Notes under the pieces: model-generated
Told to the model about the DNA's origin: nothing
Seen by the model: only the letters and a program-made list of their open reading frames with translations
The model's database searches: none
In this document: positions 1 to 64,000 of the stretch, in pieces
Position numbering within the stretch: position 1 is the first letter of the stretch
How the letters are laid out: the number at the start of each line of letters is the position of its first letter
Assembly (NCBI RefSeq): GCF_041956535.1
Contig: NW_027192200.1
Coordinates: forward strand, 391,477 to 455,476
Reading direction: 5' to 3'
Source: Calcarisporiella thermophila CBS 279.70
Lineage: Eukaryota > Fungi > Calcarisporiellomycota
DNA length: 64,000 nucleotides
Made by a program: the position numbers and the translations under genes

Positions 1-51
1 CATTAACCAAGACAAAATAAGAATTGTTTATTTTTTTTTGGCGAATTTTAC

Positions 52-190
52 CCATTTGCATCCAAGCTTGCTCGTTCGCCTGGGCTAATTTCTGTAGATT
101 ATTCATTGGAACTTGCGCATTGGACAACGATGGTGGAGGAGGGGCATTAGTGGACAGAGCCGCAGGGGGTGGATGGCCTGTTGCGGTCAT
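52..190 (-). CDS. CYC8: General transcriptional corepressor Ssn6/Cyc8 (TPR protein), first coding exon only; gene continues beyond window start
   Basis: Minus-strand ATG at 190 reads MTATGHPPPAALSTNAPPPPSLSNAQVPMNNLQKLAQANEQAWMQMG, then a GTAAAA donor at 51. QKLAQANEQAWMQMG resembles the start of TPR1 of fungal Ssn6/Cyc8. Not in the ORF track. Confidence 0.65.
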
Positions 191-327
191 TATAACGAAC
201 GAAGTATTCTTTTTATTTTAATAATTTAAATCTCAAATGTCAAACTTTTGCGTTGAAAAAAAAAAATCCCTCCGTGGACACACGGGTCACCGACTCTCCG
301 CTTTTTTTTCTTCAACACAAAAAGTGA

Positions 328-335
328 TGACGTCA
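328..335. promoter_or_regulatory. CRE/ATF-type palindrome TGACGTCA in the CYC8/NDUFV2 bidirectional promoter
   Basis: Perfect TGACGTCA in the 225-bp gap between two divergent ATGs. Function is inferred. Confidence 0.45.
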
Positions 336-415
336 CTAAAATTTTCATAACCCCCCTTGTTCTAGATAATAAACAGAGCTTCATCGTGCGTAGATTGGAG
401 AGCAGAAACACAACC

Positions 416-1312
416 ATGTTCACACTCTCGCGATCCCTCCTAAAGCAATCGCCCGCACTTACGCGGGGCTTGCGAACCACCACACCCGCGCTCTCCGAGA
501 AACTCTTTGTCGTAATTATTCTATACGGATGGATTCTGCGCACGATTTCGGCCTTTCTAATGCTCATCTCATCGCTCTTCTTTTTTGTTAGCATCGCAAT
601 ACCCCCGAGAACAATCCCAGTCAAACCTTCGAATTCACCCCCGAGAATCACAAACGCGCTCAAGAAATCCTTAAGAAGTACCCCCCTCAATACAAAAAGG
701 CGGCCATGATTCCATTGCTCGACCTTGCACAGAGACAACATGGATGGACATCTCTGGCCGTGATGAACGCGGTGGCTAAATACCTCGAGGTTCCTCCGAT
801 GCGCGTTTATGAAGTGGCCACTTTCTACACCATGTTCAACCGAGAGCCTGTAGGGAAATACTTCCTGCAGCTCTGCACCACGACACCTTGTCAGCTTGGA
901 GGTTGCGGAAGTACCAAGATCTTGGACACCATCCAGAAGGAGCTTGGCATCAAGGTTGGGGAGACCACGACCGATGGAAAGTTCACCCTTGTGGAGGTGG
1001 AGTGTGCAGGCGCCTGCGTCAATGCACCCGTTCTAGCCGTGAATGACGACTACTATGTAATTCGGACTCTTATTATTTCTTTTCTTCCATGGATGGGCTA
1101 ACATTGATTTACTTTTTCCCCAATCTCTTCTACTTCCTTAGGAGGATCTTACCCCTGAAACCACAGTTAAGCTGATCAATGCCCTTAAAAAGGGAGAGAA
1201 GCTCCCGCCCGGCCCCTTGAACGGCCGTCATTCATGCGAGCCCGAGGGCGGTCGCACGACCCTTCTTGGAGAGCCATACGGCCCTGGTTTCCGAGTTCGG
1301 CCCGATCTTTAG
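416..1312 (+). CDS. NDUFV2: NADH:ubiquinone oxidoreductase 24 kDa subunit (complex I, 2Fe-2S)
   Basis: Exons 416-511, 592-1056, 1142-1312 (GT-AG). Mitochondrial presequence, [22 protein letters not shown], and Fe-S ligands CTTTPC and [10 protein letters not shown]. Confidence 0.97.
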
Positions 1313-1768
1313 AGGGTTGCTAATGTACTGAAGTTTTCATTATTTTTTTTTCACGTTTTATTTTACTCTACAAAATAGATTCGACAAAATACATTAAAAC
1401 AGTGGGATAATACTTGTCAAATGTATTTGAATTGATTAATAATCTAAAGAAAATGGCTAACATTTCCTGCCTAGAACAATAGCAAAAACAGACAGTGGAA
1501 AATCTTGAGTGAGAAATTAAAAAGAGAAAGAGAGAAAAGAAATAAAATGAAAGAAATCATACTAAACAGTCATATGAGAAGGGAAAAAAAAAGAATACCG
1601 GAAAAAGAGAAACCAAAAAATAAAAATGCAAGTCAAAAGGTTCAAATAAATAATATAATATAATATAATAAAAAGGGGAGGGAGGAGAGAGGGAGAAAGG
1701 GGTCAATCTAAATGCTTCCCATAAACCTTGAAACTATTAAACATACTGGAAAAAAAAATCTATTGTAC

Positions 1769-4700
1769 TTAGTTGTTAGCAATGACACCCACTCCGTCGC
1801 CCCCGAAAAACGGCCGGATCCCGGCCCCAATGCCACCGCCGCCCAAGCTAATGGTGGCTTTCCTTGCGATCTTCTTGAATTCCCCCTTGCCAACCTTCAC
1901 CCGAAGCGCAACCTCCACCACCCTATCGGGTGCGAGATGGGCGGCAGGAAGATGGCGTAATGCGGCGATCAACTCATCGGACGTCCGGCATTTGAACAGG
2001 AGATAGTCACGGCAAATCTCCATAATGGCCACGCCAACCCGGAAAAAGATTTTCGTGGCCCCCTCGTAAAAGAAGATGTCCCATATCCGGAGGGTGGAGG
2101 GAAGAGGAAGCGCGAGTGCATAAGCCGTAAGCCACCATTGGGCCATATAGGAGAGTGGCATGACTCCTTTTTCCGACTGAATGGTAGTGAGAAGGGAAGA
2201 GTGGCGGTGTTAGTGGTTCCGACCTTGGGTGGAGGATGGTGCAGAGAGATTTGAGCAACTTACCAGGTGGTGAGCAAGTTTCGGCTGATGCATCCGCAGC
2301 AGCTGGTCAAACATCATCGCATCGACGCGAAGTTGATAGATTGCGGGGGTGAAATAACTGGACAGGTATCGATCAATGGTGGCGACTAAAAGCCAAAACG
2401 CGTCCTCGCTTGGTAGTTGGGTCAGCATGGTTGCCGCGAGGTGGGCAAGACCTTGACAGTAGCCGAGCTTAGGGTTGTAATGAGCATATACCCGTAAAAC
2501 ATGGTAGAGCTCCTCTTCCCTATCAAAGATTACCACCATTGTTCAATATTCCAATGTGTTAAAAAAAAAACTCAGAAGACGCACTCGAATCCATGCAGCT
2601 CCCGAAATCCAGCGACTGAGGGGAACCAGCGCCTTACATCTGACTCCATGGTATCATTGGACTCATGCGGCTCTCTGCTAAGAAAGTCCTGGTATAAACC
2701 CTGCTGGTAATAGTCATTCGTTCCAACCAGAAATTGCCAAACGCGTCCACGCAGCGAGTCAGGGATACCTGTGCGAACCAATTTCTTTAACTTTGAAGAA
2801 TCTTTGGCCGCTTGTGGGCTCATGCTCGAGAGTGCAGCAAGCCATTTTGACTCCTTTTCGCGGTAAGCCTTGGTGCGATCAGAATCGTTCGCCCAAGAGC
2901 TACTAAAAGCATGTGGGTGTGAAGGGACGGAGTCATTGGCATTTTGCGAAGTATGGATGTAATACCTTGAATAATGCTCAACTCCAACCTCGGGTTGCTT
3001 GGCGGCGTGCTCCCCCTCTTGGCTGCCCAGCGGATCTCCGGCATTTGCCCGCTTTCCAGGTCGGTCCCAATGATTCCCTAAGGACAGTTCCAGATCTTCG
3101 CCAAATCCATTCAAGAGATCCGAGTCGTTCCCTAGCTGAATTCCCAGGCCCAACTCCGCTCCCTCTCCGCCCCCTTCGGCCAGTATATTAGGTTGCGAAC
3201 GCGGGGTTATGTGAGCGCTAGTGGACGTCAAGATGGAGGTAAATGGTAGTCGAAGGCTGTTGCGCTTTTTGGGAGCCACTGGATGATCGTCCACGGCACC
3301 GGAGATACGCGTGGCCGTTTGGGTCTTGGTGATGATGTTCTCGGCCTCATCTGACGCACTCATCCCCGTGGCCGAGTCGTGCTTGGGAAGGGTGTCCTTT
3401 TTTTCGGCCTCTGTTTTATCTAAATAAGCCTCACCTCCAATGCTCAAGCCCCAATCGTCAGAATCGCGATGCCCACTTGAGCGGCTTCCCCCGTTAATTC
3501 CCTCCGTGGAGTCGCTGGCAAAGCTAAGCTGTGACAAACGCAAGGAGCTCAAGTCCAGCGACGGCCTTCCCCCAATACCAGAAGGAGCACCACTTGACGC
3601 GGCCCCTAGGTTGCGGCTACTGATTTTTTCCAGCGAAGAAGGCTCTACCATGGAAGTACGGCGCACAATGGAAGGGGGCATTTGGCGCGACTTGGAGAGC
3701 TCAAGAGAGGTGAAGCTACGGAAAGAGGAGCGCTTTTCGGCTGTTTACCAAGAGCTAAAGTTAGCCAACGAGAACGCTATGGATCAAAAGGGGTAAGCTC
3801 GCACCTTTTGATTGCAGAGAAGTCCCCTCTGAGATCGTATAGTTGACCGACGCAGGCCGAAGCGAGGGAGCGCGTGGTTGATCGGGTGTGACAAGTAGTG
3901 TTCCTGAGGATACAGACATTCTTGGATCTGTTAATAATAACAATTAGAGCCAGGGTAGGTCGAGTTAGTCCGAAAGACGACAAAAAGAGCTGGATCTAGC
4001 TGCAGCAGATACGAACCAAAGTAATTTGCAACGGATGAAGAGGAGAACTTGTTTGTGGTGGGGTTGGGAGAGAGCGGGATCTTTTTTGGAGTGCCGGGAA
4101 AACTCCGGTATTTAAGATATCCTGCACCGCTGGCCCAGGGAGAGTTGGCAGGCAAAGAGGGCTCGTCGATGGCGGCAATAGTGGAAACGGGATATTTGCG
4201 CAGCCACTTCATGCTCGTATAATCAAGGGTCGGAAGCGCGCTAGACATGGCGTTGGACGAGAATAGCGACTGGGTGGGCGTATTATTGCCGCTCTCGTCG
4301 CCACTAAATCTGCCATTGAGTGGGAGCGACGCTTCCGATGAAAATGCAGACATAAGGGATGAAGGGGGCGCCTCCATTCTCGAGCCAGATTTCTTAAGTA
4401 ACAGCGGATCGAAATGGTCTCTTGAAGACGCCTCCAGTTTTTGTGGAGAGGTCGATCGCGGGGATGGCAAAGGGGACGCTTCTGTGCTCACAATTGAATT
4501 TCTCGGGGAAGACACTGGCCCCGGTTTTCTGCCATCGGAGTCGCTCACCTCTACTTCCTTGGTGTTCAGTTCCAGGTCGTTTGTGGCCACTGAATAGCGC
4601 AATGACCTGGACATACGCTTTTCTCTCTGAATACTTGGTCGCACGATTTGTTCTTTCGGCTCTTCAGTCGTCTTTGGCTCTGGCAATGAGGACTGCTCTG

Positions 4701-5182
4701 TATTCTGAATCGTTTCGCCATTGGCGGCTTTGGCATTGCCAATGGCCTCAAGAACTTGGGGATCTAACTCGATAAAGTGGACATGTTCGGCCGAAAAACG
4801 GCCCGCAACACCCTCACAGTAACCCTTTTGGGGGAGGATTAGCTAATGGCAGTGAATCAGCGGAACACCAAAACAAAACTTACAAGATATATGTCGTCTT
4901 TTATATGCTTCAGCACAGTAATACGCTCGCCTTAATGGAGAAAGGGCGTCAACGTCACAAGCATTGATTGGAATTAATAATAAAAATGACACCCACCCGA
5001 GAGAAACATAAGATCGGAATCGCTTTGAGCTAGCACATCAACCTTGGCCATGCACGTTCCAAGTCCACCTGCGCACACAATTGGGGTGTTAAATGGCTGA
5101 ATGGTGCTTTCTTGGCGTTCTCCGTCAAGTACTTACCTCTCTCTGCAAATTCCTTCAGCTGATGACTGTCCATCCCCTCCAT
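1769..5182 (-). CDS. Rab GTPase-activating protein (TBC domain, TBC1D10/Gyp-like) with N-terminal SH3-like domain
   Basis: Multi-exon. N-terminus MEGMDSHQLKEFAERGGLGTC...LMFLSGERITVL...YLGYCEGVAGRF (SH3-like), long Ser/Pro-rich linker, then TBC motifs LVRTGIPDSLRGRVW, DVRRWFP (Arg finger), GYCQG (Gln finger) and LRIWDIFFYEG. Confidence 0.88.
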
Positions 5183-6139
5183 GATCCCTTCAAACAATTA
5201 TTAGGATTAAAATAGTACAAGCAAAGATAATGAGAATAAAAGGGCAGGTAGAATGGAATGAGAGAGGCACTATACAGCAGCGTCAAGGTACATCTCTTAT
5301 GAAAGAAGAACAATATAGTTGATGATGGGTTGAAAACAAAGGACGCGAAAAAGTGGTTAGTGGAGAAACTGGCTGTCGCTGGTCTGGCTTTGTCGCACAT
5401 AATCCAAACTATATGCTTATGCTCATGGTAATTGGCTGGCAATTAAAGATAAAATTCAACCGTCACTCTGCCGCATAACATGAATCGCTAGTAACCTAAT
5501 GAAAATGGTGATTTAGCGCTCTGGCCGACGCCTGAAAATCGCGGAGCCAGAGGGCGGCTGACTGCGGTAGGAATGGCGCGGGCCCTACATGGATGCCTTG
5601 ATGGCGCTATTGTGAGGGCCGAGTTGGAGACTTGGGCTCCTATCTGCAATTTCAGCATGCCGGATGCGTGCTCTCACTTGACATATTGTGCACAGTTGGG
5701 TTGAGAGTAAGCGCAGGCGGGAAATTTGAAAACAACAATAAGAATGGCCCTCTGGGCATAGTGAAGAGGGAAATGAATGCATACTTGATCAAAGAGAAAA
5801 TGAAAACAACAGATGCAGGAGGGAAAACAAATCTTCCGACCGAGCTGTTTTCCCAGACCAGAACTCAAGGCCCTTGGGAAGATGAGGCGAGGGCACGCCC
5901 TCTCGCGCTGCGGAGAGGGGGGGAACCGGCCGAAGGCCCAGAGGGACGGAGGGCCCTTAGGGTTCAGGCGATAAGCAAACCTAAGTTTTCATCGCTCGTG
6001 CGTCTCCTCTAGCCCAGAGAATTCAAACCCAGAAGGGCACTTGATAATAATTCTGCTCAAACAGAGAACTCAATTCGTCATGAATCTTGTTCGCCTCTTT
6101 CATTTTTATCCCACCTTTTACCAAGCTTAACAGGACGCT

Positions 6140-9100
6140 ATGGACGCCGGTATCATTGCTGTTATAGTGATAATCTGTACTCTAGTTGCAACCCTGGTTC
6201 TCCTCTATACGTTATGGCGGTATAGACAACGCGGCACCCTCCAGCACATTACGACCTCCTCGGTCGCGTACGACCGTGAGAGATATGGGCATATCCTTAA
6301 CTGGGACCGCCATTCCCTTTCCATCCACGGCCGTCGCACTCTGCTGTATTCAGGAGAGTTCCACTATTGGCGCCTTCCCGATCGATCCCGATGGGAATCG
6401 GTGTTGAAGAAATACAAAGCCGCCGGACTTAATTGCGTACGAATATACTTCCACTGGGGGTTCCACTCACCACGCGAGGGGGTGTATTTGTTCGACGGCA
6501 ATAGGGACGTAGAATATTTGTTGAAGCTGTGTAAGGAGCTGGGACTATGGGTGCTTGCTGCACCGGGGCCGTATTTGTGTGCCGAAACGAACGCCGGCGG
6601 ATTTCCCTCATGGTTAATGGCTAAGCCCAACATTCTAGTACGACATTATGCCTTTTTTCCATTTGGAAAGCGTTACGACCCGGAATTCACGCGCTACTCT
6701 TGTGAGTGGTTACAAGCAATTCTCTCTATTCTCTCCCGTCATCAGATTACTCGCGGGGGACCTGTGCTGGGGCTACAGCTGGAAAACGAGTTGTTTGAAA
6801 TTTTGTTTGGGATTATCCCCTTTGGATTATGCGATGAGATGCGCGTTTTAGCCCAGTGCGCCAGGGAGTGTGAGATCGAGGTGCCACTCTTCCATAATGA
6901 TGGATTTGAGAATGCCAGTTTTATAGCAAGGCCGGAGCTCGACAGGAAAAAGAGCTGGTTTTGGAGGAGAGGCTTCGGGCTGGACTGGTACGGCTTTGAC
7001 AAGTACACTGGTAGTGCATTCTCTGCCTCTAAGTGACATCTACGAGGTCCATTAATCATTGTATTGCACTTTACTGAATAGTGTGGGTGCCAACGAGCGA
7101 TATAAAATCACATCTTATAGGTAATGAGTTGACTCCCGATAAATGGCCCGAGTGGGATCCAAAAGTCGTGGAGCAGGGCTTTGACAAAATGGAGACAACG
7201 GTGCGGGGTTACGGATCCGCTGCGGCAGAGGTAATCCTTTTTTCACTTTGTCTTCTTGAAAACGCAGTCTCAATTCCCTCCCCCCAACCCTCCCCAATAG
7301 TCGCCCATTTTTATCCCTGAGCTTCAAGGCGGCTGGTTCAACCACTACCGGCTTCCCAACTCCTATGACGACATCTACTCCTACTACGGATCCACCTTCA
7401 CGCGGCTTATCTTCGACACTGTCTCATCTCAAGGCTGCACTATGCTCTCATATTATATGGTGTATGGGGGCACCAACTGGGGCTCATTGGGCGACCCAGA
7501 TGTGTACACGTCCTACGACTACTCTGCATGCGTGAGAGAATATGGCTACACGTCGGACCGAGCGGGACACCTGAGGTTGGGGATTTTGTTTGCGAGGAGT
7601 TTTAGCGAGCATTTTGCACGCACGGATCGGGTCTCGTCAAACGTTCAAACGGTTCCCAACGTCATCACAACGCAGCGAGAATCAGAGAACAAGGTCCGCT
7701 TTACTTTCCTTCGCAACTTCAATCGCTCGCGTCCTGCCCAGTTTTCTGTGCATGTGGCTCTGACGAGCGGCCTAGGAAATAAGCGAGCGCTAGAGCTGCC
7801 CTGTCATCTTCCTTACAAGCGCTCGTTCATTGCACTTGGAAACTATGTGACTTCGAACAATTTGGCACTTGTATTTTCGACGCTCCCGGTGCATGCCAGG
7901 ATGCGCTCCAGAGAAAAGGTAGAGGGGATTGGAGAAGTGGAGGTTTGGATTGTGGAGGCAAATCCTAACGGTGCCATGGCATTTGAGGGAGAGGTTAATG
8001 TCGAGGGTTCAATGCAACCTAAAGTAAAGAAACAGGAGGATATTTCAATCGTCCAATTTGACAAGGAGGTCGGCTATACCCGCTTTACCACCCCGACTGG
8101 TACCCTTTACCTCCTTGGGTTGGATCATCCTTCACTAATGACCCTCCACGCACACTTTGATCCGGAGCAGATGGATGATCTCCCCCAGTTCCTCGCATGG
8201 GGAGCCCATTGCATCTATTCCACCAACAATGAGCTAGAAATAAAATACACCCCCGACCAGCACTCGCTCTCGCTCTTGACTTTCACTGCCACGCCCGCTG
8301 CCAACGACGGCAATGATGAAATCTTCTCGCCCGACCCTGAACTATCTTTTCTATACAAAAAGCGTCTCGGAAAACCACCCCTCACTATCGGAAGCGACGT
8401 GGTGCTCACCGACTGGAAAGAGCAAGTCGTCGATTTTGGCTCTATGCCCTGGACACCACTCACCTTCCACGGACACAAGCCGGTAGATAATGCCATTTCC
8501 CTGTGCTATACAAGTGGTCATTCCCTCTACCACTGCCGGTTTACTCCTAGTCCAAACAAACCGGTGAAGCTCCGCCTCAACGTAAGACACCGAGCGACAG
8601 TGTACGCCAACGGCAAACTGGTTGGCGGCCATACCACCTACTCGAGACAGTTATTCTTCGCGGGGGCGAAGATAGGGCCGGACCCCTCCTTCTGCGGGGC
8701 CACCACCTACGAACTAACCCCTTATCTTCAGGAAGGAGAGAATGACCTGTTCATTATTGTGGACTCCTTTGGCATGTCGCGTCAAGCCTTCGTGATGAAT
8801 GATGCGAAGAATCCGCGCGGCTTATTGAGCGCAAAACTGACCAACGTCCAGAATGCCTTGTGGGAGGTGGCCGGGCGAGACGTGCGCAAGTTGGAGCATC
8901 CGTACAACTCCACTGGCTTCCCCGATGAGTTTGCCGAAAAGAACTGGAAGGAATGCCCAGGCTTACTCGTTGAAAAGGATAGGGTGCGTTGGTTGGAGTT
9001 TACGTTCCGACATCCTATTTCCCTTGCTGCCATCGAGGATCCTTCTCATGACGCCGAGGTCCCTCTCCGCCTCCAACTCAAGGGGAAGTTCACGGCAGTG

Positions 9101-9370
9101 ATCTTCTTGAATGGGGTGCTGGTTGGTCGCTATTATGGGAACGGGGATGCGTCGCAGCGTGACTTTTACTTAATGGAAGGACTTGTTCAGCCGAATGGGG
9201 AAGAAAATAAAGTCCGAATCTTGGTGTACGCATGGGAGGAGGTGCGTGATCCCTTGGTGAGGATATGTGGATGGCGGGTCGAGCGGGGTAGTGGGAATTT
9301 AGCGGAGGGGAAGGAGACAAAGGGTCCCATTGACATGTTTAGTCTGAGAGTAGATAGGACGAGAATTTAA
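6140..9370 (+). CDS. Glycoside hydrolase family 35 beta-galactosidase-like protein with N-terminal membrane anchor
   Basis: SGEFHYWRLP, PGPYLCAETNAGGFPSWL, QLENE (acid/base), PELQGGWF (nucleophile, after the second intron), YYMVYGGTNWG, YTSYDY. Two introns, about 7011-7081 and 7231-7300. Confidence 0.92.
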
Positions 9371-9670
9371 GAAGGTGCGCTTGATGGGTGTATCGGCGAC
9401 TCGAGGAACACTGGAATCTTGAATGTATATAAAATAGTGTAGTGTTATCACTAATTTATTGTTATTTCACCAACAAATAAAAGAAAAAAAGGAAAAAAAA
9501 AAAACAATATATGGGATAAGAAAAAAAAACACACAGCTTCACTGCCAGTTATATATAAAAAAAATGTAAAGCAAGAAGTATCAATCAAGAATGAAACGTA
9601 AGGCAAACACTATTTGGAGTCACTTCCATCAATGAAAACTATATATATATATAAATATATGAGAATATCG

Positions 9671-10362
9671 TTATATATCGTAACCCACGAGGATAAAGCG
9701 ATCATTGTAGCCATATATATCCGGAGTCACCAGTTGGAAGCCGATATACATGAAGGCGTGGACAAGTGTTTCTGTAGGAATTCCTCTTGTTAACCAACAA
9801 AATGGAAGCATAAAGAGGGCCACATAAGAAAACTTACTTAGCTCTTCGCCTTTCTTCTCAAGGCATACAACCACGCGACCACATTGGAGCACCTCCTCGG
9901 CAAGTTCAAGAAGGGCAACAATGCTGCACAGAAACAGGATCAGTCAGTGTTCGGTGTAGATCCACTAACAGTAGGGTAGACTTACGTGTTTTTAAACTCG
10001 TCATCGATCCACTCACCCACGAGAGGTGGGCGAATAAAAACGACGCCGGAATGTACGAATGCAGTCCAGCATTGGCCTTGTGGTGGAATGATAGTAAGAA
10101 TTGTATCGACTTCATCGGCGCGTTCGCGGAAGATATCGGTGACAAAGTCGTCGTAACTTTCGGCTTCTTCCCGAGAAACACGTGGAGCAGAAGGTTAAGA
10201 ACTGTGGATATGAGCAACAGCAAAGAAAAACCACTCACTGGATCCACGACGTTTGGCACACACTTTCAACCGCTCGTGAACTTGAAACATAGCCTCACAC
10301 GCCGACGGCATCTCCTTATTCAAATCCTGCAGAGGTATCTCTGGTTGGGTGGTTACGATCAT
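9671..10362 (-). CDS. OAZ1: Ornithine decarboxylase antizyme
   Basis: Spliced ORF MIVTTQPEIPL...RRGSK|AESYDDFVTDIF...FKNT|IVALLELAEEVLQCGRVVVCLEKKGEEL|..LVHAFMYIGFQLV...ILVGYDI. The IVALLELAEE and FMYIGFQLV blocks are antizyme hallmarks. The true N-terminus is uncertain (see findings). Confidence 0.85.
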
Positions 10363-10563
10363 AACTTCGGAAAATATTGCCCACGACCACTTCACAAAAG
10401 TTGGTTCAGCAGACAGGTAGAAAAATTGTTCTCTTCCAGCTCAAAATATATATAATTTCCCAGGGGAAATCAATACGAGGAGAGAACAAATTAGATTAAA
10501 GCGAGGGAGGTGTGGAATAGTAAGGGAGACACGATAGATTTAACTCGGTTGAACAATTCGTCT

Positions 10564-10593
10564 ATTACTACTACTATTACTACTACTACTACT
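10564..10593. repeat. (AGT/ACT)n trinucleotide microsatellite in antizyme leader
   Basis: attactactactattactactactactact. On the minus strand it encodes SSSSSNSSSN in the frame shared with the antizyme ORF. Confidence 0.8.
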
Positions 10594-10639
10594 CTCGATA
10601 TTTGGCTTCTCGGAAGATTTGGAGTAGATGGTTGAGGAG

Positions 10640-10735
10640 TTAAAGAGTACGATCACAAGTCGTCGTTCCAGTGTTGTGGCTGGCTTCAGATGATAATCCT
10701 CTATTCGTCCTTGAACAAATAAAAGTCAATTTCAT
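10640..10735 (-). other. Candidate upstream ORF (31 codons) in antizyme leader, ending CTT-TAA
   Basis: ATG AAA TTG...CGT ACT CTT TAA read directly. Its ATG lies inside a possible 5'-UTR intron (GTAAAT at 10769 to TTCAAG at about 10710), so it may be spliced out. Confidence 0.3.
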
Positions 10736-11296
10736 GTTTAAATGCAATTAGAAATGGTGAAATATTTACGAGGATTATCCAACGGTTGTGTTGGTTTTGG
10801 AGAAGACCCTTTGAAAAGGGGATGAAATTGGCAAAAGTGAAAGAGAAGATTGAACAGAGATAGATAGTTATAGGGTAATTGAAAAGATAAAAAAAATCCA
10901 CGTTTTTTATCTTTTACAAAGCGCTTAAAAGGCCGTGTGTATAGAGTAGAAATGAAAAAGAAGAGCAGAGGATGAGGTAGGTGAAGGCAAAGACAGTTCG
11001 CCCAGACGCCTGATCCCTTTGAGAAGATCCTTGTGGTGTGCTGTTTTGATCACTTGTTGTCCGCGGAAGATGAAGGAATAAAAAATTGAAAAGCGGAAAA
11101 ACCTCTTTATTAATGAGGTTTCTGGAGCTAGGGTTGAAACCTAAGCTAGGTTAGGTGAGAAAATCAGGCAACTTCTCGTAATGGATTTTTTTATGACAAA
11201 TGATAACGAAGAAATGATCAAATTATCTACAGTGGAGAGGAAAACGAAAAAACAATACGCTTCGAAACGGAGAAAATAAAAATATAGTATAAACTT

Positions 11297-12627
11297 TTAT
11301 ACAAGGGACGAGGTAAAGATATCCTTGCTACGCAGTGTCCATCGGACCCGTTTGCTAGGAGGGAGAAATTCCAATAGCAGCTTCATTTCCCCAATATTGT
11401 TCTCACGTTTGGTTCGCTCTGAAGCTTGTATATTGGCAGTGCAATCCATACACACAACTCGCGCCATCCGCTTCTGGACCGTGTTTCCACAACAATAACA
11501 GTGCTTGGTGTAAGCCATTGTGTCGCCCAGAGAGACGGAGGACGAACGGGGAGGAGTGCCTGGTGTATTGGAATGCGCTGAGATATTCTGATGCTGAGGA
11601 GAAGAGCTAGTCACTGGAACACTTCCAGTGGATGCGCTCATTGTGGTGGAAATAGGATGGGTATGAGCGGAAGTGGAGTTTTGTCGGGACTTGGGCTTTT
11701 TAGGCATCATGGAAGAGGCAGAGCCAGGAGAGGAGTCATTACCGCCAACTCCTGCACCCGCGCTGGTCTTTGCTGATGTTGTGACAATAGCCGCCGATAC
11801 AGATGTAATGGTGACATTACTGCCTGAAGCAGGTGTTCCGCTGGCAGGCTTTTTGCCATAATCGGATGGTGATTCTCTCTTGAGCCCGGGGACATATTGT
11901 GAATCCGTTCTCCCAACACTTGGTAATCCATCGCTTGGTGATAAAGGATCGCCCCCGTTCTCCGAAACAAAACCGGCATTTCCTTCTCTTCGTGCATCGC
12001 TCTCGCGACGTTTCCTCTTTCTCACTCGCTCAAGCACTGAGCCATCCTCTCCTAAATCCCTTCGCAGCATTAATCCTTCTTCGTAGAGGGCCCCTAATTC
12101 CAGTATATCAATGCGCTCCTCATCTCTGACCCACTTGAACAGGGGAGGCATTCTTCCCGTCTCCCAGTAGAGGGTTGCCATGATGACTGCCTTATCCCGC
12201 CTAAACTGATCAGCATTAGGCCCACGGAGATATGAAAGAAATGGAAGACTACGTGGATTGAATGGCTGTGACTCATTTTTCTTGACCAGAGAGCTTGTAA
12301 AAGGCAATGCGGACATTAGTGTTGCGCATAAAAAACAGGCGACTTCTCAGTTACTTACAAAGATGCATCCTCAAAATAACAGACCAAGTATTCACTCTCG
12401 TTTGGAGGTGTCACATCGTTATCCATTTTCATTTTAAAAATATCGAACTCTTCTGCCGGTACAACCTGAGAAGATCTGCTGTTAGATCAGAGAATTTCTA
12501 TATGCATAATTTATAATGTTACCATGGCCGGCCACCAATATGGTGCATCTGGATCTTGTGGATCAACAAAAACCACCCTTCGTTTCGGTCGCTTTTTCTC
12601 ACGCTTTATCACAGCCGATTTGTCCAT
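11297..12627 (-). CDS. PWWP-like domain protein with C-terminal Cys4 zinc-finger-like motif
   Basis: Exon 1 MDKSAVIKREKKRPKRRVVFVDPQDPDAPYWWPAM, exon 2 VVPAEEF...YLVCYFEDASF (PWWP/Tudor-like), then the long exon with CYCC...CMDC. Confidence 0.7.
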
Positions 12628-12769
12628 GGGCTTTATGCTTTTGTGAGTTGATGAAAAGTAAAAGATCGTAGCGAAGTGCGAAAAAAATAAAATTTGGCGA
12701 CGTCACGATTATTTTTACATCAATTTTTCTATGGGTCTGAAGTTTAGAATAGATCATAATTCCAAAGAA

Positions 12770-13067
12770 ATGTCGACTCTCGCTGATCCTCACAGTAGGT
12801 TCTTTAGTAAACTTTAAATGCCCATCCATTGCTTATTCTAATGTAATACATCTAGGTGTTCTTGATAATCGCACTAAAAAGTTGCGTGAAGACTGGATCA
12901 AATCAATGGAAATCCGCATTGTGCGCGATCAGCTCAGTAAATGCTACAAAACAGAGGGAGTTAACCACTATCAAAATTGCCAACATCTTGCCCAGCTTTA
13001 CATGCAAGTGCTTCGAGAAAACCGATTTGAAGGATTCCGTGTGAAGAAGCAGGATGCAGAGGAATAG
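12770..13067 (+). CDS. NDUFB10: Complex I accessory subunit NDUFB10 (fungal 12 kDa subunit)
   Basis: Short exon MSTLADPH, an intron, then LREDWIKSMEIRIVRDQLSKCYKTEGVNHYQNCQHLAQLY (C-x11-C with EGVNH motif). Confidence 0.88.
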
Positions 13068-13552
13068 GTAGTGAATCAATTTACATCCTTTGCGTATACC
13101 GTTATTTAATCTTGAATGTACTAAATATCCTCCTTTTAGTAGCGAGCAAGACATTGTGGACTCATAGAATATGGGCATAATTGAGAGGCATTTTTGGTGC
13201 GTTTTATAATATACTTATGTATTCTTCTTCACCCTTTAGACCAAATAAACTAAGTTTCAATATTTTTTCTGCATCTTTTCTTCTTCTCCTTTCGGTTGCA
13301 AAGTATCTAAATTATTTCGAATATCTAATGATACCACTGTATTCCAACTAAAAATGAGATTCCATTGTTCATTATTCATTATTATTCGACCCCAAACGTA
13401 TGCTTTTTTTCATATCTCGTGGTTCCTTTAATCTAATCCCTTCCTCTTGTTCCCGTCTGTTATCTCAAAATTACTGCGCCCCAATTAATCAACGATAAAT
13501 TTTCGGTCAAATCTTTTATCTCTGCTTATATTGCCCAACCATATATTTCACC

Positions 13553-14120
13553 ATGACTACTTTGATCAACGCCAATCCAACAGTTTATATTCCTTCTAAA
13601 ACTTCACAGCGTGTGAGCACAGAAGATGAGGAAAACGAAGAGGTCGAGGATCCGATCGATGCCCAAGAGATCTTCGGTAATAGGATATTTGATTTTCCAA
13701 ATCTTCAATTAATATGCTTAAAGCGCCGCTCTCTAATAATTATTCCTCGTTTTTTTTTTAGATCTAATACGTTCCATTTCCGATCCGGAGCATCCTCTTA
13801 CACTGGAGCAACTGAATGTCACTCAGAAGGAGCATATCCATATTTCTCCTAATCATATTCTTGTCGAATTCACCCCCACTATTCCACATTGCTCAATGGC
13901 TACCCTTATTGGGCTTTGCATTCGAGTGCGCCTACTACGGTCACTCCCGGAGCGCTTTAAAGTGGATATCAAAGTGAGGAAGTCTACGCACCAATCGGAG
14001 AATGCTGTAAATAAACAATTGAATGATAAAGAGCGAGTGGCGGCAGCTCTAGAGAACAAAAACCTTTTGGAAGTAGTGAATCAGTGCCTGGCAACTGCAT
14101 CAAAGCGAGGAGTATACTAA
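13553..14120 (+). CDS. CIA2: Cytosolic iron-sulfur assembly component 2 (MIP18/FAM96B family)
   Basis: [12 protein letters not shown]|[59 protein letters not shown]. One intron. Confidence 0.95.
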
Positions 14121-14649
14121 AACAGAGGAAGCAAGGCTATATAATATATAGTAATGTTCTATTTTATCCTATTTTATTGAACAAAGAGCATTTTGGATAT
14201 GCATCTCATTGTAAAATTATAACTTATTTTTGAATAAATGCTTAAATGTTTAAATAAATCTTTCTTGATTTTATTCACCATCCGAGTGTAAAGACATGAA
14301 TTTCCCTGAAGGCTAACTCCATTCATCTGGTAACCCTATTATAGAGAACGAAAGATGGCCCAGTATTAGTGCCACTAGTTTGAGCGGCATAGCTTTTGCA
14401 ATTAAATGCACAACTAAATAAAAGCTAAATTATCCAAGCTCGATTTGAGATCGGAAAGTCGAGCAGAGTGGAAAAAGCCGGCTCTGTTCTCTCGGTGTCG
14501 CAGCACAGGTTGAGTGACGTTTACAGTGGAGAGCAAGTAGAGAATTAAAAGTGCGCTTTAGAGTTTCTTTTTATGTTCTTTTTTCTGGCTGCGAATTCCT
14601 TCCACCCCCCTTCAACGGAAATATATGAGCTCCAACAAGTATCAAGCAG

Positions 14650-17600
14650 ATGTATTGGATTAACGGCACAGCCAAAGCTTTCAGCGCGGCACACCGTTAC
14701 ATTGTCCGCCCTGAATCTCCCCCTGCCGCGATTAGTGAAGAGGGTGAACGGACAGTAGCTGCCGATGATGACGCGCCCGAATTCACTCCCGTGATCGCGT
14801 TTCAAAGGAATAGACACGGCACGCTTTTTGTTACAATAACCACCACGGAACTTCATCTGTGGTCCGCACGAGTAAATTGAATTTAGGTTTTGGTTTACTT
14901 TTCGACCTCTCTGACGCGATTGTTTTCTGTTACAGCCGACAACCGTGATCGCAAAAGTGTGCCGTAACCAGAAGTCTATCGAGGATTACGGTGAAAACCA
15001 CGATATTATATGGAAACCCGACTCAACATCGGTCACCGTGGTGGTACGATATGCTAATGCTTCTCTTGTCCACGATCTGCCTCTATTAACCTTTGCCTTG
15101 AACAGACGGCCAAGGGATATCTACTTGTATACAATTGTGTAATTTTAGATGACCTCTGCTTTCATTACAATTTCTCAACGCCACACCATTACACCCCAGG
15201 TCCGGGTGAAGGTCAAGGAATTCGAGCTTGTGGGTTAAAATTTCGATTGACAATCAAGATTGATGCTGGCGTTGCATGGTTCATCTCTATACAAATACCC
15301 TCGTGGATCGGCGTAATGCCTAACCTCTTTATTTGTTCTCCTTTTTTTAATTAGTGGTACATCTACGGAAGATGCCCTCATGATTTGCACCAAATCTCCA
15401 CCTGCTCTTCAAATTATTTCTTGGACCCCAGAAAAAATTCCCCCACGGACATGGCTCCTACATAGGATGAAATTTCTGCGTACGAAAACAAGTATATATA
15501 CATGTGCTTGGAAAATTTGACTCCTGGTACCTTTACTGACCCTCCACTCTCTGCATTTAGCTCCAGCGACATTACAAGATATCGTGTACGATCGCTCCAT
15601 GAATTTTTTCGTATGGCTTGTTTCAGACGGGCGAGCATATTTTGTACAACAAGCTAGCTCAAGAGTAAATTTAGGATATTACTAGATTTTTTTTACTTTG
15701 AATTTATTGATGGATATTCTTGATCAGGTCTCCTTATCAAGAGACAGTGTAGACCGCGCTTCGGGAGAGTGGTCGGGCTTTTGTTTCCACGGAAAAGAGG
15801 AAGAGGAAGAGGAGCTCTCGGATAAAAAACGTGGAACCTTTGTTGCCGTGAATGCACGATTCTCACTAATAGCTGTCGGAACTCAAGCGTAAATACGAAC
15901 ACCCTCTTCTCCACTCACTGATATGCTTAAGAGTCTCAAAACTGTTCTTTATAGGGGAGACGTGTTTATCTATTTAGTTAAAGATTATAATGGGCATGTT
16001 TTCCTCTCGCATACGCTCTCAATTCGGCAATCGATGCGCGGCGTAAGTCTTACTCCCACAGGAAAAGTGACCTCTTTGGCGTGGACATCCGATGGCTATG
16101 CAATAGCTGTCGGATGGGAGAATGGTGGCCTGTCGGTGTGGAGCGTGTACGGACGTCTCTTATCAAGTACAGTTCAGGACATCGATGACCCTCCATTGTA
16201 ATGAATATAATATATCTGAAATCATCAGTATAATCAATTGAGCTTTTTATTTGAAATTTTATTTATCCTCGCAGCTCGGAAAATTTTGCCGACACCTATA
16301 TGACTGGAGTGCAACAAATTGTAAGCCTTATTGCCAAATAACCTTTGTTTATAATCTTATATTTATGACGTTGTTACTTAGTGTTGGAGCCAAGGGAACC
16401 ATGAATTATTTATTTTACCAATTAGACAACTGGATACTGGTAATTATATATCTCTGTTTTGTTGATTCTTGTATCTGCCATCTGAACGTACGACTTATTT
16501 CTGTTAATAGTTGGGCATTTATACTCATTGCCTTTTGCTAAGTCTACCGTTACATGTCAACATAACCATGTAAGTTCAATTGTAAAATTTGGCTCTGAAA
16601 AAAGCAATGCATGCCACTCTTACCTATATTCATCCCGAAATTAGAATAATGTCAAGCGAGGATTTTTACAGACAGAGGATTGTCTGATGATATACACTGG
16701 AGCGGAGCACCGTGATATTCATACAATAGATCCTGATGCAATAGTTTGGCGATGCATACCAGTATGAAAGTCATCAATCAGTTATAATATTGCTTTTGCT
16801 AATTGGATTGTTTCTCTCATGATTAAGATCCCCGTAATGTACATAGCAGATAATTGGCCTATTCGGGTAACTTTTTTGGCTTAGTACTTTAGTCTACAGA
16901 CGATGATGTTTATTTTTTTTTCCATAAAGTACGCATGCATTAGTCCAGATGGACGCTACATTGCCGTTGCCGGCAGAAGAGGATTAGCTCATTTTAGCGT
17001 TGTATCTGGTCGCTGGAAAATGTTTGGGAATCAACAACAGGTAAACGCGGACGATTCCTTTTCCTTTCTCTTCTAGACCCGATTAACACTTTCCTCTAAA
17101 AAGGAGCGCGAGTTTTTCTGTCGCGGAGGATTGCTCTGGCATCGTCAAATTCTAATAGCAGCGTGCGAAGATGTAAAGACACGGTCACACGAGGTTAATA
17201 TTCTTTCCATGTCCCAGAGCGTTTCCCTTGCACTCTGTTCCTAAACATTTTACTATCCATACAGTTGCGGCTCTATTCTCGCGAGAAAAATCTGGATAAT
17301 TTCTATATGCTCCACGTCACCCCCCTCTCGCACCCCGTCGTCTTCATGAACGTGATTGGCAATTCTCTCCTTCTCTATCTGACTGATAATACTTTTTACC
17401 ACTACGATATTGTGGTTGGACCCCCTGGGCGGGGGAATGCTTCGCTTGTACTACAGCAACAGCTCTCCTTTGCGGGGATCGTGCATTTCCCAGCTAGGGT
17501 ACGCAGTATATCATGGTTTGAAACCAAAGCCACAGGTAGGCATAGTTCAATCTAGGTGAAGAGAAAGCGTGACATTAAATTTTATATTACATTGAAAGAT

Positions 17601-18994
17601 GCGCCGGTTGACATTCGAAAGACAACACTAGTTATCTTGATCGACGGGAAATTGGCCATGCTACATCCACTTGAGGTATTTTCAATTATTTGTTAATCTC
17701 CTCTCCCTTATTGGTTGAATTGATACTCATTTTTGACTGTTTAGACCTCTGAAGGCGATGTCCAGTATCAACTCACACTCCTTGCTGACAGCGTCGAGTA
17801 TTATTGGATCGCAAACCGTGCGATGGGTAGCCTGCAGAACTCGCTATGGGCATGTACGGGTGCTGGCATGAAGCTTTTTATGAATGTTGCATCGAGTGGA
17901 CGCGCGAAGCTCGAGGCTGCAGGAGAGCCTCCGCTAACACATGCTCGAAGCGCCCAAATCGCATTAGATTTCTATCCTCTATGTACGTGTGTCTTATTTT
18001 TCTTTTGCAATCATGATAAACTCCATGTTTTCTACTTAATTTTAGCTATCCTGATGGACAAGGGAATCGTTGTTGGTGTACATCAACAAGTCATAACTCG
18101 GAATACGGAATTTGCGCTTTTTAAACTTAATATGCAGGTAATTTACTCCGTCGTTTAACACGACTAACCCTGGCATTTCAATGCGAATTAAATAATGAAA
18201 ACTTTTTTTGATAATGCTTTGAATTAGACCCACTTATTCTTACATCACATATTTGAGTTCTTACTGGCCAACAAGTAGGCGAAAATCAACCCATTCCTCT
18301 CCCAGGGCGGTTTGACTAAAAGGCTAACCTTTTTCCCCATTTAGCTTTGACATGGAGACGGTACTCTTTGCTTCTTGTTTCAGCAACCTTGTGTATTTTG
18401 GGCATTCCCTCGAAATATTATTACACAACGTGTTGGATGCAGAGGCAGACAAGAAGCTCCCCCCATCACAAGGTAGTCTCGCCCCTCTCCGACTAGTTGA
18501 CACTGTTTTACTCAATTTGACCTGAAATAGAAACCGTCCTCTCTCGAGTGGTTGCATTTATTAAGCGGTTTCCTCAAGCACTCGACGTCATTGTAAGCTG
18601 CGCACGGAAGACGGAGGTTGCTCTCTGGGACTATCTCTTCTCGATTGTGGGAAATCCGCGCGACTTGTTTGAGCGGTGCATGGACGATCGGCTCCTTAAA
18701 ACGGCAACCTCTTACCTAATCATTCTCCACACTATGGAGCCGAATCTCGAGGTGAACGGGCAGGATACCGTGCGCCTCCTGCAAGAGGTGCTATCCGAGG
18801 GAGACTACGAGCTTGCTCAAGAGCTGGTGAGATTCCTACATTCCATCGACAGTAGCGGCCGAACCCTACGCGAAGCACTAAATAAAGTGGATTTGGGCGA
18901 AAATGGAAGTGTGGATCCCGATGGCAATGAAAATGGCGACGGTGAAGAAATTTTATTAAAGGGGATGAAAGATCTGAAAACGGATGACTCCTAA
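14650..18994 (+). CDS. RIC1: Ric1, subunit of the Ric1-Rgp1 Rab6/Ypt6 GEF
   Basis: Many short GT-AG introns. MYW N-terminus, beta-propeller segments ([18 protein letters not shown]|[21 protein letters not shown]) and C-terminal RIC1 domain ([41 protein letters not shown]). Confidence 0.93.
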
Positions 18995-19860
18995 AAATGT
19001 GTGCTCGTGGAATCAGCCCATGCCCTACTGGCTTTTTTAACCCATTTTATTATTTGTATAGTAGCGTTTCTTTTTAATATTCTCACTTTTTTTTTGTTAT
19101 TTTTCTCGTGATATTTTGGGGCGAAATATCCATTTTTTTTTTATTTTGGCCTTTTCAAACTATTTCTTCCAATCCATCTACCTTTTTTTTGGCTCTTTTG
19201 TTTATCTCTATTTCATTTCATTTCCTTGATAGATTTTGATTTCCTTTTCAAAGCTACTTTCCAAGCTATGTGAATTTTTTTAATTTCCCTTGTCTGTCTA
19301 CAGGAAAGGACCCTATCTTCTCTGGTATAAACAGCAAAAACTCAATCTAACTTGTTGCTTTTCGGTTTAAGCTAAGTATCAACTTGTATTATAAAGTCGT
19401 TCTATCCCTTTGATCCATGAGATGGACAATGCTAATTTGCTTACTAGAGCTTGTGTCAGAGCACTCTTTACAAAAGCTCTTGGATATCGAGCTAGTGAGC
19501 TTCAGCCAGAGGAGAAATTGACTATTCCAAAACAGCTAAAACATTACAAAGGCTCAGCGAGCCATCTACAACTGTTTTTTGCATTGTCGCTTTGCTTTTT
19601 GGTGCAAAGCTCCATGGAACTTTCACCTTGTGATTTTGTAGCTTGGTAATTTTTTTTTTCGTTACTCAAACACACACTAGAATTAGCGTCGTAAGACCAC
19701 GAGACATCGTTCGGGTTGATCCAATTTTTTTCGATCCAACGGAAAATAAAAAGTCAAATTATAAAAAAGAAAAACATAACGGGAAAAAAAACAAGCTGAA
19801 ATGAAAATCAAATCTACAAAAAAAAAAAGAATATATATTAAAGCACAATGGATAAAGTAA

Positions 19861-20720
19861 CTACTCTGTAGATAGGATCGGTGTTCCAAATAAAGATCCG
19901 AATGGCCGTACTCTATGCATGGCTGGAAGTTTTGCCACTAGCACGATGCACAAGGCTGTGAAGTTAATCATGAAGGTGAGAAGGTCGTAGTGTGTGTAGT
20001 GCGTGCTAAGAAGGAACCTAGGGTAATAAATGGAGTAAAGGTCAATCGCTTGGATACGAAAATCTATCTCGATACGGCCAAGGAAAAACTTACAGCACGA
20101 TTGGAGTTGCTGTCAAAAATTTGCGTGCAGGTGTGAATTGTGCTTCGTTATCAATTTGCTCCCTACAGGCAGAGAAAAACGGTGGATTGATCAGACACCA
20201 GGCATTCCAATATTCACTAATGAAGGGGAGTGGAAACTCATACCAAAGCGTCAAGTCATCGTATGCACCTTGGTGGTTCTCAAATGGTACTCCCTCAACC
20301 CCGTGAAACATGATGAAACTTCCCTGTGTGTACAAATTAATATCCAAGTTAAACATTGCAGCGTTCTAATGCGGAAATAGAAAAGAGTGGACGTACCATG
20401 TTATATGCTAAATTTGTTAACGTCCAGCTTGCTTCTGGTGAGATTCCAGGAATGATACCAAAGAAGGCTTTGAGGCAGATGATAAGGATAATTGTGGTTA
20501 CCCATGCGCCTGGATTCATCCATGGAATTTGTTAAGGTAAAGAGCATTAGAAGAAGAAAAGAAACAGACCGATCGATGCTCCTGGCATGGAGACGTCAAA
20601 CAGCAATGTCTAATTACCTTTATAATTCACCCAGGACACGCATAGATTCACCATCGCCGAGCGATCATGATTTTTATCATATCTCTGTAACTTCTTCTCC
20701 GTTTCCACAACACTTGTCAT
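19861..20720 (-). CDS. ORM1: ORMDL/Orm1 sphingolipid homeostasis protein
   Basis: Five exons: SWVNYK|GAW..., SWTLTNLAYNM|GSFIMFHGVEGVPFE...YDDLTLW|EQIDNEAQFTPARKFLTATPIVL|FLLSTHYTHYD...AKLPAMHRVR. Confidence 0.95.
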
Positions 20721-21861
20721 TTCTGGATATACCAAATTATCTATCTATATCGATCTGCGTAACAAAATGGTAGTACACTCTTTGCTTGCGCACTTTTCCC
20801 CCCTGAAGAATATAGTGTAATTGAAAAAATATCAGTTGCAAGAAGCGGGGATAAATAGTTTTTTCAATAATACGATAAACAAATAGTATGAAAAGGTAGA
20901 GAGATCGCAACAGCGACGAGAGGTAAGAAGACGGGGTCAAAAATACCAGGCTACTTGGGATGTAGGATGCTAATAAAGAATATCCTGAAGAAAATCCATG
21001 AGCATCTTTCCACCTCCCACAACTGTGCCGCACATCACGTGATATAAGAGGACCTTGAAGGGCTTCAATCAATTGACAAATCGATACAAATTCGATGTAG
21101 ACTTTAAGATCTTAACTAATGTATAAAGCATCGTGTCATACAGACAGCCTTGACGGACGTTGAATATTATTATCTACAAATATCATGTACAATATCAAGA
21201 CAAAAAGAATTGCTCTATCAGTTCAGCAACTGTATTTGATCGCAAAGAAAACTGTAGCTCTATTGTATTGTATTCATAGATATGGAAAGTTTGCTTCTTG
21301 CTCTCCTTATCATTTAACGATAACATTTTTCTACGATTACGAAAATTCGGGTAATAGTTTTACAAAGTAGTTAGTTAAGAAAGAGTTGAAAGTCCACTGC
21401 CAAGATGACAAAGCCGAAGTATTTAGTCACGCCATACCCAAATGTCCAGGATGAAGAATAAGAAATACAATGAGCTTAAAATTTATGGGTAAAAGACTGA
21501 TTGTGTTATCAATGGAATTGCTTTGAACTAGATGAATGTATAGAGGTATAAATATGGTAGATTTAGCAATTTTTTTTCGCTCTTATTCTCGGAAATGCCC
21601 ATCTTCTATACTGTAGTATGCAAAAGATGAGGTACACCTTCATTACAACTTGCAAATGAGGAATTTTTTTCCAAATGACACACTTCTATACCATTTGAGA
21701 AAACTCCAAGGTGGAGATAGAACGCGAATGAAGAGCTTTCTTTTTGAGAAAAGTTTATATAATAGAATCGAGAGAGAGATCAAATGAGGGTGAGATCAGA
21801 GAGGCTAGAACTCAATAAACCTTTTAATATTTCTTATTAACTAAACGTCTTAATATAGGTG

Positions 21862-23372
21862 GATATTGCATGATGCCACGGGATATTTGTTCTAACCCAT
21901 TGCTGGTTTATCATGTTACTTGTTTAATGTCTGACACGGAAAACGGCAAATCTTATGAAACCCTTTAGCTACTTGAACTTTCAAATCTTCTAAATTCCAT
22001 TAAAATTAAATGAATGCTGTGGTATGGTTTTGAACAGATAATAGCAGGACCAGCTGCATCTTGATTGTTTGCCATCTACGCTTAAGAAAACCTTGCCATA
22101 TAACTCCAGAAATTTATAATTTTAGAGAACGTAAAGTATCATTGGGCTTAACACATGACTCGTATGACCGTATTTGCTTTTCATTCTTGTCTCTGGCTAC
22201 GATACTGTTTGGGCAAGTTGACAAAAGGCACCATTTCATTGTCACTATTTGATAAGAGCTGAGAAAGAATTTTTTTATAGTTTTACTCAATATGGTTTTT
22301 ATTCGGTTATTACATTATTAAAAAAGAAATATTCCCATGCATAAAGCATCTACACGAGGAGGAGAGTAGGTTTGCAATTTAGCAAAGTATCCTCACCCAA
22401 CATCCGCCAGCGCTAATCCTAGAAGTCCATAAGCGAGGAGTAGTTTGGTAACTGCTCGAAACTTTGTGGATACATACCTGGTATATGCGTTCAAACACAT
22501 CTACATTATAGCCTTCAATCTGCAAAAGGATGAAGCTAAACGCATGCATATTTTACATCCTGTCTTTAAATATTAAGAAGAGATCACGGTCCCATATTCT
22601 TATGCGCAAAATACTAGTAAAATTTTTCGGAGATAATCCCATAAAGCGGTATGTAGAAGGTTCTCATCTAAGATATCTCTTATGTTGGATCAGAATATTC
22701 GTCACCGATCGAAGATAAAATGTTAAATCCAAGCTAATATAGAATAATTAAACTCTGTCATATTAACATTCTACGAAGCATGCACGGAGATCGTGTGAGT
22801 CCGGCTATCCCCTACTCCGCCTAAGAAGTTGGGAGAGACGAGTGCCCTTTGGGTCAAGGATGAGGTATCCACTTTGACGAGGTTTTTGGAGCAGCTGTAT
22901 GCACTGCAGCATTCGTTTTCAAATTTAATCGTACTCCTTTAAAATTGGAGAATCCTAAATGATAAAAAGAGCAAGAAAATCTGGTTTTCTCTTCATTCAC
23001 GGGATTGAGATCATGCGTTTCGCTTATGCATTCATGAGAAAGCAAATAATCGACATGCCATATAAGTCATACACAGGCTTTCCTCTTCCTCTCTGGAGAA
23101 GTATCATTTTGTATAAACTTTGTTATATTGAAAGCCCCTATCGCTGTCCAAATCAAACGCCATGAGAATCCTGCAGGCACGGAGTTTCTTCTTCATGCAT
23201 TAGCATTCGAGTTCGGAGTAAAGCAACAAAATATTCTCATAGATTCTGATTTAATTCTTGCAAATTTTTCATTTCTTATAAATATCGAGGCTCCTTCGCG
23301 AAACCAGGCCAAAAAAACCACAATTCACTACTTCACACTTTCGCAACTTGGAAAATCTCAACTGAGCTGAAA
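21862..23372 (+). repeat. Duplicated upstream/promoter cassette, copy A (precedes 112-aa ORF)
   Basis: Colinear diverged homology with 23967-24521 and 24733-25861. Shared words include GCCACGGGATA, ATAGCAGGACCA, GCCATCTACG..TAAGAAAAC, GAGGAGGA..GTAGG.TTGCAATTTA, ATTAACATTCT, CTGCA.GCACGGAGT and TATAAATA. Boundaries approximate. Confidence 0.8.
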
Positions 23373-23711
23373 ATGCCGTTTTATGTACACATTATTCCTC
23401 GCCATAACAGCCGCGAGCGCAGATACTTGGGGGTGTTCCCGAACGAAAAGATCCTAGATGAATGGTATGAGACGGCCAAGCGTGTGCGGGAGCAGAACAC
23501 GAATAAAGGCAAATACCTCATTGAGAGGGTATCTCCCGAGTGGTATACCTTGCCTGAGCCGGAAGATGTACGACAATTTATTGACGACGTGCAGCGACAA
23601 GAGATGAGTCAGTTTCAAGACAGGTGTTTCTGGACATTGTTGGACGATGTTGGCGGTCGGCAGATGCCCATTGTGGGAAAGCAACGCTATCATCAAGAAC
23701 CCGAGCCCTAG
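23373..23711 (+). CDS. Uncharacterised intronless 112-aa cytosolic protein
   Basis: Clean ATG-TAG ORF, GC-richer than its flanks, TATAAATA at 23277-23284, no signal peptide. Confidence 0.75.
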   Translation: MPFYVHIIPRHNSRERRYLGVFPNEKILDEWYETAKRVREQNTNKGKYLIERVSPEWYTLPEPEDVRQFIDDVQRQEMSQFQDRCFWTLLDDVGGRQMPIVGKQRYHQEPEP

Positions 23712-23966
23712 GCTATTCGAATGCGTCGTTGTTTACAATAGTGTCTTTAAATCTTTTAGGATATATTTCAAATCCTTTTATTGATTTTTTTGCCACTATT
23801 GTTTACTTTTCTTACTACAAATAAAAAGACTCGCTCCTATATCCTTTGTGGAAACTCAATGAGAAGATATATCGGGAATCGAAATATGATCGATTAAGAA
23901 GTGACCAAAGTGGTGAAAATACATTACGCCATTTAACTTTTAAAGTCAAATCTTTTAACATAATTA

Positions 23967-24521
23967 GATATTGCATGGTGCCACGGGATATATGTTCTAA
24001 CCCAATACTGGTTGATTCTATTATTATTTGTATATAATCTAATACGAAAGGGAGAACTCACTTTTGGGTCGCTCTAATTGACAAAAATCACCAAAACTTA
24101 TGAAAGCCACTAGTTTCTTGCTTTCAATTCACAAAAATTCCATTAAAAATAAATGAATGCTTTTGGATGACTTTGAACAAAAAATAGCAGGACCAATAGC
24201 GTCTTGACTATTTGCCATCTACGCGTAAGAAAACTTTCCAGATAACTCCAGAAATCCCTATTTTTCAGAGAATATTTTAGTTTCATCGAATTCACTATAT
24301 AAGTATTCATTTGCTCCTGCACTTGTTTCATGCTGCGATACTGTTTGAACAGGATGACCCAGGACACTAACCTTCCTCATACTCAACCTTTCTAGTTCGG
24401 AGAAAAATCTTGGGGAAAATATTCTCGTAACCCCTGATTTATGCCATGCGACATTTCCCCAATTTTTTTTTATTCCTTGCGTTTTTTGCAAGATCAACCA
24501 AAAACTAGAACCAAATTCAAT
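23967..24521 (+). repeat. Duplicated upstream/promoter cassette, copy B (internally deleted, TATA degenerated)
   Basis: 23967-24370 matches 21862-22240. 24411-24521 matches the core promoters at 23225-23330 and 25750-25861, but TATAAATA is replaced by a T-run. Confidence 0.8.
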
Positions 24522-24704
24522 ATGAATATTATAAAGCAATTCTTGTTCGCGTCTGTTGCGGTATTCGCCGTAGTCAACGGGGTCTGTGTGAGATATTGCA
24601 TTGAATGCCCTCCAGGAACACGTTGTGAAAATCAACCACTCTATTGTGGGCAAGGAGGCTATCCACCATAATATCGTATTCGTTGCGTTGGGGGGGATTA
24701 TTGA
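24522..24704 (+). pseudogene. Secreted Cys-rich peptide, copy 1, with premature stop
   Basis: MNIIKQFLFASVAVFAVVNG-VCVRYCIECPPGTRCENQPLYCGQGGYPP*YRIRCVGGDY*. TAA at 24669-24671 aligns with AAT (Asn) of the paralog and removes the sixth Cys. TATA box lost. Confidence 0.75.
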
Positions 24705-24732
24705 TAATATGACTCTGAACAATTATTATCCG

Positions 24733-25861
24733 AACCAGTCGCATCTAGACCAATTATTGCTATCTACTGGTAAGAAAACCTTGTCATATAACATCTAAAT
24801 ATTATATTATTAGAGAACGCGAAGTCTCATTGGACTCAACATATGACTCGAACGACTGCATTTGTTCCCACTCCCGATTCTGTTTGGATGGGATGACCTT
24901 GAGTACTCTTTACAGTTATCAATTGATTTGAGTTGTGGGAAAGTTTAACTATTGTTTTACCCGATATGACTTCAATCTTCGTTTTGGCTGCATTGAAAGA
25001 GAAAGCGAATCTCACCCATAAACATCCTTCCGTCGAGGAGGAAGTAGGCTTGCAATTTAATAAAGTTGCATCCGACATCTCTATACCTGGAGGAATTGTC
25101 CAGGGTACATGGAATAGCTTGGTAAAGACTCAGACCTTCGTGGATGCATCTCACGAATGTTGATCCACAGTTACGTCTACTCTAAGGCTACATAGAAGGA
25201 GGCTCTCACTGACACAAACAGAATATCTGATGTATTATATCTGATTGCAAATTGCCGACCGAAGAATAAATTTCAAACCAATACAAATTTAGAATAATTA
25301 ACCCTGCCAAATTAACATTCTCTTTCCACTACTAAGCACGTATGGAGATTGTGAGAGTGTTCTAACGCCCTCAACTCCGCCCAAGAACTTGAATGAGTCG
25401 AGCTCCTCTTTGGCGTCTTTACCGGACCTTCGGAGCAGCTGCATGCTCCGCATATTTTGTTTGCAAACTCTATCATACTATTTCTAAAAATGGGGAATCC
25501 AGCATGGAAAAACAAAGCAGGTATATCTGGACTTTTCCACACTCGCTAGAGTTCTTCGTTATTGTGTTCATGAGAGGTGGTAACCATTTCTTAATATGGC
25601 GTCTAATCCATACACAGACCCTTGCTTCTCTTGAATAAATGCTATTTTATATGAACTCTATTAAATTGCAAACCTTCTATTGCTTTCGAATCATACAATA
25701 TGAAAATTCTGCAAGCACGGAGTCTTTTCCATATGTCAGAGCAAAGCTTTCAATGAAAAGTTCTCGTCACCCTTGATTTAAGCCCTGCGACTTTTTCCCA
25801 AATCTTTATAAATACCGCGCGTTTTTCGCAAAATCAACCAAAAACCAGAACCAATTTCAAT
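24733..25861 (+). repeat. Duplicated upstream/promoter cassette, copy C (precedes intact peptide gene)
   Basis: Colinear with about 22050-23340. TATAAATA at 25807-25814. Confidence 0.8.
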
Positions 25862-26044
25862 ATGAATCTTATTAAGCAATTCTTGTTCGCGTCTGTTGCA
25901 GTTTTCGCCGTAGTCAACGGGATCTGTGTGAGACGTTGCGATGAATGCCCTCGAGGAACCCATTGTGAAAATGAACCACTGATTTGTCGAGATGAAGGCT
26001 ATCCACCAAATTATCATCTTCTTTGCGTTGGGGGGGATTATTGA
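25862..26044 (+). CDS. Small secreted six-cysteine peptide (60-aa precursor), copy 2, intact
   Basis: 20-aa hydrophobic signal ending VNG, then mature ICVRRCDECPRGTHCENEPLICRDEGYPPNYHLLCVGGDY (C-x3-C-x2-C-x5-C-x6-C-x12-C). Paralog 1.3 kb upstream. Confidence 0.8.
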   Translation: MNLIKQFLFASVAVFAVVNGICVRRCDECPRGTHCENEPLICRDEGYPPNYHLLCVGGDY

Positions 26045-26855
26045 AATAGTTTTGATGCACTTATATTTCGAAATCACATATTATTCTCCATATGTTATTT
26101 GGTTTATCAGGTTTTGTGGAAGCTTAAGCATGTTGACTAAATAACAATAATAAACAGGAGGCGGCTCCGACTTAATTTCTATACTATATCTTGGCTTCCT
26201 TTTATATATATGGAACAAAATAATTAGCAGAGTTAAAATATATAAATTGGATAAGAGAACAATATACATGATTAATACTTTATAGGCAACTAGATAAATA
26301 TAGGTGCCCAGCAAAACATTGGATAACCACAGCACATAATAAGCGTGGACGACCATACTGCGATATACACGAGCATAATACCATTAAGCAAGCGTTTCAT
26401 TCTTGTACATTCAATTGCTACAATTCTATGAAAATTATAGGATATATTTCCAAACTTATAACTGGCTATTCATTATGAGCTGTGAAAATCAGTTAAACAA
26501 GTCGATCCCAGTATAAATTTCTATAATAAAGAAGATTAAATGATATAAGGACAACTACTGAGTATTTGACCAAAACCACATTACACTGTAATATATGCTG
26601 AATTCTTATTAGGGAGAGGAGAGGGACATTTTTCTTTATTTTTGAGTTGAAAAATGAAAACCTGACACAATAAAATATTGGTTTGCTATTATTATTTTGA
26701 TCCAAATAATAAAATATATCCTCTCTAGAGAGGACATTTTATATCGACTACGGCACATATATGCGTACATGGGATATATACGCGCGAAATAAATAGCCAA
26801 GTTCGAAGAGTCGAAATGGAGGGAGAGGTTTAGGCTCTAGAAAGCACCCGACCAA

Positions 26856-28045
26856 CTAGAGAGGCCGCTGTCCGCACACAATCACAATGGTGTACATCAG
26901 GAATGACCCCTCAAGCTCGGCGATCTCGATTTCGTCGACAATCTGCTGCACATGTGAAGCGTCGAGAATTTCCCCTTCCCAACCTTGGGGAGGCCCAATG
27001 GGAGCCATGTGCTTTTTTAGCTGTGACGCCATCCCTGATATACTCTCGAACGCTTTTACCTTATTCAAGCGGCCCAGCTCGGTGCTTTGTCCAATTGGGA
27101 GCGGATAACGAGCAATATGCAAGTTTGTGAGGCCAGCGGCACGAGCACGGTCTTCAAGATGATCACCGGCTTGTAAATCGAATCCGCGTTCCTGGAACAT
27201 CTGTGATACTATTGCGATGGAAATACAAGAGAGTGATGAGAACCCATAGAAGTTGCATTGAATTCTGAAGGCTACACGTTAAAGCGTACACATCCCCATT
27301 CATGGGCAACGCCTCCCTCCATATTCTAGAGATGGCGTTGTCCAAACACGGGCAAAATACTCACAGGCTCTCCTGTACCATAAGAGATTTGGCAAAGATT
27401 CGGGATATTTCTCTTGGAAGTTCCACTCTGCCAATTGCACCCAGCCTCCAGGGCGCGTTACGCGTACCAGCTCTGTAAGTGCTGGTCCCCATTGCTGCTG
27501 CGATAATGCTCCAATAAGAAGGCGCTGATGCACCAGGTCAAATGCTCCATCTTCAAATGGTAATCCATCTAAAACATTGGCGCGCAAAAAGCGAGTGTTC
27601 GGCGGAGAGTGTGTTGGAAAGCCGTGGTCGCTAATATCGACTCCAATCACCTGCGCGTTTGGATATTCGCGGGCGACTTCTATCGCCCAAGTACCAGACC
27701 CCGTCGCCATATCGAGTATCTTACCTTCAGAGGTATTTAGACTCTCAATGGATTTGGGGACGTGGATGTTCTTACTATTTATTGCCGAGGTATAGATCAA
27801 ACATGAGAAAAAGTATGGAGAAGTGATTTAGTCATTTTCAGTAAGAAAAGTGAATTGAAGATGTTCTTTGCATCCAATCAATTTCGTTTTCTTCTTTCTC
27901 ACCTATCACTCGCCATTTTTATAATACGATGTTGGGCAATCAATCTCTCGATTTCTCTCTTGTCGCATGGTAGAATATAAGCTGATCCCTTTACCTTGGC
28001 AAACTCTCGGTTGCCTTGTACAGTTACTTCGGTCTCGTGGGTCAT
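26856..28045 (-). CDS. Class I SAM-dependent methyltransferase (LaeA-like family)
   Basis: Exon 1 YILPCDKREIERLIAQH, motif I ILDMATGSGTW, VIGVDIS, GLPFEDGAFDLVHQRLL, ELVRVTRPGGWVQLAE. Two introns. Confidence 0.9.
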
Positions 28046-29201
28046 GCTGAGAAGTGATGAAATCTAAGGAGATGTTAAAACAGAACTGGTGCAAGTACAA
28101 TGAGGAAGTAGGGAGGAAAAAAGAGTTCTCGTTCCACTCGTAGTGGAACGAGAGCTTAGCGTGAGTCAGATTAAGTCTCTGCAAAACACATTGATTTCAC
28201 CGCCATTGAATACAAAATTACACAGCCACATCTCCCCACAAAAAGGATCCTGAGGTCGGTGCTTTCCTCGAATTTGGTCCAAACGCGAAGTCTACTGCGA
28301 TTCGGAGTTACAACATGAGGCCTCATTGTGCAAGAGTAAGGGTGGTCTTAAGTTAAATGCTCACAAAGTTTATCAAGTATACTTGCAGAGCTGTTAAGGA
28401 GGGGGGGCCGTTCATCACAATCCTATTTCCCAGCTACGAGTGAATGTATGCTTTCTGGGCCGGCCATTGCTGAAAACCCACTTGGTTATAGTTCTGGCTC
28501 TATCAACTCAACTCTTTGCTGCTCTTTGCTTGACTTAAATTCAGATATTCTCTGTCACTAAGGTCACTTTTGAACATACCCAATACCCTCACTTTACTTT
28601 ACCTTGTAGTTCACTGGCACAGCTCCAACCTCTGGTTAAGCGAATTCGGCTGGTAATTTCACAGCACTGATACGTACCATGATCACGCCACGCACATACT
28701 GTGTACCAAAAGTCCAAGGTAGCATGGGAAAAGGATTCTCCTTTGCCTCTGACAAAAATTTTTTAAGAAAGTTCGAGATGCTAGGTAGTGCAAGTCGAAT
28801 AGGAGATTTTCGTGTAATTAACCTGTGTTCTACCGTGACACTCCCCACTTTTCTCACATACCCCGAGATGCGAAGGTTATGTTTAGAAAATAGAGGGGGA
28901 TCGAGAATTTACTATTGTAGTGTCAAAAGGAATATGTATTTAGAAATACTATCCAATAAATATATTTACAATCCACTCATAACAAGAAATGTCGCAACAT
29001 CGTACAACCTCCATTCCTCTGTACACAACAAAAGTCAATGAAAATATCTAAATAACTACAGACTAAATAAGATGAGGGCGATTGGAGTGAATAATAGCAA
29101 TAGGGGAGGAGAGGGAATAGAGGAAACAAATAGCTGTACAATAAAAACGAAGCAATACGCAAGCAATAGAGAAAATGATAAACCAAAAAATCGAGCCACT
29201 C

Positions 29202-29450
29202 TTAATATGCCGGGGAAATAGGGTTGTATCCATGCGTATAGCCTCGTATTGTTGCTTGTGTGGAAATAGGTGCCTCACGGCAATATGCAAACTTACGAGC
29301 ATTATTCCGAGAGAAGAGGGTCTTGACGGCAGCTAGCGTCTGTGGACTTGGCGTTGTGTGTGCCCCGTCCATTTTGCGGCAGGTTGCGCTGCAGTAGAGA
29401 TCAGAGCCGTTTGTACGCTGATTGCAAAATGTGCACCAGGAGTCATCCAT
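29202..29450 (-). CDS. Ecl1-like (extender of chronological lifespan) zinc-binding small protein
   Basis: MDDSWCTFCNQRTNGSDLYCSATCRKMD fits the Ecl1-family C-x2-C...LYCS-x2-CR-x2-D motif. Confidence 0.75.
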   Translation of the reverse strand: MDDSWCTFCNQRTNGSDLYCSATCRKMDGAHTTPSPQTLAAVKTLFSRNNARKFAYCREAPISTQATIRGYTHGYNPISPAY

Positions 29451-30972
29451 GATCGGTTGGTTGTTCAAAGGTTTATGGAATGGAGAGAAGCAAAGAGCGC
29501 AAGAAAAAAGGAGCTACGCGTTATTGGCTCACAGAAAAAGTCGAAAGGTGCAGAAGTAGTTGGCAAAGTAATAGAGTCTAGGGCCGGTTGCTCTTGTGAA
29601 AGACGGCAAGCAATATACGTGAGTATATATATATTAACTCGGGTGTTAAGTTGTATACAAATAGGAAAAAATTTGCGAGTCTGTTAGGGCATTATATATT
29701 AGGGCCACTGCCAAAATAATTTCAAAAAATGCACCGAATAAAATATGAATAATGTGATGAAAATCGGCCGCGATTGGCCCGCCCTCAATGAGTCAATAAT
29801 GACGAAAAATTTTCAAATACAAGACAAATTATTAAGCTATCTGCATCGATTCGATCGGTTGGCAGAAACTTGAGCTCCGCAGCAAATGATTTCCCCCCCC
29901 CAACGCGGGCTTCATGGCGGCATTTCACCAAGATCCTTTGCACTCTATGAGCCGCTGAAGGATTGGCCATTTCTCCTGCCAAATCCCCTAGCCGATGCCC
30001 ACCCGACCCGCTCGCTCTCTCTTTGCTCACTTTGTTAACAGTATGCGAAATATGAGCCCATCATTCCTCCATAGTCGTCAAAAAAGGAAACTCCTTTCAA
30101 GACCCTTAGAAAAGTCCGCTTGCCGAATGTGTCAATGCAACGCCCATGCATAATCACGGAATATACTTTGGTTGATGATTCCAGATTCCAAACCAAGATC
30201 TTCGTTATCCCGAGATGGATAGGCTCCAAGAAGAGCTATCTCGAATAGCTTTAGACTCAACTTAGCCAATAGTTCAGGCACATATCGGGCTTATATTTAC
30301 TTATGTAGGAGGTAACAGCCCACTCTCGCCAACTGACACTCCCCTATCCTTTTTCCTCTAAAATGGTTCCAGCCTAGATTAAATGCTACCCCCCAGGCAT
30401 TTTTCTGCTCAAGGTCCAAGTTACAAATCAGAAACCGACCAACAAGAGCTTGCCGAAATTTCTAGCTTGGGGTTCTGACCCCGGGGGATTATCTTCATCC
30501 GTGGAGGCTAACTTAAACCTCTCCTAGTTTCCCTCTAGAAGATTCCATCTTTAGTTTGACGGCATTACTATGCTTTTGTGGCAAATGCCTGCACGTGCTA
30601 TTCCAACTCTCTCCCTTTTTTCCTGCATCTGTGTGAATTAGCTCAGAGCCCGCTTCTCATCTAATTTGTAAACCTGTCAAAATTCGGTCGAGTAAAGTCC
30701 TAGCATTATGAGCACTATGGGACAGTATCACAGCAGCAGAGGGAGGTGTTGGAGATAATGGGTTAGCATTCCTATTTTTGCTTTAACAACAGAGGAGAGT
30801 ACAACACGCAGATATACAGTGCTTGGAGCAACAAGGATAAGACATATCGGATCCGGTGGAATAGAATATAAGGATAAAATAAAGATATAGATAATGGTAG
30901 CCATGATACTAATTAATTGAAAAAATACTTCAACAGCATATGCAAGTTCTCTTTCTATCTAGGTGCGTTTAA

Positions 30973-32113
30973 TTATTGCGAAATGCGAAACTTGTCCACC
31001 CAAAAGGACATGGGTCGCGGCGGTGACGACAGAGGTGACGAGAAGGGTGACGACGTGGGGGGTTCATCGACCTCCGTTGACTGTCTGGGCCGCTTACCAG
31101 CAGAAATGGAGCTCTTTTCTTCCTGCTCTCCTAGCCGCTTACTCTCTCCCACTTGAGATCGACTCCCTTCGCCCCTAGCCACTTCAAAGTTAATTTCGAA
31201 CAAGTCCTCCGGGCAAGCTTCACCCAGGAGGCCTCCTTCTGGAGTCCTCTTTCTTTTCCTTTTCAGGCTCAAGTCTCCCATTCCCTCTCTCCGCTCACCC
31301 TCCAGGGTTTCAAAACCCTCTCCCATCGACAACGCACGCAGCCCTGTCTCCAACCGTCGTCTAGTTGGGCTCAAATCCGCCTTGATTCTAGGAGATTTAG
31401 TCGGGGTCGGAGGGGGAGGTGGCGTATGGTAGCGCTGCGAGTTCTGGGGAGAATTTTCCGACGGGCCACTTTCAGACGAGGTATTGGTTAATACAATCGA
31501 CACCAAGACTGGAGAGGAAGGAGGAGGCGTTTGTAACTGCGCCGTTTGTCGTGCTGCCGAGTTCGAGGGCCCCACGACTGGTGTTAGTGCAGTAGTCTCC
31601 TGTGGGGCATCTAGATGGGTAGCATGTAATTTCGAAGAGGACTCGATCTGCGGTAAATCTTGGGGTGATGTGGGTGAAGTGCCAAGAAGCGGCGATGTAG
31701 AGGTGGCGTGATTGGAGGAAGAAGTGGAGGCCTGGGGTTGATCCACGTGATTATGACAAGGAATGGCCGATCTCCCCAGAATCGAGTTTATGTGGCTAGC
31801 GATTTTCCATCGTGTTTTTGGTCGTAAGACCTGAAAAAAAAAATAAAACTCCATATATCAATAGGAAACAAAATTATCCCCCAACATCGCTGATGCTTGC
31901 CTGCACTCGAATCGGGATCCGATGGCATTGTCTGTCTTGGCACTGCACCTGTAACATTCGGGGATGTCGAGCTAATTCGCTTGAAATCCAACATCGAACT
32001 GTGCGCTCCTCTGGGCGGCGTAGACACGTACAACAGTAAACGTTGGGTGGAATGATGATGTTGAGCTTGGTGGGTAAAGAAGCTTCCCACTGCGCGTATT
32101 CTTGATCATCCAT
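30973..32113 (-). CDS. Hypothetical protein; N-terminal Cys/His cluster, Ser/Pro-rich disordered C-terminus with NLS-like KRKRKR
   Basis: Exon 1 MDDQEYAQWEASLP...CCTC...CQDRQCH, intron about 31831-31900, then the 293-codon exon. Confidence 0.65.
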
Positions 32114-32398
32114 TTGACGCTGAAATAGCCAGAATAAAAGTAAATATACGTGTTAAATGGGATTCAAGCGTTAATTAAAAAAAAAAACTTACTGTTGACA
32201 ATTCTATATATATAACGCGCTCGGTATTATTAAAAAAAACGGTGGCAAATCATATCGGGAATTCGAATTTTTCTCCGTATTCCTCCCTCAAGCCTCCCAT
32301 AAACAAAATCGCCTACATTCTCTAAGCAATATTTGTTTGGCTTGATCACCTCGTCAACGTCAACAGATCATATCAGTAGATATATCAGCCTTATCATT

Positions 32399-32711
32399 AT
32401 GACAAAACCATCCGATATATCCTCCTCAACCCAATCCACCCCCTCAGCCCACAAATCTAACAAGGAGCTAGGTGCCAAACCCCATCGTTGTAATGAGCAT
32501 CTCGAGGCATTCATTACTGGATTCACAAGACATCCTATGGAAATCAAGGAGCCCTTCAAAATATTTTGGCAATGCCTGAGATCGGAACCTGGGTAAATAT
32601 AACTGTTGGACGGATGCGTCTCGAACTTTGCTCCATCTTATGACCCTTTGTATTTACGTATTTCTTCTATGTTATGACAGGAAAGAGCCAGAACCATACC
32701 GGTTTTCATAA
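32399..32711 (+). CDS. Small hypothetical protein (about 75 aa)
   Basis: MTKPSDIS...HRCNEHLEAF...FWQCLRSEPG, GTAAAT...ACAG intron, short last exon KEPEPYRFS*. No family recognised. Confidence 0.45.
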
Positions 32712-32915
32712 CTTATGAATATTTCTATTAGTGTAATGTTATTGACAAAATAGAGAAAAACGAAAAAAAATAATAACCCTTGTAAATAGAAGAGAAAAAA
32801 GAAGGAAAAACAAAAACCATTGTAAATAGATAGGAGAGAGGAGGAAAATAAGGTTACCCAGAAAAAAAGACACTATTGTTCATAACATTATCAATAAGCA
32901 TAGTCTCTAAATTGA

Positions 32916-34316
32916 TTAATTCTTCTCCAAGTACTCAATGAGCCCAGCAGGAGCCAGACCCTCATAACACACGCGATATACACTTACAAACAGTGGATAG
33001 CTAGAAGAGGTGAAATCAGATAAAAATTAGAAATCCTCTTTGGAAATCTCCATCAAATATGCCACGTACTCTTTGACCATCTGCTTGTCCTCCAAGATGC
33101 TGTACACCTCCTTTGCCGTTAATGTTCCCTGGAGCTTCTGTCCGTTCAGCATTTCCTGCTCTAGCTGCTCAAAGGACTATCCCGTTTGAACAGAAAGTAA
33201 GCTTACCGACCCGAAACTGAGCACGTCAATAGAAAAAAAAAAGAACATACCTTGCCGGTCAAAACGTGCGCCTCGGCCACCTTGCGATTCCGTCCTCCGT
33301 AGCACGTCGTGATCAAATCCGCTACCCCACAGCTTTCAAAGAACGTTTCACTCTTGACTCCAGGATAGAAACTCTGCGAAAACCGCTTGATCTCCATCAA
33401 CCCTATTCGAATGATAGCGGCCTTTGTATTATCACCTAGTCGCAGTCCGTCCACAATGCCTGCCGCCACTGCGACAATATTTTTAAGGGCACCACATAGC
33501 TCAACACCATTACTGTCCTCGACAATCGAGACGCGGAATGATGGAGTGTGGAACAGCATCTGGTAGAGATCCCCGCTTTCACGGGTGCGACAACCAATGG
33601 TGGTCTCGCAGAATCGTTCCATGGCGACCTCAGAGGCAATATTAGCTCCGGAAAGCACCGCCATTTCAATTCCAAGTTCGCGGTGGATGATATCACTAAT
33701 CAATTGAAGACCTCCTTCAGAGGTGTCAACACCCTAAAGGTGAAAAATAGATGCTTATAGCCTCACTCTATATATGTATTCTTATGTATCGATGAACTCG
33801 TACCTTAATGAGAGAAATCCCTCTGCAGCCGGGGGCAATGTGTCCTCTAATATCGCTGCACACCTTCTTCACAAACTGCACCAGACAAACTATAGGTCAT
33901 CACCACAATCCAAGTGCATATTTCTCAATTTAATTTTTCTTTTACCTGGTGGGGAACGACAAACACCAGCACATTGGCACCAAGACATGCCTCTTTCAAA
34001 TCGGGAACAGCAACAACATTCTCTGGAAGCTTCACTCCCGGTAGATATTTGACATTCTCATGTTTCGTGTTGATAATGCGCGTCAATTTCTCGCCCTCCA
34101 CCATTTCCTCAAAGGTCCACATACGGACCTCAGGGTCGAACAATGGCGCATGGCGCACGGTATTGTTACCAATGATTTTGGCAATGGCAGAGCCCCTGTA
34201 GGACATTATAATTACATTGAATTAATGGCCATGAATTGACATTAAGAGTTAACATGAAAAACAAGCCCTCACCAATTTCCGGAGCCAATAAGGGCGACTT
34301 TATGTAAGTACTTCAT
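32916..34316 (-). CDS. GPD1: NAD-dependent glycerol-3-phosphate dehydrogenase
   Basis: IGSGNW|[68 protein letters not shown]. Several GT-AG introns. Confidence 0.97.
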
Positions 34317-35465
34317 GGTAGTGGTCTTCGTCCCCGATGGAATGGCGTGTGAAGTGAACAAGGAGCTGCAAACTATGTGAAGAGGGAATGCGCAAAAAGA
34401 AAGGAAAAAGGAAAAAATATGCAAGAGCTGTTTCAAATGAGTTTAAGGGACAACGGACTGAAATAAAAACAATATATACATTTCAGAACTTTCAGATCTT
34501 TCATATGTCACGCCCGGAGGCAGTCGGGCGCCATCAATTCTAAGCAAGAAGAGGAGCAAGCGAGGACAAGGAAAAACTAATACAAGAGATTTTCGGGACA
34601 TGAAAATGATAGAGCAAAAATTTCAAGGTCGGAAGCCGCGAAGATTGGGATTCAATTAGGCAAATAATCAATCGAGGAGGTCTATAGCGGAATGGATGTG
34701 TGATTCTAAGATAAGGGACCAATTGCAGCTTCTAGGCAATGATGTCAGCAGAAAATTGCAATCATCAGCATAATGAGCGATTTACTGCCTATTGGACTCA
34801 CTCAGCTAATTTGGCCTTGTCAATCCCTTCCACTCCTTCCCGTAGAGCGGGCATGGCGAGGAAAGGGGCCAGAGAAACCCTCAAGGATGTGAGCAGAAAA
34901 GCTGACCGAGACGCTCGGCTATTTCGATTGCTCATATTAAATCCTAATGACTTAACCACTCGGCTCGTTTATCGATCCAACCGCTTGGGAGCTTTTGAAC
35001 CAACGACTTTATTAGGTGGCTCGAGTGACTCTCCTCCTCACCACTTATTCGAGAACCCTAAAGTAGTTATCGAACCGGAATCAAGCTGCACGGAGTCTTA
35101 TTCAAACCTTAGTGAAAAGCCAGATAAAATTAGAATAAGCTTTCAGTTAGCATCGGACACACCGATATTGAAAAATGGGCAAGTGTTCTCGGTCTCAGGC
35201 TGGTGAGGAAAAAAATAAAATAGGATTAAATTGATTTATTATACAAACTGAAGGCATCAGAAAAATAAAGTCTCTAAAATGAAGAAGAAAAAGAAGAAGA
35301 AGAAGAAGAAAAAGAGGCTGAAGGAGATAAAAGAAACCGATTGATGGGTACTCAGTTCCTAAAAATTTATAAGGAACAAAAAGAGTGAAAAAGAAAAAGT
35401 AATAGTGGCTGAGTATCGAAAAAAAAGGATGAAAGGAAGAATAAAATAGAAACCAAGATCGGGTC

Positions 35466-38400
35466 TCAACCAAAGGTCTGCGAAACCCGGGTGTGCCGCT
35501 TCATCTTGCTGAGTCGCCACTCGTTTGGCTTCTCGTATTTGTTGTAGAGCGGCTCGACCCGCTCTTGTCTCTTGCGCTTGCTCATCTTGTACGCGTCGGC
35601 GACCTTGAAGAATCGAGGGGCAAACTCCGTCAACCACTTGGGCTCAATGGCCGTCACCTCGCGCATGTACTCTTTGGAGGTGAGCACCAATTCATGGTAG
35701 ATCACCCACTCGGGATTTTTGTTGTAGAGCGCGCTCGACGGATGGATGTAGACGGGGGTGCCTTCGACGAGGGTCTTATAGCCCTCTTGGGGATCCTTCT
35801 TAGCGGCATTTCGGAAGAAACCACCCACTAGTGCCCTTCGCACACGATCATAGTTGCGCCCACAGGAAACAATGTCGTGCTTGTAGCGGTCCATGATTCC
35901 CAGCAGCTGCTTCCGCACGTCTTGCGCTCGCTTAAGGCTGCGTGCCTGTATAAAGTTTTCGTAACACCATGCATTCGAAAACTTACTCGCCTTCCATGCA
36001 TTATATACGGCAAGCAGGGTCAAGTGGTCGCCCTCCGGCTGATGAAATTTGGCTTTGCGCTGGTCAGCCTGCGACTGCTTTTCCTTGGGGCGATAGAAGA
36101 TGGTTTGATCGGAAGAGAGCATCGCGACGATGCTCAAAATTTCGTCCGAACATCCCAGCTCCACTGAGAGAATCAACATCTTCGACAGGGGCGGATTCAA
36201 CGGGAACTCGGCCATCTTGCGTCCGAGGCGAGTCAGTAGCCCCTCGTCGTCGAGGGCACCAAGAGCATATAGCTGCTCGAGGGCAGTGATCATCGTCTGC
36301 ATCGGGGGAGGGTCCATGAAATCGAAGTTGATCAAGTCGTTGATGCCCATGGCTTTGAGGGTCAAGACGCGGTTCGCTAGATTCATGCGTTGAATTTCAG
36401 GTACCGGGTTCGGAAGCATCTCATTGCGGAAGGCTGATTCGGTGTACAGTCGGTAGCATTTCCCAGGACCGGTGCGCCCAGCACGGCCTGCGCGTTGGTT
36501 TGCTTGGGCTTGGGAGATGGGCACCACGACCAGCGAATCCATCCCCAGTTTAGGGTCATATGAATTTTGCTTCACAAATCCTGGGTCCACCACATAGTAG
36601 ATGCCATCGATCGTGATCGATGTTTCCGCAATATTGGTCGCAATCACGACCTTCCTAGTGCCAGGCGGAGCAGGTTCAAAAATACGCGACTGCATCTCAC
36701 TTGGAAGAGCAGAATACACAGGCAAGATAATCAGTTCGGGCACGTCCGAGCCCAGAGCTTTCATCCGTTCATACAGAATCTCACAGGCAGTGTCAATCTC
36801 CTCTTGACCCGTAAGAAACAGCAGGATGTCACCCGGCGGTTCCGAGAGATGGATCTGCATCACAGTAATAAGCGCAGCATCAAGGTAGTCCGACTCGGGC
36901 TCTTTCGTGTACAGCTTCTCGACCGGGAATGTGCGTCCAGGGATGGTGAAGATGGGACAGTTGAAAAAAAACGACGCAAATTTCTCTGCATCCAGTGTTG
37001 CAGAGGTTACGATGAGTTTTAGGTCGGGCCGCTTCCCGCTTGCAATAAGTTTTCGTAGCAGCCCAAAGAGCACATCTGTGTCCACGGTGCGTTCGTGCGC
37101 CTCATCGAGCATGATTACCGAGTATTGCGATAGTTCCGTGTCCACCAGACACTCACGCAACAGCATACCATCCGTCATGTATTTGATCTTTGTCGCAGGG
37201 CTTGTGCAATCCTCGAAACGAATTGAATAGCCCACCTCCTCTCCTAACCGGCATCCCACCTCCTCCGCCACACGTTTGGCCACGGACATGGCGGCAACAC
37301 GACGGGGCTGAGTGCATCCGATCTTGCCCCGATTCGCGAACCCCTCTTCAGCAAGGTACTGTGTCATTTGCGTGGTTTTGCCCGACCCCGTCTCCCCCAC
37401 GACCACCAGCGCTTGGTTGCGGGTGATGGCCTCAACCAGTTTCTGTCGCAGCTTGAATATTGGTAGGCTTTCTCGCTGCTCTTGGATGGACATGTTGGTG
37501 ATTTTGCCGAAACTTGTCGCAGCACCAAACGTCTTCTTTTTCCACTCGGGCAACTGGCCCGCTCGTAGGCCACCTGCTGCTCCTCGCAGATCTTGGGCAA
37601 AGTGGCGTTCGTTGTTGGCCGCCATCGGGTCGAGCCATGGCTGGTTGATATCGCGAGGCATTTGCGATTCGTCCTGTTGCTGTTGCTGTTGCTGGCGGAG
37701 CTCGCGTCTCTCTTTTGCCAAGGCTGCACCCGCTAGCGCAGCACGATTCATGGTACCATCTGGGGCCTTTACTACCTTAACTGGACTCAGTTCGAGGGAC
37801 CGTTTCGTTTGACCCCGTAAGAAGGGGGGCTCCTCTTCCTTCAGTTCAATATCGAGCTCTTCCTCCGCTTCTTCTTCCTCATTTAGAACGAAGCCTTGCT
37901 CTTCATCATATCCAGGATAATCCTTCGGATCGAGGGCACCCGCCGCAATAAGTTGCTTAATCTCCCAGCGCTCAGGGGAAGAGAGACGTTTGACGCGGGA
38001 GCGGCGATCATCGTCCCTAGACATTCTTGTTGATTGTGCATCCTCATGACTGATGGCAGGGCGATCAGGATTACGTGGTCTTGATGAAATCAAATCTTCG
38101 GCAGTTATCTAGAGTGGTAAAAAAGTCATTAGAAACCCAGATCTAGACCTTCACGACTGCGATCTATATGCATACCCAAAGGGGATTATCAGGAAACGAT
38201 AAACCAGGGAATTTTTGCCTCTTTTGCTTGACATCATCGAAACTTGAATCTGATCCATTTGTCTTGCGCTTTCCTTTGTCCTTTCGGGGCTTAAGAGTGT
38301 GGATAATACGATCCAGATTCTCTATGAAAGATTCAGGGAAATCGGCCTCCATCTCTTCTAATTTCTTTTTGAAATCGGCAAGATTCTTTGATTTTCCATG

Positions 38401-38600
38401 GAGATGAATAATGAATTCAGCTAATGAAAATTGTAACAGAGAATATGAGTACGATTGTTTAATTACATGGAAAAATGAAAGAATCAAGACAGATCATGAG
38501 ACATACCTAACACTTTGTCATTTGTTCCGGTATGATTAAACAATTCGCTCATCACCTTCGACACGAGCGAGAGGTGCTCGAACTGCTTTAGGTCATCCAT
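35466..38600 (-). CDS. PRP22: Pre-mRNA splicing DEAH-box RNA helicase Prp22/DHX8
   Basis: N-terminal [16 protein letters not shown]...DKVL|[42 protein letters not shown]2/OB domains, [15 protein letters not shown]. Confidence 0.97.
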
Positions 38601-38788
38601 TGTCAAAATGGACAAATGTGTACGAACTGAGCAGAAATAGAAACCCTTTGAAATTTGTAGAGTATATGTGTACATATATACATATATACATGTAGTCATT
38701 TAGGTTAGAAACCTAATGCTCGGTTTCGATCCATTCGAATGAATTCAAAACACATATCGAGAAAAGTGTTTATTTATTAACAATACAA

Positions 38789-39435
38789 TTATTCCTGTTT
38801 AGCAGCAGCGACGGCACGGGCACCGCGGACTTTCTTCACAGGGTGGGACTTGACGGGCCTCTGGCTGGCATAGATGGCAGAGACGCGAGCAAGAGCAGCC
38901 TAGTGCAGAAAAAGTAGTTCAAGTTAATTCTGACACCATGACAGGTGGAATTACTTAATCTACCTGATGGAGATCAGGACGATAGCCGGACCGACCAACA
39001 ACGTTAGCAACCGAGCGAGCAGACCTGCGCACGCCTTTAGTGAGGGGGGCCTTATTGATGCCATTGGCAATAAAGCCAGATTTGCCCTTCTTCTTGGTGG
39101 ACAAGATGACACCCTTTCCGGTAGGGTTGGCATCAATGGCAACGACCTATGTAAACGGAACAATTCACCGAGTCAGAACGGGCCACACAAAATGATGCGA
39201 AGGCACGATGAGGGACACGATTTCCATTTTGGCCAATATTGTCCAATCATATACACCCAAGGCCATCCCCCTATCCAAGCGAATTTCATCTTACCTTCTC
39301 GTTGGCAAGGCCAGAGTACTTGAAGGAGTTCAAGTTGGTGAGATTTCCGGGCTCCTTCGAGAACTCGACGCCCGCGCGCTTAACAAGGAACGAGTTGTTC
39401 GCCTTGATGACTTGCCAGACGAGATCAGCCGACAT
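38789..39435 (-). CDS. RPL28: 60S ribosomal protein eL28
   Basis: [20 protein letters not shown]...[23 protein letters not shown]|...YRPDLHQ|AALARVSAI. Two introns. Confidence 0.93.
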
Positions 39436-39760
39436 TTTCAAACGTTTTTTTATTCCCAAGGAAAAAAAACAAGAGAAGAGAGAGAAGGAACCATCCACCG
39501 ATGTTAGTGCATCCCCTTTCAAACCCTCTTCGAAAAGCGTAAACAAACTTCAGAAATTATGCGAGAGCTGAAATCTCGCTGCGCCTTCAAGAATGCTATC
39601 CTAATTTTAGCTCACCTTTTTTTTTCTTCCGTGCGCATTCATCATTCTTCGTCCATTCATCCCTATTTTTAAGCCTTTATCTTTTAAACTTTTTTCATAC
39701 TTTCCACTGCGTTCCAAAGCATAATCACCCATCAATCTCTCTTTACTCCCTTAGCAAGCA

Positions 39761-40751
39761 ATGCGCTTCCTCTTAATTCTCCTTGTCGCGCTGCTGTATG
39801 TCGTCATAACTGCCGCTCAGCAGCCCGATCAGCAGCAAGCTAATCAGCAACAGCAAGGAAACCAGCAACAGCCAGGTCAGCAGCAAGGACAGCAGCAAGG
39901 ACAGCAGCAAGGACAGCAGCAAGGACAGCAGCAAGGACAGCAGCAAGGACAGCAGCAAGGACAGCAGCAAGGACAGCAGCAAGGACAGCAACAAGGACAG
40001 CAGCAAGGGCAGCAACAAGGTCAACAGCAGGGTCAACAGCAAGGTCAGCAGCAAGCTAACCCGCAGCAAGGAAACCAACCACCACCTCAAGGTCAGCAGC
40101 TTGGTCCCACCCAAGCTAGTGGTGCTTCCTCTCAGAGCGGTGCAAATCCTCCGGCCACCAAAGCTATACCCCCTAATGCCCCCCCTGGCCAAGCCATCTT
40201 CGCAACCCCCACCCTCAATCCTTCTTTTCCCGCGCTCTATGCAATTGGAAATAACGTTACCTTTGTATGGAGCTACACTAACCTTCTAGTGGCACCCACT
40301 GCCGTCAATTTCGAAATCGTGAACTCCAATTCCGTTACCTACCCCGTTTCACGGAACATGAGTGCAGCTGTGACGAGTGTCGTGTGGGATACCAAGAATA
40401 TCGGCCAGGAATTACCTCCGCTTGCCGAAGGTTTTTACACTGTCAACCTGTATGATCCTAACCAGACAGGCGGACCAAAGTTCCAAGCCGGCGCTGGATT
40501 ATTGTTACCCGAGACACGGCTGCGAATTGGCATGTACAACAAAGAGCAATACTTTGACCGATCGAACCGTAAGTTCCTTTAGATTTCTTCCTCCTCTGCT
40601 ATGGTTAGAATATGTTTACATATCTTCCTTTATCTTTCCTCATTTAGCTAACTCTGTTATCTATGGCGGAGGATCTCTTCTGACTCCAATCGTTACTCTC
40701 TTTGCCATCTCCACTGGAACCGCCATGACCTTCCTCTATTTCATTTTATAA
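39761..40751 (+). CDS. Secreted, C-terminally membrane- or GPI-anchored protein with (QQQG)14 repeat and beta-rich fungal domain
   Basis: Signal peptide MRFLLILLVALLYVVITAA, Q/G repeat, domain YAIGNNVTFVWSYTNLLVAP...VVWDT...YTVNLYD, hydrophobic tail after an intron at about 40569-40648. Confidence 0.8.
39878..40045 (+). repeat. 12-bp coding tandem repeat (CAGCAGCAAGGA) x14
   Basis: Nine perfect units at 39878-39985 followed by five synonymous variants. Encodes QQQG. Confidence 0.95.
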
Positions 40752-41521
40752 GCGATAAACGATAAATCCGGGACTCTCTTTGTTATTTTCCTTTTTTTTT
40801 TTCTCTCTCTATTTTATTTCAGCATTATTTCAATATCCTATCATAGCTGTATAGTTTTCCGTATGTTTAAATATCACCGTTCTAGAATGTGACTCTAATG
40901 TGTAGCGTTGATTCAATAAAAAAGGAATCATCCTCTGCATCGATGGGCAGATTGCTGATTTGCAATGGATTCTTCAAATTGCCTGCTCCTTCTACTTTCG
41001 CATCGATCCTGCATTTTGAACAAATTTTTCGGGCACTACCGCTTCAGTGGCCTAATTTGAGGCTAAAAAATTGGAGGGATAGGGTAAAGAAGTCAATTTA
41101 TGTTATCTACAGGATAGCATAGCTCATTAGCGTTGAGAAATGATACAATATATAACAATGTGTTTGCGTATGGTGAAATAGGGAGGTTCGGTTTAGAATG
41201 AATAACTTGGGTATAGGTCGAAAGAAGATATCACTGAATAATTATTTTTATATCAAGTAGTTCGGGACTAGCCTCAGCTTCAAACTTTGTCAAGGCAAGT
41301 CTCCCACTGAAATACGCTCGGAATGACCATATTCCTTTTACTTCAGGAGGAAGAGCAACCATTGACCCGTTTTTTTGTGGGCATTTCTTTCTATCTGATA
41401 GAGGTAACAAATTACAAAAGGAAAAAAGGGAAACGTATATGTCAAAGAGAAAAAATTAATAAAAAACGTACACGTGTAATAAAAAAGTGTCCTTGAACAT
41501 GATTGTAGAGGCAGGGGTGAT

Positions 41522-42054
41522 TTACTGTGAGCCCTCGTTGGATAGACGCAACCAGAAGTTCGTAATAACCGCAGCAAGCAAGAACACACACAGCAGCGTA
41601 GGACCCAGGCGATCATCGTAAGGCCCAATCTGGCGTGTTTTTATTTTCTCAGCCCTCCAATGAAACGTGATTAGAGCATATATCTAGTCAATTGAAAATG
41701 AATCAATCACGCCAGCCAGGTCCAGGAATGCGGAAAAAAATGGACTCACCATGACAAGCATGGCTACGAAAGTGAAAAGCGCCGCCGAAATCCGCCCCAC
41801 TCGATCTGAGAAGTTGAGAAGGCCGATAGCGAGTCCGCCCACAATGACACTGAACTGGAGCCAGGAAAGAAAGGTTCGCTCATTGGCGAAGAACACCTTG
41901 GGCTAAAGATTAGGAACAAAGAATTAGCCCCGCATGGCGTTGCATCGGGCAAATTTGACAGGCTGGCCATGCCCTAGAAATCAATCGGCACGCAACCTAC
42001 CTCAACACGGACGGGCAGCGCGATTCGCTTTTGAGGCTGGTCGGTCTGCGACAT
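41522..42054 (-). CDS. VTC1: Vacuolar transporter chaperone subunit Vtc1 (polyphosphate synthesis complex)
   Basis: [10 protein letters not shown]|[15 protein letters not shown]...|[14 protein letters not shown]...[12 protein letters not shown]. Confidence 0.96.
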
Positions 42055-42780
42055 TGTTGGGATTGGGAAATGGCTCTGGAGAAAGCTGTGTGGGAGAGAA
42101 GGGGAAAATTAAAAAAAGAACGAGATTTGAGGCCGGGAATTTTCCATACATTGGTGCGCTGCAGCGGAGTTGGCGAGTATTAAAAAAACAAATTTCACGA
42201 TTTGGACACCATATATTTTCCCATAAGTGTATCGCGTGCACTCGACGACAGGTGTTCAAGTCGAGGTTGATGAGAACACCGACCTGGCTCTGTATCACAT
42301 AGCTAGCTCAGTCACCTCAAGTGTCTCTAGAGACGGCCGATATGAGCCAGCACTACGGCTCTGATATAACGGTTCTGCGCGCTTATCTGAGCCAAGCCTT
42401 CCAGCAACAGTGTTTGATAATAATATTAGGGGATTGCCAGGCACGTTCCACGGCAAGGCATCTTGAACCCAAGTTGATATTCGACCAACTGTAGCTGGAG
42501 CGCAAGGTTAATTGCAACATCCTACATTCAGTGGAAGGAGGAACGTGCCTTCAACACCCTCAAGTGCCTTGACCTTGACCCTCAAACTCTCTAGGGCCGA
42601 TATCGGCAGGAGTAGAGACGACGAAACGCCAAATGTTACCATTATAAACTTTATTCAAATGAACGAGAAAGAAGTCCAAGAAAATCCCGAGCAACGAAGG
42701 GGTTGTTATACAAGGTTTAGGAGTTTCAATCAATGCAGATTGCTCTCTTGGCGTCCTCTCTATATAACCATCCCTTATCC

Positions 42781-44176
42781 TTAGGGCAAAGCGACAGTTC
42801 CTTCACTACGATAGGCTCCACTCTTTTCATGGCTAAATCGCTTTGAAATCTGCACACTAGACACTCGATAAGAACCGAAGTCCGTATCACCAAAGCGTGA
42901 GATTATAGGTCTTGCATCGAAGGCGATCCGGCCGCCAGGCTTGCCATGGTTCCCCGGGGCTTGTTTGTTGAACGATTCCCGATACTTGGTGTTGACGAGG
43001 GTTACATGGGGCTACCAAGAAACTATCAGTACAGACCCAGTATATTCGTGAAATAGGGTCTCGAATACCAACCTTCAGTGGCTTGTCCTCCTCCATATAT
43101 CCACCCTTAACGAACTTGTCCCTCAACAATTCTAGCATGTATATCACAGTTTGAGCTATTTCAGTATCACAGAAAAATAGAATGGGATAGTACCGCATAG
43201 TTTTTCCATTGCCTCTCCCTCCACTTTCGCATACAGCACGTGTGCATTGCTAGGATCCGTCTCCATCACTCGCACGCCTTCCACATTCACTCTCACACTC
43301 CTTGTTCCAACTGCATCATATATTTCCTGTGCGCTCTCCTTCAGCAGTCGAACACATCCTTCGATTTCCTTCTGCGATAGCAACCGAAGCATTCCTACCG
43401 TGATATGGAGAGATCCGGTTGGAACTAGAATCGTGGAATCGAGCCCACGCACATTGAGCGCAAGTATATCGCCATGAAGAGTGCTAATGCGTCGGATGAG
43501 AGCAGGGTCGGAAAGAGGAAGGGAAATGAAATGAGTGAACGGAATCTTCGACCTAGACTATAAGCGAAGCATTCCATGAAAAAGAGGGCTCCATTTTTTA
43601 CAACAAAAGTCGACATTTACTCGCTCAATAATGTCCTCGATTCGAAGTTTAGCGGCTTCTGTAGATTCCCTGGTTCCTCGAATAACTTTGAACCAACTAC
43701 TTTTAGCATTCCTCCCTGATGAAGTATTTTCCTAAAATTTGCATACTTATTAAGTCCTGTTCTTTCTGTATGTTTACTTTCGCACCAGTCTCCTTTTGAA
43801 TCTTATTGATAGCTTCTCCCCCACGACCTAATTAGCGTAAGAATAAAGAGTATATAACGGCCACCAGGTGTGATTATAGGGATGAATACGAGACGCACCG
43901 ATTATAAATCGGTGCATTGCCTGCACCACTTCCATTTTGACACTAATAATCTGCGTATTGCTCTTTGTTTCATTATCAGTTAGTTTTCCCGCGTTATCTG
44001 TAGTCGAGTTAATATTAACATTCTGCCTATTTGCGTTGAAATTCTGAACTACCTATGTTAATGCTTTGGACTTCGGGCACTGGTATAGTATTGGTTGGGA
44101 TCCTAAATGTGCGGCCATGCAGCTCAATCAGCGTTATACCGCGCATACATGGGGCGTTCTCGGAATCTGAATACAT
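42781..44176 (-). CDS. ASCC1: ASCC1-like protein (KH domain plus AKAP7-type 2H phosphoesterase)
   Basis: N-terminal LIELHGRTFRIP, KH loop RFII|GRGGEAINKIQKETGAK, FTHFISLPL, 2H motifs HITVGML and HVTLVNTKY. Confidence 0.85.
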
Positions 44177-44365
44177 ATTCCAATAAGCACGATATTAAGA
44201 AGCGCTCCAATTCCAAACTGAAGGCAGAGAGCGTGTTCCTTGAAGCTACAGTTCTCCAGCCGATATTAATTTGTGACTATTCTATTGTAGATAGACAGAA
44301 ATAAGTGGGCATATGGAGGATGCTTTAACTCTTTTAGCTTTGCCACTTTAATAAAATTCGAGGAA

Positions 44366-45563
44366 ATGTCTTCGAGAATAACCTCGGCCATTGTCCCAGT
44401 ATGCCGCACATTCACAACTAAATCCGCAAATAAAGGGAAATTATTCCGTTTAAAAACGCCCTCTAACGGTAGGAAATTAACAGATTTTGAACGTAAAGTG
44501 TTATCTAATCCCTATGGTAAGTACTATGTAATTGAAAATATTGCAACTGGAATAAGAAGTGGGCATTTTTTTTTTTTTAACCTTTTATATTTTTTTTCTT
44601 GCATTCCAATTAGTTGCCGCGTTGTCATCTCCTCTTCGTCATTGCACATATCACGATCGCGTCTTTCCCAATGGTATCTAAAGTCGGGTTTTATTTTATT
44701 TTTTATTTACGCTAGTTGCTAAGAGAGAAAAATCTTGTAAATGCATTGTAGCATTCTTGACGCGGTTCATCGAAGCGTACGACCCTTCATCCAACCGCAT
44801 CTGGATTGTCCCTGATACTGATAACTCAAGAGAAGGCTATGGGAGATGGTGCAAGTTTCGTGCAAAAACAATCGAGGCACTTTACAAAGACGGTAAATAT
44901 CCCTTACCCAGCTTTTTTCGAGTTCCTTTGTTGATGGAGAAACGCTGTTTTTGACCATTAGATAGATATAAATTAATCAATCCTACGGCCTATTTCCGAT
45001 CAGACATGCCCTTGCATATTTGGGAACGCTCTCTTTCCCATGCTCGCGACACTCTGCATCGCACTGTTCTTAGATGCAGAACTCGAGAGGCCGAGCTCAG
45101 GAAAAAAGATAGAGATAGAAACAAGAAAGTGAAAAGAGGGTGGACGAGATATTTGCTGCCTATGAAGTGGGCAGAGGGAGTATGGAGGAGTGAAAGGGAA
45201 CAAGAGGTACGGGGAGTGACGTGTGTGCTCTCCATTCCGTCCGCTACGTTTCCTTCCAACACAAATATACCCCTCGCACAGGAACACTCGCCAAGTGCGT
45301 TGCCAGAATTAGAAGAGGTTTTCTCTATTTCCCCCCTCCACTATTACTCGAGAGGCGCGTTGAAGCAATGTCATGCGCCCACTTACGATCTAACGACGCT
45401 GTTCGGGGAGCAGCAAGCCGCCTCGCTTTACCGTTGGATTGCGGGTGAAGATTATTCAGATTCAGTCCAACACGGCGGCCATCTTGGAATAGGAATTGCT
45501 GCTGAGCCATTCACACGCGAATTGGGCCTATGCTTATGGCGTCTGCACTTGTATCTTCAGTAG
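44366..45563 (+). CDS. Conserved fungal mitochondrial-type protein, possibly Rrg8-like
   Basis: Basic presequence-like N-terminus. Spliced motif LSNPY|VAALSSPLRHCTYHDRVFPN|AFLTRF. C-terminal LGLCLWRLHLY. Family assignment tentative. Confidence 0.5.
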
Positions 45564-45638
45564 ACACAAACGGATTAAATAAAGTGCTATATTTATTGAT
45601 TAAAAAAGGTGTTCACTTCTTTGTACAAAGATTGGCGA

Positions 45639-47781
45639 TCATGGTGCCGAACCACCGTTAGGGGGGTTCCGTGGGGGAATCTGATAATTGGCAGTGCCTG
45701 GATATGCACCGTAAGAAGTTTGGGGTGGCTGCGGAGCCTGCTGAACATTGGCCAGAATATTATAGAGTTGCGACACGGACGGGATATTTAAAGCGGGTTG
45801 CTGCGGCTGTGGGGGCTGCTGCGGTTGCTGAACAGGATACATTGGTTGGGTGGGGACTTGAGAGGGAAACTGGGGTTGCTGGGCTGGATACCCGGATTGC
45901 ATCGGAGGCTGTGGGCTATAGGCAGGGTAGGACTGGTGTGAAGGAGGAGCATAATATGACGGCATATATTGCTGGTGCGGAGGTGGGGGCGGGTGATGCA
46001 TGGCTTGGTGGGAAGGAGTTGGCTGGTGATAGGATGGAGGGCGAGGATGATAATTTGGCTGCGGGTGGCGTGGTGGTGGATGATGGGGTTGCTGGTGCGG
46101 ATGGTGTGGTTGGTGTGGGCGGCCATGTCGGCCACGTCCACGAGCTTGAGGAGGGCGCGGATGACGCGGAGGTGGAGCGGAGGATGGATAGGAAGAAGTG
46201 CTGTCTGGCGAGTATAGGTTGCTAGGGCGCTGGAGAATTTTATAATCGTGGTCATCCTCATGCGGTCTATTATAAAAAAACTGTTAACAGTTTTCTCTGT
46301 CAGCAAGTCTGGATCCCTCTACTTACTCTGCTTTGCCACCTCGTGCCTTCCTGTTCTTCTTAAGTTTACGTTTATGTTCCGCCTCCTTTTCATCATCCGA
46401 GAACTCCATTTCCTATATCAAACAAAACATTAGTACACTAGGCCTGGCGAATCGCCGAGAAATGCCGATCTAAGCTGACCTCTTCTCCAACTTCCTCGTC
46501 GTATATGTTACTAGCGTCCGAACCCTTCTGAGCCTTTAATGCCTGAGTAAACACAAAGGATGCATGCTCCTTGATGTAAAAGACCTTGCGACCGGGGAGT
46601 ATATCCTCAGCGGATTCTTGCGAGGTTGGGATCAGAACAGAGTACATCGGATTGGTGACCGGACCAAACGTTTCGAATATCTATGCAGAGAGAGGTATCA
46701 GTACAGTTCGATTTCCACTTCAACTTGGGATTGCTCCATTACCGAGCCCAGGATCTCCTTGTTCTCTAACACCAGCACACTCCCCGTGTCCAATACCATG
46801 TAATCGCCCGATACGTTTCCTCGGATAACCACCACATTGGATACTTTGTGCTGCACTTCCCCAAGCTCGACCAATGTCATGTCCTCGGTGATTTCCAAAT
46901 TCGGTTTCTCCACCTCGATCACGGCAATTTCATTGCGGGTGCGCAACACGCCATTCCCAATGGCATCTTCATCCTCGTCCTCGTCCATAGCGTGACTGTT
47001 GTTATTTTCTGCAGCGGCGCCCTCATTGTCCGAGCTAACGCTAGAGGTTAGTTTCCGCTGATATAGCAGAACAAATCAACTGGATGCCATACCTTGAGCT
47101 ATCCGATGAGCTCTCCTCGTCACTACTCTCCAAGTCGCTTGACTCATAATCCTCCTCGCCAATACTCTTGCCCTGTACTGCATTGGCAATGACACGGTCA
47201 ATATTATCTTCAGCGATATCCATGCTTGTTTGTTTTTCATTTAGATCGTTTTCAGTTTTCGTATGTGCCTGCTGTACATCGGGAGGGTTGGAAGGCAGAG
47301 CCTCACTGGATTTTTGATCGGTGCAAGAATGAACTTGATCAGTTCGCATCATAGTAGGAGGTGGGACGGAAATATCCTCAGGCATAGCGTTCATGCTATT
47401 CAATGAGTGGGGGATGGATTGATGAGAATTTCGTTCATATTGCGATGTCTCCTCTGAAGGTCTTGTTCCAGGCTGCGTACCAAATTCAGAAGCAGAATGG
47501 GATGCGAGTTGGTCCCGATTAACAGAGTTTGACAGGTCAGACAATGTCGATGTCGTTGAAGGAAAGGCATTGGATTCTCCGGGTATGTCCACCGTGGGCT
47601 GACGAGGGGAGGATTTGTTTTGATCTGTAGAGCACTCTATTCCGCTGACCTCTGCTGACATTGTAGCACGCCCGTTTTTATCCATTGGTGTTTCTATAGA
47701 TACCTCAGCTGAAATTGAGGGGATTTCTTTAGCCGCTAATTCACCATTTTGAGTCTCATGAAAGGATCCTGAAGTGTCCAT
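45639..47781 (-). CDS. NAF1: H/ACA snoRNP assembly factor Naf1
   Basis: Acidic Ser-rich N-terminus, Gar1/Naf1 domain (LRTRNEI, VLDTGSVLV, IFETFGPVTNPMYSV), KGSDASNIYDEEVGEE|EMEFSDDEKE, Pro/Gln-rich tail. Confidence 0.92.
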
Positions 47782-47977
47782 GCCCGTCTTTATATAATCT
47801 TTATATATACAAAAGGAAATGATAGAGCATAATCGAGTGAGTGGCAAAGTAGTCCTTATAAATGTAAACACAGTCACAATTCACAATCTGATTCTACTCG
47901 AATCCTTATCATATATCTAATAGTTGCACTCCATCGCGTTATCAGTTCCTTGATCTATTCATTTTCACTAATCTATA

Positions 47978-49321
47978 ATGGCTACCAATAACCTGATCGA
48001 GATAGCTAGCAATGAGCAATTCAATAAGACGTTGGACGAGAGTAAGAGTGGCCTAGTGGTGCTGGATTTTTGGGCATCTTGGGCTCCCGCTTGCTTGCAG
48101 ATGAATGAAGTCGTCGGGGAGTTAGCAGCACAGCATCCAACTGTCACATTTTTAAAGGTAATGATTCTCAAAAGTCACCATTGCGCAGAATTGAATCTTA
48201 TTGCCTTTGCTCCCACAGATTGAAGCAGAGAATTTGGTAGACATATCGGAAAAGTTTGATGTTGCCGCCGTACCCTATTTTGTGCTGCTTAAGGTTTGAT
48301 CACTTCCACTATTGTGCTGGTTGACAAAATCTCAACGATTCCCTCTTTATAATCATGCTTCTAGAATGGGAAGACAGTTGAGAAGATCAACGGGGCCAAC
48401 GCTCCGGAACTCACCGCCGCCATTTCTAAACACTCTAAAGCTGTGCCGGCCACTGCTCCTGCCTCTGTTGCGCAAACACCTGAAAAACCTGCCACTACAC
48501 CTCGGGATCTTACGGCTCGCCTCAAGACCCTCGTTAATGCGGCACCTGTAATGGTATTTATTAAAGGCACCCCCTCACAGCCGCGATGCGGTTTCTCGCG
48601 GGAATTAGTGCAGATCCTCGGGGATTTGGATGTACGCTATAGCTCCTTTAACATTTTGGCTGACGAAGAAGTGCGGCAAGGTAAGCAATCTTGGATGAGT
48701 TGGCTTAAAACATGAGCTTTTTTTTTTCTTTCTTACCTCTGACCGATGTGCTAGGCCTGAAAACGTTCTCGAACTGGCCCACTTTCCCGCAGGTGTATGT
48801 CAACGGCGAGTTTATCGGCGGGCTGGACATTGTGAAGGAGATGCTTGAGAACGGGGAGCTGCAGAGCGTATTGCCCAAGGAAGAGCCACTCGAATCACGA
48901 CTATCTAAGCTTGTCAATAAAGCACAGACAGTGGTATTCATCAAGGGCACCCCCGCAACCCCTCGATGCGGCTTTTCCAGGTTTGCAGATGAAGCCAGCT
49001 GATAGTTTTTTTTTTTTGAGCATCGCTGACATGGATTTGGATTGGACTTGCTTAGGCAAATTGTCAGCATCTTAAACGAGAAGAATATCACGTACGACTA
49101 CTTTGACATCCTCTCGGACGAAGAAATCCGACAGGGGCTGAAAACCTTTGTAAACTGGCCAACTTATCCGATGCTTTTCCATAAAGGAGAGCTACTTGGA
49201 GGGCTGGACATCGTGAAGGAAATGGTAGGTGAACGGGATCACGCCCATCGATCGAACACATTGTAACCTTTTGCATATTTAGGTTGAAAACGGAGAGTTT
49301 GAAGAGGTTCTTAAGGCTTAA
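47978..49321 (+). CDS. GRX4: Multidomain monothiol glutaredoxin (Trx + 2 x Grx-CGFS; Grx3/4-PICOT type)
   Basis: Trx-like FWASWAPAC, then two Grx domains, each with FIKGTP..PRCGFS, WPT[FY]P and GGLDIVKE. Confidence 0.93.
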
Positions 49322-49776
49322 TGGCACATATAACATGCACTTGCTAGCATTTCATGTCTTGGATGTGCAAAATAACAAATAAAGATGGCACCCCCCCCTC
49401 TATTTGTATGATGATACATAATATAACATAATAAATCCCCATGTTGAGTGTCAAGACAGGTTTCCCTTCACTCAATCTTTTTTTTTAATCGAATTTTTTT
49501 TTGTACTCGACCCGAGTACAACAACTGGATTTCCTAGAATGCAACCTCGTGCCTGCATAGACCGCCAAGAAGTCTCTCAAAAATTAGGAACATCTCGAAT
49601 GCTAAAAAAATCTTATTAAATTGGATTCAGACCCACCCGTCTATTTTTGCCTTCATCATTACTATGTTAATGACATTCATTTTCCCGTAGACTTTCCTTC
49701 CGACATCTATGCATCATCGAAATCATTCAGACCCTATTCTCTCGATCCTACACATATTACTTCCCACGTTTGCATT

Positions 49777-52103
49777 ATGACTAAGAAAATTGCCATCGAT
49801 TCAACAAAACAGCCATCCTCTCTAAAGTTCCTCCACCATTTTCATCGGCATCACCGCGATCCCTCCAATCAGCATCCCGACACTGTGCTCTATACAGATT
49901 ATGTTATTCATTTCGCATATCCACCCAGTCCCGCTTCTCCGAGCGAAGAGGAGCACGCTATAAAAGCTTTGCGAAAACTTACGACGAGATTGCGTGCCGC
50001 GGGGTTGTATTATGAGGTGAGACAGAGCAAGAATGAGGGCAAATTGTATGTGTTTGTGCTGTGTCCGTGGAAGCGACTGAAGCAGGAAATTACAGATTCA
50101 AGGTATTGAATGAGATTACTTTGCTATACTAGACTTGTCTCTCCCAAGACACCGAACTAATTCAACCTACCATTGCACAGAATGAGAGACTGGCTGGCTG
50201 GTGTCAAATACCCCAATGACAAGGAGCTTACTCGGACTATTTCTGCGACCGAGTTAACGGAGGCCGACCGCCTCCGTCACATTTATTCCATTATTACTAG
50301 CCCCAGCAGTGAACATGGCGCGGGCGTTATCATCTCCCGTGAAACTTGCATTGAGAGTATCATGGCCCTTCACAACCGGCAGTTCAACCGGGCGTGGGTG
50401 CACGACTGGTCTCAAAAATACTACCTGAGCGACCAGGATATCCAACGGATACGGAGCCATTTTGGCGAGAAAATCGCCCTCTATTTCACGTTTCAGCAAT
50501 ACTATACGCTATGGCTCACGGTGCCGTCTATGGTCGGAATCTTGGCCTACATTTACACCGAGTTCTCCATTGCATACGCAGTGTTCATTGTGGCGTGGGC
50601 AATAGCGTTCATCGAGTTCTGGAAGTGGCGGGAGAGGGAGCTGGCCATGGCATGGGGCGTATATAAACACTCGTTGACGGAAAAGAGAAGGGCCGCTTTC
50701 TGTGAAACTCACCCACGGCGGGACATCCACGGTTCCTCAGTGCCCTGCTATCCGATATGGAAACGCTGGGCTACAAGATGCTTTACCTGGCCAGCGGTCG
50801 TGCTTGGTGCCTTCGGGTTTGGGCTTGTGCTTACGTTTGTGTTCGCCATGCAGGTGTTCTTTAGTGCGTATTACCAAGGGCCTTTATCCGAAGTCCTTGT
50901 AAGTAGGAAAAGTTAAAAAAAAAACGATTCATCATCCGTTGACGAGACTACGTGTTTAACTTTAATCTGGCCTCTCTCATTGAAATCCAGAACTACATTC
51001 CGGCCATGATTCAGTCCTCAGCGGTGGCCAATTCAAACAACAACTATCTCTGGTGGATGCGCAAATTAAACGATCTTGAGAATTTCGAGCTCGAATCCCA
51101 GTACGAGTATCACCTTACCATCAAAATATTTGTTGCCAAGGCCTTGACAAGCTACGTGTCCCTCCTGCTGTGCGCGTGGGTGTATATCCCGTTCGGCGAG
51201 CGCATCGGTCGCTCGCTGAACTCCTTCCTGACGACCCAGCACCGGGGCGTGGGGCCGGAGCGACTCCGTTCCATGCTGGTGTATTTCGTGCTGACCGGGC
51301 AAGTGATCCACTTCTCGAATCAGAAGCTGGTGCCGTTTCTCCAGCAGCTTGTCAGCGATGGCTTGCGCAAGGCACTGGATCAAGTGCGGAGGAGGAAGCA
51401 CGAGCATGACGACATGATGCACCCCTTGTCGGAGAATGAGGAGAATGTCACGGAGTTTATGCGTCGAGTCGAGAGAGAGGCGGCCCTTCCCGTCTATGAG
51501 GTCGAGGAAGACTACACGGAAATGGTGACCCAGTTCGGATATGTGGTGTTGTTCAGCGTGGTGTGGCCCTTGACCCCGCTCTGTGCGTTTGTCAACAACT
51601 GGATGGAGATGCGGAACGACGCCATGAAGCTTTGCTTGCAGCGTCGCCGGGCGCCTCCGCAAAGGGCCGACACGATTGGACCCTGGCGAGACAGTTTGAG
51701 TGCGCTGGCCTTCTTCTCGGCCGTGACCAACTCCTCATTCACCTACCTGTTCCACCCCAAAGCGGCCCGCGTCTGGACCTCTCCTCGCCCGAGCGTCCCC
51801 GACGCGGGCCTGTTTTTCGTCGTCCTGGTCGCCGAGTATCTTTATTTCGCCCTGAAATCGGTCATCCACCGGTTGTGGAGGGCACTGCCCTCGCCCGGAA
51901 GGGCCAATGCCAGGCGGATGGAATTCGAGTTGAAGGCCAAGTGGCTCGAGAAGTCCGAGGAGCGGCATGAGATGGAGAGGAAACTGGAGAGCAAAGGCGC
52001 AAGCGAGGTGAAAAGAGAACAGCCCAAAGGTGTTTGGATGGATGATGATGGCCAAGAAGAGCTGGGGTTGACGGTGGTCTATTCCACCTTTAAGAGCCAG
52101 TGA
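49777..52103 (+). CDS. IST2: Anoctamin/TMEM16 family protein (Ist2-like)
   Basis: DYVIHF, TEADRLRHIY, IRSHFGEKIALYF, FIEFWKWRERELA, DYTEMVTQFGYVVLFSVVWPLTPLCAFVNNWMEMRND, RADTIGPW. Confidence 0.92.
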
Positions 52104-52368
52104 TGCTCTGCTTGATATCACTGTTTTCTTTTCTTTTTTGCTGTTTATACACACAGCTCTTGCTCTTTCCCAACACGGGCTATGGAGCAAAAAGAATATC
52201 AAGACTATTTATTGACTATATTTTCCGTGAGCGAAGCAAAATAAAAGCACAGACTAGCATTGTACATATTTGGCCATATACAGAGTATGGATTTTTAAGA
52301 GGGAGGGATGGTCCCTCCCCCCCTCCTTCTCCAGTAGACCTGGGGCGGAACTTGCCCCGTACTCATCC

Positions 52369-54031
52369 CTATTTTTGCTCCTGAACCTGGAATTTAAGTC
52401 CTGCTTTATCCAGGCGCTCGACCAAGCTGGTTTCCGAGAATGCGGAAGAGGGAAGGTGCACTCCGCGAGGCACCTTGTCGCGCTCCAGCAACAGGGTGTA
52501 TGCGCATTGGACCGCGGACTGCGAGGTGATCACATATGCGGGTTCGCCGCCGTCCACGGTGGTGATCAGAGACCTGTTCAAGGTCGTGACGTCTTCCATG
52601 ACGGCATCACGCGTCTCATAGCCGCGGGTGAAGAAGACCATGTGCACGCGGAGGTTGGCGATCTCCTCCTGGGTCGGGCCCTGATGGGTGAACACGCCCA
52701 TGGTGAATTTCTCGGGGTGTTTCTTGAGAAGCGAGCGAGTGAAGGGCAGGAGCGAAAACAGCCCCACCACCGCGCCCAGGATCAGCATCTGCAGAATGTT
52801 CAGAAGGCTGGGAAACACGACATAGCCCATGTACTGCACGGGCGGGATGACCGGGGGCTGGATGGCCTGATCTTCTTCGCGCGGCTGGTGATTTCTCGCG
52901 TAAATGCGCTGGGAAAGCCAGACGATGATTGGGTCAAGGGGCATGGGAAGAACCCACCCCTTGACCTTACTCTCGTAGCGCGGCCACAGCTTGAGAAGGA
53001 GGTGGGGGCCCAAGTACTTGATCTTGGGGAGGCTCTGGTGCGCCCGCCTTAAGGTTTGAAAATGGGCGATGGGAGAAGCCATAAATTCCACTAGCCGTGT
53101 CCAGGAAGAATGAATCAAACCATCCAGAAAAGCTAGGAAGGAGCAGAGGTGGCGACTTACCCGCAGAGTAAAACGTGCCAAAGTGGATCGAGACTTTTTT
53201 TCTCTCGGTAATTAATCGGCAGTAAGATTCCACTTGGGTCGGTGTCCAGCCTCTCTCCTGAAAAGCGCGTTTAGCATAGAGAATGCCGATATCGGCCGGG
53301 ACCTGTTGAAAAGAAAAAAAAAACGCGGTCGTTGAGCCCCAACTGGTTCTAAAAAATCGAACGATCTTTCTAGACACAAATGAAGGGCAACTCACAGAAT
53401 CAAAAGCGCAACAGTGCACAATAGTTACGCCGGCGTTCTTGGCCTCCTCGTTGTATTTTAGCAACATGTTCGACACATATTGAGGTTCGCCTTAGCGGAT
53501 GAGCTCCAGATTAGCTACGTCTCCAATACAGAGCCTTAAAAAACCACTCACCTGTCACGTCCAAGTAGTCGCATTTTGCCTTGATACAGGCCCTTACCAC
53601 GGGTTCGCCCCAAAGTGCATAAGGGCCAACCGCATCGATGCAAACGTGGGAGCGACTAAAGATCTCTACCAGGCTTTTTTCGTCGTGGACATCCGCGATA
53701 AGGATATCTGGCTTCGGCTGCAATGTCTCCGCCAATTCATTGAGCTTGTTCATCGAACGGCCCGCGATAGCCCAACGAATAGGACGTTGCAAGGTGGAAC
53801 TAGTGCGCTGTAGCTCCTTACAAATATGCCTTGCCGTGAATCCGGTGGCACCAAACACGACTGATTTTCAAATGACCATGACAAAAGCAAGCATAGGAAT
53901 TAGTCCATTAAAAGATAGAGCAGATAGGGGCTATGAAACAGCTGCATAAGAGAGGAACCCATGGCAACTCGGCCATGGGTATGGATGCAAGGGTATCGAG
54001 CGTGCGTACCTATATCGAATTCCTTGACCAT
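52369..54031 (-). CDS. Saccharopine dehydrogenase-like oxidoreductase (SCCPDH family)
   Basis: MVKEFDI|VVFGATGFT, WAIAGRS, VGPYALWGEPVVRAC, YLDVT|GEP, CCAFDS|VPADIG. Confidence 0.88.
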
Positions 54032-55003
54032 GCTTCTGCTTTATGAACTGAGCGCGCTAAAAAAAATCACGAGAAAAAAGTTTCATTCAGATGAAAAAAG
54101 AAGCGCCTTCTGAAATATTGAAATTTGGATCCTGATACGTCAGTTCATTGCATAATAGGGGTTCATTAACGTTTCATCACGAAAAATCGCACGGCGTCTG
54201 CCCCTCAGGCCAAGCAGAGAGAAGCCAGCTGGGCAAGCGCTCAGCAGACGGCAAGGCCGGAAATCAGGGTGGCTTGATCAGCCCGCGTCTGGCATTTCCT
54301 GCCACCGGGGCCGGCCGTCGATTTGCAGCCATCAGCTTGGCCGCATTATCGATAGGAAAATTCACCGAGGCCACGGCAGAGCCTGCACTCTAAATTGGGC
54401 TCAATAATGCGGCAGATTTGTTTGCTCAGGCAGGACATACACGTCAATGGGATGCGTAAGCGCCGATTTCTAGAGATGCCAATGGTTCAAAAAGTCTGGC
54501 AAGTCTCGTTCCATAGCTTCAGCCCTGGGCGGGTGAACGCAGAGCGCTCGAATGTGCCGCGTTAACCAAGGTTGGGCGCAGCATCTTTCACGCAGGCCGT
54601 CTATTTCTATACCAAGCGCCATTTCACTGTCCGCTCAAGGGCGCGTATTTGCTGCAGCACAAGTGCTCGGGAATCATCGCTAGCATCAAGGGTGTGCGGG
54701 TAGCTTAGGGAGAGGCCGGCGGTATGGAGGCGGGCCAGAGGCTAGAAGCAGCAGAGGCGATTTTCCCACGGTCTGCTCTCCACACTCATTGGGGAGGATT
54801 CCGGGGCGAGCTCAACCCAAACGCATTTGAGAACCAGCAGGCCGTGGGGCAGTTTGGAGGGCGCAAAAAGCGGGGGAGCGGAAGCGGCCGGGTTTGCGAG
54901 GACACGCGCGACCGGCATTTTAGCAGATGGAAGCAGGAGGAATTTGCGCACGCCACTCGGACCCCTGCAATTCCCGACCCAAAATTTTTTTGGCCTCGAC
55001 TGG

Positions 55004-55010
55004 TATAAAA
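55004..55010 (+). promoter_or_regulatory. TATA box of GAPDH promoter
   Basis: TATAAAA about 135 bp upstream of the ATG, followed by a CT-rich tract. Confidence 0.6.
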
Positions 55011-55140
55011 GCAAAGGACGCCGGAGCCGCCCTTTTTCCCTTAGATTTATCATCTCATTCAATTGCCTCTCTTCTCATCTCTCTCAACCAAAAGCCATCT
55101 TTTTTTCTTCTTCTCTTGACGATTTTTCACGAATTCCATA

Positions 55141-56275
<1,135 letters not shown>

Positions 56276-56582
56276 ACGCCCCCCCTCCCCTCCCCTTCTC
56301 TGCAAAACCTATGCAAAAAATGTCATGACTCTATATCTTTCTATGCCTCTTGTTTATGCCTTTCCCATGTAGAAAAAAACTCCCTTTAAATTAAAATAGT
56401 TTTTTCCCTCAACCACCTTCTTCTAATCTCACTCTCGTGATGAGTCGTGTTTGTTTCAGACGGCTGTCAGCCAACGAAATCCAAGTGACGGCTTTTACGC
56501 GTTCAATAGTCACACCGTTGGAAAACGCACTTGCGCTCCCCTTGAATCCGAATCCAATTCTAGAACAAGCGCTGCAAGGCCA

Positions 56583-59444
56583 ATGGACTTTGCGTGCATA
56601 GTCTCTCAGTTCCGCGAGGCCCTTTATCGTCGCTCCCAGCGGAGATTCGAGGGAAACGGCGAGGAGCCCTTCCCAATCTCATGGTAATGGCATGACTTTT
56701 CCACCCAGCTCTATGCCCCGACTCTATTGACAAGTGGCTTCCCACCTGTGTCAGGACATGGGTGGCATCCAAATTGCTCGATCTCCTATTAGAGTATCCT
56801 TCGGGACTGACCAAATCGATAGTTTTATCTGAACTAGAGGTTCAGGTGAGTTGTCTAGCGGCCTCTATCAGTAGCCACATTCGTTATTGATTCTCTTTTC
56901 CTTTTTCCACCATTATCAGTGGGATGAGATCAGCGTGGAGTATCGCCGAGGGGTTGCTAAAAGTAGGTTTGCGCGCTCATCATTCCTGACATACTCTTAT
57001 GTTGTGTTTGCCGCCTGACTATAGAATTCGAAGCTATCGACTCTCTGTTTGAGGGCAACGTGTCGTTAGAAGGGTCATTTGAGGTCTCAGTTAATAGCGT
57101 GACAGAAATCCCCAGTACCAGAACATATATCCTTTTCCCCTTCCCCTCTTTTTTATCCTATCCCGCCATGGGCGACCGATCCATCGATGATCCTTAACTT
57201 CTTTTTTTTTACGTCTCTTTATGCTATGCGACGAAGAGAGCAGACACACGGTCGGAATGTATGTCCACCAAAAATACTACGAGCTGCTGAGGGAAGAGTA
57301 TCGACGGCTATTGTTTGAATGCCATGTTCGTTTGTTTTCCTTGCTTGCTTCCCCTTTGACCCCCTCATCTCCATATCTCCGTTACTAGCCACCGCGCACC
57401 ATTCGACTCACCTCCACCCGGTTATTAACGGGAACCCGTATCGAGCCTCGACTTCTTCCGACCGAATACCTGATATTTATGCTGGCTAAAGAGCGGGATC
57501 AAGCTTTTATTGAGTGCGAGCTTTCGAAGGATCGCCTGGTCGACATCCGACAAGAGGATCTACAGCAAGGACGGGAATATCGGTTCTGGCTAAAAGTAAG
57601 GCCACTAGCATTCTGAAAAGCCTACTTGTGCTCCTCTAGAAATGCTGAAGAGTTTGTCTGGCGGAATAGATTACCCACATCGATAGCGTGCAGCCTGCTC
57701 TCTCCCAATCGCATTTGAGAATGGTCCGCATTTTCGTGGCGGATATGGCCGGGACGGATAATGCTTTCTTTGTGCTGTGGGACGACCAGATCAAGATGGT
57801 CAATCTATTCAAGAAGGTATCCCCTCTGGATAGGAGTAGAGACGAAAAGGCCTCCCCCCTTAATGCTTGTATTCTTTTCTCGATATGTCAGGGCGATTAT
57901 CTCGGCCTATATAAGCCGTATATTGGACCCCAGTATCCTAGTTCTGGCGATGAATATGAAGACGCGACCATCCTCGAGTATGGGTCGGCCACCATTGTCT
58001 TCTGTCTTCCTTCGATGGTAACCCATTTCTTCTTTTATCGAGAGGATCCACAGAAGTATATCTAATGATGGTATAGGATTCCATGTTGACTCTTTCCAGT
58101 CAAAGTCAGCGGGACGGAACAGAACCCGTCCCACGCGATGATCAGGTTCGATGCATTCCACTTCTAGCCATGGGCAAGTTGCGGTTGAAAATAACCATTT
58201 TCTCCTCCCTAAAGGGCTACATGGATTGCAAACTCTATGCCGAACGCATTCTCATCAAAAACCTCAAACCAAAAATGTTGAACGTGACCCTGTTTGGGAG
58301 AATAATTGCTATGGCTGCAAATGTAATTATGTCACAGGATGGACGGCATAATGCTCCATGTTAGAGTGATGCTGAATGTATGCTCTTTATTTTTGTTTCG
58401 TTTTTCAGAACCCCATGGTCAGGGACGGGGCTTGCATGGATCGCTTTGCTATCAAACTTCAGGACGAAAGCGGTAAGATGACTTTCCTTGGACGATATTT
58501 CCAATTACTTGCTAAATCTCGAAGAAGGTAGTGGAGATGTGACGCTGTGGCAATCGGCCGGACATGAGATTTCCTCGTTTCGAGTGGGTCAGTACGTGTT
58601 GCTTGAAAACTTGACCACCTCCACCAGCCAACGCAGCGATGGGACCAAGCGCCTTTGGTATGTGAACGGCAGTCCGTTGAGTGGCACCAGGATACGGTGT
58701 GGTGAGGACCCAATCTTTAAGAAAAATTGGCCACTTGGGAGAGATTGAGCCCTCTCTTGTTTCTTTTCCTGCCTACAGTCAGCTCTCCAAAAGCAATCAT
58801 AGCGTCCTCCTTTTTGCGGGAGGTGCTTCCACTGGCGGAAGCCGGTGAGCACGACTGGATCACGGCCCGTGTATTGGTAATAGGATGGCACATAGGGCCA
58901 AAGGAAACCCTCCCCCCCACGGACGGCATAGAGGAAGACGGCTTGACCCATGAAGCCAAGCTGAAAGGAGATCTGGAGGGAGTTCAGGTGGTGGAACGAG
59001 CAGTGCAAAACTGCCGTAAGTATCTTACCAGGGGTTTCCGAAGCAGAGTCTAAAGGCTGACGCTTCTCTTTCCACTGGGTAGATCTCCGGTGCAAGCATG
59101 CGCTCGAGCTCCGGACCCCCAATGAGCTTGAGCCGCCTTTCTTTTTTTGCTCCCACTGCCAGCTGAATATTAGGCCCGATTCCGCAGAGGAGATGGAGCC
59201 CCGGTTTAAGGTGTGGTGGTGTCTGGAGGATTCGAGCGAGCGTAGCTCTCGGCGTGTCTGGGCAAAGGCAGGAATAGGGGTAGCGGATGATATGGTGGGG
59301 CTTTCTGCGCAGAGCTTCCAACTGCTTCCCCTGCGGCAACGACTGGCGCGGCTCGATGCAGTGATTGGGAAGGAGTATTGGATTGGGCTGGTCGCTCTCT
59401 CGCTTGACTCGTCTGGCAGTGTAAGGCTTGCTTGCAATGAATGA
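56583..59444 (+). CDS. Multi-OB-fold protein of the Cdc24-OB (S. pombe Cdc24 / plant At3g17030-like) type, putative ssDNA-binding replication/repair factor
   Basis: Spliced motifs WTWVASKLL...YPSGLTKSIVLSEL, IDSLFE, MYVHQKYYEL, PRLLPTEYL, FVLWDDQI..NLF, LEYGSAT, PRDDQG.MDC, and a C-terminal Cys cluster. About 10 introns, including one AT-AC. Confidence 0.72.
57127..57212 (+). other. U12-type (minor spliceosome) AT-AC intron
   Basis: 5' site ATATCCTTTT, branch site TCCTTAAC at 57191-57198, 3' site AC at 57211-57212. Removal joins ...PSTRT-C-LFMLCD... in frame. Confidence 0.9.
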
Positions 59445-60531
59445 GGCCTCCGAAAAACAATACTAACTGCTCGTACCATAGCACTTATTTCGCATAGACT
59501 CGTGCCTCCCGGTTGGAAAGCCTCGTGCTGAGAACATAGCGGACGAACTGGATTCCTTCATAGATGGGTGAAGTCGGGTGGCTGTGGTCCTTATTATTTT
59601 TTCTTTCCGTCTCCCTCCGCCTAATTCCATCTCCCACTCATCGTGCTGATATGCTCCTTGTCTCCATGTCTTGTATATATACAATAAACGCAATAGATGT
59701 AAGAAGGACGGCGTTCACTTCACCTTTACTACCCGACGAGGCAGTGCGAGCCATCGCGAGCCCTGTGACCTTCTCTAGGGTTGCTCTAAGGCGATGCGTG
59801 TGGTTGAGCCCGCGTGGGTTCAGTGTGGAGAGCAAGGGCCAACTTGGAAGGAGCATGCGTCGCTTCGTGTGCAGGCAAACCTTATAACCGGGCGCGGTGG
59901 CAAATATGATTTTCAGCGAAAGGATTTAAGGATTTATGGGATCCAGAATTTTCTACGGAGAATTCGGCTCGAAACAGGGACTAGGAAGGTGGCGGAAACA
60001 AAATTGTCGGCGCAGGCGCATGCGCTGCCGCAAATGGCCATTATGTGAAAACCACGAGAAAATCAACTCGCGCTCCATACTCTCCTCCTCACCACCTTAA
60101 CCTCCTTGGATCGTGTGAAAAAATCCGCAAATCCTATTTTGCCTCCTTACTCCAATCTGACTGCGCCAGTCAAATCCTATCCTAGAGCTTATCACATTCA
60201 ACTATCGCCTCCCTTTTTCATCACCTCTGATCATCTCAAAACCCATCCACAGTTACGGTGGAAATCGCCCTTGTTACTGCCCGCGCTGCTTCTTTTGCAT
60301 TTTTGGCCCGTGTGTGAGGTTGCTTTAGCGTTCCATTTCCTCGTTATTAATTATTGCTCTTTGATTTGAGATAATCCCTTGAAATTGCAAGGTGTATTTT
60401 TTTTTTTGAGCAACGGTCCCCCTATTTTTCTTACTCCCTGGGTATCCTATTTCTTCTCCTAACCAGACTTGGCATTCTTTTTGTTTTCTTTCCAAATTGA
60501 TTGTTTACTCTGCGCGCGCAACAACTGACCA

Positions 60532-62300
60532 ATGTCTGCCGACATTGTCCTGCACCCTTCGTTGAATAGGATTCTGCAGCCGGCGCAGAAACAGGACCTG
60601 GATCGTCAGCTCTCTCTCATCTGCAGCTCTTTTTGCGACGCATGCCCTTCCGAGCGTCGTTTCGATGCGCTGCTGAGCCTTTATGAGGTGCTGATTTATC
60701 GGCAGAATGAAAAAGCCCTGCTGGAGGTAATACGAGAATCCTTTAGAGTTTAGAATTCCCCCCCCCCCCACCACTCCCTTTCTGGAGAGAATGGATCAAA
60801 CCTTGTCTCCCGATCCTTCTGTCGCGGCTTTATTCTGGAATGGGGAGGACTCGATGCTTTGGTTTTGATCATTTCGACTAATTTATGGTGCTGTCCTCTT
60901 TACTTTTCTATGATCCCATCAGGATGCCGCGCGTATTGCTGCCTTGTATCTTTTGCACGATTTATATTCAGAGGTTCCGATATATCGGAACCCATTTTTG
61001 ACCCTGTTCCTTGACCTTCTCGAGGGGGAGGGCCGCGTGGCCTCTTCGTCCGCTAGCACGGATGAAGCGGATGTAGAAAAGCGCGTCCTGCGTGTGATCT
61101 TGGGCGGTGAAGGGTCAAAAGTAAGTCTTTTCTGGCCGTTTTGTTTTGGATAATCCTATGGATATTGACGGGTGTTTCTTGCTAGTTGGCCGCGTTTTCT
61201 CCCACCCAGATACTAAGGAATCCGGAAATCCTGCCGACTCCCAAACAAGTGGATATTGAGAGACTCGAGCAAAGCGTAGCTAACGAAACCGAATTCTTGG
61301 GGTGGGTTGGCCTATTTGTGTTTTCCGTTGTCTCATTTATTTATGTTCTAACAGGCTCCCCGATAGCTCCGCCACTGGGCAAGCTGCTACCGATGGAATC
61401 GCCACGCAACCTGTGGTCGAAAATGTAAGTTGGTTGATCTCACAAAAACCCCGGGCATTGAATGGATGGGCTGACCTATTATTTGGATGGACAGAAGGCT
61501 TCCGCCGACGAGTCTTTGGATTTCCAACTGATGGAGAAGGCAATCCACAGCCCACTGTCAATACCGCAGAAGCAGGTGTGTGGCCATCGTGAGAGTGCAT
61601 CTACATCGGCGGTTTCCTAACGCTTTGTCCCTTTTTGTTTCTAGTATCTTGAACAGCAATTTCAGCAAAACGACGGGTTTGTCTTCCGGACAGGCTTAAG
61701 TCCCGAATGGCTCCCAGATCTGGTGACGAATAATCCGGACATTGCCATTCAGGCACTCTTACAGCTCATTCGCTCACCTCAAGCTACAGAGTAACTCCCC
61801 CATTGGCTCATGGACATCCATCTTCTCTCTCTAACGGCCTGTTCTTCTTCCTCAGGTATCTTCAGGCCTTGCTCACGATCCCGCTCTCCCTACACTTGAT
61901 GGAGGTTGTCAATTGTTTGACGCGTGCATGTGAGGTTCCACGCGAATTTCTGCATTTATACTTGAGCAACTGTATGCGCACTTGCGAGCGCACTGAGGAC
62001 AGATATATGCAGAATCGCCAGGTTCGCCTGGTGTGCGTCTTCATCCAGTCGCTTCTGCAACACGGGATCATCGACGCATGCCGCAGCGAGGAAGATGGCT
62101 ACTTCTTAATCGAGGTGCAGCACTTTTGTATACATTTTTCGCGGGTCCGGGAGGCGGCGGCCCTCTTCAGACTCCTGGTGGAGGTACAAAAGGCCGCCGC
62201 GGCAAATCTCGGCACCGGCGGCAATTCATCTGCGTCGGGTACAGGGGTATCTAGCGCAGGAACGCACTTTGGATCGTACGAGCCCCCCACGGCATTCTGA
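60532..62300 (+). CDS. CNOT11: CCR4-NOT complex subunit 11
   Basis: YLLHDLY...[82 protein letters not shown]. Confidence 0.93.
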
Positions 62301-62805
62301 GGAGGGAATAAAAGAACAATGATAAATATCTAAATATATATATACATACATATATATAAATAATACTGCACCCATGAAAACACTAATTGCTGCGCGATTT
62401 TTTATTCTATTTTATTTTATCGTTGGGGTGCTTCTTTCTCCTAGTTTCAATAAGACACCCTCTATTGTTGTGCTCCTTCCCTTTTTTCCTAGCTATCAGT
62501 GAAAAGGAACAAGCTGAATTTTTTAGAGTATATAGTTAACCCCCTTCCTTTTTCACCTGTTTTTTTTTCTTTTCACAGATAATATATTGTTTTTTTTTCT
62601 TTTGTTTTATTGTTTTTTTAGCCGAATAAATATATATAATATATTAATGAAGAGAGATTGCTTTAGTAAATTAAAAATAATAAAGCTTGATTAGGAGAAG
62701 AACGAAATGTACAAAGGAAATTGAAATAGAGAAAGTGAGGAGTGCGCGGGGAGAGGAGGGATGGGGGGGTCGAGCGACTCGATTGCAAGACGAGCGCTGA
62801 GATCC

Positions 62806-63888
62806 CTAAGGCTTCGGGCCCTTTTTCTTCAACTTCTGAAGTATCTGCTTGCTTCTTTCACGCGACTCCTCGATGGCTTTGGTCAGCTTGGCACTCTGGG
62901 CGTCGGGTTGTTTCGCGCCCGACTTCTCACCCTTCTTTCCTTGTGGTGCTTTCTCTTTCCCTTCCTTCTCTTTCCCTCCCTTCTTCTCCTCGCCTTTGGC
63001 CTTTCCTCCCTTCTTGGCTTTCTTTTCCTTCTTCTCTTGCGACTTTGCGTGCTTCTTGAACTCTTCCTTGCTGACCTTTTTGCTCGGCCCCTCCTCAGCC
63101 TCCAAACTAGCCATCTCATCCAGAGCTTTCTCCAATGCCTCCAGCTTAGCCATGTCCAGCTCTTCTTGCTTTCCACCCTTTCGCTTCGACACCTTGGCAC
63201 CAGTGGTGATAGGCTTCAGCGCCTTCTCGATGGCTGTGATGATGGAGGAGGCCTCATCGCCATCTCCCTTATTGGCCCCCTTCGCCTTCTTTGCCTTCTT
63301 CGCCTTCTTATTCTTCTGCTCACTCTTTTCGGCCTTGGCATCCTCCGCCGTCAACGCACTAGTCATATCCACCTCATCCTCCGAGCTCTCACTATTTTCT
63401 TTCTTTTCATCCTCTTCTTCACCGTTCGCCTCCGTCGATTTTGCAGAAGTGTCCCGTTTTTTTGGTGAGGCCTCTGTCGTGTCTGTAGCCTGGCGCTTTC
63501 TCTTCCCACTTTTCGCCTCCACCTGGGCCCAGGTGGCATCGGGACCCTGTTCCAGTAGCTTCTTGACTCGGTCTTGGTCCTCCTCCCGGAGCTGAGGGTA
63601 GCCACGCACGAGATGAATCGGAAGCTTGGTCAACAACTCTGGCACCTACCCGTGCGTGAAAAAAAAAAAATAAAATGAGAAAGGCAAAATGCCTGCAACC
63701 TAGGCGGCTACCCGGGGACTAACCTGGAAACACTTGAAATGATACCATGTATGCTTGCCATGTTTCTTTTTCTGCTTTGGACTGGTGAGTTCGATTTTGC
63801 CACATCGCAGGGATTTATTGGGGATTTGCTTTCCGCAGGTGCCGCATTTTGAGTCTTGCGACTCGGCTAGATAGGAAAAGGGTTCCAT
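62806..63888 (-). CDS. PARP-type zinc-finger protein with Lys/Glu-rich C-terminus
   Basis: SKCGTCGKQIPNKSLRCG...WYHFKCF|...VRGYPQLREEDQDRVKKLL (C-x2-C...H-x2-C zf-PARP pattern). One intron. Confidence 0.82.
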
Positions 63889-64000
63889 GAGTTCGCAGGC
63901 GCCGAGATGACAGTGAACCAAGTTTAAAAACAACCCATACCATATTCCACGCAATATCTTGTCACTTTCTCCATGCTATTGTCTTGTTGATAGACCGAAA

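Follow-up and report, generated by a model that had tools for sequence, protein, structure and literature searches.

Tandem arrays of small secreted Cys-rich protein genes are ordinary in fungi, the mig2 cluster of Ustilago maydis being one example, and short MITEs known as mimps lie in the promoters of many effector genes. Mimp MITEs are reported from the promoters of effector genes of Fusarium oxysporum (PMC3599309). In Drosophila yakuba, chimeric genes and genes with recruited sequences have acquired a promoter or 5' end by tandem duplication (PMC5460883, PMC6776367).

The locus described here, in the genome of Calcarisporiella thermophila, was analysed within a window of 64 kb (the whole stretch of DNA under study) and has points in common with each of these systems. 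It is probably the product of local segmental duplication and deletion, amounting to a natural promoter capture. As in the D. yakuba cases, a local duplication would have set an existing promoter and 5' end before an unrelated sequence, with no mobile element and with breakpoints near gene starts. Unlike those cases, the duplicate is of old date, at about 0.47 substitutions per site or roughly 35% divergence, the join lies at the 5' leader and so yields no chimeric protein, an intact conserved gene acted as recipient or donor, and further duplication and decay came afterwards. The mimps of F. oxysporum offer a parallel in that small secreted-protein genes with no relation to one another have a common DNA block upstream, whereas the block described here measures 1.1-1.6 kb, is confined to one locus and lacks terminal repeats at either edge. 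Similarly, the two peptide genes of the locus, pepB and pepC, recall fungal arrays such as the mig2 cluster in their head-to-tail promoter and coding sequence, conserved signal peptide, fast-evolving mature part and one decaying copy; however, unit A bears an unrelated, non-secreted and conserved gene, ORF112, behind the same block. The features of the three units (A, B and C) are as follows.

21745-22022, + strand: U_A, distal upstream block common to units A and B only (A 21765-22231 matches B 23876-24367; 69% identity over 252 columns)
22023-23330, + strand: P_A, non-coding upstream block of ORF112, colinear with P_C (self-BLAST, MAFFT, tblastx, Pfam)
23277-23284, + strand: TATAAATA box of unit A, 96 nt 5' of the ORF112 ATG, aligning with the unit C box
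23331-23372, + strand: unique 42-nt ORF112 leader, with no ATG and no homology to units B and C
23373-23711, + strand: ORF112, intronless gene present once in the genome, whose 112-aa product lacks a signal peptide
23712-23857, + strand: T_A, AT-rich sequence 3' of ORF112 that only unit A has, with no significant match to the peptide genes or the DNA downstream of them
23858-24521, + strand: U_B and P_B, third copy of the block, with about 0.95 kb lost internally (junction near 24367-24372) and a decayed TATA box
24522-24704, + strand: pepB, paralogue of the peptide gene with a premature stop (TAA, 24669-24671, codon 50); a Cys codon past the stop is still present
24705-25861, + strand: P_C, upstream block of the intact peptide gene, starting 1-4 nt past the pepB stop codon
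25807-25814, + strand: TATAAATA box of unit C, 55 nt 5' of the peptide ATG
25862-26044, + strand: pepC, intact gene for a 60-aa precursor in which a signal-like, hydrophobic N-terminus leads into a six-Cys mature part

A preliminary description of this DNA had proposed that the sequences upstream of ORF112 and of the intact peptide gene are colinear homologues with TATA boxes at 23277 and 25807. Both points were upheld: TATAAATA was found at the two positions, and the homology was recovered by self-BLAST and MAFFT and withstood the shuffle controls for low-complexity noise. In self-BLAST, positions 22023-22475 of unit A matched 24708-25149 of unit C (64.5% identity, E 4.5e-42) and 22673-23330 matched 25223-25862 (63.5% identity, E 4.2e-51), about 1.1 kb being matched in the same order and in direct orientation. 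A global MAFFT alignment of the two blocks gave 722 identical positions among 1116 ungapped columns (65%), and unit-to-unit matches across the locus, where the units are adjacent, had E-values of 1e-42 to 1e-87. Pieces of the block 160 nt long scored 49-63 against a null of 13-14, with none of 300 dinucleotide shuffles reaching the observed score; these controls, together with the E-values, rule out low-complexity or chance homology. The similarity between A and C spans both boxes and comes to a sharp end at the peptide ATG; both units retain the TATA box and roughly the first 45 nt of the leader. The proposal that one upstream block, with a predicted core promoter (TATA box) and the start of a leader included, precedes two unrelated coding sequences is supported. 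The left edge of U_A is fuzzy and falls somewhere within 21745-21765 in the boundary alignment.

The mode of divergence of the block is unremarkable. Between A and C there are 232 transitions and 162 transversions (ts:tv 1.4), about symmetric, and a mutation bias of the RIP type was not seen. Match-run lengths over the 1.1 kb fit uniform neutral decay, and the same test found no conserved islands (footprints) in P beyond chance. The suggestion that the block acts as a shared regulatory module gained no support, since nothing in such decay points to constraint on the block as a whole. Translated comparison (tblastx) of P gave equal matches in all frames with none preferred, and Pfam searches of ten ORFs from the blocks gave no hit above noise and no transposase or helicase relic. 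No other internal repeats were found in the 64-kb window, and the search for RNA families in the region returned one sub-threshold match only.

The two kinds of coding sequence behind the block are unrelated, as had been proposed. ORF112 with its leader showed no similarity to the peptide region (z = -0.7), and anchored extension into the first codons of the peptide within unit A revealed no relic (p = 0.3-0.5); these results rule out ORF112 as a diverged peptide gene. Further, no decayed copy of ORF112 was found by the peptide genes, nor one of the peptide by ORF112. A candidate match between the 3' flanks (23744-23783 with 26425-26464) reached z = 4 against plain shuffles and was rejected when 25 of 300 dinucleotide shuffles attained its score. 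A plain tandem duplication would have left every unit with a homologous gene; this holds for pepB and pepC, and ORF112 is not related to them. The presence of ORF112 behind the same block as the unrelated peptide genes is the anomaly on which the finding rests.

The preliminary description had also set intronless cargo genes against intron-bearing neighbours. The pattern itself was seen, in that ORF112 and the peptide are each one uninterrupted ORF and neighbouring genes are split into several ORF pieces, but it is uninformative for a cassette, because each of the two ORFs is very short and Gigaspora and Sphaerobolus likewise carry uninterrupted homologues of ORF112.

ORF112 belongs to an unnamed fungal family of proteins of about 105-112 aa, which includes Gigaspora rosea RIB27437.1, Metarhizium XP_065985806.1 and Sphaerobolus KIJ24974.1. 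A phmmer search showed 49% identity with the G. rosea protein over residues 1-106 (E 2.2e-32), and kin were also found in Dentiscutata, Metarhizium and Sphaerobolus. The family matches comprise ten small proteins with E-values of 2.2e-32 to 1e-3, eight of which were traced to fungi or assemblies; two SpaA-repeat proteins in the same phmmer list were set aside as spurious, their Pfam domains suggesting a bacterial origin. Motifs common to the family in alignment are RY..F, DEWY/W, W/FYT and F..LL.D.GGR..P, and no Pfam family covers ORF112. The AF2 model (pLDDT 77) has the order b-b-a-b-b-a-b; neither Foldseek (best E 0.12) nor VIA-align (best Z 4.5) matched it to a PDB structure, and its fold matches in the atlas are unnamed Ascomycota proteins. 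With homologues across fungal phyla and a housekeeping-like GC3 (59%, at 50% GC overall, vs 62% in the Prp22-type helicase ORF at 35466-38093), ORF112 is a genuine old resident gene of native-like composition.

The peptide presents a different picture. No curated family of Cys-rich toxins or knottins was matched: the peptide had no Pfam hit above noise and a word search found no relatives (distant kin being still possible by such a search). Only two copies occur in the genome. Weak matches at 42916-43029 of the window and on another contig are not peptide genes, the latter lying inside a 333-aa ORF. The pepB and pepC genes are ordinary tandem paralogues, 84% identical in self-BLAST and 75% identical in amino acids, with a dN/dS of 0.08 in the signal part and 1.75 in the mature part. 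An orphan whose GC3 is 34% and whose mature region evolves fast, the peptide looks young, and it is predicted to be secreted. Its language-model (atlas) neighbours are toxin-like Cys-rich peptides of mixed families, with scores of at most 0.85 that make them a lead only.

A third, internally deleted copy of the block in front of the pseudogenised peptide gene had likewise been reported; the copy is real but longer than the 23967-24521 first given for it. Positions 23876-24367 of unit B match 21765-22231 of unit A, and 24372-24522 match 23188-23330, about 956 bp present in A being absent from the interior of B, and the TATA box has degenerated to a T-run. The 5' part of unit B is nearest to A (73-86%) and its 3' part to C (84%). 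In the distal block the three units are almost equidistant (JC 0.34-0.44), with B and C much closer in the proximal promoter and coding sequence; divergence is greatest in the proximal promoter of A (JC 0.54-0.62).

The arrangement is best accounted for by local segmental duplication. The units are adjacent, directly oriented, colinear and joined head-to-tail, as tandem duplication requires. The A/B junction lies near 23858-23876 in the boundary alignment, and the B/C junction is clean, homology to the 3' end of pepC stopping at 24704-24709 and that to A 22023 starting at 24708. A non-coding block of about 1.6 kb, consisting of U and P and ending at the peptide start codon, would have been copied within a 4-kb interval. 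The most economical route that we infer is a tandem duplication of the block together with one gene, after which a deletion would have taken out the second gene copy and joined the copied block to the start of the neighbouring gene; the mirror-image route is equally possible. In either case the outcome would be a promoter capture, leaving one gene with a copy of its neighbour's predicted core promoter and leader. Another tandem duplication, this one of P with the peptide coding sequence, would have given rise to pepB and pepC, with its junction 1-4 nt past the stop codon. Unit B, which is decaying, would afterwards have been stripped of its TATA box, its reading frame and some 0.95 kb of P.

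Two observations sit less easily with this scheme. The near-equidistance of the distal blocks, taken with the closeness of B and C in the proximal promoter and coding sequence, needs an extra step such as gene conversion or a chimeric deletion. In addition, both edges of the peptide coding sequence are homology breakpoints, which duplication and deletion explain only by chance and selection for working fusions. The locus is flanked by a RIC1-like gene, which ends near 19.0 kb, and by a methyltransferase gene at 26.9-27.8 kb. A search with the flanking methyltransferase exon for syntenic relatives returned none above 52% identity, and an exact-sequence look-up of the window's proteins gave no match.

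In a rival history, three promoter-plus-peptide units would have existed at first, and the peptide coding sequence and 3' flank of unit A would have been replaced by ectopic DNA carrying ORF112, whether by repair-mediated insertion, ectopic recombination or transfer. Homology in unit A does stop within a few nucleotides of the position of the peptide ATG, the next 527 nt (23331-23857) are unique, and the single-copy ORF112 forms a GC island (50%) within surroundings of 31-38% GC. However, a donor copy is absent from the genome, unit A holds no relic of the peptide coding sequence or its downstream DNA, and the GC and GC3 of ORF112 resemble those of resident housekeeping genes and not those of foreign DNA. 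Such a replacement, which requires a precise insertion plus deletion where duplication and deletion suffice, appears unlikely.

A further step down in plausibility is a selected module, in which the secreted peptide and the 112-aa protein would be partners, one perhaps a toxin and the other a protective or processing factor, and promoter sharing would have been kept for co-expression. The retained TATA box and leader start, the location of the two genes 2.2 kb apart on the same strand, the fast mature part of the peptide, as often seen in defence or attack peptides, and its toxin-like language-model neighbours would all suit such a pair. The preliminary description had suggested a secreted toxin with a cytosolic partner; yet no peptide-like ORF adjoins the ORF112 homologues at the four loci inspected, which are in G. 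rosea (one locus and one contig of another assembly), Metarhizium and Sphaerobolus. Moreover, the promoter blocks have diverged by 35% and show no islands of conservation beyond those due to chance, unit A has changed most in its proximal promoter, and no informative fold match was obtained for ORF112. Partnership of the two products seems a rather poor prospect on these grounds.

Mobility of the block finds little favour in the genome. Whole-genome DNA searches with units A and C returned the local units only among 28 Mb, and a 24-nt motif of the block occurred at this locus alone with up to three mismatches allowed. No inverted repeats of at least 30 nt were found; shorter ones lie inside P, and not at 21745, 23330, 23858 or 24705. 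Boundary alignments showed no duplicated flank, and the unit boundaries have no terminal inverted repeats, target-site duplications or Helitron-like ends. One feature of interest is an inverted repeat pair of about 24 nt inside P (25043-25067 and 25654-25678 in C, 88% complementary; 22365-22388 and 23116-23139 in A, about 70% by hand count), which bounds 636-775 bp and is older than the split between A and C. The pair might recall the remains of a non-autonomous transposon (MITE, Helitron or Pack-type) by which small ORFs had been captured or mobilised. It is internal, however, and away from the unit edges, no further occurrence of its sequence was seen in the genome (up to three mismatches) just as the whole block has no other copy, and with no target-site duplication at the repeat arms and no transposase or helicase relics such an origin is highly improbable. 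The block had earlier been described as the end of a decayed non-autonomous element and as a reusable cassette loaded with different genes. The former fails with the lack of terminal repeats, target-site duplications, Helitron ends and coding relics, and the latter because there is a single locus with just two distinct cargos, both peptide genes being ordinary tandem paralogues. As far as sequence can tell, the locus is a one-off local duplication and not a mobile or reusable cassette.

Taken alone, the locus would be a modest structural curiosity. If both genes fire from the copied TATA promoters, it would represent a clean natural promoter capture with no protein chimera, and at about 35% divergence it has been preserved long enough to ask how much common regulation persists. 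It is conceivable, though doubtful, that local promoter copying onto unrelated neighbours, mostly small secreted-protein genes, has repeatedly rewired regulation in this lineage. Were this true, the ORF112/peptide locus would be its largest and oldest preserved example, and either a conserved intracellular gene could enter the regulon of a young secreted peptide or the peptide could enter that of the conserved gene. With other promoter copies in the genome, the frequency and fate of promoter duplication could become measurable in an early-diverging fungus. A second such copy, of about 110 nt and 71% identity with the TATA box included, was found elsewhere in the genome at an SH3b/hydrophobin pair, where it lies between unrelated small secreted-protein genes; the ORF112/peptide locus differs in being about ten times longer, in having three units and in pairing a non-secreted with a secreted product.

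The AT-rich interval (31-39% GC) at 21.7-26.1 kb of the window looks gene-poor and comprises three directly repeated units, A, B and C. These are composed of an upstream non-coding block (P), a more distal upstream block shared by A and B (U), and either the intronless gene for a 112-aa protein (ORF112) or a gene for a six-Cys peptide (pepB, pepC). The arrangement is as follows.

Ending at ~19.0 kb: multi-exon RIC1-like gene, flanking the interval on one side
21745-22022: unit A, block U_A
22023-23330: unit A, block P_A
Between P_A and ORF112: unit A, unique leader of 42 nt
23373-23711: unit A, ORF112
After ORF112, to ~23857: unit A, unique 3' flank
23858-24521: unit B, blocks U_B and P_B
24522-24704: unit B, pepB
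24705-25861: unit C, block P_C
25862-26044: unit C, pepC
26.9-27.8 kb, minus strand: methyltransferase gene, flanking the interval on the other side

Sensitive self-BLAST revealed two colinear matches between units A and C, namely A 22023-22475 with C 24708-25149 (E 4.5e-42) and A 22673-23330 with C 25223-25862 (E 4.2e-51), and 722 of 1116 columns (65%) were identical in a global alignment. Pieces of P of 160 nt scored 49-63, compared with 13-14 for the dinucleotide-shuffle null, and none of 300 shuffles reached the observed score. The TATAAATA boxes of units A and C, located where the preliminary description had placed them, align with each other, and the ~45 nt of A/C-rich leader 3' of these boxes can also be aligned. 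The blocks upstream of ORF112 and of the peptide gene are thus homologous and colinear, as had been proposed. Unit B matches A 21765-22231 and then A 23188-23330, the ~956 bp between them being gone from B; its TATA box has decayed to a T-run, and its peptide is interrupted by TAA at codon 50. The proposed third, internally deleted copy before a pseudogenised peptide therefore exists, with coordinates slightly wider than first noted.

Homology in unit A extends to ~23330, where the alignment reaches the peptide ATG. Neither the peptide gene nor the DNA downstream of it resembled ORF112 and its leader (z = -0.7), the ORF112 leader showed no significant trace of the opening codons of the peptide in an anchored test (p = 0.3-0.5), and tblastn found neither a decayed ORF112 beside the peptide genes nor a decayed peptide beside ORF112. 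These results agree with the earlier claim that the homology stops at the coding sequences, which are unrelated. The two 3' flanks share a 40-nt match (z = 4), which was set aside because 25 of 300 dinucleotide shuffles reach its score.

Judged from sequence, the mechanism was probably ordinary, with local duplication and deletion leading to capture of a predicted promoter. Units B and C meet in a clean head-to-tail junction, at which homology to the 3' end of pepC stops 1-4 nt past the pepB stop and homology to A 22023 begins; P and the peptide coding sequence were therefore duplicated in tandem without a 3' flank. Since U is also common to A and B, this pair resembles an array of the form [U-P]-X-[U-P]-peptide, with X standing for the leader, ORF112 and its flank. 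By the simplest route, a tandem duplication would have covered the block and one gene, and a deletion would then have fused the second block to the start of the neighbouring gene; the mirror version is equally possible. The main alternative is that ectopic DNA precisely replaced the sequence behind the block. The outcome of promoter capture at this locus is uncommon and nicely preserved.

Distances among the three units do not fit one simple tree. The distal block is nearly equidistant among the copies (JC distance 0.34 for A-B, 0.39 for A-C and 0.44 for B-C), whereas in the proximal promoter B and C are closer to each other (0.35) than either is to A (0.54-0.62); over their last 290 nt, including the coding sequence, B and C are 84% identical. 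Either the 3' part of B and C was homogenised by gene conversion, or the deletion of its middle turned B into a chimera; the affinity of B switches within ~50 nt of its deletion junction.

The suggestion of a reusable promoter cassette, either a regulatory module or the end of a decayed non-autonomous element, is not supported by the evidence. When the whole genome was searched at the DNA level for units A and C, only the local units were returned, no other internal repeats were found within the window, and the unit edges showed neither terminal inverted repeats nor duplicated flanks. P has no reading-frame signal, no Pfam domain in its ORFs and no Rfam family. A and C differ by symmetric substitutions (232 transitions, 162 transversions), and exact-match runs fit uniform decay (longest 13 against a null of 14.5; six runs of at least 10 nt against five expected), the TATA box being one 9-nt run among many. 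At the sequence level, nothing marks the 1.1 kb of P as a constrained module. A MITE-like feature, an inverted repeat pair of ~24 nt bounding 636-775 bp, lies inside P in A and C.

25043-25067 and 25654-25678: arms in unit C, 88% complementary
22365-22388 and 23116-23139: arms in unit A, ~70% complementary (hand count)

With up to three mismatches allowed, this sequence was not found elsewhere in the genome, and the pair may represent either the fossil of a solitary MITE or a palindromic regulatory pair. It is older than the A/C split, and few stretches of the block are as well conserved as its left arm.

ORF112 is a genuine gene. Its best relative in an exhaustive phmmer search was a 109-aa protein of Gigaspora rosea (49% identity over residues 1-106, E 2e-32), with weaker relatives of ~105-112 aa in Dentiscutata, Metarhizium, Sphaerobolus and unnamed assemblies; the motifs common to these relatives are all kept in ORF112. 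Two SpaA-repeat proteins among the matches were spurious. The GC (50%) and GC3 (59%) of ORF112 resemble those of the window's Prp22-type helicase ORF (54% and 62%), unlike the surrounding DNA. ORF112 lacks a signal peptide and belongs to no Pfam family; its AF2 model (pLDDT 77) gave no informative match in the PDB (Foldseek E >= 0.12, VIA Z <= 4.5), and an Atlas fold search led to unnamed Ascomycota proteins of 235-267 aa (TM 0.65 and 0.59). Published work places Calcarisporiella thermophila on an isolated, early-diverging branch of Mucoromycotina (PMC10079182); the closest relative of ORF112 comes from a glomeromycete. The family, which has no Pfam entry, is patchy across Glomeromycotina, Ascomycota and Basidiomycota. 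A member on an ENA metagenome contig bears a signal-peptide-like N-terminal extension and flanking Cys residues, so the family has secreted and non-secreted forms. The Metarhizium homologue spans 369 nt for 105 aa (locus excerpt 8001-8369) and thus has a short intron; those of Gigaspora and Sphaerobolus are uninterrupted.

The peptide gene looks young. The encoded precursor, 60 aa long, is hydrophobic at its N-terminus and contains six Cys; it has no Pfam match or word-sharing relative. The gene occurs in the genome only as pepB and pepC, and has a GC3 of 34%, near non-coding composition. ORF112 is clearly the older gene, and this greater age does not decide the first owner of the block. Between pepB and pepC, dN/dS is 0.08 in the conserved signal part and 1.75 in the fast mature part, the latter value mixing possible diversifying selection with decay of pepB. 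Because the tandem duplication ends 1-4 nt past the stop codon, pepB lacks a 3' flank of its own and directly abuts P_C (24704-24709), which may explain why it is the decaying copy. Long antisense ORFs overlie both genes (24258-24722, minus strand, 154 aa; 25778-26077, minus strand, 99 aa); with dN/dS ~1 (0.171/0.179) and no Pfam match, they seem to arise as by-products of the sense frame.

Promoter copying recurs at least once in the genome: on another contig (C25), 4.5 kb separates a secreted SH3b-like ORF from a class I hydrophobin, and the two have ~110 nt in common directly 5' of their ATGs (71% identical; 85% in a 52-nt core), including a TATAAAAAGA box. Positions are those of the excerpt C25:82000-91999.

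2468-2578 and 6953-7059: shared copies, including the TATA box
2594-2896: SH3b-like secreted ORF
7042-7368: class I hydrophobin ORF, first ATG at ~7066

Exact-sequence look-ups of the window's proteins gave no match. The flanking gene at 26856-27800 (minus strand) encodes a class I SAM methyltransferase in two ORF pieces. With its exon as query, the best database relatives showed 45-52% identity and none exceeded 52%; those named were Agaricales and bacterial proteins (Dormibacteraeota, Ktedonobacterales) at about equal level.
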